64,000 nt of DNA from an uncultured Phycisphaerales bacterium (GTDB lineage Bacteria > Planctomycetota > Phycisphaerae > Tepidisphaerales > Tepidisphaeraceae): NCBI GenBank assembly GCA_963844715.1, contig CAWJPJ010000007.1, positions 1,152,001 through 1,216,000 on the forward strand, in the 5' to 3' direction. This document shows, one piece after another, positions 1 to 64,000 of the stretch. Numbering within the stretch: the stretch's first letter is position 1; every line of letters starts with the position of its first letter. The position numbers and the translations under genes are program-made. The notes under the pieces are model-generated. The model did no database searches. It was not told the origin of the DNA and was given only the letters and a program-made list of their open reading frames with translations.

Positions 1-1022
1 ACGCGCCATAGAACTCGGCGCCCGTCCCGCCGACCCCGGCGAATTCACCGCCCGCGCCTATTTCAACAACAAACTCGATCTCACCCAGGCCGAGGGCGTC
101 GCCGCCTCCATCTCCGCGCGCTCCGCCGCCGAGCTCGCCGCCGCCCGCCAGCTCCTCTCCGGCCAGCTCGCCCGCCGTCTCCGCCCCATCATGGACAACC
201 TCGCCGACACCGCCGCCCTCGTCGAAGTCGGCATCGACTTCTCCGAAGAAGACGTCCAATTCCTCTCCCACTCCCAAATCGAAAACCGCCTCGCCAAAAT
301 CAACCAGGCGATCGACGATCTGTTGCGCGAAAGTTCCCGCTTCGAAAACCTCTCCCACGAGCCGACAATCGTCCTCTGCGGCCCCCCCAACGCCGGCAAA
401 AGCACGCTCGCCAACGCCCTGGCCGGCCAACTCCGCTCCATCGTCTCCCCCGTCGCCGGCACCACCCGCGACATTCTCGCCGCCGAAGTCTTCCTCCCCC
501 GAGGAAAAATCCGCCTCCTGGACATCGCCGGCATCGAGACCCCCGCAAGCGGCGAGATCGCCCGTCAGATGCAACACCAAGCCCAATCCGCAATCGCCCA
601 GGCCGACCTGATCGTCAGCGTCAAAGAAATATCCGACGATTCCCCAACCACTCTCCCGCGCCACCCAGACCTCTGCGTAAGAACCAAAGCCGACCTGCAC
701 CCCAAATTGCTCGCCCCCACCAACGAACTCCTCATCACGCGCCCTAACCGGCCATAACCTCGACCGCCTCCGCACCGAACTGGATCGCCTAGCCTTCGGC
801 TCCAATTCCCCCCAATCCAAACTCGCCCTGACCGCCCGTCATCTCGCCGCCATCGAAGAAGCCCGCCGCTCCCTGACCGACGCCAGCAAACACACCGAGT
901 CCCCCGAACTCCTGGCCGCCGACCTCCGCGCAAGCCTCGACTCCCTGGGCGACATCCTGGGCCTGATCACCCCCGACGATGTCCTAGGCCGAATCTTCTC
1001 CACCTTCTGCATCGGAAAATAA
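1..1022 (+). CDS. mnmE: tRNA modification GTPase MnmE, 5'-truncated by the window edge, one frameshift near 740-760
   Basis: Frame 2 reads PGEFTARAYFNNKLDLTQAEGV; G1 GPPNAGKS; GTTRD; LLDIAG; C-terminal IFSTFCIGK* (TAA 1020-1022). Confidence 0.93.
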
Positions 1023-1256
1023 TCCCCGCTACCCGCGCCATCCCTCCGCCCCCAGACCCCATTGCGAAAAGGGTCCCGATTCACCCACCAGGCCAGCCAG
1101 ATGCCCTCGCATCGGCCACGCCTTCTCCTATTCGAGCCAGCGAATCCCCTCGCCACGAACAATACCCCGACCCGCCTCCTCCCAATCCCCCTCACATTCA
1201 ACACGCCTTGCAACCCGCGCCCCCCAAACCTACCTTCTCACACAACTAAGAAACCC

Positions 1257-4018
1257 ATGCCCCAACCTCCACCCCAGGAAGAAGCCAAAAAATCCCCCGC
1301 GCCGCGCCGCAGACCAACCCCGCCCCGGCTTTCCCGCCTGATTCCAATCGCGCACCCGCCCCCGCGCAAACTCCTAATCCCGCGCAAGATTCCCTCCCCG
1401 GCCTAACCCCCGCCATGCGCCAATACCACCAGTTCAAATCCCAATACCCAGGCTACGTCCTCTTCTTCCGCATGGGCGACTTCTACGAAATGTTCTGGGA
1501 AGACGCCAAACTCGCCGCCAAAGTCCTCGGCGTATCCCTCACCACGCCGTTCCCGCGGCGGCCTCGATTCCCAGGACGCCATCCCCATGGCCGGCGTCCC
1601 CTTCCACGCCGTCGACAACTACCTCCGCCGCATGATCGCCGCCGGCCACAAAGTCGCCATCTGCGAACAAGCCGAAGACCCCGCCCAGGCCAAAGGCGTC
1701 ATCCGCCGCGAAGTCGTCCGCCTCATGACCCCCGGCACCCTCACCGACGATTCTCTCCTGGACGGCGAATCCGACCAACTATCTCGCCGCCGTCGCCTCC
1801 GGCGTCACCCAAGCCGACGGCTACCGCACCTCCCTCGCCTGGGTCGAACTCTCCACCGGCGCCTGCGCCGCCATCAGCGGCCGACCAATGCCAGATCCTC
1901 GACGAAATCGCCCGCCTCAAGCCCGCCGAAATCCTCGTTCCCGAACTCGCCACCGGCCAGCCCCACGACCTCGCCACGCGCCATCGAACAACTCGGCCCC
2001 TTCTCCGTCACCGCCCGCCCCGGCTGGCAGTTCTCCGCCCACCACGCCAAGGAACAGCTCCGCGAACAGTGGCAAATCTCCACCGCCGCCGGTCTCGGCT
2101 TCTCCGACGACGACCCCGCTCTCCCCGCCGCCGCGGCTCTCCTCACCTATCTCCAGGAAACCCAGAAAACCGCCCTCGCCCACATTCGCCCCATGCGCCG
2201 CCACATCGTCGAAGATCATCTCTCCATCGACCCCGCAAGTTGGCGCAGCCTCGAAATCGAACGCACCGTCCGCTCCGGCGGAACCGACGGCTCCCTCTTC
2301 GATTCCATCGACCGCACCCGCACTTCCATGGGCGCCCGCCTCCTCCACGAATGGCTTCGCTACCCCCTGGCCGAAGTCGAACACATCCAGGCCCGCCAAT
2401 CCGCCATCGCCGCGCTCCTCGCTTCGCCCGATGACCTCCGCGCGATCGCCGACCAACTCGACGACGTCTGCGACATCGAGCGCATCGTCGGCCGCATCGC
2501 CGTCGCCCGCGTCAGCCCGCGCGATCTCGCCGCCCTCTCCCGCTGCCTCGCCACCCTCCCCAATCTCCTCGACCGCCTCAGCTCCCTCCCCGCATCTGCC
2601 GAAGTCGCCCCCGAACTCACCCGCATGCGCCCCTTTTTGCGCCGAGCAGGCAAAATTTCTTTCCAGCGCCATCCGCCCCGACCCCGCCCCCCATCTCCGC
2701 GAAGGCGGCGTCATCGCCCCCGCCTTCGACCCCGAACTAGACCGCCTCCGCCAGATCGGAACCAACAGCCACAAATGGCTAGCCGAATTTCCAAGCCCGC
2801 CTCGCCACCGAATCCGGCATCCCCACCCTGAAAGTCGGCTTCAATAAAATCTTCGGCTACTACATCGAAGTCACCGACTCTCATCGCCAAAAAGTCCCCG
2901 CCGCCTGGACCCGCAAACAGACCGTCAAAAACGCCGAGCGCTATATCACCGAAGAACTCAAAACCTTCGAAACCGAAGCCCTCACCGCCCAGGAGCGCGC
3001 CGTCGAACTCGAGCAGCAGCTCTTCGAACAAATTCGCGTCGCCCTTCTCGCCCACGTCGCCCCCTTCGCCGAACTCGCCCAGGGCCTGGCCCGTCTCGAT
3101 TGCCTGAGCGCCCTGGCCAACCTCGCCGCCGAGCGCCGCTATTGCCGCCCCGAAATCACCACCACCCGCACCCTCGAAATCATCGAAGGCCGCCACCCCG
3201 TCCTCGAGCAGCAACTCAACAGCGAATTCGTCGCCAACGACGCCCGCTTCGCCGGCGAAGACGCCGTCCTGCTCATCACCGGCCCCAACATGGCCGGAAA
3301 ATCCACCTTCATCCGCCAGGTCGCCCTCATCACCATCCTCTCCCAGATCGGCAGCTACGTCCCCGCCAAATCCGCCCGCATCGGCATCGCCGACCGTCTC
3401 TTCGCCCGCATCGGCGCCAGCGACGAAATCCACGGCGGACAATCCACCTTCATGGTCGAAATGGTCGAAACCGCCAACATCCTCAACAACGCCACCGAAA
3501 AAAGCCTCGTCATCCTCGACGAAATCGGCCGCGGCACCAGCACCCTGGACGGCCTGAGTCTCGCCTGGGCCATAGCCGAACACCTCGCCCTCGTCGTCCG
3601 CCCCCGCACCCTCTTCGCCACCCATTACCACGAACTAACGGATTTAGCCGACCGCTTCAAAGCCGTGCGGAACCTAAACGTCGCGGTCAGAGAATGGGAA
3701 GACCAGGTCATCTTCCTACACAGAATCGTAGAAGGCGGCACAGACCGCTCCTACGGCATCCACGTCGCCCGCCTAGCCGGCGTCCCCTCCGAAGTCCTCC
3801 ACCGCTCCCGCCAACTCCTCAGCGAACTAACCGTCCACCACGTAGCCAGCCCCAAACTCTTCCGCAAACAAACCGCCCACGACCCAGACCAGCTCCATCT
3901 GTTCGTAGACCCCGCAAGAGAAGTAGCGACCGAACTGGCCGCCGCAGATTTAGAAAAACTCTCGCCTATCCAGGCGTTTGATTTGCTGCGGAAGCTGCAA
4001 GAAAAAATGAAAAAGTAA
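1257..4018 (+). CDS. mutS: DNA mismatch repair protein MutS (several frameshifts; start 1257 or 1415)
   Basis: TPAMRQY...[73 protein letters not shown]. Confidence 0.96.
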
Positions 4019-4051
4019 CCCCCGCTGCGCGGTTCTCGGTCCAATCCCCCT

Positions 4052-4090
4052 CTTCACACCTTCACACCTTCAAACTCTTCACACCTCCAC
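4052..4090 (+). repeat. Short tandem CTTCACAC(C) repeat tract 1
   Basis: cttcacacc ttcacacc ttcaaact cttcacacc, directly before the second mutS tail. Confidence 0.85.
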
Positions 4091-4096
4091 CCCACC

Positions 4097-4150
4097 CCGC
4101 TCCAGGCCTTCGATCTGCTCCGCAAGTTGCAGGGAAAAATGAAGAAGTAA
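4097..4150 (+). repeat. Diverged copy 2 of the mutS 3' end ([17 protein letters not shown])
   Basis: Aligns to 3965-4018 with 11 substitutions in 54 nt, 9 of them synonymous. Confidence 0.93.
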
Positions 4151-4168
4151 CCCGCGCTCCAGCTTTTT

Positions 4169-4208
4169 CCCCCTCTCCATGTAGTCAGGGAGAGGGCAGG
4201 GGTGAGGG
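4169..4208. repeat. REP-like palindromic element (CCCTCTCC...GGAGAGGG-CAGGGGTGAGGG)
   Basis: Hairpin 4171-4196; related copies at 6013-6055 and, inverted, at 27004-27047. Confidence 0.75.
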
Positions 4209-4298
4209 TTCTTTGTCCCCCGCCATTTAGCGGCCCGTGCGCAGCACCGCCGTCCCTCCCCCGTCGAAATTCGATCCCCTCCGGGAGTTGCCGGAGAA

Positions 4299-4430
4299 GC
4301 CCGGGTATGCGTCGAAACCGGCCAGCAGTTCTTCTCTCCCCAGACCGTCGAACGCATTCACGCCATCATCCGCGGCAAAGGCAAGCCCGCAAGAACAATG
4401 CAAACCCCCGTCTACGAATTCGCGGCGTAG
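4299..4430 (+). pseudogene. C-terminal remnant of a YgiT-type zinc-finger (TA-associated) protein
   Basis: Reads ARVCVETGQQFFSPQTVERIHAIIRGKGKPARTMQTPVYEFAA*; the N-terminal half is missing. Confidence 0.7.
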
Positions 4431-4460
4431 CCACGCGCGCTCTCCCTCCGTCAATCGCAC

Positions 4461-4531
4461 CCTTCACACCTTCACACCTCCAAACCCTTCACACCTTCAC
4501 ACCCTTCACACCTCCAAACCCTTCACACCTC
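4461..4531 (+). repeat. Short tandem CTTCACAC(C) repeat tract 2
   Basis: About six cttcacac units interspersed with ctccaaacc, directly before the third mutS tail. Confidence 0.85.
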
Positions 4532-4540
4532 CAACCCGCC

Positions 4541-4593
4541 CCGCTTCAAGCATTCGATCTCCTGCGCAAGTTGCAAGAAAAATGAGGAAGTGA
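4541..4593 (+). repeat. Diverged copy 3 of the mutS 3' end ([14 protein letters not shown][M]RK*)
   Basis: Aligns to 3965-4018; mostly third-position changes; one A missing in the A-run. Confidence 0.92.
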
Positions 4594-4716
4594 CTCCCGC
4601 TTCCGCCGGTGATAGCATGATCGCTTCCAAGCAACCCCACGCCCCCCGGGGCGTATCCAAACGCGCTGGTCAAACGCGCCAGTCGAACGCAGTAGTCAAA
4701 TTCGCCGGTGGCCCAA

Positions 4717-5896
4717 ATGCGAACGCAGTGGACAAAAATACTCATCTGCATGTCGCTCGCGACCGGCTTGATCGGCCTACCGCCAGCCGCCCACGCGGCC
4801 GACGACACCGCTCGCTTCCTTGGCTCCTGGATCGCCACCCTTCCCTACAACGGCCAGACCATTTCCATCGTCTCAATCCACGACGCCGGCGGATTCAAAA
4901 ATTACCTGCTCCTTCCCAACGGCGCCCTGCCGTTCGGCGCCGGGACATTTTCCGCCACCGACGGCAAATGGGCCACCAACGCCCCAGCGCCCAATGATTC
5001 CGGAACCTATCAATTCGCCAATGACAACTCCGTCAGTTGCACCAATTCCACCGGCAGCCTTCTGGTTTGGAATCGATACAACGCTCCCCTCCCGCCGGTC
5101 ATTGCTCCTTCACCAGCCCCAGCGCCCGCCCCCGCCCCCGCGCCGCCTTCGGCGCCCGACTACCAGCAAGAGATGGCCCAGTACCGCAAGGCCGCGGGCG
5201 CCGGAGATGCCTCCGCCATGGACAACATCGGCGAACTCTATCTCTACGGCCAGGGCGTCCCGCAGGATTACCAGCAAGCCATGGTCTGGTTTCGCAAAGG
5301 CGCCGACCTCGGCAACGCCGCCGCCATGTGCGATATCGGCTACCTCTACGAAAGAGGCCTGGGCGTCCCCCAGGATTACGCGCAAGCCATGACCTGGTAT
5401 CAAAAGTCCTCCGCGGCCGGCAGCGCAATCGGCACCTGCAATGTCGGCGAGCTATATTCCGCCGGCTCCGGCGTCCCCAGGGATTACCAGCAGGCGATGA
5501 CCTGGTACAAAAAAGCCGCCGCCGCCGGCAACGCCACAGCCATGTACGACATCGGCTTGCTCTACGAAAACGCCCGCGGCGTCCCGCAGGATGACGTGCA
5601 AGCCGCCTCTTGGTTCAGCAAAGCCGTCGCCGCCGGCAGCACCCCAGCCGCTTGCGAGCTGGGATACTTCTACGGCGTCGGCCGAGGCGTTCCCCTCGAT
5701 TATCAGCGCCTCCATGCAACTCGCTCTCGTCGCCGCCAACGCCGGCAATTCCACAGCCATGTTCAACGTCGCCAAGATGTATTGGTACGGCCAAGGCGTC
5801 CCGGTCGACCAAACCACCGCCATCCAATGGTGCCGAAAATCCGCCGCAGCCGGCGATTCCGATGCTCAGAGTTGGTTGAACGCAACGGGGAACTAG
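4717..5896 (+). CDS. Secreted Sel1-like repeat protein (frameshift near 5710)
   Basis: Signal peptide ending AAHA-A, Pro/Ala linker, repeats of AMxxIGxLYxxGxGVPQDYxQAMxWY/FxKA. Confidence 0.9.
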
Positions 5897-6012
5897 AACG
5901 AACTCCGCCGCGATCTTAGAGCAATCTGCACGAACAAGCGGCGATTCTCGGGCATTCCCCCTCCGCCGGTCCTCCGCTAGTTTCGGCACGACGGGAACCG
6001 GTCCTTCCCTCT

Positions 6013-6055
6013 TTCCCCCTCCCTCGGTACTCCGGGGGAGGGCTGGGGAGGGGGC
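6013..6055. repeat. REP-like palindromic element
   Basis: ccctccctcgg-tact-ccgggggaggg followed by ctggggaggggg; same family as 4169-4208. Confidence 0.7.
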
Positions 6056-6087
6056 CTCTGAGTGCGGCTGATGATCCATTCTGATCC

Positions 6088-6137
6088 TTGCCCTCCCAAT
6101 AACCGATACGTATGATATAATTTGGATAACACGTATC
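6088..6137 (+). promoter_or_regulatory. Sigma70-type promoter plus inverted-repeat operator of the TA operon
   Basis: TTGCCC (6088)-N17-TATGAT (6111); inverted repeat GATACGT (6105)/ACGTATC (6131); AGGAG ribosome-binding site (RBS) before ATG 6150. Confidence 0.6.
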
Positions 6138-6149
6138 AGGAGCCCCAGT

Positions 6150-6398
6150 ATGAAAAAGCTAACCCTCACCGCCGAGCCTGAAGTCATCGACATGGCCAAA
6201 AAGCTTGCCGAAGCCCGTGGCACCAGCGTCTCCGGCATGTTCAGCCAGCTCATCCGCGCCATGGGCACCCCACACGCCCGCCGATCCACCCCCATCGGCT
6301 CGATCACCAAACGCCTCACCGGCATCGCACGCCCCCCGCGCCGCAAAACCGACCGGCGCCTTCTCGAAGACGCCCTTATCCAGAGATTTGCCCGATGA
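6150..6398 (+). CDS. Antitoxin, DUF6364/RHH-like
   Basis: MKKLTLTAEPEVIDMAKKLAEARGTSVSGMF; ATGA overlap with the PIN gene. Confidence 0.8.
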   Translation: MKKLTLTAEPEVIDMAKKLAEARGTSVSGMFSQLIRAMGTPHARRSTPIGSITKRLTGIARPPRRKTDRRLLEDALIQRFAR

Positions 6399-6815
6399 GC
6401 GAGATCATTTTCCTGGATACCAACGTCCTCCTCGACGTACTACTCGCCCGCGAGCCGTTCCTCCAGCACTCCCAGCGCCTCTGGTCCCTCGCCGAACGCG
6501 GCCGCATCCAAGCCGCCGTCTCCGCCGTCAGCTTCCTCAATGTTTACTACATCGTCCGCCGCCTCGCCTCCCGCCCCCAGGCCGACCGCGCCGTCCGCGG
6601 CTTGCGCCATCTTCCAGATCGTCCCCGTCGACCGCGAAATCATCGATCAAGCCATCGAGTTCCGCTCCGCCGACTTCGAGGACGCCGTCCAGCACGCCTG
6701 CGCTGTCCGCGCCGGAGCCGTCTGCATCGTCACCCGCGACGAACGCCATTTCTCCCGCTCCAACATCCCCGCCATGGCCCCCGACGCCTTCCTCGCCAAA
6801 ATCGACTCCGAATAA
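6395..6815 (+). CDS. PIN-domain (VapC-like) toxin (frameshift near 6605)
   Basis: IFLDTNVLLDVLLAR ... DFEDAVQHACA...IVTRD. Confidence 0.88.
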
Positions 6816-6999
6816 ACGCCCGCGCCAATAGTTGGGGGCGCGTGCTCAGCACCGCGCGTCCAAAATTTAGCCCGCCAAAACGCCGAGAGCCGAAGCTGAA
6901 ATCCATCAAAACGCCAACCGCACACCGGCTAAAGGGTCGTTCCGAGCATTTCACCAGGCATTTAAAGCTAACCCCCAAAGCAGCATCTCAGCGGCCAAT

Positions 7000-8563
7000 T
7001 TACGATCCACTCTGGCTACGGGGAACTCCAAGGCGGTCATAAAGTTCCCCCTCTTTTTTAAAAAGCATCGAGTCGCCATACCTACGCCCGGAAAGCCGGG
7101 CGGCGTTGTCGAGGACCGTGTTGTAGTGCGCGGTGAGAGCGTGTCTAAAGAAACTTGGGACGTCCAGGACACCACCGGATAGATGAACCTGAGCCCACTC
7201 CAAGTCGTCGAGGGACAAGATCGTCCAATCTATATCGTGCATCGCCGCTGGCAGATCCGCCCTCAGAAATTCCTTGAAGGGCACACTTCCCGACAAATAG
7301 GTTGGCTCAAGAGTGACCACAACGGGTATGAACTCCTTGCATCTTGCAAGTCGCTCAAGGCCCTTCATTTTTCCTGCCGCCGCAGATCGAAATTCGAACA
7401 CCTGTATCAATCCGTCCCTGATAGCCCTCAGGCTTTCCTCGAGCTTATCTTCGCGACCGGTTGCATAAACGATCCGATGGATTCTCGCGATCTTGACCTC
7501 GACCAAAACCGCGGTTTTCCCTTCGAGCAATACAAAATCCGGAATTTTGCCCGCGCTCGTGGGGTAGGTTTGTCGAATCTCGTCCTCCGATATTACGTGG
7601 CCGTCGGGAACGCAATTGCGCAGTAAACGACCAACATACAAAGTAAGTAAATGGCCAAAGTATTCGTCGAACGAATCCCTCCACCGCATGTGCATGTCGT
7701 AATAGACCCCGCTGGTCAACCGATAAAGAAGCAAATCTGGTAAGGGAGCGATCATCCGATCAAACTCCATCCGTGCCCCTATTTCCAGAGGCCATGGCCG
7801 AATGAGAGGGAAGACCATTAAAGAGTTGAAGTCGTATGCCGCGTAGTCGCGGCATTGTTGCTGCAGCTTACTGGAACGCCTCGCGTGTTCAGAGCTATCG
7901 GCGGCGAAATTTCTAAGCACCGCTTGTACGGTATCATCGTCGGCAACCGCCAATCCGACCTCCCTTGCCCTTTTGAAGTAGGTTCGCGCGAACCCGAGTT
8001 GGTTGCCGCTCCTAGCTGCCGCATACGCCACGAGCCCTACGTTGATGAAGTCTGTGACGTCCGTTCCAGTCAGATCTCTAAATCGGGCAGCAAAATCGAA
8101 GGGGGGCACGTGCTTCATTCCCAGCAGCTGCATGGGCAAGTCGTTGTACATTATTTGAGTGCGCCCCAATTTGCCGCAAGGATTAATCACATAGGGGAAT
8201 TGGTTGCCAGCGTGGCGCAGCATGATCGATAAGGTAGATCTCGGAACATCGTCGCTCCAAGCCACCGGGTCAGCATGCGCAAATTTGGCAGCCAAGTTTA
8301 GTATCGGACTCAGTTCGCCTGGCGCGATTGGCGTCGCATTCTCAGTCATAGGCCCCGGGATTCCATATCGTGTGATAAAGCGGGCCGCGGTTCCCACTAC
8401 ATGCGGGGGAATTCCAGTCGCTGTCTCAGGCGAGTAGGCGGGCAGTGCCGCGCACCGCCAGAAGCAATCCATCCAACTGATATCGTCGCACCTCTCGCGC
8501 AATTCGCTCCTCTAATTCAACGAGCTCCGCCAAGCTCCCGATCTCCATTTTAGCCATCGTCAT
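7000..8563 (-). CDS. Hypothetical ~520-aa protein with a C-terminal PD-(D/E)XK nuclease-like motif (probable frameshift near 8430)
   Basis: GKIPDFVLLEGKTAVLVEVK; lower GC than the flanks; a 45-codon ORF from ATG 8563 probably supplies the N-terminus. Confidence 0.65.
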
Positions 8564-8899
8564 TACAGGCTCGATTCCGTCGTCAGCCGCGCGGCGCTAA
8601 TGAGCAAACTGTGCAATAAATCGTTTGCGGGGGATCCATCTAAGTCAAACCAGTCACCCGGGCAAGACCGATCAGGTCCGATGTGACCCGAGACAAGGAC
8701 GAGTTTGCTCTCCCGGCGGACTGCGCATCTCGAAGGAAGCCGTCGATGGCGGAAACGAGCCGACCCAAGGGCCTCGGCTGCCGGACAGCACAAGGGAAGC
8801 GGCAGTCCCCCAACCCCCTCAAATCCAACCCCACCCGACCAACAACGAATTCCGCAATCCCCCACTGGCCCCCGCCCGCCGCGCCGGCCAACCATTCCC

Positions 8900-9430
8900 C
8901 CATTCGGTCATTCAGTCATTCGGGTTTGATTCGGAATTCGGATTTCTGATTTCACCCCCATCCGTGGCCAACCCAGTCTTTTGAGTTTTCAGCATTTAAC
9001 CCAACAAAAAAATCCGCGCCCATCCTCCCCATCCGTGGTCAAAAACGAATTTGTTCAACCCCAGAAATCTGTGTGAATCCGGTCCCCATCTGTGGCAAAT
9101 ACAGTCTTTTGAGCTTTCAGCGTTCACAATCTGGCAACTGACAACGAGCAACTAATTCCAATCTGTGTCCATCTGTCCCCCATCTGCGGCCAAAAACCCC
9201 GCATGAATCCGTGGCCAAAAAAGTCTGTTGAATGTAAATCAAACTCCCCCTCCTGCCCTGAGCTACGTCGAAGGGAAGTCCCCAGCAGCATCAAGAGTGT
9301 AACCTTTTGTCAGCTTCTGTCCCTTGGTCCGGCGGACCAACCCTGCCCGTCGCGAGCGCAGTCGAACGGAGGGAACTCGAAGGGCCTTACCCAAATCCCC
9401 ATCCACATCAAAAGTGTTACCTTTTGTCGG
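8900..9430. repeat. Non-coding patchwork of short repeats and palindromes
   Basis: CAGTCTTTTGAG(T/C)TTTCAGC twice (~8975, ~9102); ATC(T/C)GTGG-type motifs about five times; CATCAA(G/A)AGTGT(A/T)ACCTTTTGTC twice (~9289, ~9406); CCTGAGCTACGTCGAAGG. Confidence 0.7.
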
Positions 9431-9434
9431 AAAC

Positions 9435-10064
9435 TTATTTCTCCGGCGCAGAATTCTCCCCCGACGTCGGCGGATTTTCCATCGGCGGCTGCTTCCGCCT
9501 CGACATCGAAACCCTCAACGTCTCCATCAATCTCGGTATATGCGGCGGCGACATGAAGATCCGCGCCGACACCGCCGCCGTGGGATAGAAGTCGGTCAGG
9601 AAGTCGATGAAGAACTCGGCCGGCGAGTGTCCCATCCGCACGTTGTTCGCGTACGCCCCGTTCAGCATCTCCTCCGGCAGCTTGAAGTTCTCATAAATCT
9701 CCGCGATCGTCGGCCGCCGTGCCGGCGGCTTCGGCAATTGCGGCGGGGCCCCGAACGCCTGCGTGTACTTGCTCAAGTTGTCCTCCACCACCGCCAAAAG
9801 CTTCTGCATCATCACCGGCGGCACCACCACCCGCGCGACGAACTGATACGGCCGAACCACCCCCTGCACAAAATCCAGCACATACTCATTCGGCGTATCC
9901 AGCACCACCAAGCCCGTGCTCGTCACCCCGCGCGTCACCCGATCCAAAACCCGCGCCGAAACAGGCTGATGCTGAACCTGCTGCGTATACGCACTGGAAT
10001 CATTCGGCGAAGGTTGCGCCGGCTGCGACCCCGGATCAGGCGATTGCGGTGGTTCATTTTCCAT
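9435..10064 (-). CDS. Tandem DUF3467-like domain protein
   Basis: Two similar halves: GVTSTGLVVLDTPNEYVLDF..VARVVV and GAYANNVRMGHSPAEFFIDF..SARIFMSP. Confidence 0.75.
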   Translation of the reverse strand: MENEPPQSPDPGSQPAQPSPNDSSAYTQQVQHQPVSARVLDRVTRGVTSTGLVVLDTPNEYVLDFVQGVVRPYQFVARVVVPPVMMQKLLAVVEDNLSKYTQAFGAPPQLPKPPARRPTIAEIYENFKLPEEMLNGAYANNVRMGHSPAEFFIDFLTDFYPTAAVSARIFMSPPHIPRLMETLRVSMSRRKQPPMENPPTSGENSAPEK

Positions 10065-10074
10065 AAGTGTTGCC

Positions 10075-11859
10075 CTAAAAACCCGTGCGTTTAAATTGCT
10101 TTTCCAAGTCGTGCAATGTTAGTCGCAGCGTCGTCGGTCGGCCATGGGGGCAATTACTTCCCCGTTCCAGCAGATGCCGCCGCGCGAGCAGCGCCTCGAT
10201 TTCCGCCGCCGAAAGCGGATCGCCCGCTTTGATCGCCGCTTTGCACGCCATCATATCCAGAACTTCGTGCAGCATCTCTTCCTGATTCAGATCAAGCTGT
10301 TCCTGTTCCCCTTTTTCGAGCAGTTCGCGGAGGAAATCGATCGGATCGAGCCGATGCAAAAAGCTCGGAAACGCGTGCACTGCCACGCCATCCGGCCCGA
10401 CGGCCGCCGCTTCGATTCCCAATCGCTGCAAAAGCTCCTGCGCCTGTTCGAGTATTTCAATCTGTCGCGCCGACGCCGGAAAAGTCGCCGGAATGAGCAG
10501 CCGCTGGCTTTCCAGCGGCCCGCGATTCACGCGCACCAGCAAATCTTCATACATCACCCGTTCATGCAACGCGTGCTGATCGATAATGATCAGTCCATCT
10601 TCCGTTTCGGCCACAAGATAACTGTTGTGCAATTGCAGCGCCGGCGTAACCCCCGCATCCGCGGGTTTAATTGCCCGCGAAATCGGCGCCGAAGCAAAAG
10701 GACCCGCATTCGCCACAGGCGTTGAAAACGCAGAGGCCGAAGATTGCGATGACGTCGCCGGCGCTGCGATGGACGACGGCGACTGAAAAAACGCCGCAAG
10801 GCGCTGCCGCAACTCCACGCGTTCGGTTTCATCTTGAGCCCGGTTGAGCGAAGCGGCGGGCGAAAGATCGCTGCCGAGCAGTCTTTCGCGCACCGCCGAC
10901 AAAACCAAACCGTGAATCCGGCCGCTGTCGCGAAAGCGCACTTCCGATTTCGTGGGATGCACATTCACATCCACATCCCCCGGCGGAATCGTCAGGAAAA
11001 AAATCGCCGCCGGTTGCCGCCCCGGTTCGGTGAGTCCCCGATACGCTTCGCGCAGGCGCGTGCTGAATAAACCGATCGCGAATCCAGCGGTTGTTCAGAA
11101 AAAAGAATTGATGTTTCGGCGTCGGCCGCGCCAGTTCCGGCTTTCCGATCAAGCCTTGCAGCGAAATTTCCGCATCGCGCACGTCGATGGAAAGCGAAAG
11201 CGCCGCAAATTCCTCCGGCCACGCCGCCAGCCAGCGCGTTTTCGCATCCGTCCTTGGCAAATCGAGAACGGTTCTCCCGTTGTGAATCAATTTAAACGCA
11301 ATTTCCGGAAACGGCACGGCCAATCGGAGGATTGCGTCGCTGACATGCCCGAATTCCGTCGGTGCGCTGCGCAGAAATTTCCGTGCGCCGGGATATTGAA
11401 AAAAAGATGCCGAACCTCGATGACCGTTCCGAAATTTCCCGCCGCGGCTTGGGGCTCGTCGATGATTCCGCCGCGATTTTGGATTTCATACGCGATCTGT
11501 TCATCGCGCACGCGGGAAAGAATTCGCGATTGCGCAACCGATCCGATGCTCGCCAGCGCTTCGCCGCGAAAACCCATCGTGGAAATTCGAAAAAGATCGT
11601 CTTCGTCGTGAAGTTTGCTGGTGGCGTGCGACGCGAAAGCGAGGGGAAGCTCGGCGGCGGGGATTCCCTGGCCGTCGTCGATGACGCGGATGAGTTCGAT
11701 GCCGCCCTCCTCGATTTCGACGACAATCCGGGTCGCGCCGGCGTCGAGGGAATTTTCGACCAGTTCCTTGACGACCGAGGCGGGGCGTTCGATCACTTCG
11801 CCGGCGGCGATGCGATTGACGAGCGCGGGGGAGAGACGTTCGATGGCGTTTCGCTGCAC
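10075..11859 (-). CDS. mutL: DNA mismatch repair endonuclease MutL (frameshifts near 11380 and 11060)
   Basis: IAAGEVIERPASVVKELVENSLDAG, GFRGEALASI, DVNVHPTKSEV, DQHALHER endonuclease motif, CPHGRP. Confidence 0.96.
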
Positions 11860-11894
11860 GAGCGGGATTATAACGGAGAGAGGCGCAAATTGAT

Positions 11895-12689
11895 TCAGGT
11901 GATGGATCGGACAACACCGCCGTCGACGCGGAGGGAGGCGCCGTTGGTGGCCGAGGAGAGGGGCGAGGCGACGAACGCGACGAGATTGGCGACTTCCTCG
12001 GCGGTGGCGAAGCGTTTGATCAGGGAACTGGGGCGGATGGATTTAAAGAATTCGGTTTCGAGTTGCTTGGGCGTGATGTTTTGCTTCTCGGCGATGCCGT
12101 TGAGGAAGGAGACGGCGCCTTCCGAGGCGGTGGGGCCTGGGAGGACCGCGTTGACGGTGACGCCGGTGCCGGCGGTGGTTTCGGCCAGGCCTCGTGAGAG
12201 AGCGAGCTGGGCGGTTTTGGTCAGGCCATAGTGGATCATTTCGGCGGGGATCTGGATGCCGGATTCGCTGGAGATGAAGATGATGCGACCCCAATTCTTC
12301 GCGAGCATTTTGGGAAGATAAAAGCGGCTGAGGCGAACGCCGCTCATGACGTTGGTCTGAAAGAGTTCGTTCCACTCTTCGTCATCGATCTGCTCGAAGG
12401 AAGTGGGGCGGAAGATGCCGGCGTTGTTGACCAGGATGTCGGCATGAGGGAGTTCCTCAGTGATGCGGGAGCAGCCTTTGGCGGTGGAGACATCGGCGCC
12501 AATGCCGCTGACTTTTGCGTGGGGAGCGGCGGATCGCACGGTGGCGATCGCCTGATCGACGCGCTGGTTGGTGCGGCCGTTGAGGACGACGGTGGCGCCT
12601 TCCTTGGCCAGGAGGGTCGCGATGGCGAGGCCGATGCCTGCGGTGGAGCCGGTTACGAGGGCGATTTTGCCGGTGAGTTGGAGGTCCAA
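11895..12689 (-). CDS. Short-chain dehydrogenase/reductase
   Basis: TTG start, LDLQLTGKIALVTGSTAGIG, NNAG, YGLTK (YxxxK). Confidence 0.92.
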   Translation of the reverse strand: MDLQLTGKIALVTGSTAGIGLAIATLLAKEGATVVLNGRTNQRVDQAIATVRSAAPHAKVSGIGADVSTAKGCSRITEELPHADILVNNAGIFRPTSFEQIDDEEWNELFQTNVMSGVRLSRFYLPKMLAKNWGRIIFISSESGIQIPAEMIHYGLTKTAQLALSRGLAETTAGTGVTVNAVLPGPTASEGAVSFLNGIAEKQNITPKQLETEFFKSIRPSSLIKRFATAEEVANLVAFVASPLSSATNGASLRVDGGVVRSIT

Positions 12690-12783
12690 GGGGGTTTCCT
12701 TTCGAAAGGGCGACCATTCTAGGCCGCAAATATGGCGGGAAGTCAACAGTTTTTTCGGGACGTATTGGGCGTAGAATAAAGGG

Positions 12784-13596
12784 ATGGAGCATCTAGAGGG
12801 ACGGCAATCGATACTGGCGGCGCTGGGGCGCGGCTGCGCAAATTTGAGGTGATATTGATCGGGCACGGGGCGCATGAGTCGAAGATCCGGGACGTGCTGG
12901 CCGCGGCCGCGGCAGCGCAGGTGCCTGTGAAACGCGTGGCGCGAAGTGAACTGGATGCGATGGCGCACGGGGCGACGCATGGGGGAATCGTGGCGGTGTG
13001 CTCGAGGCAAGCCACGGACGACGGGAAAGGAACTAATGGACCTGGTTCGGGGTCTGCGGCGGGCGCCGCTGCTGCTTTTGATCGAGGGGATTGACGATGC
13101 GCGGAACCTGGGATTTACACTTCGAAGCGCGCGGGCGTTGGGGGCGGATGCGGTGTTGGTGAAGAAGCATCTTTGGGATTTTGATCCGGTGGAGGTGGCG
13201 CGGCCGGCGTCGGGGGCATATGAACAGATGCCGATGGTGCAGGTCGAGGACGAACAGATTTTGCGGGACCTCAAGCGAGAGGGGCTGCGCCTTCTGGGGT
13301 GCATCGGCGGGGCGCGGCGGAGTCTTTATGATGCGGATTTGACGCAAGGAGTCATTCTTGCGATCGGGGGAGAAAAGCGGGGATTGTCGGGGGCGGTTCG
13401 GGACCTGTGCGATGGATTGATCAGCATCCCGACGGAAGAGGGAGGGGCGTCGCTCCCGCTGTCGCATGCGGCGGCGGTTGTTTTGGCGGAAGCCCGGCGG
13501 CAAAGGCATGTTTTTAATGGGTTTGAGCGGTCGGTTCGGGTAAACTCGGGTGTTCAATCGGCGATGGTCGCCGCGGAGATGAAACAGCATGGCTAA
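12784..13596 (+). CDS. SpoU/TrmH-family RNA methyltransferase (RlmB-like, frameshifted)
   Basis: HGGIVA, LLLIEGIDDARNLGFTLRSA, IGGEKRGL, SLPLSHAAAVVL. Confidence 0.88.
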
Positions 13597-13861
13597 GGCA
13601 AATGTAGATCCTGCGGAATTGAGAAGGTTTGCCCAGGATTTGAACCGGTTTAACAACGAATTACAGGGTTTGCTTGGGAGTCTTCAGACGCGCTTGCGCG
13701 GGTTGGACTCGACGTGGCGCGATCAGGAGCAGCGGAAATTCACCGAGGCGTTCGAGCAGACGCTCAAGGCGATCGGGAAGTTTCTGGAAAGCGCGCACGA
13801 GCACGTGCAGTTCCTGAACAAGAAGGCGACCGCGGTCGAGGATTATCTGAAACAGCGGTAA
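13589..13861 (+). CDS. WXG100-family (ESAT-6-like) protein
   Basis: 90 aa; N-terminal VDPAELRRFA; helix-turn-helix with central W-R-D variant of WXG. Confidence 0.88.
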   Translation: MAKANVDPAELRRFAQDLNRFNNELQGLLGSLQTRLRGLDSTWRDQEQRKFTEAFEQTLKAIGKFLESAHEHVQFLNKKATAVEDYLKQR

Positions 13862-13888
13862 TTTTCGCGGAGTATTTCGGGAGCGATC

Positions 13889-14944
13889 ATGTCCACAGGC
13901 GCGCGCGTTGAATCGATCGACGCCATCAAAGAATTCCGCGTTTATCTGACCAAGTTCAAGGAAAACGCGGGGCTGGCGCTGGGAGACGCGGATTCAGATT
14001 TAAATAAGGTTCAGGCGTGGCTGGAAGGGGAGGCGCAGAACTATTGGACCGGGCAGATTCGCAAGCGGCAGGAGCTGGTTTCGCGGTGCGAGGAGGCGTA
14101 TCGGCAGAAGAGGATTTATAAGGATTCGAGCGGGTCGATGGCGTCGGCGGTTGACGAGCAGAAGGCGCTGGCGAACGCGAAGAAAAGCCTCACGGAGGCA
14201 CAGGAGAAATTAAAGAACGTGCAGGGGTGGAGTCGGAAGCTGCAAAAGGAAATGGTTTTGTATCGAGGCGGTGTGGCACGGTTTTCGAATGACGTGTCGG
14301 CAGGAATACCGCACGCGATTGCGCAATTGGGGGCCATGATCGAGATGCTCGAGAAATATGTCAGCATCGCAGTGGGCGAAGTTGGAGAGGGAGGAGCGGA
14401 GGGAGCGGTTGCGGGAGTGGGAGGAGAAAGCGGCGGGGCGAGGATGTCGCGATCGCCGGACGAGATGCCAGTGGCGGAGGCGAAGCCATTTGATGTCGCG
14501 GCGCTGCGAGAGGCATTGCCGAAGGACGAGGCGTTGGGAGAGCCGGTGCCGCTGGGACTGGTAACGCTTGGGGTTGGCGAGGTGAAGCCGGAGCAAAGGA
14601 GCCGGTCCGCGGGACTGCTGGTGGACGAGGGAGCGGGGGATGGGGAGACCGTGATATTGACTGGAGAATCGGCGTGGGCGGATCGGATTTTTATGGCCCG
14701 CATGGCCGATGGGCGGAAATTCGCGTGGTTTGTCGGGTCGGTCGATGCGCCGGGGGATACGGTGTACAATAAGTCGACGGTGAGCCAGCTTGAGGCTGGA
14801 AGGCCGGATATCGCCGAGCTGCTGAAACTTCCCGCCGAAACGGTCTTGATCTTCGACGGGAGCGGGCTAGCTGGTGTTTATAACTCAAGTAATGAGAATA
14901 TCTTACCGCCGCCGGCTGAAGAAGAGGGGAAAAAGGCGTCGTAG
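13889..14944 (+). CDS. Helical WXG/LXG-like N-terminal domain, Gly/Glu linker and Imm33-like C-terminal domain
   Basis: About 160-aa coiled region (WLEGEAQNYW); C-terminal IFMAR..AWFVG..VSQLEAGRPDIAELLKLP..VLIFDG. Confidence 0.65.
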   Translation: MSTGARVESIDAIKEFRVYLTKFKENAGLALGDADSDLNKVQAWLEGEAQNYWTGQIRKRQELVSRCEEAYRQKRIYKDSSGSMASAVDEQKALANAKKSLTEAQEKLKNVQGWSRKLQKEMVLYRGGVARFSNDVSAGIPHAIAQLGAMIEMLEKYVSIAVGEVGEGGAEGAVAGVGGESGGARMSRSPDEMPVAEAKPFDVAALREALPKDEALGEPVPLGLVTLGVGEVKPEQRSRSAGLLVDEGAGDGETVILTGESAWADRIFMARMADGRKFAWFVGSVDAPGDTVYNKSTVSQLEAGRPDIAELLKLPAETVLIFDGSGLAGVYNSSNENILPPPAEEEGKKAS

Positions 14945-14962
14945 AGCAACGGAGGTGTTTCC

Positions 14963-15175
14963 ATGGGCATGCACGAAGGGCGAGCGCGACTGGGAAAATC
15001 GGTCAAAGAACTGATGATGAAATGGTCGGAGGCTCAGTCGCAATGGAACGACTCGACGAGCAAGGCGTTCGAGAAGAGATTCTTGGTTCCGATCGATATG
15101 GATTCGCGTCAGGCGATCGGGGCGATGGATCAAATGGCAAACCTTCTTCAGAAGATCAAGCACGATTGCGAATGA
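14963..15175 (+). CDS. Small WXG100-like helical protein
   Basis: 70 aa; GGAGG RBS; KWSEAQSQWNDSTSKAFE central W-x-D turn. Confidence 0.7.
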   Translation: MGMHEGRARLGKSVKELMMKWSEAQSQWNDSTSKAFEKRFLVPIDMDSRQAIGAMDQMANLLQKIKHDCE

Positions 15176-15182
15176 ATTAATC

Positions 15183-18100
15183 ATGAGTACCGATTCAGCA
15201 GTGACGATGGAGAACCTACCTCCCGAACCTCCCGAGAAAGATTCGAACGGCCAGGGCAATGGCGAAGGGGAGCCGAACGAGCCGCTTCCGCCGACGAATC
15301 GGGATTTGCAGCGTGGGGCGCTTCAGGATTTGATCGATCTGGCGACGCAGTGCGCGGATCTGGAATCGCGCCTGGACAGGGAATTGAAGGGGTCGCTGGA
15401 CGACACCCAGGCGGGGAATGAGAAATCACTGGCCGATCTGGAGCGGAACTACAAGAGTCTTCAGGATCAAATCGCGCGAAATACGACGACCGGGCGGGGC
15501 AAATCGCGGCGCGGTATCAGCAGAACCAGGCGGCGCTGAAGGCGCACGATGAAACGGTCCGGCGGAAAGCGAAGAACGAATTTGAAAACGGCCAGGACGA
15601 ACTAAAAAAGAAATATGAGCAGGCGACCTGGCTGGCGGAGAGCGTGCTGGAGGCAGCGGAAGGGAAGGTCGCCGACGATCTGAAAAAAGCGCAGGAGCAG
15701 CAAAGGCAGCAGGCGGAACTGCTCGACGCGAAGGAAAACGAAGCCAAGGCGCTGCTGGATCGATACAACCAGGAGCCGCCGGCGTCGCCCGCCGCGGCGA
15801 AAAAATCGGATTCGGACGAGGCAATCGTTCCCTTCGAGGAGCAGCAGCAGGTGATCGAGCAGCAGCTCTCGCAATTGGCGGGGCTGTCGGTTCCAAATCT
15901 TTTCGTGGGGATTCGGCCTTATATTCTGGTGATTTTGCTGGTGGGTTTGTCGGTCGCGGGGCCGCAGCTTGTTCCTCCCACGCTTGATCCGCAGTGGAAA
16001 ATGCTGGGGATTTCGGTCGGATCGACGCTTGCCCTGGTGACGGTAGGGCTGCTGCTGCTGAAGGCGATGGCGCGGAAACAGGTTTTGGCGGCGTATCTGC
16101 CCCTGCGCAAGGCATTGGACGAGGCGCGGGGGATACGGATCAGTTGATGGAACGCGCCAACATGCAGCGCGAGATGGATTTGGCCAAGGCGGCAAAGCAG
16201 CACAAGGCCGAAAACCACGCGGCCCGCGACAAGGCGGCGCCGATCTTGGATAAAATGACCAAGAAGCGGGACGGGACGATCGCGGCGGCGCAAGCGGAAT
16301 TGCAGAAAAGGACTGCGGAAAACGAGTCGCAGCGCAAGTCGGGGTCGCAGGAACTGGAAGAATGGCGGACGCAGAAGCTGGCGGAACTGAAACAGAAATA
16401 CGAGACGGAACTGGCGAATATCGGTTCGCGCACGACGCAGCGGCAGGATAATCTGAAACAGCAGTTCGCATCAGACCGCGGGAATCTGGAAAAGCGCTGG
16501 CACGACGGGCTGGTGAAGATTCAGGAGCCGATTTCCGAAGAGGGGGCATCGGGCGCGCCGTGGGGTGATCCGAGCTGGGACAACTGGAAGCCGCCGACGA
16601 AGTTCCCGGCAACGATCCGGTTCGGGGAATTGCAGGTGGACTTGCAGACGATCGTGTCGGGAATCGCCAAGGAGGCGCCGTTCACGCTGCCGCTGCCGGA
16701 GACGTTTGCGGTGCCGGCGCTGATGGCGTTTCCGCGGCAGGCTTCGATGATGATCCACACGGACCGGCCCGGGCGCGCCGATTCGGTCAAGGCGATGCAG
16801 ACGGTGATGACGCGGCTGCTGACGTGCCTGCCGCCGGGGCGGGTGCATTTCACGCTGTGCGATCCAGTGGGGTTGGGCCAGAACTTTTCAGGGTTCATGC
16901 ACCTGGGGGATTTCGATGAAAAGCTGGTGGGCCCGCGGATTTGGACCGATGCCGAGCAGATCGACCAAAAGCTGGCGAATCTGACCGAGCATATGGAGAC
17001 GGTCATCCAGAAATATCTGCGCAACGAATTTGCGACGATCGACGATTACAACGCGCAGGCGGGGGAATTGGCGGAACCGTACCGGTTTCTGGTGATCGCG
17101 GATTATCCGGTGAACATCAGCGACGAAGCGTTCCGGCGGCTGAGCAGCATCGCGACGACCGGGGCGCGCTGCGGCGTGTATACGCTGATCATGCGGGACA
17201 CCCGCATTACCACCGGGGCGGGGACGCATCTGGATGATCTTCAGGCGCACAGCATCAATCTGGTGCGCGAGGGGGAGAGGTTCATCTGGGGAGACGAGGT
17301 GTTCAAGCAATTTCCTCTGTCGGTCGATGCCGCGCCGACTGACGAAGAATTGACCAAGCTATTGCATCAGGTGGGGCGCAAGGCGAAAGACGCGAGCCGC
17401 GTTGAGGTGCCGTTTACGAGCATCGCGCCGAAGCTGCCGGATTTCTGGACGCTGAAGAGTTCGAGCGATGTGCAGGTGGCGATCGGCCGCATGGGGGCGA
17501 CGCGATTGCAGATGTTCCGATTGGGCAAGGGGGTCGCCCAACATGCGCTGATCGCCGGCAAGACCGGTTCGGGTAAGTCAACGCTGCTGCACGCGCTGAT
17601 TAGCAATCTGGCGATGTGGTATTCGCCGGAGGAGATCGAGCTTTATTTGATCGACTTCAAAAAGGGCGTTGAATTCAAGACTTACGCGGCGCATCTGCTG
17701 CCGCATGCGAAGGCGATCGCCGTCGAGAGCGACCGGGAATTTGGATTGAGCGTTTTGCAGAGGCTCGACGCGGAACTGACCCGGCGCGGTAATCTTTATC
17801 GCAAATTCGGGTCGCAGGACCTGACGAGTTATCGCAAGGATTCGGGCGAAACGTTGCCGCGGACGCTGTTGATCATCGACGAATTTCAGGAATTTTTCAG
17901 CGAAGACGACAAATTGGCGGCGGACGCGTCACTGCTGATCGACCGGTTGGTGCGACAGGGTCGTGCGTTCGGAATTCACGTGATGCTGGGTTCTCAGACG
18001 ATCGGCGGATCGTCGGGGCTTTCGCGAAGCACGATCGGGCAGATCGCGGTGAGGATCGCGCTGCAAACGAGCGAGGCGGATTCGCAGATGATCCTGGGGG

Positions 18101-19167
18101 ACGGGAACTCGGCGGCGAGATTGCTGTCCCGGCCGGGCGAAGCGATTTACAACGATGCGGGGGGACTGGTGGAGGGGAATAGCCCGTTCCAGGTGGCATG
18201 GCTGCCGGATGAGCAGCGCGACGTATTTTTGGAGCAGGTGAATGAAAAAGTTCGCCAGACGGGGGTCAAGGGGAACGTGCCGATCGTCTTCGAGGGAAAT
18301 GCGCCGGCGGATATACGCAAGAATCCGCTGCTGATGGAGCGGCTTGATGCGGCGGCGTATGAGCCGCTGGTCGGCGCGCCGGTGGCGTGGCTGGGCGATC
18401 CCGTGGCGATCAAGAATCCGACGGCAGTGTCTTTCCGCCGGCAAAGCGGCGCAAGCGTGCTCATCGTCGGGCAGAACGAGGAGGCTGCGCTGGCGATGAT
18501 GTCGCAGGCGATGGTCGGGCTGGCGGCGCAGCTGTCTCCCAAGGAGGCGAGCTTTGTGATTTTGGACGGGAGTCCGGCAGATTCGCCGTCGTTCGGTGTT
18601 TTGGGGAAGGTCGCGGGGGCGCTGCCTCACGAATCGAAGAACGTGGAATATCGCGCGGTCCCGGAAGCGATTCATGAACTGGCCAAGGAATTGGCGACGC
18701 GGCACGAGTCGGATACGTCGAATCCGCCGGCGATTTTCGTGATGATATTCGGGATGCAGAGGTATCGGTCCTTGCGGAAGAGCGAGGAGTCGTTCAGCTT
18801 TTCGAGCGGGGACGAGGAGAAGCCGCCTGATCCCGGGAAGGAATTCGCGGATTTGATGCGCGACGGGCCGGCGGCGGGGATTCACATCATTTCGTGGATC
18901 GACACGGCAACGGCGCTGGACCGGGCATTGGATCGCACGGCGATGCGCGAATTCGACAATCGGATTCTGTTCCAGATGAGCGCGACGGACAGCAGCAACC
19001 TGATCGATTCGCCGGCGGCGAACAAGCTGGGGGTCAACCGAGCGATGGCCTACAGCGAAGAACAGGGAACGACGGAAAAGTTCAGGCCTTATGCGCTGGC
19101 GGATGCGGGTTGGCTGGTGGAAGTAAAGCAGAAACTGGCGGCAAAATCCGCGGCGATCAAAGCCTGA
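15183..19167 (+). CDS. EccC/EssC-like FtsK/SpoIIIE membrane ATPase (~1330 aa; frameshifts near 15480 and 16130)
   Basis: Coiled coil, two hydrophobic segments, coiled coil, degenerate ATPase-like domain, intact AGKTGSGKS/LLIIDEFQE domain (IDFK, RQGRAFGIHVML), degenerate third domain. Confidence 0.88.
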
Positions 19168-19227
19168 GTTCTTGGTTCAATTCCGTCATTTCCCGGCGGA
19201 CAAAGGGGAGAGCCCTACGGAACAGCC

Positions 19228-19644
19228 ATGCGCGCTTCCAAAATAAAACTTCCGAGTCGGCGGTATCTGGAACTGATCCGCGAATTTCCACTCCGTCCGA
19301 TCCGGACTAAGACGGAAGCGGCGGCGGCGACGGCCATTCTCGACCGCCTATTCGGCCAGCCTGACGCCGATCCGGGGCAGGAAGACTATCTGGACGTGCT
19401 CAGCGATTTGCTGGACAGCTATGAAAGCGAAAACGATGCCGATTACGACGCGGAGGCCACGGGGATTCAAGTGCTGCGCTCGCTTATTGAGGAGCATGGA
19501 ATGAGCCAGGCGACGTTGGCCGGAAAGCTCGGGGTTTCGGCGCCTACGGTGTCCCTGATTCTGTCCAGCGAGCGGCCGATCACGGCGGAGCATGCAAGGA
19601 ACCTCGGCAAGATATTTTCAATCGATCCGGGGGTGTTTATTTGA
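19228..19644 (+). CDS. HigA-like XRE-HTH antitoxin/regulator
   Basis: FPLRPIRT...DYLDVLSDLLDSYE...GMSQATLA..GVSAPTVSLILSSERPIT. Confidence 0.85.
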   Translation: MRASKIKLPSRRYLELIREFPLRPIRTKTEAAAATAILDRLFGQPDADPGQEDYLDVLSDLLDSYESENDADYDAEATGIQVLRSLIEEHGMSQATLAGKLGVSAPTVSLILSSERPITAEHARNLGKIFSIDPGVFI

Positions 19645-19669
19645 TGGGGTTGGCGCCGGGTCGCGACTA

Positions 19670-20533
19670 TCAGTCGCAGAGGCCGTAATGCGCGAAGGCG
19701 GCGCGGACGCCGTCGTTGTTGTTGGAGGGGGCGATCCAGTGGGCGGCTTGTTTGACGATTTCGTGGGCGTTGTCCATGGCGACGGCTACGCCTGAGAGTT
19801 GGAGCATGCCCACATCGTTGGGGGCGTCGCCGATGGACATCACTTCCTGCAAGGGGACTTCATAGTGCTGGGCGACGATTTGCAGGGCGGCGGCTTTGCC
19901 TACACCTCGGTCCATGATCTGCAAGAGTTGGGGATCGGTGCGGACGACGGTGACTTGCTCGTCCGCGTTCTCAGCGAGGATGGCGTTAATGGCGGTGACG
20001 GTGTTCGTCTCGCCCAGGAGCAGCAGTTTGGTGATCGGCTGGTTGCAGAATTCGTCGAGGGGGGCGATGACGTCGGGTTTGAAGAGACGGCCGGTTTCCG
20101 TGGTGTAGGTTTGCTCGAAGCGGTCGGTGAACCAGCGGTCGAGGACCTCGCAGGTGACGAGGATCTCAGGGAATCGCGTGCGGGCCAGGTCGATGATCTG
20201 GCGGACCGTTTGGCCCGGCATGGGGCGATGGTAGACCACCTGTTTGGCGGGTTCGTCCCAGATGAGGGCGCCATTGTAGTTGATCTGCCAGGTGTCGAGT
20301 CCGAGCTGGGCGTAGATGTGGCGGACGCTGCGCGGGGGGCGAGCCGAGGCGATGATGACTTTGATCCCCTGCGCCGCCAGGCCGGCGAGGGCTTCGACGG
20401 TATGGGAGCCGACGCGCTTGGCGTCGTTGAGAAGCGTGCCGTCGAGGTCAACCGCCAGAAGGCGGATGCGGCGCTCGATTTTCTTTCGAGCGGTGGGGGG
20501 AATGCGGCGTTTGGAGACCGACTGGCGCTTCAT
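19670..20533 (-). CDS. Cof-type HAD-IIB hydrolase
   Basis: AVDLDGTLL, ASARP, IGDAPNDVGML, SNNNDGV. Confidence 0.92.
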   Translation of the reverse strand: MKRQSVSKRRIPPTARKKIERRIRLLAVDLDGTLLNDAKRVGSHTVEALAGLAAQGIKVIIASARPPRSVRHIYAQLGLDTWQINYNGALIWDEPAKQVVYHRPMPGQTVRQIIDLARTRFPEILVTCEVLDRWFTDRFEQTYTTETGRLFKPDVIAPLDEFCNQPITKLLLLGETNTVTAINAILAENADEQVTVVRTDPQLLQIMDRGVGKAAALQIVAQHYEVPLQEVMSIGDAPNDVGMLQLSGVAVAMDNAHEIVKQAAHWIAPSNNNDGVRAAFAHYGLCD

Positions 20534-20716
20534 TGCTGAAAATGGTTTATCCGCGGCGGGGTAGATTTCAAGGCCGATAAACCGCGAAGCCGCGAAGTTC
20601 GCGAGGATGAAAATGATCGATTGGAAATCATGGCGGGAACGCCGGGTCTTGCCGTCTGCTTCACGTCCTTGCCGCCTCGGCGGTATAATAGGCTGTTTCC
20701 AAACGAGGAATTAGAT

Positions 20717-22380
20717 ATGAATCGGGAGCGTAGCAGCATTGTGACAGAGGGTAGCCAGCGAGCGCCGCAGCGGGCGTTTTTTAAGTCGATGGGATTGACG
20801 GACGAGGACATTCACCGTCCGTGGGTGGGCGTGGCGAGCACGTGGAATGAGGCGACGCCCTGCAATCTAACTCTGGATCGGCAGGCGAAGGCGGCGAAGG
20901 AGGGGGTTAAGGCGGCCGGGGGGACGCCTCGGGAATTCGTGACGATCGCGGTGTCGGACGGAATCGCCATGGGGCACGAGGGGATGAAAGCGTCGCTGGC
21001 TTCGCGCGAGGTGATCGCGGATTCAGTGGAACTCATGATGCATGCGCATGGGTACGACGCCCTGGTGGGGCTCGCCGGGTGCGACAAGAGTCTGCCGGGG
21101 ATGCTGATGGCGATGGGCAGGCTGAATGTGCCGAGCATCTTTTTGTATGGCGGAACGATCATGCCGGGGAAATTCAAGGGGAAGGATGTCACGATTCAGG
21201 ATGTCTACGAGGCGGTGGGAGCGCACTCGGCGGGGAAAATGAGCGACGAAGATTTATACGAGATCGAGTGCCAGGCGTGCCCGACGGCGGGAAGCTGCGG
21301 GGGGCAGTTCACGGCCAACACGATGGCGTGCGTCGCGGAGGCGATCGGGATGGCGCTCCCCGGGAGCGGTTCGCCTCCGGCGATAGATACGAATCGGGAC
21401 GCGTACGCGGTCGAATGCGGGAAGCAGGTGATGCGGCTCTTGGAGAAGAACATCCGGCCGCGCGACGTCATGACACGCGAGGCGCTGGAGAACGGAATCA
21501 CGATCGCCGCGGCGACGGGCGGATCGACGAATTCGGCGCTGCATATCCCGGCGATTGCGTATGAGTGCGGGGTGACGATCGGATTGGATGATATCGAGCG
21601 GATCAGCGCGCGCACGCCGGTGATCGCGGATTTGAAGCCGTTTGGGAGATACAACGCCTATGACGTTTTCCGCGCCGGGGGAATCCCGGCGATCATGCGG
21701 GCTTTGCTCGACGCGAAACTGCTGCATGGCGATTGCCTGACGTGTACGGGAAAAACCGTCGCGGAAAACCTGGCGGGCGTGAAGCTCAAGACCGATCAGG
21801 ACGTGGTGATGCCCGCTTCGAAGGCCCTGGAAAAGACCGGCGGTTTGCACATCCTGCGCGGGAATCTGGCGCCGAGGGGTGCGTGATCAAGACGGCGGGG
21901 GTGAAGAAGCTCCAGCATCGCGGACCGGCCCGGGTGTTCAACAGCGAGGAAGAGTGCATGGCGGCCGTGCAGGCGCAGCAGGTGAAGAAGGGGGATTCGG
22001 TGATCATCCGCTACGAAGGGCCCAAGGGCGGGCCGGGCATGCGCGAAATGCTCGCGGTCACGGCGGCGATCGTCGGGCAGGGTTTGGGTTATGACGTGTG
22101 CCTGATGACGGACGGGCGATTCAGCGGCGCGACGCGCGGATTGATGGTCGGGCATATCGGGCCGGAGGCGTTCGTGGGCGGGCCGCTTGCGCTGGTGCGC
22201 GACGGGGATATGATCTCCATCGATGCGGAAAAGCGATCGATTCAGGTTGAACTCAGCGATGAGGAACTCGCCAAGCGAAAGGCGGCGTGGAAAGCGCCGA
22301 AGCCGCATTATGAGCATGGGGCGCTGGCGAAGTATGCAAGATCGGTGGGACCGGCGTGTTTTGGGGCGGTGACGCACTGA
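20717..22380 (+). CDS. ilvD: Dihydroxy-acid dehydratase (frameshift near 21880)
   Basis: [54 protein letters not shown]. Confidence 0.96.
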
Positions 22381-22445
22381 ACAAACGCTGAATTTATCGG
22401 CCGCGGTTCCTCTGTTGAAGTTAGTGGGGTGGCGAGCGAAGAAGA

Positions 22446-22490
22446 TTGACTTTTACGCATAAAGCGTCGATAATTACGCAATATGCGTAA
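22446..22490 (+). promoter_or_regulatory. Sigma70 promoter with palindromic operator overlapping the start codon
   Basis: TTGACT (22446)-N17-GATAAT (22469); TTACGCA-ATA-TGCGTAA (22474-22490). Confidence 0.75.
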
Positions 22491-23082
22491 GTGGCGATCG
22501 CTGGATTCCATCTTTCCTCGGACCCGCCAGGGGATACTTGCGGCGACTCTTATACAGCCGGGTAAGGCGTGGTATGCGTCAGAACTAGCCCGGCGCATGG
22601 GGGTGCCGTCCTCCAGCCTGCAACGGGAGCTGCGGGATTTAACCGAGGCAGGGATTCTCAAGGCGCACCGGCAAGGGCGCATGACCTATTACCAAAGCGA
22701 TGCTGATTCGCCGCTTTTCTCTGATCTTCGCGGATTGCTTCTTAAGACCGCGGGCCTTGTGGATGTCTTGGCCGATGCGTTATCGCCGTTGATCGCAAAA
22801 GTTCAACTTGCATTCGTCCACGGATCGATTGCGAGCGGTAGGGAACGGAGCGACAGTGATATCGATGTGATCGTGGTGGGAACCGTTACGCCCGCGGACC
22901 TTGCTTTGCCGTTGCGCCATGCCAGTAAATCGCTCGGACGCGAGGTCAACGTCACTGTATACACACCCGCGGAATTCCTCAGGAAGCGGTCTGAAAAGGA
23001 CCATTTTCTGACCCGGGTATTGGACAAGCCCAAGTTGTTTGTGATAGGCAATAAGAATGACTTGGGCCGAGTTGCTGGCTGA
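22483..23082 (+). CDS. wHTH plus minimal nucleotidyltransferase (MNT) antitoxin
   Basis: ASELARRMGVPSSSLQREL; AFVHGSIASGRERSDSDIDVIVVG (GSx10DxD). Confidence 0.88.
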   Translation: MRKWRSLDSIFPRTRQGILAATLIQPGKAWYASELARRMGVPSSSLQRELRDLTEAGILKAHRQGRMTYYQSDADSPLFSDLRGLLLKTAGLVDVLADALSPLIAKVQLAFVHGSIASGRERSDSDIDVIVVGTVTPADLALPLRHASKSLGREVNVTVYTPAEFLRKRSEKDHFLTRVLDKPKLFVIGNKNDLGRVAG

Positions 23083-23494
23083 CAAACGCGTGACCCGCAA
23101 CCGCGCGAGTAAGGCGGAGCTGAAAAATCTGCGTTCGATCGTATCCCGCAGCCTTAAGGATGTTGCGGTGGTTGGACTATCCGCGGATACCCGATTCGTC
23201 ATCGCTTACGACGCCGCTCGCACGCTTTCCTTGATGATCGTTCGCTCAGCAGGCTATCGGCCGAGGTCGGTCGGGGGACACTACAACACGTTTCTGGCTT
23301 TAGAGGCGGCCGATCCCGCTTTGGCGGCCTTGGCGGCGTATTTCAACGGCTGCCGAATGAAGCGCAACGATTGCGAATATGATTTTGCCGGCGGCGTCAG
23401 CGATACGGATGCGGATGGATTGCTTGAGGCTGTGACAAAGTTCGCTCTCGACGCGGAGGCATGGATTAAACATCGCCATCCGCGTTTGGCGTGA
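23057..23494 (+). CDS. HEPN-like toxin
   Basis: All-helical; AYDAAR, GYRP..GGH, RMKRNDCEYD; overlaps the MNT gene. Confidence 0.75.
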   Translation: MTWAELLADKRVTRNRASKAELKNLRSIVSRSLKDVAVVGLSADTRFVIAYDAARTLSLMIVRSAGYRPRSVGGHYNTFLALEAADPALAALAAYFNGCRMKRNDCEYDFAGGVSDTDADGLLEAVTKFALDAEAWIKHRHPRLA

Positions 23495-23538
23495 ACGAGT
23501 TTTGGGGTGGGGATCGTTGGGCGGAAGCGCCGACTATC

Positions 23539-24498
23539 TCAGTTATTTTGCGTTGACGCGGTTGCCGGCGCGGGCGCGCTCCAGATCGACACGCCGCTAT
23601 CGGTGACGGTGTAATCCAGTCCGGTGAATCCGGCGATGCTTTCCAAGGCTTGCTGAACGGTGGCGTTATCAAGTTCCAGGCGGAGGGTCCGATAGGGGGC
23701 GGGGACTTTTTGTAGCGCGCCGGGTTGGATTTGGAAATCCAGGCCGCTGCGGCGGGCGAGGTCGAGGAGGACGTTGCCGACGTCCTGGCCGTCGTAGCGG
23801 ACGGTGATTCTGCGGGAAAGTTCCAGGCGAATTTGATCGGATTTTTTCAGCACCACGATTGTTTCACCCCAGGGGTACCAGGTGGCGTTCGTCTGAGCCG
23901 TGATTTCGTCCAGGGCATCCAACAGGGACGCGTGGCGGGAGACATTCACGGGCGTGGGGTCGGCGGGAATAAACGCGCGGTTCTCGACCGCGTAGGGAGA
24001 TTTTTCCAGGCGTGCGTCGATCGCGGCGAGTAAGCGCTCCGCGGAAAAGTCAGTTTGCCTGGCGTCCAATTCAGTGCTGGACAGATAGTCGAGACATTGC
24101 AATTCCTGAACGGTGGCGCGGCGGCCGAGGCGCTGGAGGGGTGGGAGAAGGTGGAGCTGAACCGAGGCGTCCTGGAGTTCATATTGCAGGCCGATTTTCT
24201 GGCAGATAGCGGCCAGAGCCTGGCGGAGAGTCTGGTGGCGGAAATCGGCGCGGAAATTCGTCAGGTCGCCCCAGGGGAGGACGTTGTAAACGGAATGGTC
24301 GGCTTCGATGCGCACGCCGGTCATGTCGCCGAAATCCGCGATGGCCTGGGGGAGAGTGCCGTCGAAGTGGATTTCAGCTTTGGGCAGTTGCTTGTCCATC
24401 GCCTGGGCGATCAAGGCGGACGTCTGCTCGGCTCTGACAATTGGTGTGAAGAGTGTGAAGAGTGTGAAGGTGAGAAGGGTTGGGACGGCGCGTCGCAT
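23539..24498 (-). CDS. Exported protein with repeated STN/secretin-N-like domains
   Basis: Signal peptide; repeated TLRQAL/SLLDALD/TVQQALE..GLDYTV units. Confidence 0.6.
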   Translation of the reverse strand: MRRAVPTLLTFTLFTLFTPIVRAEQTSALIAQAMDKQLPKAEIHFDGTLPQAIADFGDMTGVRIEADHSVYNVLPWGDLTNFRADFRHQTLRQALAAICQKIGLQYELQDASVQLHLLPPLQRLGRRATVQELQCLDYLSSTELDARQTDFSAERLLAAIDARLEKSPYAVENRAFIPADPTPVNVSRHASLLDALDEITAQTNATWYPWGETIVVLKKSDQIRLELSRRITVRYDGQDVGNVLLDLARRSGLDFQIQPGALQKVPAPYRTLRLELDNATVQQALESIAGFTGLDYTVTDSGVSIWSAPAPATASTQNN

Positions 24499-24507
24499 TG
24501 TTTCCCT

Positions 24508-25070
24508 TTAGCGAATGGAACGATCGTTGGTGGCGTCGGCACTGGCGATATAGATATGCGAGGGTTGGGAGACGATGGGCTGGGAGGAGTCGAAAGTCAT
24601 GGCGGCGTCGCTCGGCGGGCCGCCGAGTGTGACGTCGGCGGAGGCGCTGCCCGCCGGGGTTTCGGCGGCGGGGCCGATGACCTGGGCGGAAGCGATTTCA
24701 ACAACGGGCTGGGGCGACTTGCTTACGGGCGGAATTGCCTGCTGAGATCGGAATCGGATTCCCATGGCCAGGAGCACGCAGGCAGCCAGTGCGGCCGCGG
24801 CCGGGACGAAGGACATGAGCCGCAGGCGCCGGCGCGGCAACGGAAGATCGGCGACGGCACAGGAGATTCTGTCGCCCAGGTCGTCCCACTGGTCGCGCGG
24901 AACGGGAATGCCGGTGCGGAGAAGCTCGTCGAGCTGGGCGTATTCTTCGAGTTTTTGTTTGAGCTGAGGGTCCTGCGAGGCGGCGCTTCCAGGGACTGGC
25001 GATCTTCGGGCGCAAGGGTTCCGTCCAGATATTGGCTGAGGAGAAATTCTATTTTCTCGTCTTCTTGCAT
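24508..25070 (-). CDS. Anti-sigma factor-like membrane protein (frameshifted)
   Basis: EFLLSQYLDGTLAPEDR; transmembrane AAAALAACVLLA; directly after the ECF sigma gene. Confidence 0.75.
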
Positions 25071-25077
25071 GATGCCG

Positions 25078-25704
25078 TTACAGGTGCTCCTTCAACAACT
25101 CGCGCAATTTTTTTCTTCCCTGGAACACGTGCCATTTTACCGCTTCGACACTGCACTTCAGAGCCTCGGCGACTTGCTTCTGGGGCATCTCCTCGATGGT
25201 GAAGAGGATGAGCGCCATTTTCTGTTTCTCGGGAAGCTGATCGAGGGCTTCCCGAAGCTTCTCCCCCATTTCCCGGCTCTGGAGGCGATGGACGGGGTCG
25301 CCGTCGCGGACCGTCGCTTCGCCCGCCGCGATGAATCGCTGGGCGGCGTTTTCGGCGGGGCCGAGTGCGTCGTTCAGAGGCAACTGCTGCCGGGTTTTTC
25401 TGCCGCGCCGATAATTGAGCGACAGATTGGAGACGATGCGCATCAGCCAACCGGCGAACGCATCGGGCCTTTGCAGCGTGGCCAGGCTGGAGAAGGCCTT
25501 GAGGAACGCGTTCTGCGTGACTTCCTGCGCGTCCTGGGTGTGCCCCAGGAGGCGATAGGAAACCGCCACGGCCTGGCGTTGGTAGCGTTCGATAAGTTGA
25601 TCGAACGCCGCGCGGTCGCCGCCGAGGGTGAGGCGCACCAACTGGCCGTCCGTGAGCGGGGCTGGATGGCGCTCGCCTCGGAATTCAGCCGCTCGTGTAT
25701 CCAT
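25078..25704 (-). CDS. ECF RNA polymerase sigma factor
   Basis: AFDQLIERY, DAQEVTQNAFLKAF, FAGWLMRIVSN, region 4 LPEKQK..VAEALKCSVEAVK. Confidence 0.93.
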   Translation of the reverse strand: MDTRAAEFRGERHPAPLTDGQLVRLTLGGDRAAFDQLIERYQRQAVAVSYRLLGHTQDAQEVTQNAFLKAFSSLATLQRPDAFAGWLMRIVSNLSLNYRRGRKTRQQLPLNDALGPAENAAQRFIAAGEATVRDGDPVHRLQSREMGEKLREALDQLPEKQKMALILFTIEEMPQKQVAEALKCSVEAVKWHVFQGRKKLRELLKEHL

Positions 25705-25877
25705 GAGCAAGGACACTGTAACTGCCTCGTCGTTAGAACGAAGGCGAATATTTGGAATCGCCCATTCCGATAACAGGCGATTTCCCGGATTTCCGGGCAA
25801 AAACTGGCATTTTGCCTGGGTCCGTACGGATATAACGCGAGGGGTATTCGGGGAAGGCGCAATCGGCCCGCCAGCGG

Positions 25878-26693
25878 TTAGCCAACGAGCAGATCTTTGC
25901 AGAATTTAGCCACGGCGTTCGCGACGGCTTGAGGACCGGCGGAGGCGGATTCGGTAATTTTTCGGACAATGGCGCTTCCGACGATTGCGGCGTCGGCGGC
26001 GCCCGCCAGGGAGGCGAGGTGCTGAGGTTTTGAGATGCCGAAACCTACGCAGATGGGGAGGTTGGTCATTTCTTTTAGTTGACGGACGTTCGGTACGAGG
26101 TCGTTTGGGAGCTGGTCGCGCGTGCCTGTGATGCCGGAGACGCTGAGGTAATAGACGAAGCCGGAACAGAGGTCGACGATCTGGCGGCGGCGCTGGGGCG
26201 GGGTGGTGGGGGCGACGAGGAAAATGGTGTCGAGATCGACGGCGCGGATTTCGCGGCAGGTGGACTCGGCTTGCGGCGGAGGGAGATCGGGGATGATGAT
26301 CCCGGCGAATCCGGCGGCGCGAAGATCGGCGAAGAATCGCTTCGTGCCGTAGCGGAAGACGATGCTGTAGCTGAGCATGGCGACCAGCGGTGCGCGAATT
26401 CGCGAAGAGACGGTCTTGGCCATTTCGAGGATTTGGCTCACTTTTATTTTTTTTGCCAGGGCGTCGGTAAAGGCCTGCTGAATGATGAGGCCGTCGGCGA
26501 TGGGGTCGGAGAACGGAAAGCCTACTTCGATAGCGGCGATGCGCGGGCCGTCGATGGCTTCGAGAATTGCTGCCGTGGTTGCGAGGTCGGGATAACCGGC
26601 TGGGACGAATGGGACGAGGCCGATGCCTTTTCCGCGGATGGCGGCGAAGGAGTCGGCTAATGATTGGCGCGTCGCTGCGGGGATTTGCGGCAT
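25878..26693 (-). CDS. trpA: Tryptophan synthase alpha subunit
   Basis: AGYPD, IEVGFPFSDPIADG, YYLSVSGITG, VGFGIS, IVGSAIV. Confidence 0.96.
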   Translation of the reverse strand: MPQIPAATRQSLADSFAAIRGKGIGLVPFVPAGYPDLATTAAILEAIDGPRIAAIEVGFPFSDPIADGLIIQQAFTDALAKKIKVSQILEMAKTVSSRIRAPLVAMLSYSIVFRYGTKRFFADLRAAGFAGIIIPDLPPPQAESTCREIRAVDLDTIFLVAPTTPPQRRRQIVDLCSGFVYYLSVSGITGTRDQLPNDLVPNVRQLKEMTNLPICVGFGISKPQHLASLAGAADAAIVGSAIVRKITESASAGPQAVANAVAKFCKDLLVG

Positions 26694-26736
26694 TGATACT
26701 TTCTTATATTCAGAGGATCATAAACGTAAGTCGCCG

Positions 26737-26988
26737 ATGTCGAAAGAAGCTCGAACAACCGAGGGTGGGAGCACGCCGGGGCGGAAGCTCCTGACGAGTT
26801 TGTTGCCGCCGTTGTTTGTGGCGCTGCTTTGTACGGGGTTGATTATCGAGGCGATATACACGGTGATGGGCGGGCGGGCGAATGGGGACTTGATGCTTTT
26901 GTTTGTGCCGATATTGGGGGCGATTTTTCTTTCCATTCCGGCGCTGCAGGCTTGGTGGGCTTGTATCAAGATTGTGCGCGGAAGGTAG
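26737..26988 (+). CDS. Small membrane protein with two hydrophobic segments, inserted antisense between trpB and trpA
   Basis: 83 aa; LLPPLFVALLCTGLII and LMLLFVPILGAIFLSIPAL. Confidence 0.5.
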   Translation: MSKEARTTEGGSTPGRKLLTSLLPPLFVALLCTGLIIEAIYTVMGGRANGDLMLLFVPILGAIFLSIPALQAWWACIKIVRGR

Positions 26989-27003
26989 TCGTTCGGAATT
27001 CCG

Positions 27004-27047
27004 CCCCTCACCCTTGCCCTCTCCCCGTGAGTACACAGGGAGAGGGA
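27004..27047. repeat. REP-like palindromic element (inverted relative to 4169-4208)
   Basis: cccctcacccttg-ccctctccc-cgtgagtacaca-gggagaggg. Confidence 0.75.
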
Positions 27048-27059
27048 AATTGGTCGTAA

Positions 27060-28257
27060 TCATTTTTCGATCAGTCTTGCGACTTCTTGGCAGTCTTTGT
27101 CGCCTCGGCCGCTTAGGTTCACGATGATGATTTTGTCTTTGGGGAGTTTGGGGGCGAGTTCGGCAAGGTAGGCGAAGGCGTGGGCGGATTCCAAGGCGGG
27201 GAGGATGCCTTCCAGTTTGGCGACTTGCTGGAATGCTTCGAGCGCCTTGGCGTCGGTGACGCTGTGATATTTCACGCGGCCGGAGTCTTTCCAATAGGCG
27301 TGCTCAGGGCCTACGCCGGGGTAATCGAGGCCCGCGGAGACGCTGTGGACGTCGGCGGTTTGGCCGTCGTCGTCCTGAAGGACGTAGGAGAGAGAGCCGT
27401 GGAGGACGCCGGGCTTGCCGGCGCATAACGCGGCGGCGTGCTGGCCCAGATGCGGAGCCTCGGCCGCCGGCTTCGAGGCCGATGAGTTGAACGGTTGTGT
27501 CGGCGATGAAGGGGGCGAAGATTCCGGCGGCGTTGCTGCCGCCGCCGACGCAGGCGAGGACGTAATCCGGCAGGCGTCCCTCGGCTTCGAGGCATTGGCG
27601 GCGCGCTTCCTTGCCGATGATCGATTGAAAATCGCGCACGATCATCGGGAATGGGTGCGGACCGACGACGCTGCCGAGGATGTAATGGGTGTGATCGACG
27701 GAACCCATCCAATCTCGCATGGCTTCGTTGGTGGCGTCCTTGAGGGTTTTGCTGCCGCTGTTGACCTCGACGACGTGCGCGCCGATGAGTCGCATGCGAA
27801 AGACGTTGAGGCTTTGGCGGCGGATGTCTTCTGCGCCCATGTACACATCGCAGGAGAGGCCGAAGACCGCGGCGGCCGTGGCGGTTGCGACGCCGTGTTG
27901 TCCGGCGCCGGTTTCGGCGATGACGCGCTTTTTGCCCATGCGGAGAGTGAGAAGGGCCTGGCCGAGCGTGTTGTTAATTTTGTGGGCGCCGGTGTGGTTG
28001 AGGTCTTCGCGTTTGAGATAGATTTTCGCGCCGCCGAAGGTTTCGGTGAGTCGGCGGGCGAAATAAAGCGGATTGGGCCGGCCGGCGAATTGGTGCAGGT
28101 AATAGTCGAACTCGCGGGCGAAAGCGGCGTCGGATTTGGCCTTGGCGTATTCGTCTTCAAGCTGGCGCAGTGCGGCGACGAGAGTTTCGGGAACGTAGAC
28201 GCCGCCGTAGGGGCCGAAATGGCCGGTGGAATCCGGAAGAGTGGAGGCGGTGGTCAT
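27060..28257 (-). CDS. trpB: Tryptophan synthase beta subunit (frameshift near 27445)
   Basis: [49 protein letters not shown]. Confidence 0.97.
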
Positions 28258-28336
28258 GCGGGTAATGGTAGGGAGACGCGGCGGCGGTCGCAAATGGGTT
28301 TGACAAGGGGTGGCGGCGAATGTCTGATCGGCGGCC

Positions 28337-29359
28337 ATGGGTCGGCCGATCACGTTATTTACGGGTCAGTGGGCGGATCTTTCCTTCGAGCAGGTTTGCG
28401 GCAAGGCAAAATCGTTTGGTTATGACGGCGTGGAGCTGGCTTGTTGGGGGGATCATTTTGACGTGCCGAGGGCGCTGGCGGAGGAGAAGTACTGCGCGGG
28501 CAGATGGGAAATTCTGCGCCGCCATGGGCTGACGGCGTTTGCGATCTCGTCGCATCTAGTCGGGCAGGCGGTTTGCGACCTGATCGACGAGCGGCATCGC
28601 GCGATTTTGCCGGCCGATGTTTGGGGCGATGGCGAGGCGGAGGGGGTTCGCGGACGGGCGGCGGAGCGCATGATGGAGACGGCGCGGGCTTGCCGGAAAT
28701 TCTTGGACGCGGGAGGGAAAGGGCGCGAGACGGGTGTGGTGAATGGATTTACCGGATCGAGCATTTGGCACAGTTTGTATGCGTTTCCGCCGACGGATCA
28801 GAAGTATTGGCAGAAGGGGTTCGACGATTTTTCGCGGAGGTGGCGTCCGATTCTGGACGCGTTCGACGCGGCGAATGTGAATTTTGCTCTGGAAGTGCAT
28901 CCGACGGAGATTGCGTTCGATATCGCCAGCGCGGAGCGGGCTTTGGAAGCGATCGGCGGGCACAAGCGGTTTGGATTCAACTTTGACCCGTCGCATCTGG
29001 GGTATCAAGGGGTCGATTATGTGAAATTCATTCGGACTTTTGGGAAACGCATTTTTCATGTCCATATCAAGGACGCCTGGTGGGGGCATGGGGATGGAAC
29101 GGTGGGCGTATTTGGCGGGCACACGACGTTCGCCGATCCGCGGCGGTTTTGGGATTTTCGATCGCCGGGGCGGGGGGATATCAAGTTTGAGGAGATCATC
29201 GTCGCGCTGAATGACGTGGGCTATCGGGGTCCGCTGAGCGTCGAGTGGGAGGACAGCCGGATGGATCGCGAGCACGGGGCGGCCGAGGCGGCGGCGTTCG
29301 TGCGAAAACTGGATTATAAACCCTCTTCGATCGCGTTCGACGGGCAATTCAATCGGTAA
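28337..29359 (+). CDS. Sugar phosphate isomerase/epimerase (xylose-isomerase-like TIM barrel)
   Basis: [41 protein letters not shown]. Confidence 0.9.
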
Positions 29360-29362
29360 GCC

Positions 29363-30640
29363 ATGCAGCTCGCGCAATTCATGGCCAATCGCAAGCAGGG
29401 GACGAATCAATATTTTGCGCCGAGGGGGGCAATGGGAAGACGGTCCTGATCTCAAGCCATATTTACTGGACGGATTTGATCGGACTGGCGCTGCTGCGGC
29501 TGGGATACAACGTGATCCTCTCGCTGCCTTGGTATGGATTTTGGATCGACGACAACTGGTACCGCGACTTTGAGAATCAATTCGCGTTGTGGGTGAAAAT
29601 GCTGCGGGATCAGAAGGTCGCGTGCGTGATCGGGGGAAATACGACGGCGATGGTTCGGAATCCGAAGAGCGGCGAGATGCTGCATCGGGCGGCCGGGATT
29701 CCGGTCGTGCATTACTGGTGGGACGAGCCGCGGGCGGCGCCGCCGATGGCGCGGCGGGGCGTTTCGCTCGTGGATTACGTCGCGATGCTCAAGGATGAGA
29801 AGACGCTGAATGTCATTTGGGATGTCGATGTGCAGGAGGAATTGCGGGAATTTTTGGGCGTCGAGAATTCGATTCATGTGCCGATTGCCACGGCGCCGGA
29901 GCTTTGGGAGGAGCCGTTTGTGGCGATGGAGTCGCGGCCGGGGGCGGCGTGCTTTTTGGGGAATTGCCACTATGTGACTGATGCGCAGCGAGCTGAATTT
30001 GAGCCGGATTTGGCGCAGTGGGCGCAGGATGTGGCCAGGAATAAGTTTGGGGATTTGGATCGAGGGATTGCGGAGTGTGTGGAAGATCGGGCGGGAGCGC
30101 GCGTGGATGTGACGAACGAGGCGGCGATCGCCAGGGATTTTCGGCGATGGTATATTTTGGATACGATGCTGATGGAGGGGCAGCGGCGGCACGGCCGTGA
30201 AAGCGCTGGCGGCGAAACTCGGGGACTCGTTTACGCTGATTGGAGCGGACTGGGAGAAGGTCGGGCTAAGGGCGCAAAAAAGTCATAGCGGGGTGCCGGG
30301 TGCGAAAGTGTATTACGGGTCGCATAAGGCGTCGGTGAATCTTTATGGCGGTTGCGTTCACGGAGGCATGCCGCTGCGGCCTTATGAGATCGCTTCGTCC
30401 AACGGGCTGGTTTTCACGCACTACAACCGCGAGTTGCCGCAGCTTTTTGAGCCTGATAAGGAATGCGTGGCGTTTCGGAATGAGGAGGAGATGCTCCAGA
30501 AGCTCGATCGCATTCTTGCAAGCCCCCGGGAATATGATCGAGTCGTTCAGGCGGGGCGACGACGCGCGTTCCAGAATCATTCGTGGGAGAAGCGGATGGA
30601 GCGGATTATGCAGGAAGTTGCTAACCGGTTTGGCGTATGA
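29363..30640 (+). CDS. CgeB-like glycosyltransferase (frameshifted)
   Basis: C-terminal SVNL..MPLRPYEIASS..LFEPDKECVAF..GRRRAFQNHSWEKRM. Confidence 0.7.
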
Positions 30641-30882
30641 AGATCCGCGTCAAATTGTTCGCCATTCTGAGGGAGCGCAGCGGATGCGCCGAGACTGAAT
30701 TGGAGTTGCCGGCGGGATCGACGGTCAATGACGCAATGGGTATCCTGAAGCGGCAATTTCCGGGCATAGTCGATCTGCTGCCTCGGGCGGCGACGGCGGT
30801 GAATTTCGCGAAATCGGATGGAGCGACGGTCTTAGGGGAAGGAGATGAGCTGGCGTTGATTCCGCCAGTCAGTGGAGGATAG
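30637..30882 (+). CDS. moaD: Molybdopterin converting factor small subunit
   Basis: IRVKLFAILRE...AVN...ELALIPPVSGG. Confidence 0.92.
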   Translation: MKIRVKLFAILRERSGCAETELELPAGSTVNDAMGILKRQFPGIVDLLPRAATAVNFAKSDGATVLGEGDELALIPPVSGG

Positions 30883-30891
30883 AGAAACTTC

Positions 30892-31335
30892 ATGGAAGCG
30901 TCGCAGGATTTGATCGAGTTGCGAGACTCGGCGTTGGATGTGCCCGGAATTTTGGCGTGGGTTGGAGACCGGGAGGCGGGGGGCGCGGCCGTATTCCTGG
31001 GGATGACGCGAAGCGAGAAAAAAGGATCGGTCGACTTGGCGGCTTTGGATTACGAGGCGTACGGCGAGATGGCCGTCAATCAGATGCGGCAGCTTGCGGC
31101 GCTGGCGCGGGATCGCTGGCCGGTGAGGAAAATCGCGATTGTGCACCGAACGGGAAGGGTGGCGGTGGGCGAGCCGTCGGTGATCATCGCGGTATCGGCG
31201 CCGCATCGCGGGCAATCTTTTGAGGCGTGTCGATTCCTTATCGAGGGGCTGAAAAAAGACGTCGCGGTGTGGAAAAAGGAAGTGTGGGCGGACGGGAGTT
31301 CGACGTGGTCTGACGACCGGGAGAGGCGGGTTTGA
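30892..31335 (+). CDS. moaE: Molybdopterin synthase catalytic subunit
   Basis: GGAAVFLG, LDYEAY, HRTG, VSAPHR, VWKKE. Confidence 0.94.
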   Translation: MEASQDLIELRDSALDVPGILAWVGDREAGGAAVFLGMTRSEKKGSVDLAALDYEAYGEMAVNQMRQLAALARDRWPVRKIAIVHRTGRVAVGEPSVIIAVSAPHRGQSFEACRFLIEGLKKDVAVWKKEVWADGSSTWSDDRERRV

Positions 31336-31366
31336 CTTTCGCTTCGAGGCATCTACGCTTGCGGAG

Positions 31367-31948
31367 ATGCTGCTGAATCTGGTGCAGGTGGTTTACTGGC
31401 TCGCCTTGTCGACGTGGTTTGGCGGGGTTTTGTTTATTGCCGCCGCCGCGCCGGTCATCTTCAAAACGGTGAAGGAATCGGATCCACTTCTTCCGACCGT
31501 GCTGAGCGTCAATCTTGAAGGGCAGCACGGGACGCTTCTTGCCGGAACGATCATCGGAAATCTGATCACGATGCTGTCTCGCGTGGAACTGGTTTGCGCG
31601 GGGGTATTGCTTTTGTGCATCGGGGCGCAGTGGCTGCTGATCGATCTGAACAATCCGTGGAATTTCGCGTCGACGGCGGTGAGATCGGGTTTGTATCTGG
31701 CGGCGACGGGGATCGTGCTATACGACTGGCGGCTGCTTTGGCCCAAGATTTGGCGGGCGCGAGAGCAATTTATCGAACATGCGGACGATCCTGAGATCGC
31801 CAACCCGGCCCGCGAGCTGTTTCACAAATTGCAGAGGCAGAGCGTGACCCTGCTGACGCTATTGACGTTTTTGCTTTTGGGAATGATTCTGTTCAGCGCC
31901 GCGGTTCACCAGACGACGATCGTCTTTTCGCCCGGCCGCGGGGGGTAA
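31367..31948 (+). CDS. DUF4149-like membrane protein
   Basis: Four hydrophobic segments; WFGGVLF..AAPVIF; FHKLQRQS. Confidence 0.65.
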   Translation: MLLNLVQVVYWLALSTWFGGVLFIAAAAPVIFKTVKESDPLLPTVLSVNLEGQHGTLLAGTIIGNLITMLSRVELVCAGVLLLCIGAQWLLIDLNNPWNFASTAVRSGLYLAATGIVLYDWRLLWPKIWRAREQFIEHADDPEIANPARELFHKLQRQSVTLLTLLTFLLLGMILFSAAVHQTTIVFSPGRGG

Positions 31949-31957
31949 GGGGATTTA

Positions 31958-32653
31958 ATGCCGACCGCAAGCGAAAAAATAATCGAAGAGCGAAAAAAAC
32001 GCGTCAAGGCAATTCTGCCGGTGCTCATGAAGACTTATCCGGATGCAAAATGCAGCTTGAATTATAAAACGCCTTTGGAATTGCTGGTGGCGACGATTCT
32101 TTCCGCACAGTGCACGGACAAGCGCGTGAACATGGTGACGCCGGCGCTGTTCGCCAAATATCCCAACGCGGCGGCTTATGCGAAGGCGAAGCCGGAGGCT
32201 TTGGAAAAAGATATTCAATCGACGGGGTTCTATCGCAACAAGGCCAAGAGCATTCGGGCGATGGCGGCGGACCTCGTCGAAAAATATGGGGGTCAGGTTC
32301 CGAGCACCATGGAGGAACTCACCGGGCTGGCCGGGGTGGGGCGAAAAACGGCGAACGTCGTGTTGGGAAATGCCTTTGGAAAGAACGTGGGCGTCGTCGT
32401 CGATACTCACGTGGCGCGATTGAGCGAGAGGCTGGAGCTTTCCAGTCACGCCTCTCCCGAAAAGATCGAACAGGATTTGATGCAGGTGGTTCCGCAGGAT
32501 CGCTGGACGCTTTGGGCGCATCTGCTGATCTATCATGGCCGAGCGGTCTGCATGGCCAGGGGGCCTCTTTGCGATAAATGCCCGATCTTCAGTAATTGCC
32601 CAACGGGGCCCAAAATCCTCGCGGAGAAAAAGGCGGGGAAGAAGGCCGGGTGA
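31958..32653 (+). CDS. nth: Endonuclease III
   Basis: LLVATILSAQCTD, HhH LAGVGRKTANVV, VDTHV, CxxxxxxCxxCxxxxxC. Confidence 0.96.
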   Translation: MPTASEKIIEERKKRVKAILPVLMKTYPDAKCSLNYKTPLELLVATILSAQCTDKRVNMVTPALFAKYPNAAAYAKAKPEALEKDIQSTGFYRNKAKSIRAMAADLVEKYGGQVPSTMEELTGLAGVGRKTANVVLGNAFGKNVGVVVDTHVARLSERLELSSHASPEKIEQDLMQVVPQDRWTLWAHLLIYHGRAVCMARGPLCDKCPIFSNCPTGPKILAEKKAGKKAG

Positions 32654-32669
32654 GGCGAAAGAACATCGC

Positions 32670-33359
32670 ATGCGGCTGGCGGAAATATTCTATTCAATTC
32701 AGGGAGAAGGAAAGTTGATGGGAGTCCCCTCGACTTTTGTTCGCGTCAGCGGCTGCAATCTGCGCTGCACGTGGTGCGATACGCCGTACGCGAGCTGGGA
32801 ACCGGAGGGGGAGGATATTCCTGTTGGGGAAATCGCCTCGCGCGTCCGGGGTTTGGGGGCGCGGCACGTGGTCATTACGGGGGGCGAGCCGATGATCATG
32901 CCGGGGATTGGGGAATTATGCGACGCATTTAAATCGGGCGGCCATCACCTGACGATGGAGACGGCGGCTACCATTTTCTCGCCGGTGAAGATCGATCTGG
33001 CCAGTCTTTCGCCGAAGCTCTCGAATTCGACGCCGGTCGAGCGGGAGGGGGGGAAATTTGCCGCCGCGCATGAGAAGCATCGATTGAATTATGAAGTGAT
33101 TCAGCGGTTCATCGATTCGTGCGCCGAGGTGCAGCTTAAATTCGTGGTCAGCCGGGAATCGGACGTAATGGAGATTCAGCAGATCTTGGAGCAAGTGAAG
33201 GGGTGGAAGACGGACGATGTGCTGCTCATGCCGGAAGGGATCGACGCCAAAGTCCTCGAAGAGAGATCCGCATGGGTCAGCGATATTTGCAAACGAGAGG
33301 GGTTTCGATTCTGCCCGCGGTTGCACATTCTCTTGTGGGGGAATCGGCGCGGGACGTAA
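32670..33359 (+). CDS. queE: 7-carboxy-7-deazaguanine synthase (radical SAM)
   Basis: EIFYSIQGEG, GCNLRCTWCDT, ITGGEP, PRLHILLWG. Confidence 0.92.
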   Translation: MRLAEIFYSIQGEGKLMGVPSTFVRVSGCNLRCTWCDTPYASWEPEGEDIPVGEIASRVRGLGARHVVITGGEPMIMPGIGELCDAFKSGGHHLTMETAATIFSPVKIDLASLSPKLSNSTPVEREGGKFAAAHEKHRLNYEVIQRFIDSCAEVQLKFVVSRESDVMEIQQILEQVKGWKTDDVLLMPEGIDAKVLEERSAWVSDICKREGFRFCPRLHILLWGNRRGT

Positions 33360-33380
33360 TCCGAACGCGTGTAGGAGAGA

Positions 33381-33809
33381 TTAATCTTCCTTCAGAAGAG
33401 AAACGGGCTGACGCCCGGCGAACCCGATGTGGAGTTCATGCCAGTAGCCGATTTCCTGTTCGCCTAATTTCCAGCACAGGCAGACGTCGTGTCCCTGGTG
33501 GCGGCCGATGAAATCGACCAGACCCATTTGATAGTCTTTCAAATCGACGCCGACTTCATGGAGTTCATCGACGTAGTTCTGCAACTGCTCGACGAGCTGA
33601 TCGACTTCGGTTTGCAGCTTGGGCTGGTCCTTAGGCTTGGCCGAGGAGATGGCGGCTTGAAGCGCCGAGATTTTCTCGTGTGTCTTGACGATGTCCTGGA
33701 CGATGCGTCGGACGAGCGGCAGGGCGCGGTTCGCCTGCGCGAGCGAGAATCGCTTTGCAGGAGTTGAGAGAGAAACCGGCCGGGGTGTTAGAAACTGCGG
33801 GCCCGCCAT
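33381..33809 (-). CDS. DUF2203 family protein
   Basis: FSLAQANRALP, LKD..GLVDF, CLCWKLGE..YWH..GFAGRQP. Confidence 0.88.
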   Translation of the reverse strand: MAGPQFLTPRPVSLSTPAKRFSLAQANRALPLVRRIVQDIVKTHEKISALQAAISSAKPKDQPKLQTEVDQLVEQLQNYVDELHEVGVDLKDYQMGLVDFIGRHQGHDVCLCWKLGEQEIGYWHELHIGFAGRQPVSLLKED

Positions 33810-33891
33810 CGGTGTGCTGCCTTTCTCGGCGTAAGTCGGCCGAACCTCCGAGGTTCAGTACGACGAACTAAAGCGACCGGTTCAAGAGCGA

Positions 33892-35073
33892 TTATGATAT
33901 GTAGTCGGCGGCTGTCAACTTGAAGCTGATTATGCACCCGTCTCTATCTTTCCGACTGCGTAAATGGGGACTCCGCAGCGATCGTATCGGACGTTGAGTT
34001 ATCTGTTCGTGGGATGACGAGTGCGCCGAATATTCGGTGCCGCCGGCTTCGGGGACCGCCAGAATAAGCTTCTCGATGATCTGATCGGGACCGATTCCCT
34101 CGGCGTCGGCTGTGAAATTGGTGAAGAGACGGTGCCGCAGGACGGGCTTGGCGATCCGCTGGACATCCTGGCACCCGACGTTTAATCGCCCGTCCAAAAG
34201 AGCCCGCGCTTTGGCGCCCAGCACCAGGTATTGGGCCGCACGAGGGCCGGCTCCCCAGGTCAGCCAGTCGTTGATAAATTGGGGGGATTCGGGCTGCCCC
34301 GGCCGCGTGGCCCGCGCCAGGCGAACTGCGTAATCGACCAAATGATCGCTGACCGGCAGCTTTACGCAGCGTCTTTTGCAATTGCAGGATGTCCGGCGCG
34401 GAAAGGACCGGCTCGGGCATTGGCTCGGATTCCATCGTGGTGGAACGCACAATCTGCCGCTCTTCATTTTTGCTGGGGTAGCCGATGTGAACCATGAACA
34501 TGAAGCGGTCGAGCTGTGCCTCGGGGAGCGGATAGGTTCCTTCCTGCTCGACGGGGTTTTGGGTGGCCAGAACGAAGAATGGGCGGATTGAGCGGGAACG
34601 TGCTGCCGCCGGCGGTGATCTGATATTCCTGCATCGCCTGGAGAAGGGCGGCCTGGGTTTTGGGCGGCGTGCGGTTGATTTCGTCGGCGAGGACGATGTT
34701 TGCGAAGATGGGGCCTTTGACGAAGCGGAACCGAGCGCGCCGCCGGTGGCGATTCTCTTCCAGAATGTCCGTGCCGGTGATGTCGGCGGGCATCAGGTCG
34801 GGCGTGAATTGGATGCGGTTAAATTCAAGCTTAAGGACCCGGGCGAGGGTGCTGACCATCAGCGTCTTGGCCAGGCCGGGTACGCCGACCAGCAGGCAAT
34901 GCCCGCGCGCCATGAGGGCGGCGAGCAGCAGCTCGATCACGTCATCCTGGCCGATGATGACCTTGTGCAATTCGGCTGATCAGGCTTTTGACGGACGCCG
35001 TTGAATTGGTCCAGGAATGCGGCTTCGCGCTCGGCGTCGGCTGCGGGTTGGTGGTGGTTTGCGGCAAGCTCAT
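33892..35073 (-). CDS. MoxR-family AAA+ ATPase (frameshifted)
   Basis: [52 protein letters not shown]. Confidence 0.92.
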
Positions 35074-35074
35074 C

Positions 35075-36587
35075 TTAGTGGGAGACCATGTATATCAGGA
35101 TATCGACCCCGAGTCGGATCGCATCCTGATCGGCGTAGCCCTTGTTGTATGGCTGGGGCAAGTTCCTCCCAGCCGGCGCTTAAACTGAGGGGAGAATAAA
35201 TCACCGGGAGTGTCCGTCGACGTTGATGGCTTCGAGTCGGGGGAATGTGCACGTTCGGAAGGAGCTCGGCGGGCCAGGGGGGCGAGCTCGACCTGGCGTT
35301 CGTCAAAGACGAAGTTGAAAATGGGGTGGTCGGGGGGAAGGGGATTGAGCGGTTTGTCGGGGTAGATCGCCGCCTGATCTCGCGGCGGACGGCGGCGTCG
35401 AAATCGCTGCTGCCGGCGGCACAGTCGATGAGGATCATGTGCCGCCGTGGTCGCAATATTGGCGAAACTGTTGCCGTGCGGTTGTCGGAAAATTGAAAAT
35501 CGCGCTGGCCCACCAGGTACAGAACCGGGTATTGGAATACGTCCGATTTTTCAGGATCGACGGGCACGCGCTTGAACTGCACGTGCATCGTTGTGTTCTG
35601 ATCGATGGCTTTGAGCAGATTCGGCAGGCCGTGGGGAGTGGGGTCCCAGTCGCCGTTGTGTATCGATCTGCCCGAGGACGAGCTGGTCGCGCGTGGTGTC
35701 GCTGGATTGGTGATACGATCTTCATGTGATCGAAAAAGCGGCCGTATTGATACTCGGCCAGGCAATAGGTGACGATGTTGCTGCCGAGTTTGAGGGCGTC
35801 GTTTTGATCGTAGAGGATGCCGCCTTCGATGGGGTGCGACGTTGGCGTCCCAGCCGCAGGAGAGATCGATGGGCGAAAAGATGACGGCGGCGCGTGTGCC
35901 GATGTTGACTGTCTCAAGATAGGGCGGAACGGTTTTCCAGGGCCCGTCGCCCTCGCGGACACGCATCGAATCGATGGGGTAGAAGGAGGAGAAAATGGGA
36001 TGATCCGATGGGATGGCGGCGAGGGGGCGGTCGGGGAAGATCCGGCGGATTTCGCGGCGGAAGGAGTTGTTGAATTCCGGCCGGCCGCAATTGCTGTGCA
36101 CGACCCAGGTGCCGCCTTCCATCAGATATTGTCGCAGTTTGGCGATGGTTTCGTCGATCGAAAGCGGGGAAGTGGCTTCCAGCCGGTGAAATAGAGGATG
36201 GGCAAATCGGTCGGGTCGTAGCTGAAATTGGTGAAATCGGTTTGCAGGAAACGAAATCGCTGGCCGAGCTGGTTGTTTGTGAATTCGACCCACTGTTCGA
36301 ATATCGACGGTGGTGGTTTGCCAATCGGATCCGGCGGGCAGGGATTGGGGATCGAAGGTGACGGTTCCGATGAGGCCGGGGGGCGCGGGCTCGCGTTTTT
36401 TTTCCGTCCGGCGGAGGGGCGTGAGTTTCGGCATGGGGAGGGGCGCTTCGCCCTCGGCGCCGTTGACGCGCTGAGGCGAGGCTTTGGGTGGAATAGCGAC
36501 CTTGGGATTGACGAAATCGTCCGCGCCGGCTGTGAGTGCGAGGGCAAGAATCGTGAAAATAAAAATAAAAAATCTTTGCCGCTGCAT
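35075..36587 (-). CDS. Exported tandem DUF4159-domain protein (multiple frameshifts)
   Basis: Signal peptide; LRQYLMEGG, HPIFSSFY, DLSCGW; second copy GDWDPTPHGLPNLL...LSAGWE. Confidence 0.75.
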
Positions 36588-36762
36588 GCGTTCCGCCGCA
36601 AGTGCAATGAAGACAATATCATAGTCAAGCGGCGACGCGAGGCGGCGCGGTAAAAATATCTCCAGCCATACAGCGCCCCGAACGACATCCTGACGGCGGC
36701 ATTCGAAAGGGCCGGCGAAAGGATTCATTCTTCAGCATCCGCTCCGGGAGGGGCAAGAACTC

Positions 36763-37044
36763 ATGATCAGCTTCAAATCCGAGCCGCCCGCCGCGCCCAG
36801 GCTAACGGCCCGCCAGCGCGAGGCATATCGTCTGCGTCATCAAGGCGGCGCGACCGTCGAGCAGATCGCGGCGTGGCTCAAGATTTCCCCGCGGGCGGTG
36901 TGGTATCGCCTCCAGTGCGCCCATCGCCGATTGGGAGAAGCCGCCGAATCGTATGACGAACCCGGCGACCGCCGAAGAACCTATAGCGCCTCCCAGCTTT
37001 CGACCGCGGCCCAGGGTAACGCCGTTAATATCGACGATTTGTAG
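36763..37044 (+). CDS. Small sigma-70 region-4-like HTH protein
   Basis: LTARQREAYRLRH..TVEQIAAWLKISPRAVWYRLQ. Confidence 0.65.
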   Translation: MISFKSEPPAAPRLTARQREAYRLRHQGGATVEQIAAWLKISPRAVWYRLQCAHRRLGEAAESYDEPGDRRRTYSASQLSTAAQGNAVNIDDL

Positions 37045-38754
37045 TTACTGATCGCTGTTGTTGTTGCCCGTGGAACTGTCGCCGCCGGACGACGGCTGGC
37101 TCGTGGACTTGGACTGGTTCACCCACTGTATCCGGGTTTTGTGGTCGTCGCTGCCCATATCGGCATTCGCGCGCCGAACCGACGCAATCCCGTCCGCATC
37201 CACAACGGTTACGAAATAGTCGGTATTGCGCAACTTCCCATCGACGTAGGTATACCCGGTCGAGAAGTCGACGCCGTTGGCGACCCCGCCGATGGCATCG
37301 CCCGGGGCAGCGCTGAATTGCTGCTCCTGCCACAATCCGGCCCCCCAAGTGAACACGTCAAATGGGAACTTATTGCCCGTTGCCTGGGCGGCCGCACAAT
37401 AGAAATAAGTTTGCGGCCCGATGGAAATCTGCGGCGTGTAGTCGCTCACCGGCGCATTCAGAGCGAGTTGTCCCGCCCAGGCCGGATTTTGCACCTTGCC
37501 GTTAGGCAAATCGAACAGCGGGTTCGCCAGGCTGTATTGCAGTTTGTAACGATAGGTTTTGCCCGGCTCGACGAGATCGTTCACATAGACCAGCAAGTCG
37601 GGGTTTTGAGCTCCCGCCGCCGGCGCCGAAAATGTGACCGTGTCCTTCGGAGGAACCGGAACAACCGCCGGAAGCTGTTTAGCCGCCTGGATAATCTGCA
37701 AGTTCGGATCGGTTGGACCGGCCGGTTGAGCAGCCGGAGCAGCCGGTGCGGCAGGAGCAGCGGGAGCAGCAGCAGCGCCCCCGGCGCCAGCCGCGCCACC
37801 ACCACCGGCGGCCGGGCCCGCCGCGGTGATCAGGCTTTGAACCACTGCGCCGGGATCCTGCCACGCTGTACCCGAAGGCGCCGGCGCAAGGGCCGGGAAC
37901 GGTGGCGTGGCGATATCTGCAAAGTGCGGCTGAGCCCAAAGTTCAAACTGATGACCCGCCACCCGATTTTTCAGGACCTGCGGCATCGGCTGCACCGGAT
38001 TGTTCGGAAGCCGCTCCACTTCAACATCAGGCCCCCATTGTCCATTGGGCTGCAATTCCTGGCGATAGGCGGTCACGTCCAAAAACATGGTCGTGCTCTG
38101 TGCAAGTTTCGGTTGCCCGCCTGCCGCTGCCGGGCCGAAGTCCTTCGTCCACTCATTCGTGATGGGTCCCACTGGAATGCTGAACGCCGCGGTAACCCAA
38201 TGAATGTCCATCCGCCCCGGCGCGGGAGGGTTCGCGGGATTCGCGGGGTTAGCCGGATTGGCCGGGTTCGCGGGATTGGCCGGCGCTGGCGCGGCCTCGG
38301 CCGGCGGCGCAAAGCTGACAATCGAGCTTTCGCCCGAAATAACCACCAACGGCTGAGCCGCCGGCAATACCGGCAGCTTCGTGATCATCGGCCCCTGTTG
38401 CTGGTTGGTCGTCACGCTCGACGGAAGCACCGCCGGCGTGAAGTCCCAAACCGCCGCCAGGGGTTCGCTGGGCTGCGTCGCCGGGTCCAGTTTATCAGGA
38501 ATTAAATTCGCGAATTTTGGGACCTCAAACGTCGGAACCGGCGGGCTGTCCATTTGCTGTTTGAGCGTCTGCACGGGCCCGTTGAGAATGTACTCGTCCA
38601 CATTCGCGGGCGTCACATGTTCCGAACCGATCGTCGCCGTGACCGGCGGATTGACAATGTAACTCCACCCCATGTACCCCAGGAACGCGATTCCCAGCGC
38701 CAGTGCCAGCCACTCGACGTTCTTCTCCAGAAGTTGCACGACTTTTTGCATCAT
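37045..38754 (-). CDS. Membrane-anchored Pro/Ala-rich protein of the pilM cluster
   Basis: N-terminal LEKNVEW plus transmembrane helix; (PAN)n tract; VEPGKTYRYKL FN3-like strand. Confidence 0.7.
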   Translation of the reverse strand: MMQKVVQLLEKNVEWLALALGIAFLGYMGWSYIVNPPVTATIGSEHVTPANVDEYILNGPVQTLKQQMDSPPVPTFEVPKFANLIPDKLDPATQPSEPLAAVWDFTPAVLPSSVTTNQQQGPMITKLPVLPAAQPLVVISGESSIVSFAPPAEAAPAPANPANPANPANPANPANPPAPGRMDIHWVTAAFSIPVGPITNEWTKDFGPAAAGGQPKLAQSTTMFLDVTAYRQELQPNGQWGPDVEVERLPNNPVQPMPQVLKNRVAGHQFELWAQPHFADIATPPFPALAPAPSGTAWQDPGAVVQSLITAAGPAAGGGGAAGAGGAAAAPAAPAAPAAPAAQPAGPTDPNLQIIQAAKQLPAVVPVPPKDTVTFSAPAAGAQNPDLLVYVNDLVEPGKTYRYKLQYSLANPLFDLPNGKVQNPAWAGQLALNAPVSDYTPQISIGPQTYFYCAAAQATGNKFPFDVFTWGAGLWQEQQFSAAPGDAIGGVANGVDFSTGYTYVDGKLRNTDYFVTVVDADGIASVRRANADMGSDDHKTRIQWVNQSKSTSQPSSGGDSSTGNNNSDQ

Positions 38755-38757
38755 AAA

Positions 38758-40047
38758 TCAGTTGTCTTCGTTATTGTTTGGCTGATTGGGCGCGCCGTTA
38801 GCCGGCCCCGCGGCCTTTCGGGAGTCGGGCAGAAGATCGGCTGTCCAATTCTTCATCAGCAGGTCCTCCCCGTCGATCTCCAGGCGGACGACCGGCTTGT
38901 CGCCATATCGATATCCCGCGCCCGCGGCCACCGCCGGATCGACCACTTCCAGAATCTGCACGTTGAGCACAGTCATGAACTGATCGAGCTGAAGCGCTCG
39001 CAAAATGTCCGGAATCTTGGCCGCGTCCACCACCAGGCTCAGATCGAATCGATACGCATCGTAAAGAGCGTTGCTGACCCGTCCGGTGGGGGAGATCGTC
39101 GGCTCAAAAGGCGTCGCGCTCCCGACGCCCTCGCCAAGATCGCCGGCGCTGGTCGCGAGAATCGGGGCGATGGTCTGTAATTTCTCGATCCGCTTGATCG
39201 GAGAATGAAGAATGGTGTTCGACGGCGGCCCGCCGGGCATGTCCGGATCCGAATACTTGCTATTGATCCTGGCGATGGCGTTGGTCACGTCGTCCACGAT
39301 CCACATTTGCAATTGGGCGTCCCAGATTTGCCCGGACTGGGGAAGCTTTCCCGCGACGATCCCGATCGTCGCGTCAAAAGGAAGCGCGTCCGGCTCCATA
39401 TAAATGGAATATTGCTTGGCGCGATCCAGTTGCATGTCTTGCGCTAGGGTTGCGGTCTGCTGGGTGAAGGTTTCGATCGCCTGGGTCATTGCCGGCGAAG
39501 CCGTCCCGCCCGGCACGACGCCGAATTGCGCAAATATCGTCGCCTGCCTTTTCGCCGTTTCATCGGCTATATCCTGAAGCGTGGGAATGCCGCAGGAATT
39601 CAAACTGGTCACCCACCGATTCAGATTCGTCGTCTCGGAGATGTATTTCTGGGCAAAGCTGTATTTCGTGGAATCATCCGGCTTCGGCAACTCACTGGGG
39701 AACAGCGGGGCGTGAATGTTTTTCTGCACCGCGGCCTGAACCAGCTTGTCCGCCTGCTCGGTCAATTCGGCGATCGCGGCTTTGCCCGCGTCAATCACCT
39801 CCTGCGTCGGGAAGACGTCGAGGACAGCCTGATCCGTCTGGTCGGGCGATAGCAGCGGCATGTGACGCTGCGAACTAAGCAATCCCTCCACATGCTCGGC
39901 GGCGCTCACCCGGCCGTTCAACTGGTCCTGCAACGAAAGATACATCCCCGCCAAAGGATAGAACTTTGCAACGATGGAAAGAATCACCAGCACCGCCAAA
40001 ATGATGCTGATCATGTTCTTCTTCAGGATTTGTAAGACCGCCTTCAT
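38758..40047 (-). CDS. Membrane-anchored protein of the pilM cluster (PilO-like position)
   Basis: ATG 40047, MKAVLQILKKN plus transmembrane helix; C-terminal FDLSLVVDAAKIPDIL. Confidence 0.65.
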   Translation of the reverse strand: MKAVLQILKKNMISIILAVLVILSIVAKFYPLAGMYLSLQDQLNGRVSAAEHVEGLLSSQRHMPLLSPDQTDQAVLDVFPTQEVIDAGKAAIAELTEQADKLVQAAVQKNIHAPLFPSELPKPDDSTKYSFAQKYISETTNLNRWVTSLNSCGIPTLQDIADETAKRQATIFAQFGVVPGGTASPAMTQAIETFTQQTATLAQDMQLDRAKQYSIYMEPDALPFDATIGIVAGKLPQSGQIWDAQLQMWIVDDVTNAIARINSKYSDPDMPGGPPSNTILHSPIKRIEKLQTIAPILATSAGDLGEGVGSATPFEPTISPTGRVSNALYDAYRFDLSLVVDAAKIPDILRALQLDQFMTVLNVQILEVVDPAVAAGAGYRYGDKPVVRLEIDGEDLLMKNWTADLLPDSRKAAGPANGAPNQPNNNEDN

Positions 40048-40060
40048 CAACACTCCAAAT

Positions 40061-42115
40061 TCATTTGCCCGTCGCTGCCGTCTATTGTTGATCCTGCGCC
40101 GCCGCCGCGCCCGCCCCAGCCGCCGCGCGGACTTGGGTGGGTCAATGATCACGATTAAAACCACTTTCATATCCCAATCGTTGGACCGATCCTCGCCCGT
40201 GATGCGGTCCAGCATCGATGGATCGGGCGCGCCGGCTGCCGGCGTGGTCCGGCCGCCCGTCTGCACGTTTTCCTGCTCGTCCCCGCTGTCCGACGGCTGC
40301 GGCCTCGCCGTTGGCGTCGGGCCGTTGATCGCCAGCATCGACGCCGCGTAAGACGCCAGCATGGCTTGCACCCGCGTCGGATCATCCTTCAGCAGCGATT
40401 GCCCGATCGGGTTGAAAACCCGGGCAATGAAATAATGCTTCGGCGACGACGGGTTCCGGCTGTTGTACTGATCCATCCACGCCTGGTTCATCTGGCTCAG
40501 GTTCTTGACCAAATTGCCAATGATCCACGGATAGGCGTCCTGGTGCGGCGTGGTCAGGTTGATCGAAATAATAAACCCGCCGCCCGGTCGGCGGATTGAG
40601 CGGATCGTTGGGAACCACCGAGATGCCCGGCCCCAACTGTCCCGAAGTGATCGATGCCAGCAAATCCGGGCTGTAGACCGACGAGAGCTTGTCGACGAGC
40701 ACGATGTTCCGATTGCCGCGAGGAATGGCCGCCTGACTCGCCGACGGCGCGGGAAATACACTGAGGATGTCGGTAAGGATTGACGGCCAATAGCCGCGCC
40801 CATCCAGCATGCCGCGGATATTCGTGATCCGTTGCCGATCCGCGCCGCCCGCTCCTTCGACATCCGACGACCAACTGTTGGAGAATCCGTCGGCGCGGGA
40901 AACCACCGATTCAATCTGATCGCGCGAATTCGCCGCTAATTTAAATTGCGAATCCTGCAAATAGTATCCGCCCGCCGCCAAACCCGCCCCCGCCACGAAC
41001 GCCGCCGTCGCCGCGGCGAACCACTTGGTTTTATCTCGCCACATGCGCTCGCGGCGAATGTGCATCGGGAGCAGGCTGCTGGTGATCTTCGCCTCTCCCA
41101 TCGCCTGAATCGCCAGCCCGTACGCGCTCACCAGCGATAAAATGTTTTCGTTGAACGTCGTCGCCATCTTCGCGTCGGTCGGAGCGCCGGCGGCCATCGA
41201 GTTGAGTTTTTCCACGTCCAGTTGCAGGTTCTGCTGAAGATATTTTTGCAGCCCCGCCAGCCGGAACGTCCCGCCCAGTGCGATCACTTTCTTAATCCGC
41301 GACTCGCGGTGCACCGAGGAATAAAACCCAATACTGCGCTGGATTTCCGCCACCAGATCCGCGAAGACCGGCCGCATCGCCTGGAAAATCTGCCGGGCGT
41401 ATTTGCTCGTGTTGGCGTTACGCTTCAGTTCCTCGGCCTTCCCGAACGGAAGTTTGAAACTCTTGACCAGAACTTCCGTGAAATTGTTCCCGCCGATCGG
41501 GATGGACCGAAGCCAGATGCTTTCTCCCTCGGCGATGATCAGATCGGTGTTTTCCGCCCCCAGGTCCACGATCATCGTCGTGCCCTTGATCCGGCTGTCG
41601 TAGTACATCGCGTTGTATACCGCCAGCGGATTCATCTGAACCACCTGCACGTTCAGATTCACATCCGTGAAATGCTGAATGTGATGATTGATCAGGTCCC
41701 GCCGCATAGCGAAGATCCCGACTTCCACCTCGGGCGAATCCGGCTGCTGAAAAAGCTGATAGCTCCATTCGACGTCGTCGAGCGGGAACGGAATCTGCTG
41801 AATGGCCTCGAAACGCACAATTTCGGGAATTTTCTTGGGTTCGACCGGCGGGAGCTTGATGAATCGGGCGAAGCTGGAAACGCCGCTGACGCTGATCGAC
41901 GCAACGCCCCCCTTGACCGGGTGCCGCTGGACGAAATTCGTCAGCGCCGACTGGATCAGCGCTTCTTTATTGTCTCCCGCATTGGAGAGGACGTTTTCAT
42001 GCTCGATGACTTCGAAGTCATCGATGCGCAAACCGTTTTCGCCGCGAACCAACTTAATGGCCTTGAGCGCGCGGTTGCCGATGTCGATACCCCAGGCAAA
42101 ACGAGCATTGGCCAT
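40061..42115 (-). CDS. pilM: Type IV pilus assembly protein PilM with a fused PilN-like C-terminal part (frameshifts)
   Basis: AWGIDIG, FEAIQQIPF, DLGAENTD, IPIGGNNFT, then SSLLP motif, transmembrane helix and coiled periplasmic region. Confidence 0.88.
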
Positions 42116-42286
42116 CGTGTCTCCTCAACAACCGTTCAACGCAGGGGAGCAGCGGGCCTGTGTTCGGGGGAGGACAGGCCACAACCTCGCCGCTCGTTCC
42201 TGTTTTTACCCGCTTTGCGGGGTCAGTTCAATATTGTTCCATAGTCCCAGAGCCGGTTCCAGCGTTGGGACGCCCCATTTTCGGCT

Positions 42287-43702
42287 ATGGGACGGTATAC
42301 TTCCCGCCCCGTGGCGACTTTTTGCGTTCAAACCCTCGGCTGTAAGGTCAACCATTACGAAAGCGAACAGATCGCCACGCTGTTGCGTTCCTGGGGTTTG
42401 ACGCAGACTCAAAATCCCGCCGCCGACCTGCGGATCGTCAATACCTGTAGTGTCACAAGCGAGGCGGCAAACAAAAGCCGCCAAAGCGTTCGCAAGGCGA
42501 TTCGCCTCCCGGTCTTGCATAATTCCCTTAATGAATCGGAGCCGGCGGCGGGGCAGCGCACGATCGTCACCGGGTGCTGGGCCACCAGCAATCCCGCCGA
42601 CGCTGCCGCAATCGCCGGCGACGACGCGGTCCTGACCCATCACGATAACATCGCCCACCGCCTCTCCTCGCTACTGTCGAGCTGGGGCTATCAGTTTAGA
42701 CGATCCGGGGAGGAAAATGTTCGACCTTTTGACGCGACCGGAACTCGATCTTTGCCCCTCTTGGACGAGCGCCAAGCCAGCCACCAGCGAGCCTTCCTGA
42801 AAATACAAGACGGCTGCGACGCCCACTGCACCTACTGCATCATTCCAACCCTGCGGCCCACCCTCTGGAGCAAACTCGTTGACGATGTGCTTGCCGAGGC
42901 GCGCCGCCTGGTCCATGCTGGGCATGTCGAGATCGTCCTCACGGGTATATTTCTGAGTGCCTACGGCCAGGCCACCGCACTGCGGCGGCGCCAAACGCGC
43001 GGCGAGCGCAGCCCCCTCGCCCTGCTTATCGAGAAACTGACCGAGATTCCCGGCCTGCGGCGACTCCGACTTTCCAGCCTCGAGCCAGGCGATCTCCACG
43101 ACGATCTTTTGGACGCGCTCTGCGCCAGCCGGCAGGTCGTCCCCCATTTCCATCTCCCCCTGCAGAGCGGGTCCGACCGCATCCTGAGGCGTATGAATCG
43201 CCAGTACACCCGCGACGGCTATTTTCGCATGATCGAAAAAGTGCAGTCCTCATTTGATCAGCCGGCAATCACCACCGACATTATCGCCGGTTTCCCGGGT
43301 GAAACCGACGAGGATTTTCGCCAAACCTTGGAAGCGGCCCAATTTGCCCGCTTCGTTCACATCCACGCCTTCCCATTTTCTCCCCGCCCGGGCACCGCGG
43401 CTGCCCGCTGGAAAAACAATTTTGTCGATCCCAAAACCGCCAACATCCGAATCGACCGCCTTGCGGAACTGAGCGACCAGTTCAGCCTCGAATATCGCGG
43501 TCAGTTCCTTGGCCGAACCGTCCAATTGCTCGTGGAGCGCGACGATCCTGCCTCGCGCCGGGGGTCCCTTCGCCACGGGCGATGCGAAAGATACTTCGAC
43601 GTCCAATTCCCCGGCGAGGTTTCCACCGGTGAACTGGTCACCGTGCGCGTCGATCAGGTCACGCGCGAGCAAACCCTCGGCACCCTGGTGGAATCGCAAT
43701 GA
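42287..43702 (+). CDS. mtaB: tRNA methylthiotransferase, MtaB-like
   Basis: TLGCKVNHYES, VNTCSVT, KIQDGCDAHCTYC, HLPLQSGSD, GFPGET, FSPRPGT. Confidence 0.85.
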   Translation: MGRYTSRPVATFCVQTLGCKVNHYESEQIATLLRSWGLTQTQNPAADLRIVNTCSVTSEAANKSRQSVRKAIRLPVLHNSLNESEPAAGQRTIVTGCWATSNPADAAAIAGDDAVLTHHDNIAHRLSSLLSSWGYQFRRSGEENVRPFDATGTRSLPLLDERQASHQRAFLKIQDGCDAHCTYCIIPTLRPTLWSKLVDDVLAEARRLVHAGHVEIVLTGIFLSAYGQATALRRRQTRGERSPLALLIEKLTEIPGLRRLRLSSLEPGDLHDDLLDALCASRQVVPHFHLPLQSGSDRILRRMNRQYTRDGYFRMIEKVQSSFDQPAITTDIIAGFPGETDEDFRQTLEAAQFARFVHIHAFPFSPRPGTAAARWKNNFVDPKTANIRIDRLAELSDQFSLEYRGQFLGRTVQLLVERDDPASRRGSLRHGRCERYFDVQFPGEVSTGELVTVRVDQVTREQTLGTLVESQ

Positions 43703-44157
43703 TCTGCGTCGTTCAGCGCGTGACCGAAGCCGCCGTCCTTGTCGAAGGGCAAACCATCGGCCAAATCGCTCGCGGGACGGCGGTCCTTCTAGCAATCCAT
43801 CAAACCGATACCGACCCCGACGTCGCCTGGATGTGCCAAAAACTCGCCGGCCTGCGAATCTTCCCCAACGGCGATCGCAATTTCGATCTCGACGTCTCGC
43901 AAATCGGCGGCTCCATTTTGCTCATCAGCAATTTCACAGTAGCCGCCGACGCTCAAAAGGGCCGCCGGCCTTCCCTCGCCGCCGCCGCGGAGCCCGCCGC
44001 CGCAAACGTGCTCTTCGAAAAACTTGTCCAGTCTCTTCACGAAGCGAAAATAAACGTCCAGACCGGGCAATTCGGGGCAAATATGCAAGTCAAACTCACC
44101 AACGACGGCCCGGTGACGTTTCTTCTCGATAGCCGCCCCGAGCGGGGGGACCGGTGA
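43699..44157 (+). CDS. dtd: D-aminoacyl-tRNA deacylase
   Basis: VVQRV, LRIF, SNFT, KGRRPS, TGQFGANMQV, NDGPVT. Confidence 0.95.
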   Translation: MICVVQRVTEAAVLVEGQTIGQIARGTAVLLAIHQTDTDPDVAWMCQKLAGLRIFPNGDRNFDLDVSQIGGSILLISNFTVAADAQKGRRPSLAAAAEPAAANVLFEKLVQSLHEAKINVQTGQFGANMQVKLTNDGPVTFLLDSRPERGDR

Positions 44158-45128
44158 TCTATCTCACGCCCGCAAAGATGGATTTCCAAAGCGAACGCAC
44201 CCTCGAGCGCCTTCTGCGCGATCTCGGCGAAGAATTTTCAATCACCCAATCGACGGTCGTCAATCCAATTTCCACGGCCTCGAAATTGTGGCATCACCCG
44301 CCTTCACAACCCGTCCACGCCTGGGGCGAATCCGCCTTGAAAGCCGCCGCTGTGTGCGGAATTAACCGCGTTATCTACTCGCCCCCGCCGGAAATTCACC
44401 TGCCGTTTAAATTCTCCCTGCGCATGGCCCTATGGCAGCAATCGGTTCACGTCGTTTGCCCGACGGAAGCCGCGCGTGAACTGTTCATTGAGCAGGGCAC
44501 GCCAGGCAATCGTTGCAGCGTCATCCGGCCCGAGATTGATTCCGATAGAAATCCCGCCGCCCGCGACGAAAAACTTCGGCAAGAGTTGGGATTCGAAAAT
44601 GCGGATTTCGTGACGCTATTATGCGGTGAATCAACCACCGAAAGCGAGCACCGAACCGGCGCCTGGGCCGTCAGTGTCCTCCACGTCATCGATCCGCGCT
44701 ATCGCTTGCTTGCATGGGGGCGCGGCTCGCAAACCACATCGCTCATTCGCTTCGGCGAGCGATTGGAACAACCAAAGCTTGTGACTCTGGCGCAACAAAA
44801 ACTCGCCCGAGCCGTCGAATGGGAGGAACTGGTCTCTGTTGCCGATGCGATCTTAATCCCCGGCGGGGGCCTCATCGCTACGCTTCCGATCAGCATCTGT
44901 CAGGCTTCTGGCGTCCCAATTGTCGCCCGCGCCGGACCCACAACCTCCGAGATCCTCGCTAACAATCCCAATACATCACTCGTGCCCGACGCAACGCCAA
45001 AAACCCTCGCGCAAGCCCTCTTGAAAATTTCCGAAAATGGAACCGCCCGAAAAAACGCCGCTGCGGAACATTCATCGCGATCGACAACCGATCAATGGCG
45101 TGACCTCTATCGCCGCCTCGGCGCCTGA
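44154..45128 (+). CDS. Divergent GT-B/GT4-like glycosyltransferase
   Basis: LRQELG, ADAILIP, ASGVPIVA, C-terminal WRDLYRRL. Confidence 0.55.
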   Translation: MIYLTPAKMDFQSERTLERLLRDLGEEFSITQSTVVNPISTASKLWHHPPSQPVHAWGESALKAAAVCGINRVIYSPPPEIHLPFKFSLRMALWQQSVHVVCPTEAARELFIEQGTPGNRCSVIRPEIDSDRNPAARDEKLRQELGFENADFVTLLCGESTTESEHRTGAWAVSVLHVIDPRYRLLAWGRGSQTTSLIRFGERLEQPKLVTLAQQKLARAVEWEELVSVADAILIPGGGLIATLPISICQASGVPIVARAGPTTSEILANNPNTSLVPDATPKTLAQALLKISENGTARKNAAAEHSSRSTTDQWRDLYRRLGA

Positions 45129-46631
45129 TCAGAATCTCCGATCCAGCAGCCGATATTGCACCGCTTCGGCGACGTGAGTCTCGTTAATCTGCCCCATCCC
45201 TTCCAGATCGGCGATCGTTCGCGCCACGCGCCTCACCTTGTCGTACGCCCGCGCGCTCAACCCCATTTCCGCCATCGCCTGTTTCATCAAAAGCAGGCAC
45301 CCCTCGCTCAATTCGCAGTGCGCCTTGAGCTGCTTTGAATTCATGCTCGCGTTGGTCGTCGCGTTGCCAAATCGTTTGACCTGGATTTTCCGTGCCGCTT
45401 CCACCCGCCCGCGCATCGTCGCCGAATCCGTTCCGGAATGCCGCCCGGTCAGCTCCGGATACGGAACCGTCGGGACTTCCGTATGAATATCGATGCGATC
45501 GAGCAGCGGACCACTCAATTTGTCCAGATATCGGTCCCGCGCCCGCGGATTGTCGGAGGCATATCCGCTGGCCGTCGGATTCATGGCCGCCACCAGCATA
45601 AATCGCGACGGAAAGCGCACCGACGCATGCACCCGCGCCACGGTAACCTCCCCGTTTTCCAGCGGCTGCCGCAGCGTCTCCAGGACATATCGTGAAAATT
45701 CCGGCAATTCGTCCAGGAACAGAATCCTGTGATGCGCCAGCGAAACCTCGCCCGGCCGGGGAACGGTTCCCCCGCCGATCAGCGCCTGCGCCGTCGCCGA
45801 ATGATGCGGCATACGCACCGGCCGCTCATCCAGCAGCGAAACTCCATCCGGCAATAATCCCAGCGCCGAATAAATCCGCGTAGTTTCCAGCGATTCTTCC
45901 CGGCTCAACGGCGGCAGAATCCCCGCCATGCGCTTCGCCAGCATCGTCTTCCCGGTCCCCGGCGGCCCTATCATCAACAAATTGTGCCCGCCCGCCGCCG
46001 CTACCGTCACCGCGCGCTTCACCGATTCCTGCCCCCGCACGTCCGCGAAATCCAGATCCGAATCCTCCCCAAACCCGCGCCTTCTCTCTCCATTCAACAC
46101 AAACGGCGGCAGTGGAAGCTGCTCATTCAAAAACGACACCACCTGAGACAGCGAAGACATCGCATACACATCGATCCCGTCCACCACCGCCGCCTCCGGC
46201 CCATTCTCCTCCGGCAGAATCACCCCCTCGAATCCCTTCTGCCGGGCCAACATTGCCATCGATAGCGCCCCTTTCACCTTCCGGAGCCGTCCGTCCAGTG
46301 CCAATTCCCCGGCGATCAAAAACCGCTTGTGCTTATCCTCGGAAATGAAATTCGTCCCCCGCAAAATCCCCACCGCCATCGGAAGGTCCAGCGCCGGCCC
46401 TTCTTTCTTCACGTCCGCTGGCGCAAGATTGATCAGCAGCGCATGCCCCGGAAACGCGTACCCCGAATTCAGAATCGCCCGCCGCACGCGCTCGACCGAT
46501 TCCTTCACCGCCGTCTGCGGCAACCCCACCAACGTCGTCTTGGCAAGCCCGTGATGGCTGACATCCACCTCGACTTCGCATCGCAGCGCGTCGATCCCCA
46601 CCAGCACGAATGAATTGATCTTTGCCAGCAC
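45129..46631 (-). CDS. comM: ComM/YifB Mg-chelatase-like AAA+ ATPase
   Basis: VGLPQTAVKES, NLAPADVKKEG, GELALDG, GPPGTGKT, PGEVSLAH, SGPLLDRID, SARAYDK. Confidence 0.92.
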   Translation of the reverse strand: MLAKINSFVLVGIDALRCEVEVDVSHHGLAKTTLVGLPQTAVKESVERVRRAILNSGYAFPGHALLINLAPADVKKEGPALDLPMAVGILRGTNFISEDKHKRFLIAGELALDGRLRKVKGALSMAMLARQKGFEGVILPEENGPEAAVVDGIDVYAMSSLSQVVSFLNEQLPLPPFVLNGERRRGFGEDSDLDFADVRGQESVKRAVTVAAAGGHNLLMIGPPGTGKTMLAKRMAGILPPLSREESLETTRIYSALGLLPDGVSLLDERPVRMPHHSATAQALIGGGTVPRPGEVSLAHHRILFLDELPEFSRYVLETLRQPLENGEVTVARVHASVRFPSRFMLVAAMNPTASGYASDNPRARDRYLDKLSGPLLDRIDIHTEVPTVPYPELTGRHSGTDSATMRGRVEAARKIQVKRFGNATTNASMNSKQLKAHCELSEGCLLLMKQAMAEMGLSARAYDKVRRVARTIADLEGMGQINETHVAEAVQYRLLDRRF

Positions 46632-46756
46632 CGCGGCAAAGTCTACCATCGTCGGCATCCGTGCCGCAAAAAGTGCCCGCGCCGCGCTTCGTTCGCCGGG
46701 CGTTTGCCCCGCCGCGCGTAAACGGTATAATTCCGCCATGGTTGTAAAAGTCTCCA

Positions 46757-47839
46757 ATGATCCGCTCACTTCCGCGCTCCTGCCCGCGCCCGGCCGCAAA
46801 CGTCGCCGCCAAGCTCAAAAACGCCCTCCGGGTCGGATTGTGTGGAATTGGCCGCTCCGGCGCGGGAATGGTCGCTCGCGATCTTGCCATGCTTCCCCAG
46901 ATTAAAGTCGTCGCCGGTTTCGATCTCATTGAAGATCGCGCCCGCCAGCTCTCGGCCCTATGCGGCTCGAAGGTCTACACCTCCTTCGACGCAATGCTCG
47001 AGGACAATGACATCGAACTGATCATCGTCGCCACGCGTTCCCACGAACATGTCCCCATGGCCCTCCGCGCTCTACGCGCCGGACGCGACGTCCTGGTCGA
47101 AAAGCCCATGGCGCTCGACGTGGCGGGCGCCGATAAGCTCATCGCCGCCGCAAAATCGAGCGGAAGAAAATTGTTTGTCCGCCACAATCGCCGCTTCGAC
47201 GTCCCATTTCTCCAGGCCAGGGAAATCGTCGCCGGCGGAAAACTCGGGAAACTTTTTGCCGTCCAGTTACGCCAGGGAAAATTTCAGCGCCGCGCCGATT
47301 GGCAGACCCTGAAAAAATTTGGTGGCGGCCAGCTTCTCAATTGGGGCCCGCACGTGGTCGATTGGGCCTTGCAACTCATTGGCGGAACCGCCGTGGACGT
47401 CTGGACCGATCTAAAGCTCGTCGCCGCGGCCGGCGACGCCGAAGATTACGTCAAACTCCTTCTCCGCGGCCCGACCGGAATCACCGCCGACATCGAAATC
47501 AACGGCGCTGCCGCTCTCGACCAGCCGCCGTGGCTGCTGATGGGATCCCGCGGCTCCCTCCAGATCGACGCCAAAAATCACTGCAAGTTGCGATATTTCA
47601 ACGCGAAAAAACTCGCCAAAGTCAAAGCCGACGGCGCCACGCCCACCGCCCGCGCCGGCTCCCATTTCGACGGCGGCGAGCAAATCCCCTGGATCGAGGA
47701 AGAATTCCCCGCCGCCCCAACTCGCAAGATCAATTTTTGGGTCGAACTCTATAAATCGATCCGTCGCGGTACGCCGTTTCCCGTCTCCCTGGATCAAGCG
47801 CGCGAAACCATGCGCGTCATCTCACTGGCCAAGAAGTAA
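46757..47839 (+). CDS. Gfo/Idh/MocA family oxidoreductase
   Basis: VGLCGIGRSG, VLVEKPMA, HNRRFD, GGGQLLNWGPH. Confidence 0.92.
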   Translation: MIRSLPRSCPRPAANVAAKLKNALRVGLCGIGRSGAGMVARDLAMLPQIKVVAGFDLIEDRARQLSALCGSKVYTSFDAMLEDNDIELIIVATRSHEHVPMALRALRAGRDVLVEKPMALDVAGADKLIAAAKSSGRKLFVRHNRRFDVPFLQAREIVAGGKLGKLFAVQLRQGKFQRRADWQTLKKFGGGQLLNWGPHVVDWALQLIGGTAVDVWTDLKLVAAAGDAEDYVKLLLRGPTGITADIEINGAAALDQPPWLLMGSRGSLQIDAKNHCKLRYFNAKKLAKVKADGATPTARAGSHFDGGEQIPWIEEEFPAAPTRKINFWVELYKSIRRGTPFPVSLDQARETMRVISLAKK

Positions 47840-50800
47840 TGGAGTCAACTCAACAGTTATTCGATTCCGCCCTGAACCTTCATCAGGCGGGTAAATTGCA
47901 GGAGGCGGAGGAGCTCTACCGCCGCATACTCGCCGCCTCGCCCGATGACGCCGACGTCCTGGAACTCCTCGGCATGGTCAACTTTCAGCTCGGCCGCAGG
48001 GAGGCCGCCCTCGATCTCCTCCAAAAATCCGCCGCTCTCAATCCCGACGCCCCCGATTGTCATTACCACCTCGGCATGGTTCTCAATGACCTGGGCCGCA
48101 CCGACGCCGCCATCGAAGCCTTCCGCCAGGCGACCGTTCTCAAGCCGGATTTTGCCGAGGCGTATCACCACCTCGGCCTGATCTACCGCGAAAAAAAATC
48201 AGCTCGATCTCTCCGAACGCCACTTTCACCTCGCCCTGGCGCTCAATCCGGAATATGTCGAAGCGCACAACAATCTGGCCACCGTTTTAAAATCCCGCGG
48301 CAAGCTCGACGAAGCCGTCGCCGCCTATCGGCAGGCCCTGGCCCTCCGCCCCGATCTGGCGGACGTTCATTCCAATCTCGGCAACGCCCTCAGCGCCCAG
48401 GGTAAACTCGAAGAAGCGATCGACGCCTATCGTCAGTCTCTTTCCATAAAAGCCGATAATCCCGAGATCTCCAACAAGCTGGGATTGGCGCTCATCGCAC
48501 TGAATCGCCCTCGCGAAGCCGCCGTCGCGTATCGCCGGGCGCTGGCCGACCTTCCCGACAATCCCAGCCTGCGAAACAACCTCGGCAATGCCCTCCTCAT
48601 GCAAAGCGAGCTGACCGAAGCCGTCAGCAATTTCCGCAAGGCCGTCGACGCCGACCCAAAATTCTTTCTCGCCTTTAACAATCTCGGCAACGCCCTCAAA
48701 GACCTCGGCCAGATTCCCCAGTCCATCGCCGCCTACGAGCATGCTCTCTCGCTTCGCAACGACCCTTACTTTTACTGCAACATTCTTTACACGCTTCATC
48801 TTCTTTCCCCCTACAACGCCGATGCGATCTTCCACCGCCACCAGGAGTGGAACCGCCGCTATAGCCAGACCCTCGTCGGAGAGATTTTGCCCCCGACCAA
48901 CGACCGCGACCCAAACCGCCGCCTGAAAATCGGCTATGTCTCCTCCGATTTCCGCCTCCATTCGGTGGCGTTCTTTCTTGAAAACCTCCTCGATTACCAC
49001 GATCCCCAGCAAGTCGAAGTCTTCGCCTACGCGGACGTCGGTCAGCCGGACGCCGTGACGCGAAGATTGCAGCAGTCGATCCATCAGTGGCGATCAATCT
49101 ATGGCAAGAGCGACGTCGAAGTCGCGCGGATGATCCGGCAGGACCAGATCGATATCCTCGTGGACCTCGCAGGCCACACGGCAGGCAACCGACTTCTGGT
49201 CTTCGCCCGCAAACCCGCCCCGGTTCAAATCACCTACCTCGGCTACCCGGATACGACGGGTCTGACGGCTATCGATTATCGAATGACGGACATCTACGCC
49301 GATCCCCTGGGTCAGACGGAGAAGTATCACAGCGAAAAGCTATTGAGATTGCCCCGGACCTTTGCCTGCTACCGCCCGCCAGCGGAGGCGACGGAAGTCT
49401 CGCCTCTGCCCGCGGTAACTTATGGCCGAGTCACGTTCGCCTGTTTCACGACATTGGGAAAACTTCCCCCCAATCTTCTGGATTGCTGGGCGGAGATTCT
49501 GATTCAGGTTCCGACATCGCGCCTGCTCATCGCGGCCGGTGGATTGCAATCAAACGATCTCCAAAGAGAGATTCGAAGCCACTTCGAAAGGAGGGGAATC
49601 GATCCGACTCGGCTCGATTTGATGGGCAAGCGTCCCCTGTCGGAATACTTCTCCCTGCATCATCAAGTGGACATTTATTTGGATACGTTTCCTGTGAACG
49701 GGCATACGGTGACGTGCCATGCTCTTTGGATGGGATTGCCGGTGGTGACCCTCGCCGGATCGGTGCATTGTCAAAGATTGGGGGCAAGTGTTCTAAGCAA
49801 TCTTGGGAGGGGGGAACTGATTGCCAAGAGTCCGCAGGAGTACGTCCAGATCGCCGCAAGCTTGGCGGGAGATGTTCCGAAGCTCAAAGCGATGAGATCG
49901 AATCTACGAGAAAAGATGAAATCCAGTCCGATTTTGGACGCGGCTCAATTTGCCCGGGATGTGGAGGGGGCATATCGGGAAATTTGGAAGAATTGGTGCG
50001 CATCGCCGCAGCCCACGGAAGAGGAACTCGCCTATCGGCGCGCACTCTCGCAAAACCCAAATTCACCCGAAGCGCACACCAATCTTGGCGTCGTATTTCA
50101 CGGACAAGGCCGCTGGGCCGACGCCATCGCCGAGCATGAGCAGGCCATCGCGATCCGCCCGGAATTTCCCGAGGCCCATTTTAATCTCGGCGCCGCCCTC
50201 AAGGCCGCCGGAAGCTTGGACGAAGCCATCGCCGCCTACCGCCGGTGCCTCACGCTTCAGCCCCAGCACACCGCCGCGATGAACAACCTGGCCAACGCCC
50301 TCCGCGACATCGGCCAGCTCGATGAAGCCCTATCCTTCTACAAAAAAGCTTCCGACGCCGCCCCCGAATACGACGCCCCTGCCACAAATCGCCTCTACAC
50401 CCTTTATTTTCATTCCAATTACGACGCAGCCGCCATCCTCAAGGAGCACCAGGAGTGGAGCCGCCGCCGCGCCGCCCCCTTTGCATCGAAAATCCAACCC
50501 CACACCAGCGACCTCTCTCCCGATCGGCGAATTCGCCTCGGCTACGTCTCCCCCGATTTTCGCGATCACCCCGTCGGCCTCGCTTTGGAGCCCTTGCTGG
50601 AAAATCACGATCACAATAACTTCGAAATCGTCTGTTTCGCCAATTCCGACGTGGACGACGACGTGACGCGACGCCTCCGCTCCCATGCCGATCGCTGGCA
50701 TCGGGTCTTCCAATTATCCGACGACCAGGTTGCCGACCTCATCCGCCACGAGCAGATCGACATGTTGTTCGATCTTTCCCTTCACATGGCTCACAACCGT

Positions 50801-51610
50801 TTGCTCACATTCGCGCAGAAGCCTGCCCCCGTCCAGGTGACCTATCTCGGCTATCCCGGCACCACAGGTTTGCCGACGATCGACTGCCGCATCAGCGACC
50901 CCTATCTCGATCCGCCCGGCTCCGACACGGCTTACTCCGAGCGCACAGTTCGCCTCCCGCACACATACATCTGCTGGCGCTGGAGCGGCGGCAACGAGCC
51001 CCTTTCATCCCTCCCGGCGGCGAAGAACGGTTTTATCACCTTCGGCAGTCTCAACACCTTCTGCAAAGTCACGCCTCACGCCCTCGAAACCTGGGGCAAA
51101 TTGATGAACGAAGTGAAGGATTCCCGCCTCCTTCTTCGCTGCCCGCCGGGCCAGGCCGCAAAGTGGGTTCTTCAGACCCTGTCAAAATTCGGCATCTCGG
51201 AAAGCCGCATCGAATTATCCGGCCGACTCCCCTGGGATCAGTACGTCGCCCTTTGCAAACGCCAGGACATCGGCCTCGATCCCTTCCCCTACCCCGGCCA
51301 CACCACCAGTCTCGATTCCCTCTGGCTCGGCGTCCCGTTCGTCACCCTTCGCGGCGACAACGCCGTCGCCCGGGGCGGGGCAAGTATTTTGTCCAATCTC
51401 GGTCTTTTTGATTTGATCGCCAATACCCCCGACGAGTACATTCAAATCGCGCGCAACCTGGCGGCGGATTTACCGCGACTGGCGGAACTGCGGTCCGGAC
51501 TTCGAAATCGCGTGGAGCAATCGCCCCTGACCAATGCACGGCAATTCGCCCGCGATTTTGAATCCGCCTGCCGGGAAATCTGGCAAGCTGCGTGCCGGCG
51601 GCCCGAGTGA
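47839..51610 (+). CDS. TPR protein with two SPINDLY/OGT-like (GT41) catalytic regions (frameshift in the A-run near 48195)
   Basis: TPRs, then KIGYVSSDFRLHSV..DLAGHT..KPAPVQITYLGYP..LDTFP; further TPRs; RLGYVSPDFRDHPV..KPAPVQVTYLGYP..LDPFPY. Confidence 0.9.
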
Positions 51611-51641
51611 TACGATTCCCCCCGTTTGGCAAAGGAGTGCC

Positions 51642-52508
51642 ATGCCCGGCGAAACCGATTTACACAAAAAGCTGAAGAAGGAAGCCTGCCGCTGGCTTTT
51701 CCGGATGGGATATCGCTGCATCGCCGCCGAGGTTCGCCTCGAGCCCCTGGGGATCATCGACGCCGTCGGCACCGGCGTCTTTCGCCCGAATTACAACTAT
51801 CTCGCCGTGAACCGCGCCCTTCCGCAGGTCTGCTTCGTCGAATGCAAAGCCAGCCGCGGCGATTTCCTGCGCGATCGCAGCCACGATGGCCAGATGCATC
51901 TCTGCATGATGGAGCGCCGCCGAAATCGCCGCGCAAAACGGCCATCCGCGGCTCTTTGCCAGTCCGTCGGATTGGGAAAATTCGCCTCCTGCCTCATGCA
52001 GCCGATGGCGAATCTCCACTACATCCTCGCCCCCGTGGGAATCATTCACAAAAAAGACCTTCCGCCCCGATGGGGTTTGCTCTGCTTTGGCGAAGGGGGA
52101 GTGAATATCGTCGTCAAAGCCCAATGGCAGGAGATTTCGCGGCCCGATTATGTCGAAGGCGCCATCGCCCGCACCCTCACGGGCGATATCTTCCGCGCCG
52201 ACGACCGCGCCGTGGCTTCCGTCAATCGCGAACTCTTCGCTCAGCAGATGGAACTGGCGCAGAAAATCCGCACCATCCGCCCCCGCGCCATCTGGGCGCC
52301 CCAGGGCGACCGCCCGGGATTCTCAAATCCCCCTCCGCGCGATCAAGCCGAGTTGCACAGCACCCGTAATGCTCGGCGATCGCCGCGTCCACCTGCCGGG
52401 CATCGGCGCGGACGAAGCGGACTTCCATCTGCAACCGCAGCGAAACCTCCATGTCCGGCGGGATCGCCGATCCGTCGGCGATCGCCGCCACCACCTGATT
52501 GCCCATGA
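51642..52508 (+). CDS. Putative PD-(D/E)XK nuclease-fold protein (3' end uncertain)
   Basis: HKKLK..ACRWL..G..IAAEV..IIDAVG..FVECKASRGDFLRD..LPPRWGLL. Confidence 0.6.
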   Translation: MPGETDLHKKLKKEACRWLFRMGYRCIAAEVRLEPLGIIDAVGTGVFRPNYNYLAVNRALPQVCFVECKASRGDFLRDRSHDGQMHLCMMERRRNRRAKRPSAALCQSVGLGKFASCLMQPMANLHYILAPVGIIHKKDLPPRWGLLCFGEGGVNIVVKAQWQEISRPDYVEGAIARTLTGDIFRADDRAVASVNRELFAQQMELAQKIRTIRPRAIWAPQGDRPGFSNPPPRDQAELHSTRNARRSPRPPAGHRRGRSGLPSATAAKPPCPAGSPIRRRSPPPPDCP

Positions 52509-52785
52509 CCCGCAGCGGCACCAGGCGATACTGCACCGCCACCTCGCGCGGCACCCGCGCGACCGCCTGACTGTCCACACCGAACTCCGCAAGATTCACA
52601 TACGGCGCACGATGCCCGATCTGCTGGAACCACGCCCGCCAGACGTCCACCGGCGTGCACATCCCCAGCGAGATCGCCGTCTCGCCAAATCGCCGCGGAT
52701 GCAGCGTCTGCTCCTGGAGGATCTCCTCCACGTCCAGTTCCGACAGCCGCGCGATTTCTCGCAGCTTGGTTCCGATTCGTTCCAC
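52222..52785 (-). CDS. Stand-alone MshEN/GSPII_N-like protein (3' end uncertain)
   Basis: GGAGG RBS plus GTG; RIGTKL..LSELDVEEILQEQ..RRFGETAISLG; VPREVAVQYRLVPL. Confidence 0.75.
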   Translation of the reverse strand: MERIGTKLREIARLSELDVEEILQEQTLHPRRFGETAISLGMCTPVDVWRAWFQQIGHRAPYVNLAEFGVDSQAVARVPREVAVQYRLVPLRVMGNQVVAAIADGSAIPPDMEVSLRLQMEVRFVRADARQVDAAIAEHYGCCATRLDRAEGDLRIPGGRPGAPRWRGGGWCGFSAPVPSAERRVRD

Positions 52786-52915
52786 CGCCGTCTCACCTCC
52801 GGGCACTGATGACAGTTGCCGGACTCAAAGCTACGATTCATCCGGTTCGTCTCCAAAAAGCGATGCGATTTTTCGAGCCGCTCCGCGGTCAGGTCCGAGA
52901 AAATACGGGTTTCCA

Positions 52916-53679
52916 TTGCGTCTGGTGAGCTACAACATTCTCGATGGGGGCGTCGGCCGGGCCGATCCCCTCGCCGAGGTGATCGAAGCGCAAAACCCCG
53001 ACATTGTGGTACTCGTCGAGGCCGACGATCCCGCCGTGGTCGACCGCATCGCAAGCCGCTTGAAGATGGAATCCGTGCGCGCGGAGGGCCGCAAGCACGG
53101 CGGGGCGATTCTCAGCCGCTGGCGCATCTCCGAATCAATCAACTTTAGCCTGCTGCGCGATGAATTTGCCGATTGCGTTCTTGAGGCAACCGTCGTCGAT
53201 CCCACCGGAAATCCCTGGCCCGTGACAGCCGTCCATTTGCACCCTCGCGCCAGCCTCGAGGCCGAGGCCCGCCGAATGATCGAGATCAACGCTCTGCTCG
53301 AAATCTACGCTCCCTTTCGTGAGCGCAAACAACCGCACCTCCTGGCCGGCGATTTCAACGCGAATTCCCCGATCCAGAAAATCATTCCCGAGCAATGCAA
53401 GAAGCGAACCCGCGAAGAATTCAAAGCCAATGGCGGAATGATCCCGCGTGACTGCATCCAAAAGCTTCTCGATGCCGGCTACGTCGACACCCTCCATTCC
53501 GTCGCCGGCGACGCCGCCGGATCGATCGGCAGCTTCACCACCCAATTCCCCGGCCAGCGCATCGATTATATCTTCGCTTTCGGCATCGACCCGCGCGCAT
53601 CGCCCAAGCCAAAGTCGAGCGCGACCGCCTCGCCCAGTTTGCCAGCGATCACTTTCCCGTCTTCGTGCAAATCGACTGA
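52916..53679 (+). CDS. Endonuclease/exonuclease/phosphatase family protein (frameshift near 53600)
   Basis: LRLVSYNI, PDIVVLVE, VHL, LAGDFNA, RIDYIF, and ASDHFPV in the shifted frame. Confidence 0.9.
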
Positions 53680-53692
53680 CTACAATCCGCCG

Positions 53693-54616
53693 ATGCGCCT
53701 GTCATCCCTTCGAAATTTCATCCGGCAAAACCCCTCGACTCTGCGCCTGGCGGCGCATCTCGATCGCGGCCGCGGCGGCATGCGCTGGCTCGATGAATAT
53801 CCCGCTCCCGCCAAACCCCACGCCATCCCCGATCTCACCGGCTGGGAAAATCGAGACCTCTCCGCCGTCTGGATCGGCCACGCCACCGTCTTGCTCCGCA
53901 TCGGCGGCAAAACCATTCTCACCGACCCGGTCTTCTCCAATCGCGTCGGCCTCGGCCTTATGCTAGGAACCCTCGGCCCGCGACGGCGAATCGCCCCCGC
54001 TCTCTCGATCAAGAATCTTCCCCCGCTCGACTTGATCCTCATTTCACACGCCCATTTCGACCATCTCGATCGCCCCTCCCTCGCCCGCCTGGACAAAAAA
54101 ACGCCGATCATCACCGCGCCCCGCACCCAGGACCTCATGCGCGATCTCGGCTTCCGAAATATCAGCGAATTGCGCTGGGGCGAAAAAACCAATTTGGATG
54201 GGCTTACCATCACCGCGCGCGAAGTCGTGCATTGGGGGTCGCGCGTTATCCTCGATCAATATCGCGGATTTAACGCATACTTGCTCGAAGCCGGCGGCCG
54301 CCGTGTCCTCTTCGGCGGCGATTCCGCTTTTCATGAATTTTACAACGACATCGGCGGCGTCGATCTGGCGATCCTCGGCATCGGCGGATACGACCCCTAC
54401 ATCCGCGCTCACGCAAGTCCCGAGCAAGCCTGGGCCATGGCCAAACACGCCGGCGCCAAGTTCCTCCTCCCAATCCACCACACCACTTTTCGCCTCAGCC
54501 ATGAGCCCAATCACGACCCCATCCAGCGCCTCCTCCAGGCCGCGGGGCCCGAAGCAAACCGCATCGTCATCCGCGAAATCGGCCAGTCCTGGACATATGG
54601 CGGCATTTCCAGTTGA
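53693..54616 (+). CDS. MBL-fold metallo-hydrolase (NAPE-PLD/RomA-like)
   Basis: WIGHAT, LTDPVFS, ISHAHFDHLD, FGGDS, PIHHTTF. Confidence 0.9.
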   Translation: MRLSSLRNFIRQNPSTLRLAAHLDRGRGGMRWLDEYPAPAKPHAIPDLTGWENRDLSAVWIGHATVLLRIGGKTILTDPVFSNRVGLGLMLGTLGPRRRIAPALSIKNLPPLDLILISHAHFDHLDRPSLARLDKKTPIITAPRTQDLMRDLGFRNISELRWGEKTNLDGLTITAREVVHWGSRVILDQYRGFNAYLLEAGGRRVLFGGDSAFHEFYNDIGGVDLAILGIGGYDPYIRAHASPEQAWAMAKHAGAKFLLPIHHTTFRLSHEPNHDPIQRLLQAAGPEANRIVIREIGQSWTYGGISS

Positions 54617-54697
54617 CCGGTGCAAAACCTTGCGGATTTTGCATTGCACCGGCGCGTTAAATTCTGGAAGGCTAAAATTGAATCGGTGAGGTGATTT

Positions 54698-55601
54698 ATG
54701 CGTACTGCAAAACTAATGCTCTTAGCGGCTTTGGCTATGGGGGCCCCCGTTGCGATGGCGGATGCGCCGCCCACCACCGTTCCGTCCGTGGTCGCTTCCG
54801 CGCAAGTCGCGCCGGCCGCGCCCTCGGTGCTCGTCCTCCCGTTCCAGCAAACCGGCGACACCAGTTCGTTCGGATGGATCGCCCCGGCGGTCCAGGAAGA
54901 TCTGCTCGGGCAAATCGCCCGCCTTGGCGCGCTACAGCCCTTGTCCGCCAATCAGCCCGTGGCCGGCGCGGACACCGCCGCCGCTCTGCAAATCGCGCGG
55001 AGTAACAACGCGAACGTAGTGATCTTCGGCGGATATCAGATCGTCGGCGACCAGCTCCGTATCGACGGCCAAGCCCTCGATGTCGCCTCGGGCCGCATCA
55101 TCGGAACCCTCCAGGCAAACGGCGCGGTCACCGATCTCTTCAAGATGGAAGATGCCCTCGCCGCGCAGGTGAGCCAGCTTCTCCCGGCTCCGCCCTCGCA
55201 GATGCCGCAGGTGACTTACGGAACTCCCGATAATTCGTCGATGGCCCCGTCCGTCGCCGCCGTCCCCGATAACAACTACTACGCCCCGCCCTCTGGCTAC
55301 AATCCGTATGACTACGGATACAACTACTATCCGACCTACACCTACGGCTACGGATATCCGTATTACTACGCGCGCCCTTCTTCATCTATTCCGGCGGCTT
55401 TTACGGCGGAGGATTCTACCATCACGACTTCCACCAGGGATTCGAGCACACCGGCCCCATGCACTTCGGCGGCTCCCCGTCGTTTCAAGGCGGTTTCGGT
55501 GCAAGTCATCCATCGTTCAGCACCTCCCCCGCGTTCCGCGGTGGCGGCTTCGGCATGCCCATCCGTCTTTTAGCGGCAGCGCCGGCGGTCATGGCCGATA
55601 A
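54698..55601 (+). CDS. Secreted TolB-N/CsgG-like protein with a Tyr/Gly-rich tail (frameshifted tail)
   Basis: Signal peptide; VLVLPF, VIFGGYQIVGDQLRI, DLFKMEDALA. Confidence 0.65.
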
Positions 55602-55610
55602 GCCCGTCCT

Positions 55611-58553
55611 CTAACTCGCGGCCTCGCCCGGCACAAAGCCGCGACGCATCGTATTCTCCGTGATGCACCGCGGCATGAGGAAATGGCGCAGATAATCCGG
55701 CCCGCCCGCCTGCGTCCCCGTCCCCGACAGCTTGAACCCGCCGAACGGCTGCCTCCCCACGATCGCCCCCGTAATCTTCCGATTGATATAAAGATTTCCC
55801 ACGCGAAACTCCCGCCGGCTCCGCGCAATGTTCCCCGGGCTCCGCGAATAAACGCCGCCCGTCAGCGCATACGACGTACCGTTGGCGATGCCCATTGCCT
55901 CGGACCAATCGCGAGCTTTCATCACCGAAAGTACCGGCCCGAAAATCTCCTCCCTCGCCAAAAAACTCTCGCTCGAAACATCCGCAAAAATATGAGGGCC
56001 CGCAAAATACCCTTCTCGCATTAGCTCCGAATCCTGAGAGTAAACCAACCGCGCCTCGCCCTTGCCGCGCTCAATGGCCGCGTGAATCCTCTTGAACGCT
56101 TCTTCGTCGATGACCGGACCCACGCCGCACGATGGGTCTTCCGCCGGAGCGATCTTCAAGCTTCGCGTGGCTTCAACCAGTCGATTCAAAAATGAATCAT
56201 AAATCCCCTCCAGCACCACAACCCGCGAGCACGCCGAGCACTTTTGCCCCGCATACCCAAACGCGCTGGCGGCCACCCCCGCGACCGCCTCGTCCAGGTC
56301 GGCCGTCTCATCCACGACAATCGCGTTCTTGCCCCCCATTTCCGCGATGATCCGTTTCACGTGGTCCTGCCCGCCCGGCGTTTGCGAGGCCAGCGAATTG
56401 ATTCCCAATCCCACCGCCTTCGATCCCGTAAACGCGATCATCGCCACCTTCGCCTCGCCCACCAGCGCCGGCCCGATCTCTTCCCCGATCCCAAAAAGGC
56501 AATTCGCCACTCCCGCCGGCGTCCCCGCTTCGACAAACGCCGCCGCCAATTTCGCCCCGATCACGCTCGATTGTTCCGCCGGCTTCATGATCGCCGTATT
56601 CCCCGTCACCACCGCTGCCGCAGTCATCCCGCACAAAATCGCCAGCGGGAAATTCCACGGCGCGATAATGACCGCCACGCCGCGCGGCTCGTATCCCCAC
56701 TCGTTCTGCTCCCCAGGCAAATCCCTTCCCTGCCGTCGCGAAAGCTCGCGCATCTGCCACGCATAATAATGACAGTAGTCGATCGCCTCCGCGACGTCCG
56801 CATCCGCCTCGCGCCACGGCTTTCCGCATTCCAGCACCTCCACCGCCGCCAGCGCAAACCGATCCCGCGCAAGAATCCCGCCCACTCGATCCAGCAACCC
56901 CGCCCGCTCCTCGGCCGCCACATCTCTCCATGTCGAAAACGCCCGATCCGCGGCCCCAATCGCCCGCCGCACATGATCCACCGTCCCGCGCGCGCAGCTG
57001 CCGACGATCTGCGACTTGTGCGAAGGATTGTTCGATTCCAGCCACCCATTGCCCGTTTCCCATTTTCCGTCGATCAACATCGGATACTGCGCGCCGATCG
57101 CCCCCTGTGCCGACGAAATCGCCTCGGCCATCCTTTGCCGCGAGGATTCCAATGAGAAATCCGTCGGAGATTGGTTTTCAAACCCAGCCGGCCGCGCTTC
57201 GTCGCGCGGCGGACGCTTTTGAAGTAATGGATTCATCAGCAACTGCTCCTCGGGCAAGCGTTCAACAAAGCCCGCCCGCAAGAAAGATTCGTTCGAGGTA
57301 TTTTCCAAAAGCCGCCGGATCAAATACGCCATCCCCGGCAGAAGTTTCCCAACCGGCATATAAACCCGCACCCGCCGCCCCATCCCCGAAACAGCCGCCT
57401 TTTCAGCGTCCGCCATCCCATACAACATTTGAAATTCGACATCGCGCGGGTCCACTCCCCGTCTCTGGGCCGCCGCCATCGCCGCTGCAATGCTCCGAAT
57501 ATTGTGGCTCGCAATTGCCGGCCGAAGCCACCGGTTTTTTTCCATCAGGAAATCCGCGCATGCTTCAAAATTCGCATCCGATTCCCATTTATCCAAAAAT
57601 ACCGGCGACTCCCATCCATTCTGCGCCGAAATGATCGTTTCGTAATCCCAATAAGCCCCTTTCACCAGCCGCACCCAAACCGCCGTCCCGCGCCCCTCCG
57701 CCCAGGTCGCCAGCGATGCCAGATCGTCCAGCGTCCGCTTCAGATAAGCTTGAATCGCGATCCCGATGTCTCCCCAATCCCGGAATTCTTCCTCGCACAA
57801 TACCGCTTCGAAAATCTCCAGCGTCGTATCCTTAAACGCGCGCTGTTCCATATCAAGATTCACAAACGCCCCCGCTTGCCGTGCCAGCCGCAAAATCGGC
57901 CGAAGGCGCGCGAGCACCGCGTCGCGCGTGCCCCCCGGGTCGATCGGATCAAATTGGCTGTAAAGCGAGGAGAGTTTGATCGAAACGTTGACCCGCGGAA
58001 TAACCCCCCGCGAATCTCGATCCAGCACCGAATCGTCCGCCAGCCGATTGATTCGCCCCGGCAGCTCCATCAATAGCTCAAGATATTGCCGCTGATAAGC
58101 CTCCGCCTCGGCCTCCGAGATCACGGCTTCCCCCAGCAGGTCAATCGAAAATGCCAATCGCTTCTGCCGCAGACTCTCAACTGCCCTGGCCGCTTCCTCA
58201 ACGCTCGACGCCGCGACGAACCGGCCCGCCATGCGCCGCACCTGCGATTTTGCGACCGCCGCCACCGGCGTCGCCATCCGCCCGCGCGTCGGCATTCGCT
58301 TAGCCGTCCACCGGGCCACCCGAGGCAACTTCCCGGCTTCCAGAAGGTATTCCCGCAGCAGTGACGCGATCTGCTCGTCCGTCCGAAGCACCGGAAGCAC
58401 GTCCACGAAGCGGAACAACTGCGCCTTCAGCGACTCATCCCGCATGACCAGTTTCATCATGAACTGATCGAAATGCCCGTCGTGCCCGGCAGACTGCTTC
58501 GCCCGCGCAAAAATCTCCCGGCCCAGATCGCGGATGTGATCTTCCAACTGCAC
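55611..58553 (-). CDS. putA: Bifunctional proline dehydrogenase / P5C dehydrogenase
   Basis: FRFVDVLP, DLLGE, VRLVKGAYWD, QMLYGM, RRLLEN; PWNFP, EMGGKN, GQKCSACS, EEIFGPV. Confidence 0.93.
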   Translation of the reverse strand: MQLEDHIRDLGREIFARAKQSAGHDGHFDQFMMKLVMRDESLKAQLFRFVDVLPVLRTDEQIASLLREYLLEAGKLPRVARWTAKRMPTRGRMATPVAAVAKSQVRRMAGRFVAASSVEEAARAVESLRQKRLAFSIDLLGEAVISEAEAEAYQRQYLELLMELPGRINRLADDSVLDRDSRGVIPRVNVSIKLSSLYSQFDPIDPGGTRDAVLARLRPILRLARQAGAFVNLDMEQRAFKDTTLEIFEAVLCEEEFRDWGDIGIAIQAYLKRTLDDLASLATWAEGRGTAVWVRLVKGAYWDYETIISAQNGWESPVFLDKWESDANFEACADFLMEKNRWLRPAIASHNIRSIAAAMAAAQRRGVDPRDVEFQMLYGMADAEKAAVSGMGRRVRVYMPVGKLLPGMAYLIRRLLENTSNESFLRAGFVERLPEEQLLMNPLLQKRPPRDEARPAGFENQSPTDFSLESSRQRMAEAISSAQGAIGAQYPMLIDGKWETGNGWLESNNPSHKSQIVGSCARGTVDHVRRAIGAADRAFSTWRDVAAEERAGLLDRVGGILARDRFALAAVEVLECGKPWREADADVAEAIDYCHYYAWQMRELSRRQGRDLPGEQNEWGYEPRGVAVIIAPWNFPLAILCGMTAAAVVTGNTAIMKPAEQSSVIGAKLAAAFVEAGTPAGVANCLFGIGEEIGPALVGEAKVAMIAFTGSKAVGLGINSLASQTPGGQDHVKRIIAEMGGKNAIVVDETADLDEAVAGVAASAFGYAGQKCSACSRVVVLEGIYDSFLNRLVEATRSLKIAPAEDPSCGVGPVIDEEAFKRIHAAIERGKGEARLVYSQDSELMREGYFAGPHIFADVSSESFLAREEIFGPVLSVMKARDWSEAMGIANGTSYALTGGVYSRSPGNIARSRREFRVGNLYINRKITGAIVGRQPFGGFKLSGTGTQAGGPDYLRHFLMPRCITENTMRRGFVPGEAAS

Positions 58554-58587
58554 GCTGCATTATTGGCTGGATTGTCCCAATAGGGAA

Positions 58588-59426
58588 CTAGGGCCTGTCT
58601 GATGAATCCAAAATCCTGAAATAGCGACGGATCATGGCGAGCTTGGCCATGGCCTGAAAGTTCACCGCCAGTTTCTCGTAACGCGTGCCCAGGCGGCGAT
58701 TCTCCTTCATCCAATTCACGCAACGCTCCACCACGTTCCGTCGGCGATACGCCTTGCGATCAAAGTTCTCCTGCGGCGGCTGATTCGATTTCGCCGGGAT
58801 CACCGCTTGGATTCGGTGGCGACGCAGCCATCGCCGCACATTTCCGTAACTGTATCCCTTGTCGCCCGCCAGCCTCCTGGGGCGACGACGGCGGCGACCG
58901 ATGCGCATCGCGTTCATCACCGGCTCCACGTACCGGCTCTCGTGGCATTGGCCGGCGCTGGCCTCGACGGCGAGCGGAACTCCCTGGCCGTCAGTAACCA
59001 GGTGGAGCTTGCTGCCCCACCCGCCTCGGCTGCGGCCCAACGCGTGATCCGCCGGTTCTTCCGGGGCGGTTTTGATTTTCTGGCTCCGGCGGCGGATCGA
59101 CTGGCTCGCACATTGGTGCCGTCGATGCACCACAGGTCCCAGTCGATTCGTCCTTGCTTGTCCAACCTCATCTGCAGCCGCTGGAGGATTCGATCAATCG
59201 TTCCGTCCTTTCTCCAGCGGTTGAAGCGGTCGTAGACGCTTTGCCATCTGCCGTAACGTTCGGGCATCTCGCGCCATTGAGCGCCCGAGTGCAGAATCCA
59301 GAACATGCCGTTGAGCGTGGTGCGGTGGTCGTTCCACTGCCCGCCGCGCTTGCCGTTGCCGGGCAGCAGATCGCCGATCAACTCGTACTGCTCATCCGTG
59401 AGCTCATAACGTCGCATCCGTGACAC
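58588..59426 (-). CDS. IS5 transposase split into two frames
   Basis: ELTDEQY..WILHSGAQWREMPERYG..IDGT; GRSRGG.GSKLH, LAGDKGY, YRRRNVVER, TRYEK. Confidence 0.93.
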
Positions 59427-59477
59427 CTCGTCTGAAAACCGCTATTTATAACCAAAAGCGATTCATCAGACAGGCCC
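58591..59477 (-). mobile_element. IS5-family insertion sequence (IS427-like), 887 bp
   Basis: Perfect 18-bp terminal inverted repeats GGGCCTGTCTGATGAATC (58591-58608 / 59460-59477), flanked by a TA duplication within CTAG. Confidence 0.95.
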
Positions 59478-61597
59478 TAGTTGGCTCGCGCCTGTGCCGC
59501 GTGAGCCAGCGCGAGCGGCTGCGCCGGCGGCTCCAGGTAGAGCGATCCCCACGTGCCTGGCCGAAGCTGCGTCTGCACCAGTTTCGGCGCCGACCAGAAG
59601 AAATCCGCCGCCGAATCGAAGTCCCGCACGTACAAATTGAACGCCAGGCTCGGCTGATGAACCGGATCGAAGCCGTGCAACGCAGCCCCCGGAATGAACA
59701 TCTCGGCGATGTACCGATCCGGCAAAATCTTCATCGTCCGCTTGATCAGCGGCTGGGGAATCAGGTTGTCCTTCAGCGCGTCCCCGTCCCGGTGCCACTG
59801 CCCGACCACCCCGACGCTCCCGTCCCCCTCCTTGCTGCCCGGATCGATGAAAAACTGGTGGCAATACACGTCGTAGCTATCCTGATCCGACGTGACCGAA
59901 TGCGTGCTGATCCAGAATTCCACGTGATCGCGCGTCCACCACCACCCATTCGCCGCGGCAAACTGCTGGTGATTGTCGAACACTTCGATCGCCAGACACA
60001 GCCCCTGGTTGTTCCACCCCATGTACACATTCGGCGTCTCGACCGGGTAACGGCTCATGCCCACGGTCTGCTCACGCCGCATCCCCGAAAGCTTGCACGT
60101 CGCCGGCCAGTCGCTCAGAACTCCATCCAGCGCCGGCACCTGCACCAGATACGGAACCTTCTCCTCCGGCTTGGCGGCATAACTGTCGCGCCAGACGTCC
60201 TGCTCCGAATCCACCGTGCTGCGCGCGTGCAACCCATTCAGCATTGGGGCCGTCTGCTTGATCGCCTCCCTAAGCTGCTGGTACGGCCTATCGTGTACGT
60301 CCACCACGCCAAAATTCACGTCCTCGCCGTCTCCGCTCCGCCCGCCCGGCGGCTCATCACACCACTGGAACCAGTCCGCCCCGATGATGTACGGAACCCG
60401 TGCCAGCCTCGTCGTCATCAGCCGGTATCCTTCCGCCCGCGCCTTCTGATCCGGAACATGTGCCTCGAACCCCACCGTGTCCATGTCCCCGCTGCTTCCG
60501 TCCATTGAATGGAACGAATACTCGCTGATCACGATCGGCTGCCCCGACTGCTCGTACATCATGTGGAACATCTCCGCGTCCAGCTTGGCGTCGGAGACGT
60601 AATAATTCAAAGATTGCGCATCCGTGTAATCGCGCGACGCCGCCACCACTTCCTGCGGCGCGTACCCCTTGAAACGCACCCCCAAAATCAGATGGTTCGG
60701 GTCATATTTGCGGATCAGGCGCGTTGTCAGGCGGAAATAATCCGATGCCAGATGGGAAGTCCAAGCCGAACTTAGCCTCGCAAACGGCCCCGCCGGCTCG
60801 CGCGGAAGCACCGACCAGCCGTCGATATCCTTCCAACTCGTCAGTTTCGTGCCCCAGGAATGGTCGAACTCCTGCGTCGTTGGCCACAGCGAATGGATCA
60901 TCTTCACGACTTCCATCCGGTTCGGGTCGTCCACCGGCAGATTGTCAAAATACGCCCCAGGTCCCGCGAATCCGTCCCCCCAGTCCAGTTCGTTGTCGAT
61001 GAAGTATCCCAGCAGGTTCTTATTATCGCGCAGCGGAACAACTTGCGTTTTCACCGCATGCTCAGCTAGGGCCGCCCAGTCAGACGAATAGAGCCGCCGC
61101 GACGCGTCGTCGATCCAGGTCCATAGATTCAGGTCCTGGCTCATCGGCACATCGAGGTGATGAAACGCCGGATTGCACCAGGCGCCCAATCCCTTGAACC
61201 CCGTGTTCAAAACCCGCGCAAGCGTCGCCTCGGCCCACTGATCGAGTTCCGCCCGGCTTCCCTCGCCGTCAGAATTCCCATGCCAGTCGCGGGATACGAA
61301 ATGCGGGGCCTCCCGGTCGCGGGAAAGCTGCAACGGCTGCACGGTTGTCACGGTATTCAAAAATTCCAGACGGTCGTCCGGAGACAAAAACCACCACACC
61401 CCCGACCGATCCTGTGCCAGTCTCCAATACCCTGGAACTCCTCGAATTACCGCCAGATTCTCAGCCGTGGCGGGCATCGTGGTCGGTGCCCAGGATCGGG
61501 CCGATGATGGAGATGCATCCCGCGCATGCGTGAACAGCGGCAGACCGATCCACGCGATCGCCACCACGAGCAACAGGATGATGACACTCTTCCTCAT
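59477..61597 (-). CDS. Exported glycoside hydrolase (GH50/agarase-like barrel) with a CBM9-like C-terminal domain
   Basis: GVWWFLSPD, LGYFIDNELDW, DPNHLILGVRF, PIVISEY, GADWFQWCD, NFGVVD; ALDGVLSDW, VYMGWN, AEMFIP. Confidence 0.75.
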   Translation of the reverse strand: MRKSVIILLLVVAIAWIGLPLFTHARDASPSSARSWAPTTMPATAENLAVIRGVPGYWRLAQDRSGVWWFLSPDDRLEFLNTVTTVQPLQLSRDREAPHFVSRDWHGNSDGEGSRAELDQWAEATLARVLNTGFKGLGAWCNPAFHHLDVPMSQDLNLWTWIDDASRRLYSSDWAALAEHAVKTQVVPLRDNKNLLGYFIDNELDWGDGFAGPGAYFDNLPVDDPNRMEVVKMIHSLWPTTQEFDHSWGTKLTSWKDIDGWSVLPREPAGPFARLSSAWTSHLASDYFRLTTRLIRKYDPNHLILGVRFKGYAPQEVVAASRDYTDAQSLNYYVSDAKLDAEMFHMMYEQSGQPIVISEYSFHSMDGSSGDMDTVGFEAHVPDQKARAEGYRLMTTRLARVPYIIGADWFQWCDEPPGGRSGDGEDVNFGVVDVHDRPYQQLREAIKQTAPMLNGLHARSTVDSEQDVWRDSYAAKPEEKVPYLVQVPALDGVLSDWPATCKLSGMRREQTVGMSRYPVETPNVYMGWNNQGLCLAIEVFDNHQQFAAANGWWWTRDHVEFWISTHSVTSDQDSYDVYCHQFFIDPGSKEGDGSVGVVGQWHRDGDALKDNLIPQPLIKRTMKILPDRYIAEMFIPGAALHGFDPVHQPSLAFNLYVRDFDSAADFFWSAPKLVQTQLRPGTWGSLYLEPPAQPLALAHAAQARAN

Positions 61598-61894
61598 GGC
61601 ACTTCCGGCTAAAAAGACGGATACAAGCCGCTGGCCAGTATCGAGTTAGTCACATCCAACAGTGTGCCGCCCAATGCCTTTCACCACCTTGCTTAAAGCA
61701 GGCGGCGCCCGTTGAGGTGCTACATGGATGCGTACCTGTTTTATCGGTCTGCACCCAAAAGATAATTAGCCAAAATATGGCCCGCGTCAAATAGCCTAAG
61801 TTATTATTTTAAATAAGTTTGTGACGGTTTTCACGGTCCCTGTCAGGGAAGTTTTTTCCACCTTTTTATCGGAGCCGAGAGAGGCAAGCGCGGG

Positions 61895-61943
61895 GGTCCC
61901 GTCCGAAAACTACGCTTGACGGGACCATGAGGTTCATTACATT
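61895..61943 (+). promoter_or_regulatory. Putative sigma70 promoter for fusA, overlapped by a 9-bp inverted repeat
   Basis: TTGACG (61916)-N16-TACATT (61938); GGTCCCGTC...GACGGGACC. Confidence 0.5.
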
Positions 61944-62296
61944 ACCGCACTCCATCGACTGCGATCTTGCGCACCAAACATTCTTGTGCGTAAATCCGTA
62001 CTGTCGATAAAGAGGCGGGTTTGATCCCGCTTCGCGTTCCGGCCAGGAGCGATCATGAAGCTGCAACCGGAGTGATGGTGGATGCTGACCGAAGCCCGGC
62101 ACGGTCGGCATCGGCGGATCGTGCAGGGGTGCGGCAGACGCCTCACCATGGAGCGGTCGGTGGATTCCCTCCACCGTAGCCTCGCCTCCCCGCAAGACCC
62201 GTCCACACACCCTACAGCGGCGCTCGCCAGGGGACTGGCGATCGCCCGAAACCGGCCTGGGTTTTGTCCCAATTCTAGATTTTCGAAGGGTTTGTT

Positions 62297-64000
62297 ATGT
62301 CTCGCGACCTGACCAAGATTCGCAACATCGGTATCGCCGCACACATCGACGCCGGAAAGACAACCGTCTCCGAACGCATCCTCTATTACACCGGCAAGAT
62401 CCACAAGATGGGCGAGGTTCACGAAGGCACCGCCGTCATGGACTTCGACGAAGAGGAGCAGAAGCGCGGCATCACCATCAACTCCGCCGCCACCACCTGT
62501 CCATGGGACCGCAACGGCGAACGCTACACCATCAACCTGATCGACACGCCCGGCCACGTCGATTTCACCGCCGAAGTCGAACGCTCCCTCCGCGTCCTCG
62601 ACGGCGCCGTCGCCGTCTTCGACGGCAAGGAAGGCGTCGAAGCCCAATCCGAAACCGTCTGGCGGCAGGCCACCAAATACAACGTCCCGCGCGTCTGCTT
62701 CATCAACAAGATGGACAAGCTCGGCGCCGATTTTGAATTCAGCTTCAATTCCATCCGCGAGCGCCTCGGCGCCCCGGCCGTCGCCGTGCAGATCCCCATC
62801 GGCCAAAGCAGCACCTTCAAGGGAATGATCGATCTCCTCACCGGCGTCGCCATCTACTACAACGTCGGAGACGACAAGGACCGCGGGCATGACCATCATC
62901 GAAAAGCCCATTCCGCCGGAGGAAAAAGAACGTTTCGATAAGTGGCGACACGACCTCATCGAAAAAGTCGCCGAAACCGACGACCATCTGATGGAGAAAT
63001 ATCTCAGCAGTCAAGAGCCCACCGATCGACGAGCTCCGCAAGGGCCTCCGGGCCGCGACCATCGCTTTCAAGCTCCACCCCGTCTTCTGCGGCTCGGCCC
63101 TGAAATACGTCGGCGTTCAGCGATTGCTCGACGGCGTCATCGACTATCTCCCCTCGCCCGCTCGACATGCCCGCCATCAAGGGGCACGACGTCAAGGACC
63201 CCGAGAAGATCATCGAGCGCCATCCCAATCCAGACGAGCCGTTCTGCGGCCTGGCCTTCAAAATCGTCAACGATCAGCACGGCGATCTCACCTACGTGCG
63301 CGTCTATAGCGGAAAGCTCGAAAAGGGCAGCCGCGTCCTCAATAGCAACCGCGGCAAGAAGCGAAAACATCAGCCGAATGTTCCAGATGCACGCCGCCGA
63401 CCGGAATCCCATCGACGTCGCCGAGGCCGGCGACATCGTCGCCTGCATCGGCGTCAAGTGAAGCCCTCACCGGCGATACCCTCTGCGATCCGGATAATCC
63501 CGATCATCCTCGAGCGCCCGACCTTCCCCGAGCCGGTCATCAGCATGTCGATCGAGCCCAAGACCACGGCCGACAAGCAAAAACTCGGCGAAGCGCTCAC
63601 AACCCTCAAACGCGAAGACCCCACTTTCCAGGCCAACTACGACGATGAAACCGGCCAGACCATCATCGCCGGCATGGGCGAGCTTCACCTGGAAATTCTC
63701 CGCAATCGCCTCACCCGCGATCACCACGTCGAGGTCATCGTCGGCCGGCCCAAGGTCGCCTACAAGGAAACCATCACCGGACGCGCCGATCACGTCCGCG
63801 GAAAGCACGTCAAGCAATCCGGCGGCCGCGGCCAGTACGGCGACTGCTCCGTCAACATCGAGCCGTTCAACGGCGCCGGCGTAGACCCCGAACTGCTCAA
63901 AAAGTGGAACTGGAAAGACGGCGTCGCCTTCGAAAACAAAATCTTCGGCGGTTCCGTTCCCAAGGAATACATCCCGTCCATCGAATACGGCGTCCGCATG
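62297..64000 (+). CDS. fusA: Elongation factor G (3'-truncated by the window edge; frameshifted)
   Basis: [66 protein letters not shown]. Confidence 0.96.

Follow-up and report, generated by a model that had tools for sequence, protein, structure and literature searches.

A four-gene WXG100-ATPase cassette in a soil planctomycete, a likely pared-down relative of type VII protein-export machines

Introduction

Four adjacent genes in an uncultured Phycisphaerales bacterium, a soil planctomycete, raise the question of whether a type VII-like machine can work with only one membrane protein in a diderm cell. The genes lie in a 64,000-nucleotide stretch of contig CAWJPJ010000007.1 (the window), where they occupy 13589..19167 (+) with gaps of 27, 18 and 7 bp. 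The original prediction, made from the sequence alone, saw in them a stand-alone minimal WXG/FtsK module of an apparently diderm bacterium. That description is supported: the locus combines a WXG100 gene with an FtsK/EccC-type ATPase gene, and no canonical accessory gene was found in the 85%-complete genome. The novelty that it implied is not supported, as the class is already present in passages of Zhang et al. 2012 (PMC3482391) and of Bell et al. 2024 (PMC11090510) and is known from these in silico descriptions and from Helicobacter pylori HP0062/HP0066; no experimental test of the class, or of export by any member, was found in the literature searched. Two features are new here: gene 2 is free of a toxin although it occupies the slot of the toxin in mobile relatives, and the membrane hairpin of the ATPase is flanked by two helical arms of ~150 residues each. 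Overall, the cassette is likely a pared-down relative of type VII protein-export machines, with export as its likely function.

Results

Layout, conservation and setting of the cassette

All four tightly packed, co-oriented genes were recovered at their predicted positions (Table 1), which confirms that the cassette is real. Promoter and terminator scans of the cassette gave results at or near chance. The linkage, for which a synteny check had been proposed, proved to be conserved: gene order is retained in 52 of the 57 loci across PVC bacteria that had enough upstream DNA. Genes 1 and 2 and the ATPase gene co-occur in the identical 39 of 301 Planctomycetota genomes, and this co-occurrence persists where the operon is scattered, as in a family with split genes in which it holds for 13 of 14 genomes; in one genome (G274), genes 1 and 2 are joined in a single reading frame. 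Gene 2 scores one time per genome in all 39 carriers, gene 1 is present as one copy in the genome studied here, and profile searches of that genome returned no paralogue of genes 1, 2 or 3. The patchy presence (39/301) fits loss equally well as transfer.

Table 1. Features of the cassette, in positions of the window.
Feature	Position	Strand	Basis
Gene 1: WXG100 protein, 90 aa, W-R-D turn, HP0062-type	13589..13861	+	PF06013 match
Gene 2: 351 aa, long helical hairpin, acidic linker, Imm33-like domain	13889..14944	+	AlphaFold model
Imm33-like (PF24719) match inside gene 2	14678..14881	+	E 2.2e-4, under cut-off here
Gene 3: WXG-like helical protein, 70 aa, W-N-D turn	14963..15175	+	hhalign to gene 1 family
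Gene 4: membrane FtsK/EccC-type ATPase, about 1330 aa, two frameshifts	15183..19167	+	three-frame reading
Predicted transmembrane hairpin	15905..16063 (about 15905-15965 and 16001-16063)	+	hydrophobic segments
D1: FtsK/EccC fold, without Walker A, conserved G-A-R-C-G motif	16651..17431, approximate	+	Foldseek, motif table
D2: intact ATPase module	17476..18196, approximate	+	PF01580 E 5.6e-33
D2 Walker A (GKTGSGKS)	17557-17580	+	motif table
D2 Walker B Asp-Glu (IIDE)	17878-17883	+	motif table
D3: degenerate ATPase-like module, without Walker A or B	18376..19111, approximate	+	weak D2-profile match

The neighbours of the cassette in the window, an rRNA methyltransferase-like gene and a HigA-like gene, give it a housekeeping setting. 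Among 80 loci we found no recurring toxin or immunity family, no recurring relaxase, conjugation or competence gene, no recurring protease and no conserved extra partner gene, and in 23 further stretches, most of them around scattered genes, only genus-level neighbours recur. With its single copy, an ATPase tree that follows taxonomy and its retention after operon scatter, the PVC form looks resident rather than mobile. The text passages and five supplements of an essentiality paper on Planctopirus limnophila (PMC10632474) name the true FtsK alone and make no tie to the cassette.

Three helical proteins, two of them WXG-like

Gene 1 matches Pfam WXG100 (PF06013) with 47 bits against a cut-off of 27.3, as expected from its prediction as a 90-aa WXG100 protein with a W-R-D turn. 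The turn motif is W43-R-D, and W43, D45, Y86 and L87 are unvarying across 57 sequences; the top PDB match is H. pylori HP0062 (3fx7, E 1.7e-8). Gene 3 shows a weak likeness to the gene 1 family (hhalign 68.7%, E 4.5e-5) and matches TIGR03930 with E 0.013. Its turn motif is W28-N-D, in which W28 and D30 are unvarying in 60 sequences. The proposal of three WXG-like genes survives for genes 1 and 3 but goes too far for gene 2, whose ends look like those of WXG100 proteins by eye, yet which reaches only 0.5-3.5% in hhalign against gene 1. The Pfam families listed for 61 gene 2 members include neither WXG nor LXG.

The AlphaFold model of gene 2 (mean pLDDT 88) places helices at residues 10-76 and 88-163. 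Fold searches with it returned generic coiled coils only, and the profile gave no meaningful match in the PDB; LXG complexes are not among the fold matches listed, although absence from this list does not exclude a match. The C-terminal domain, which had been overlooked, appears by profile match to be Imm33-like and of immunity type, Imm33 being treated as an immunity family in passages of PMC3482391. The match in gene 2 itself has an atlas score of 0.88, a value to be taken as a lead only; the domain occurs in 54 of 83 longer gene 2 homologues scanned, most of them exceeding the cut-off, and is the sole Pfam family on longer gene 2 forms (17/25; 54/83). No toxin domain was recognised in gene 2, in line with the earlier reading of the locus.

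Slot 2 in mobile relatives

On a Helicobacter plasmid, the order is a WXG gene, a helical protein with a WHH nuclease, SMI1/KNR4 immunity, a 77-aa gene and the ATPase. On a Caballeronia plasmid the order is equivalent and slot 2 again holds a toxin; its ATPase falls inside the same D2 clade as the PVC family. The profile of the gene 2 N-domain scored above all 200 shuffles for the slot-2 genes of four of five mobile or second-copy loci; for the Helicobacter toxin N-domain, the shuffles were not beaten (10/200). One genome (G302) has a second, divergent copy in which inspection revealed a ParB-like motif on the slot-2 protein, and a homologue search with the N-domain of that protein returned itself alone.

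The ATPase: reading frame, membrane hairpin and modules

The two frameshifts in gene 4 lie near 15480 and 16130; in relatives, the ATPase is a single ORF of about 1300-1400 aa. Contigs from two of four short-read runs carry one additional base at 16127-16128, so the frameshift near 16130 is an assembly error, and no contig bridging the position near 15480 was found among the short-read contigs listed.

The protein was originally described as having a long coiled coil, two transmembrane helices and a second coiled coil, and two hydrophobic segments do lie between two long helices. The helical arms either side of the hairpin measure about 154 and 151 residues, and a model of one relative (L021) has helices at 27-182 and 257-437. 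Both outer flanks of the hairpin are basic and its loop has few basic residues; both arms of ~150 residues are predicted to be cytoplasmic, with the ATPase anchored by two transmembrane helices. The hydrophobic block is kept in 65 of 67 full-length relatives and lost in two, both Prosthecobacter, and at one of these loci genes 1 and 2 are also gone. Five plasmid ATPases also lack a transmembrane pair, one of them (L104) having a single borderline segment. On the evidence of the Prosthecobacter and plasmid forms, the family does not always depend on a pore of its own. One lead is that the PVC ATPase may be a fusion of a coiled-coil/transmembrane subunit with a soluble ATPase, to which weak matches at two loci point (L102 and L105; E 7e-3 and 1e-4 among 29 proteins).

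Three ATPase-like domains had been predicted, with the middle one alone keeping Walker A and B, and the motif table agrees: Walker A, Walker B and an RQGR arginine finger are found in D2 only, its catalytic positions are conserved at 96-100% in 67 relatives, and each of these 67 full-length proteins has exactly one Walker A match. The FtsK_SpoIIIE search that had been suggested matches D2 (Table 1). The top sequence match of D2 in the PDB is EccC ATPase 1 of 4nh0, and across the whole ATPase, PDB sequence matches reach 125 bits for EccC versus 47 for FtsK. The NCBIfam models EccCa, EssC and EccCb score 92-111 bits versus 27 for FtsK, all under cut-off; for TIGR03924 (EccC), the value is 111 bits against a cut-off of 509. 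The D1 model matches EssC 4lya, EccC 4n1a and FtsK 2ius by Foldseek, as well as ESX-3, ESX-5 and T7b core complexes, and FtsK is about as good a match to its fold as EccC/EssC.

Phylogeny of the D2 module

We placed the ATPase in a tree of D2 modules with 15 PVC rows only and five plasmid rows, together with EccC/EssC and FtsK/TcpA modules; the degenerate D1 and D3 modules, one EccC third module and the remaining PVC rows were left out. As this tree has no outgroup, it cannot be rooted. The 15 PVC and five plasmid rows form one clade (support 100/98), which in the unrooted tree is set apart from FtsK/TcpA with supports of 100/98 and 98/94. In the best tree, a split supported at 95/91 separates the EccC/EssC modules from this family plus FtsK/TcpA, and a grouping of the family with EccC/EssC module 1 was not rejected (p-AU 0.127). 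The family appears to fall in a third lineage, inside neither EccC/EssC nor FtsK, so the refuting check named in the original prediction, a grouping with DNA translocases rather than EccC/EssC, falls between its two outcomes. The ATPase tree tracks PVC taxonomy at the level of phyla. A separate, true FtsK is present in the genome, on contig C3, and relatives have a separate FtsK as well.

Accessory families

The genome searched for accessory families is 85% complete and contains frameshifts. In it we found no match for EccB or EccD (PF05108, TIGR03920), for which controls were positive, none for EsaA, EssB/YukC or EsaB/YukD (TIGR03929, PF10140, PF08817), and no LXG protein (PF04740). No FHA domain was found in the N-terminal pieces of the ATPase, where the model has a continuous helix. 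That no type VII partner and no FHA domain had been recognised here agrees with these searches.

Discussion

Proposed function and alternatives

One explanation for these results, to which we give an even chance, is that the products of the cassette act together as a self-contained exporter of type VII-like kind, by which a three-protein helical rod is moved across the inner membrane. Under this proposal, proteins 1 and 3 would pack along the hairpin of protein 2, like the two Lap proteins on an LXG domain, and the resulting rod would be the export signal. The ATPase would assemble as a hexamer as in EccC/EssC, its D1-D2-D3 series corresponding to the inactive DUF module of EccC, ATPase 1 and an additional degenerate module, and the two arms may come together as a stalk some 22 nm long. 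As the original prediction suggested, coiled coils may stand in for the accessory subunits. A toxin domain is part of protein 2 in mobile relatives. The PVC cassette looks domesticated, being single copy and toxin-free, so here the rod itself would be exported, in some Phycisphaerae perhaps with an Imm33-like passenger. The periplasm is the likelier destination; no cargo that accounts for retention of the system was found. A more specific history strikes us as speculative and rather unlikely in its full form: an ancestral toxin-delivery module would have been domesticated early in the PVC superphylum for a non-toxic job with one membrane protein, its hexamer driving the rod from ~22 nm off the inner membrane on a coiled-coil stalk, and in some Phycisphaerae an immunity domain would have replaced the toxin, such that an antidote or decoy is exported.

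One may postulate instead that the ATPase translocates nothing and is a membrane-tethered motor, which at the inner membrane's cytoplasmic face builds or dismantles polymers or rods made of the three helical proteins, with a role in envelope stress response or membrane shaping like that of PspA, Vipp1 or ESCRT-III with their ATPases. The dispensable transmembrane block of two relatives and its absence from plasmid forms (also in passages of Bell et al. 2024), together with the missing accessory pore subunits, would suit such a motor, as would a single-copy cassette with no toxin cargo and an ATPase tree that tracks PVC taxonomy. Vipp1 and ESCRT-III hairpins are indeed among the fold matches of gene 2 (Z 9-10), but unrelated coiled coils score just as well, and these matches are not specific. 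Given further that the toxin-immunity layout of mobile relatives implies extracellular delivery, and that in passages of Garrett et al. 2024 every tested WXG100/ATPase system exports, we consider both the motor and its proposed membrane role unlikely. The toxins in slot 2 of mobile relatives, along with the ParB-like motif on the slot-2 protein of the divergent second copy, could also be taken to mean ordinary antibacterial toxin delivery, with effectors encoded elsewhere whose signal is too divergent to be detected and an Imm33-like tail that is a remnant or a working immunity domain, as the immunity assignment of Imm33 would allow. This is harder to reconcile with a genome that has no paralogue of genes 1-3 and no LXG protein, with one gene 2 in every carrier, with the lack of any toxin or immunity family recurring beside the 80 loci and with longer forms of gene 2 that carry no Pfam family but Imm33-like, and we hold it to be quite improbable.

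It is more doubtful still that the ATPase pumps DNA in the manner of FtsK, SpoIIIE or TcpA, whether in segregation, in uptake or in transfer, with the helical proteins as structural partners. The fold is that of the FtsK superfamily, the best unrooted tree puts the family together with FtsK/TcpA across the split from EccC/EssC, and mobile relatives adjoin DNA-defence genes; the clade is nevertheless separate from FtsK/TcpA, separate FtsK proteins exist in the genome and its relatives, and genes for relaxases, conjugation or competence do not recur beside the 80 loci. Three tandem modules with WXG100 partners are atypical of DNA translocases and, to our knowledge, are not among their features.

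Under the more specific history sketched above, the cassette would be the simplest type VII-like translocon, with a single membrane subunit, and would allow a direct test of an ATPase-only pore. Having just four genes and one membrane protein, such a natural system should be easy to reconstitute. If the proposed export of the rod is correct, export of type VII-like kind would reach into the classical diderms, and a planctomycete role beyond toxin delivery would be indicated. As the class has been in print since 2012 and export here is a proposal, the gain hinges on experiment.

Comparison with known systems

A close description is a footnote in Zhang et al. 2012 (PMC3482391, Table 1 note 6) on a "Mobile T7SS", a solo WXG gene with a distinct YueA-like ATPase of three HerA/FtsK domains, the middle one alone active, for which planctomycetes and verrucomicrobia are named; in the passages at hand, the account consists of this footnote, with no gene map or test. 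The cassette shares with it a stand-alone, single-copy WXG100 gene (PF06013 above cut-off), three HerA/FtsK modules with catalytic motifs in the middle one alone, and an ATPase distinct from EccC/EssC and common with proteobacterial and Helicobacter forms. Unlike the "Mobile T7SS", it looks resident rather than part of a mobile element and has housekeeping neighbours. Passages of Bell et al. 2024 (PMC11090510) describe a CoCoNuT/TerY-P-associated EssC-like ATPase of the same layout with two WXG100s, a module that citing papers also trace to Anantharaman et al. 2012. Common to both are activity motifs in D2 only, an N-terminal coiled coil and a helical gene between two WXG100-like genes. In those passages, however, the CoCoNuT ATPases have no transmembrane helices, whereas the cassette has a predicted hairpin; a nuclease is joined to their helical protein and a DNA-mimic-like gene comes next, whereas gene 2 has no nuclease; and they sit in defence operons in a TerY-P/VWA context rather than among housekeeping genes. 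Passages on H. pylori (PMC3397514, PMC4978471) provide the HP0062 (PDB 3fx7, 2gts) and HP0066 pair. The Helicobacter plasmid locus differs in its WHH nuclease, its SMI1/KNR4 immunity gene and an 823-aa ATPase without long arms.

FtsK, SpoIIIE and TcpA have a single motor module, whereas the cassette ATPase has three and forms a separate clade. The LXG-Lap1-Lap2 targeting rod in passages of Klein et al. 2024 (PMC10801868) offers a likeness of a different kind, namely a longer helical protein that serves as carrier and varies in its C-terminal domain, together with two small helical partners; gene 2 is a simple hairpin of two helices without a match to an LXG profile, and we treat this as a working analogy rather than homology. 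The T7SSc-j types in passages of Garrett et al. 2024 are defined in Gram-positive phyla only. Compared with T7SSa and T7SSb, the cassette has very long helical arms, a separate ATPase clade and, in the genome searched, none of EccB, EccD, EsaA, EssB, YukD, LXG or FHA; EccC of T7SSa has a DUF module plus three ATPase modules, against three modules in all here. Nevertheless, D1 and D2 resemble the DUF module and ATPase 1 of EccC, and the cassette shares with T7SSa and T7SSb the pairing of a WXG100 protein with a two-helix, membrane-bound, multi-module ATPase of FtsK type.

Conservation of the cassette

The four-gene cassette is real and conserved. Its genes are co-oriented on the + strand, as the original prediction had placed them, with intergenic gaps of 27, 18 and 7 bp, and the nearest named relatives are Tepidisphaeraceae bins of the phylum Planctomycetota. 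Among 80 related loci, 57 had at least 2 kb of sequence upstream of the ATPase, and genes 1-2-3 occur in order in 52 of these, which bears out the proposed four-gene linkage. The five exceptions comprise one locus with a broken gene 3, one without gene 1, one without genes 1 and 2, and two with no small gene directly 5′ of the ATPase. No further gene family recurs beside the 80 loci beyond close relatives.

We also surveyed 301 evenly drawn Planctomycetota genomes. The ATPase occurs in 39 of them, and exactly these 39 also have genes 1 and 2; the other 262 have none of the three at the thresholds used. Within the window's own family, 21 of 24 relatives carry the ATPase (a count that takes in genome G004). 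Of the 14 positive genomes in one family, 13 have a split operon; G073, a complete genome, has the three genes at 5.92, 2.50 and 4.30 Mb. As every part is kept after operon breakup, this pattern shows that the parts are selected as one unit, with the caveat that kin are not independent.

Relatives encode the ATPase as one unbroken ORF of ~1300-1400 aa. The two frameshifts in the window's copy are most likely assembly errors, because contigs from two of four short-read runs carry one extra base at the second, and because two genes close by, ilvD and mutL, and the true ftsK of this genome are split too, pointing to indel errors throughout the assembly.

Features of the window and related loci
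Feature	Location	Strand	Remark
Gene 1	window 13589-13861	+	90 aa; passes Pfam WXG100 (47 bits)
Gene 2	window 13889-14944	+	351 aa
Gene 3	window 14963-15175	+	70 aa
ATPase	window 15183-19167	+	frameshifts near 15480 and near 16130
RlmB-like SpoU methyltransferase	window 12784-13596	+	stop overlaps start of gene 1
HigA-like antitoxin gene	window 19228-19644	+	starts 60 bp downstream of ATPase
500-aa ORF	window 7000-8502	-	within lower-GC stretch (0.55-0.58)
mutL	window 10075-11859	-	split by frameshift
ilvD	window 20621-22380	+	split by frameshift
True ftsK, own genome (contig C3)	G000:C3:25124-25739		split by frameshift
Prosthecobacter ATPases	L095:6858-10505; L100:6861-10508
Joint frame of genes 1 and 2, bin G274	L153:5393-6355
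Second cassette copy, genome G302	L118:5371-11591
Separate coiled-coil proteins	L102:6249-6677; L105:9376-9987
Rhodococcus plasmid ATPase	L101:5504-9472

Several neighbors were also considered. The RlmB-like methyltransferase was ruled out as a cassette member, since it lies directly upstream in only 3/80 related loci. None of the 80 related loci has a homolog of the HigA-like gene, and no HigB-like toxin ORF was seen beside this gene. The 500-aa ORF has no Pfam match; by inspection it carries a PD-(D/E)xK-like motif, and it is possibly an acquired nuclease.

Anatomy of the ATPase

All 67 full-length relatives have a single Walker A, and 65 of them have a hydrophobic block behind the first of two helical arms, whose median lengths are 154 and 151 residues. 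Because basic residues flank this membrane block on both sides and are scarce in its loop, both arms are predicted to lie in the cytoplasm; from this topology and their equal length, we infer that they pair into a stalk of ~22 nm. AlphaFold modeling of one relative, L021, over its first 751 residues (pLDDT 85) places helices 27-182 and 257-437 on either side of the membrane segment; a globular module comes next, with fold matches to EssC, EccC, FtsK and the ESX-3, ESX-5 and T7b core complexes. Of the three tandem modules (D1-D3), D2 keeps Walker A, Walker B and RQGR, with catalytic positions 96-100% conserved, and its best sequence match among solved structures is EccC ATPase 1; D1 and D3 are without Walker A. 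The layout appears to resemble EccC's DUF module and ATPase 1, with one more inactive module after them. In the two Prosthecobacter ATPases the transmembrane block is deleted (13 residues, where the median is 59); at its locus, L095 retains genes 1-3 and L100 gene 3 only.

The small proteins and the mobile relatives

The best solved relative of gene 1 is Helicobacter pylori HP0062 (E 1.7e-8), with S. aureus EsxA ranking behind, and gene 3 bears a weak likeness to gene 1. Comparison did not support homology of gene 2 to WXG100, contrary to its initial reading as WXG-like. The gene 2 N-domain represents a large family for which Pfam has no model (3171 clusters at E ≤ 0.001). The predicted structure of the whole protein has a single long hairpin (helices 10-76 and 88-163), then a linker of low confidence and an alpha/beta domain; fold searches returned generic coiled coils only. 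In most copies the C-terminus is an acidic tail of low complexity, and 12/61 copies exceed 300 aa. In bin G274, genes 1 and 2 share one open frame, either a natural fusion or a stop lost in a fragmented bin, and a weak hint of contact between proteins 1 and 2.

Mobile relatives show the role of slot 2, the place of gene 2, which in them holds a toxin. On a Helicobacter plasmid, an 89-aa WXG gene comes first; next are a gene for a helical protein that carries a WHH nuclease and an SMI1/KNR4 immunity gene, and a 77-aa gene then precedes the ATPase. This order recurs on a Caballeronia plasmid within a VWA/CARF/TerY-P operon, the arrangement described, in the accessible text, by Bell et al. with a coiled coil-nuclease fusion (PMC11090510). 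The slot-2 proteins of a Rhodococcus plasmid and of the second G302 copy end, by inspection, in a ParB-like G-x-H-R motif. Four of the five slot-2 N-domains scored higher with the gene 2 profile than all 200 shuffles did; the exception was that of Helicobacter. None of the five plasmid ATPases shows a transmembrane pair.

The divergent G302 copy comprises the ATPase, two WXG genes, the ParB-like-tailed protein, gene 3 and a VWA-like gene, with no immunity gene among them. At L102 and L105, transmembrane-less ATPases have as neighbors coiled-coil proteins that carry a membrane segment at the C-terminus; these proteins weakly match the first arm of the PVC ATPase and may supply the membrane anchor in trans. 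The Rhodococcus plasmid ATPase adjoins terD genes and has a TerD-like-looking initial segment by inspection.

Phylogeny and possible mechanism

The original prediction left it to a tree whether the ATPase groups with DNA translocases or with EccC/EssC; in an unrooted tree of D2-like modules (50 rows), the family is a third lineage, which decides for neither side. Fifteen PVC and five plasmid ATPases form one clade (100/98), separate from FtsK/SpoIIIE/TcpA (98/94; this group also takes in an unclassified Agrobacterium row) and from EccC/EssC module 1 (95/93) and module 2 (100/98). The best tree places the EccC/EssC modules on one side and the cassette family with FtsK on the other, and constraining the family with EccC/EssC module 1 was not rejected (p-AU 0.127). 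The ATPase tree follows the PVC phyla, consistent with ancient vertical descent and numerous losses. In that tree, bins that bear the names Klebsiella and Bacteroidetes (L057, L058, L079) nest within Verrucomicrobiota and are probably mislabeled.

In the most likely explanation, to which we give roughly even credence, the ATPase would act as a type VII-like translocon of a single subunit, and proteins 1-3 would be a rod exported across the inner membrane. The three proteins would assemble like LXG-Lap1-Lap2, as the accessible text describes it (PMC10801868), and the ATPase alone would move them across; in PVC bacteria the rod would be without its former toxin. It is rather unlikely that the ATPase is instead a motor tethered to the membrane that works on helical polymers without translocation. 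In the window's own genome (85% complete), searches with positive controls found none of EccB, EccD, EsaA, EssB/YukC, YukD or LXG, in line with the predicted lack of canonical type VII accessory partners, nor any paralog of genes 1-3. Toxin delivery with unrecognised effectors is improbable; the sole family found in longer gene 2 forms is Imm33-like (17/25; 54 of 83 proteins scanned among 150 listed), Imm33 being described as an immunity-protein family in the accessible part of PMC3482391. That the ATPase is a DNA pump seems very improbable indeed, and the genome has an FtsK of its own at another place.

Relation to known systems

We found no functional study of a member from PVC or other classical diderm bacteria in the mostly open literature, and the supplements of Zhang 2012 and Bell 2024 may map such loci. 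In the portions accessible, Zhang et al. 2012 (PMC3482391) name the cassette's class with planctomycetes among its hosts, Uchiyama et al. 2016 (PMC4978471) describe HP0062/HP0066 as a minimal type VII set, a review of HP0062 notes the WRD turn and FtsK linkage, Bell et al. 2024 (PMC11090510) treat the transmembrane-less form and cite Anantharaman 2012 for stand-alone copies, and Garrett et al. 2024 define T7SSc-j within Gram-positive phyla only. The cassette is not a member of T7SSa or T7SSb; it belongs to the in-silico 'solo WXG, middle-domain-active ATPase' class, and its PVC form, of which we found no description, is a membrane-anchored, long-armed, toxin-free and apparently resident variant whose toxin slot holds an immunity-type domain.
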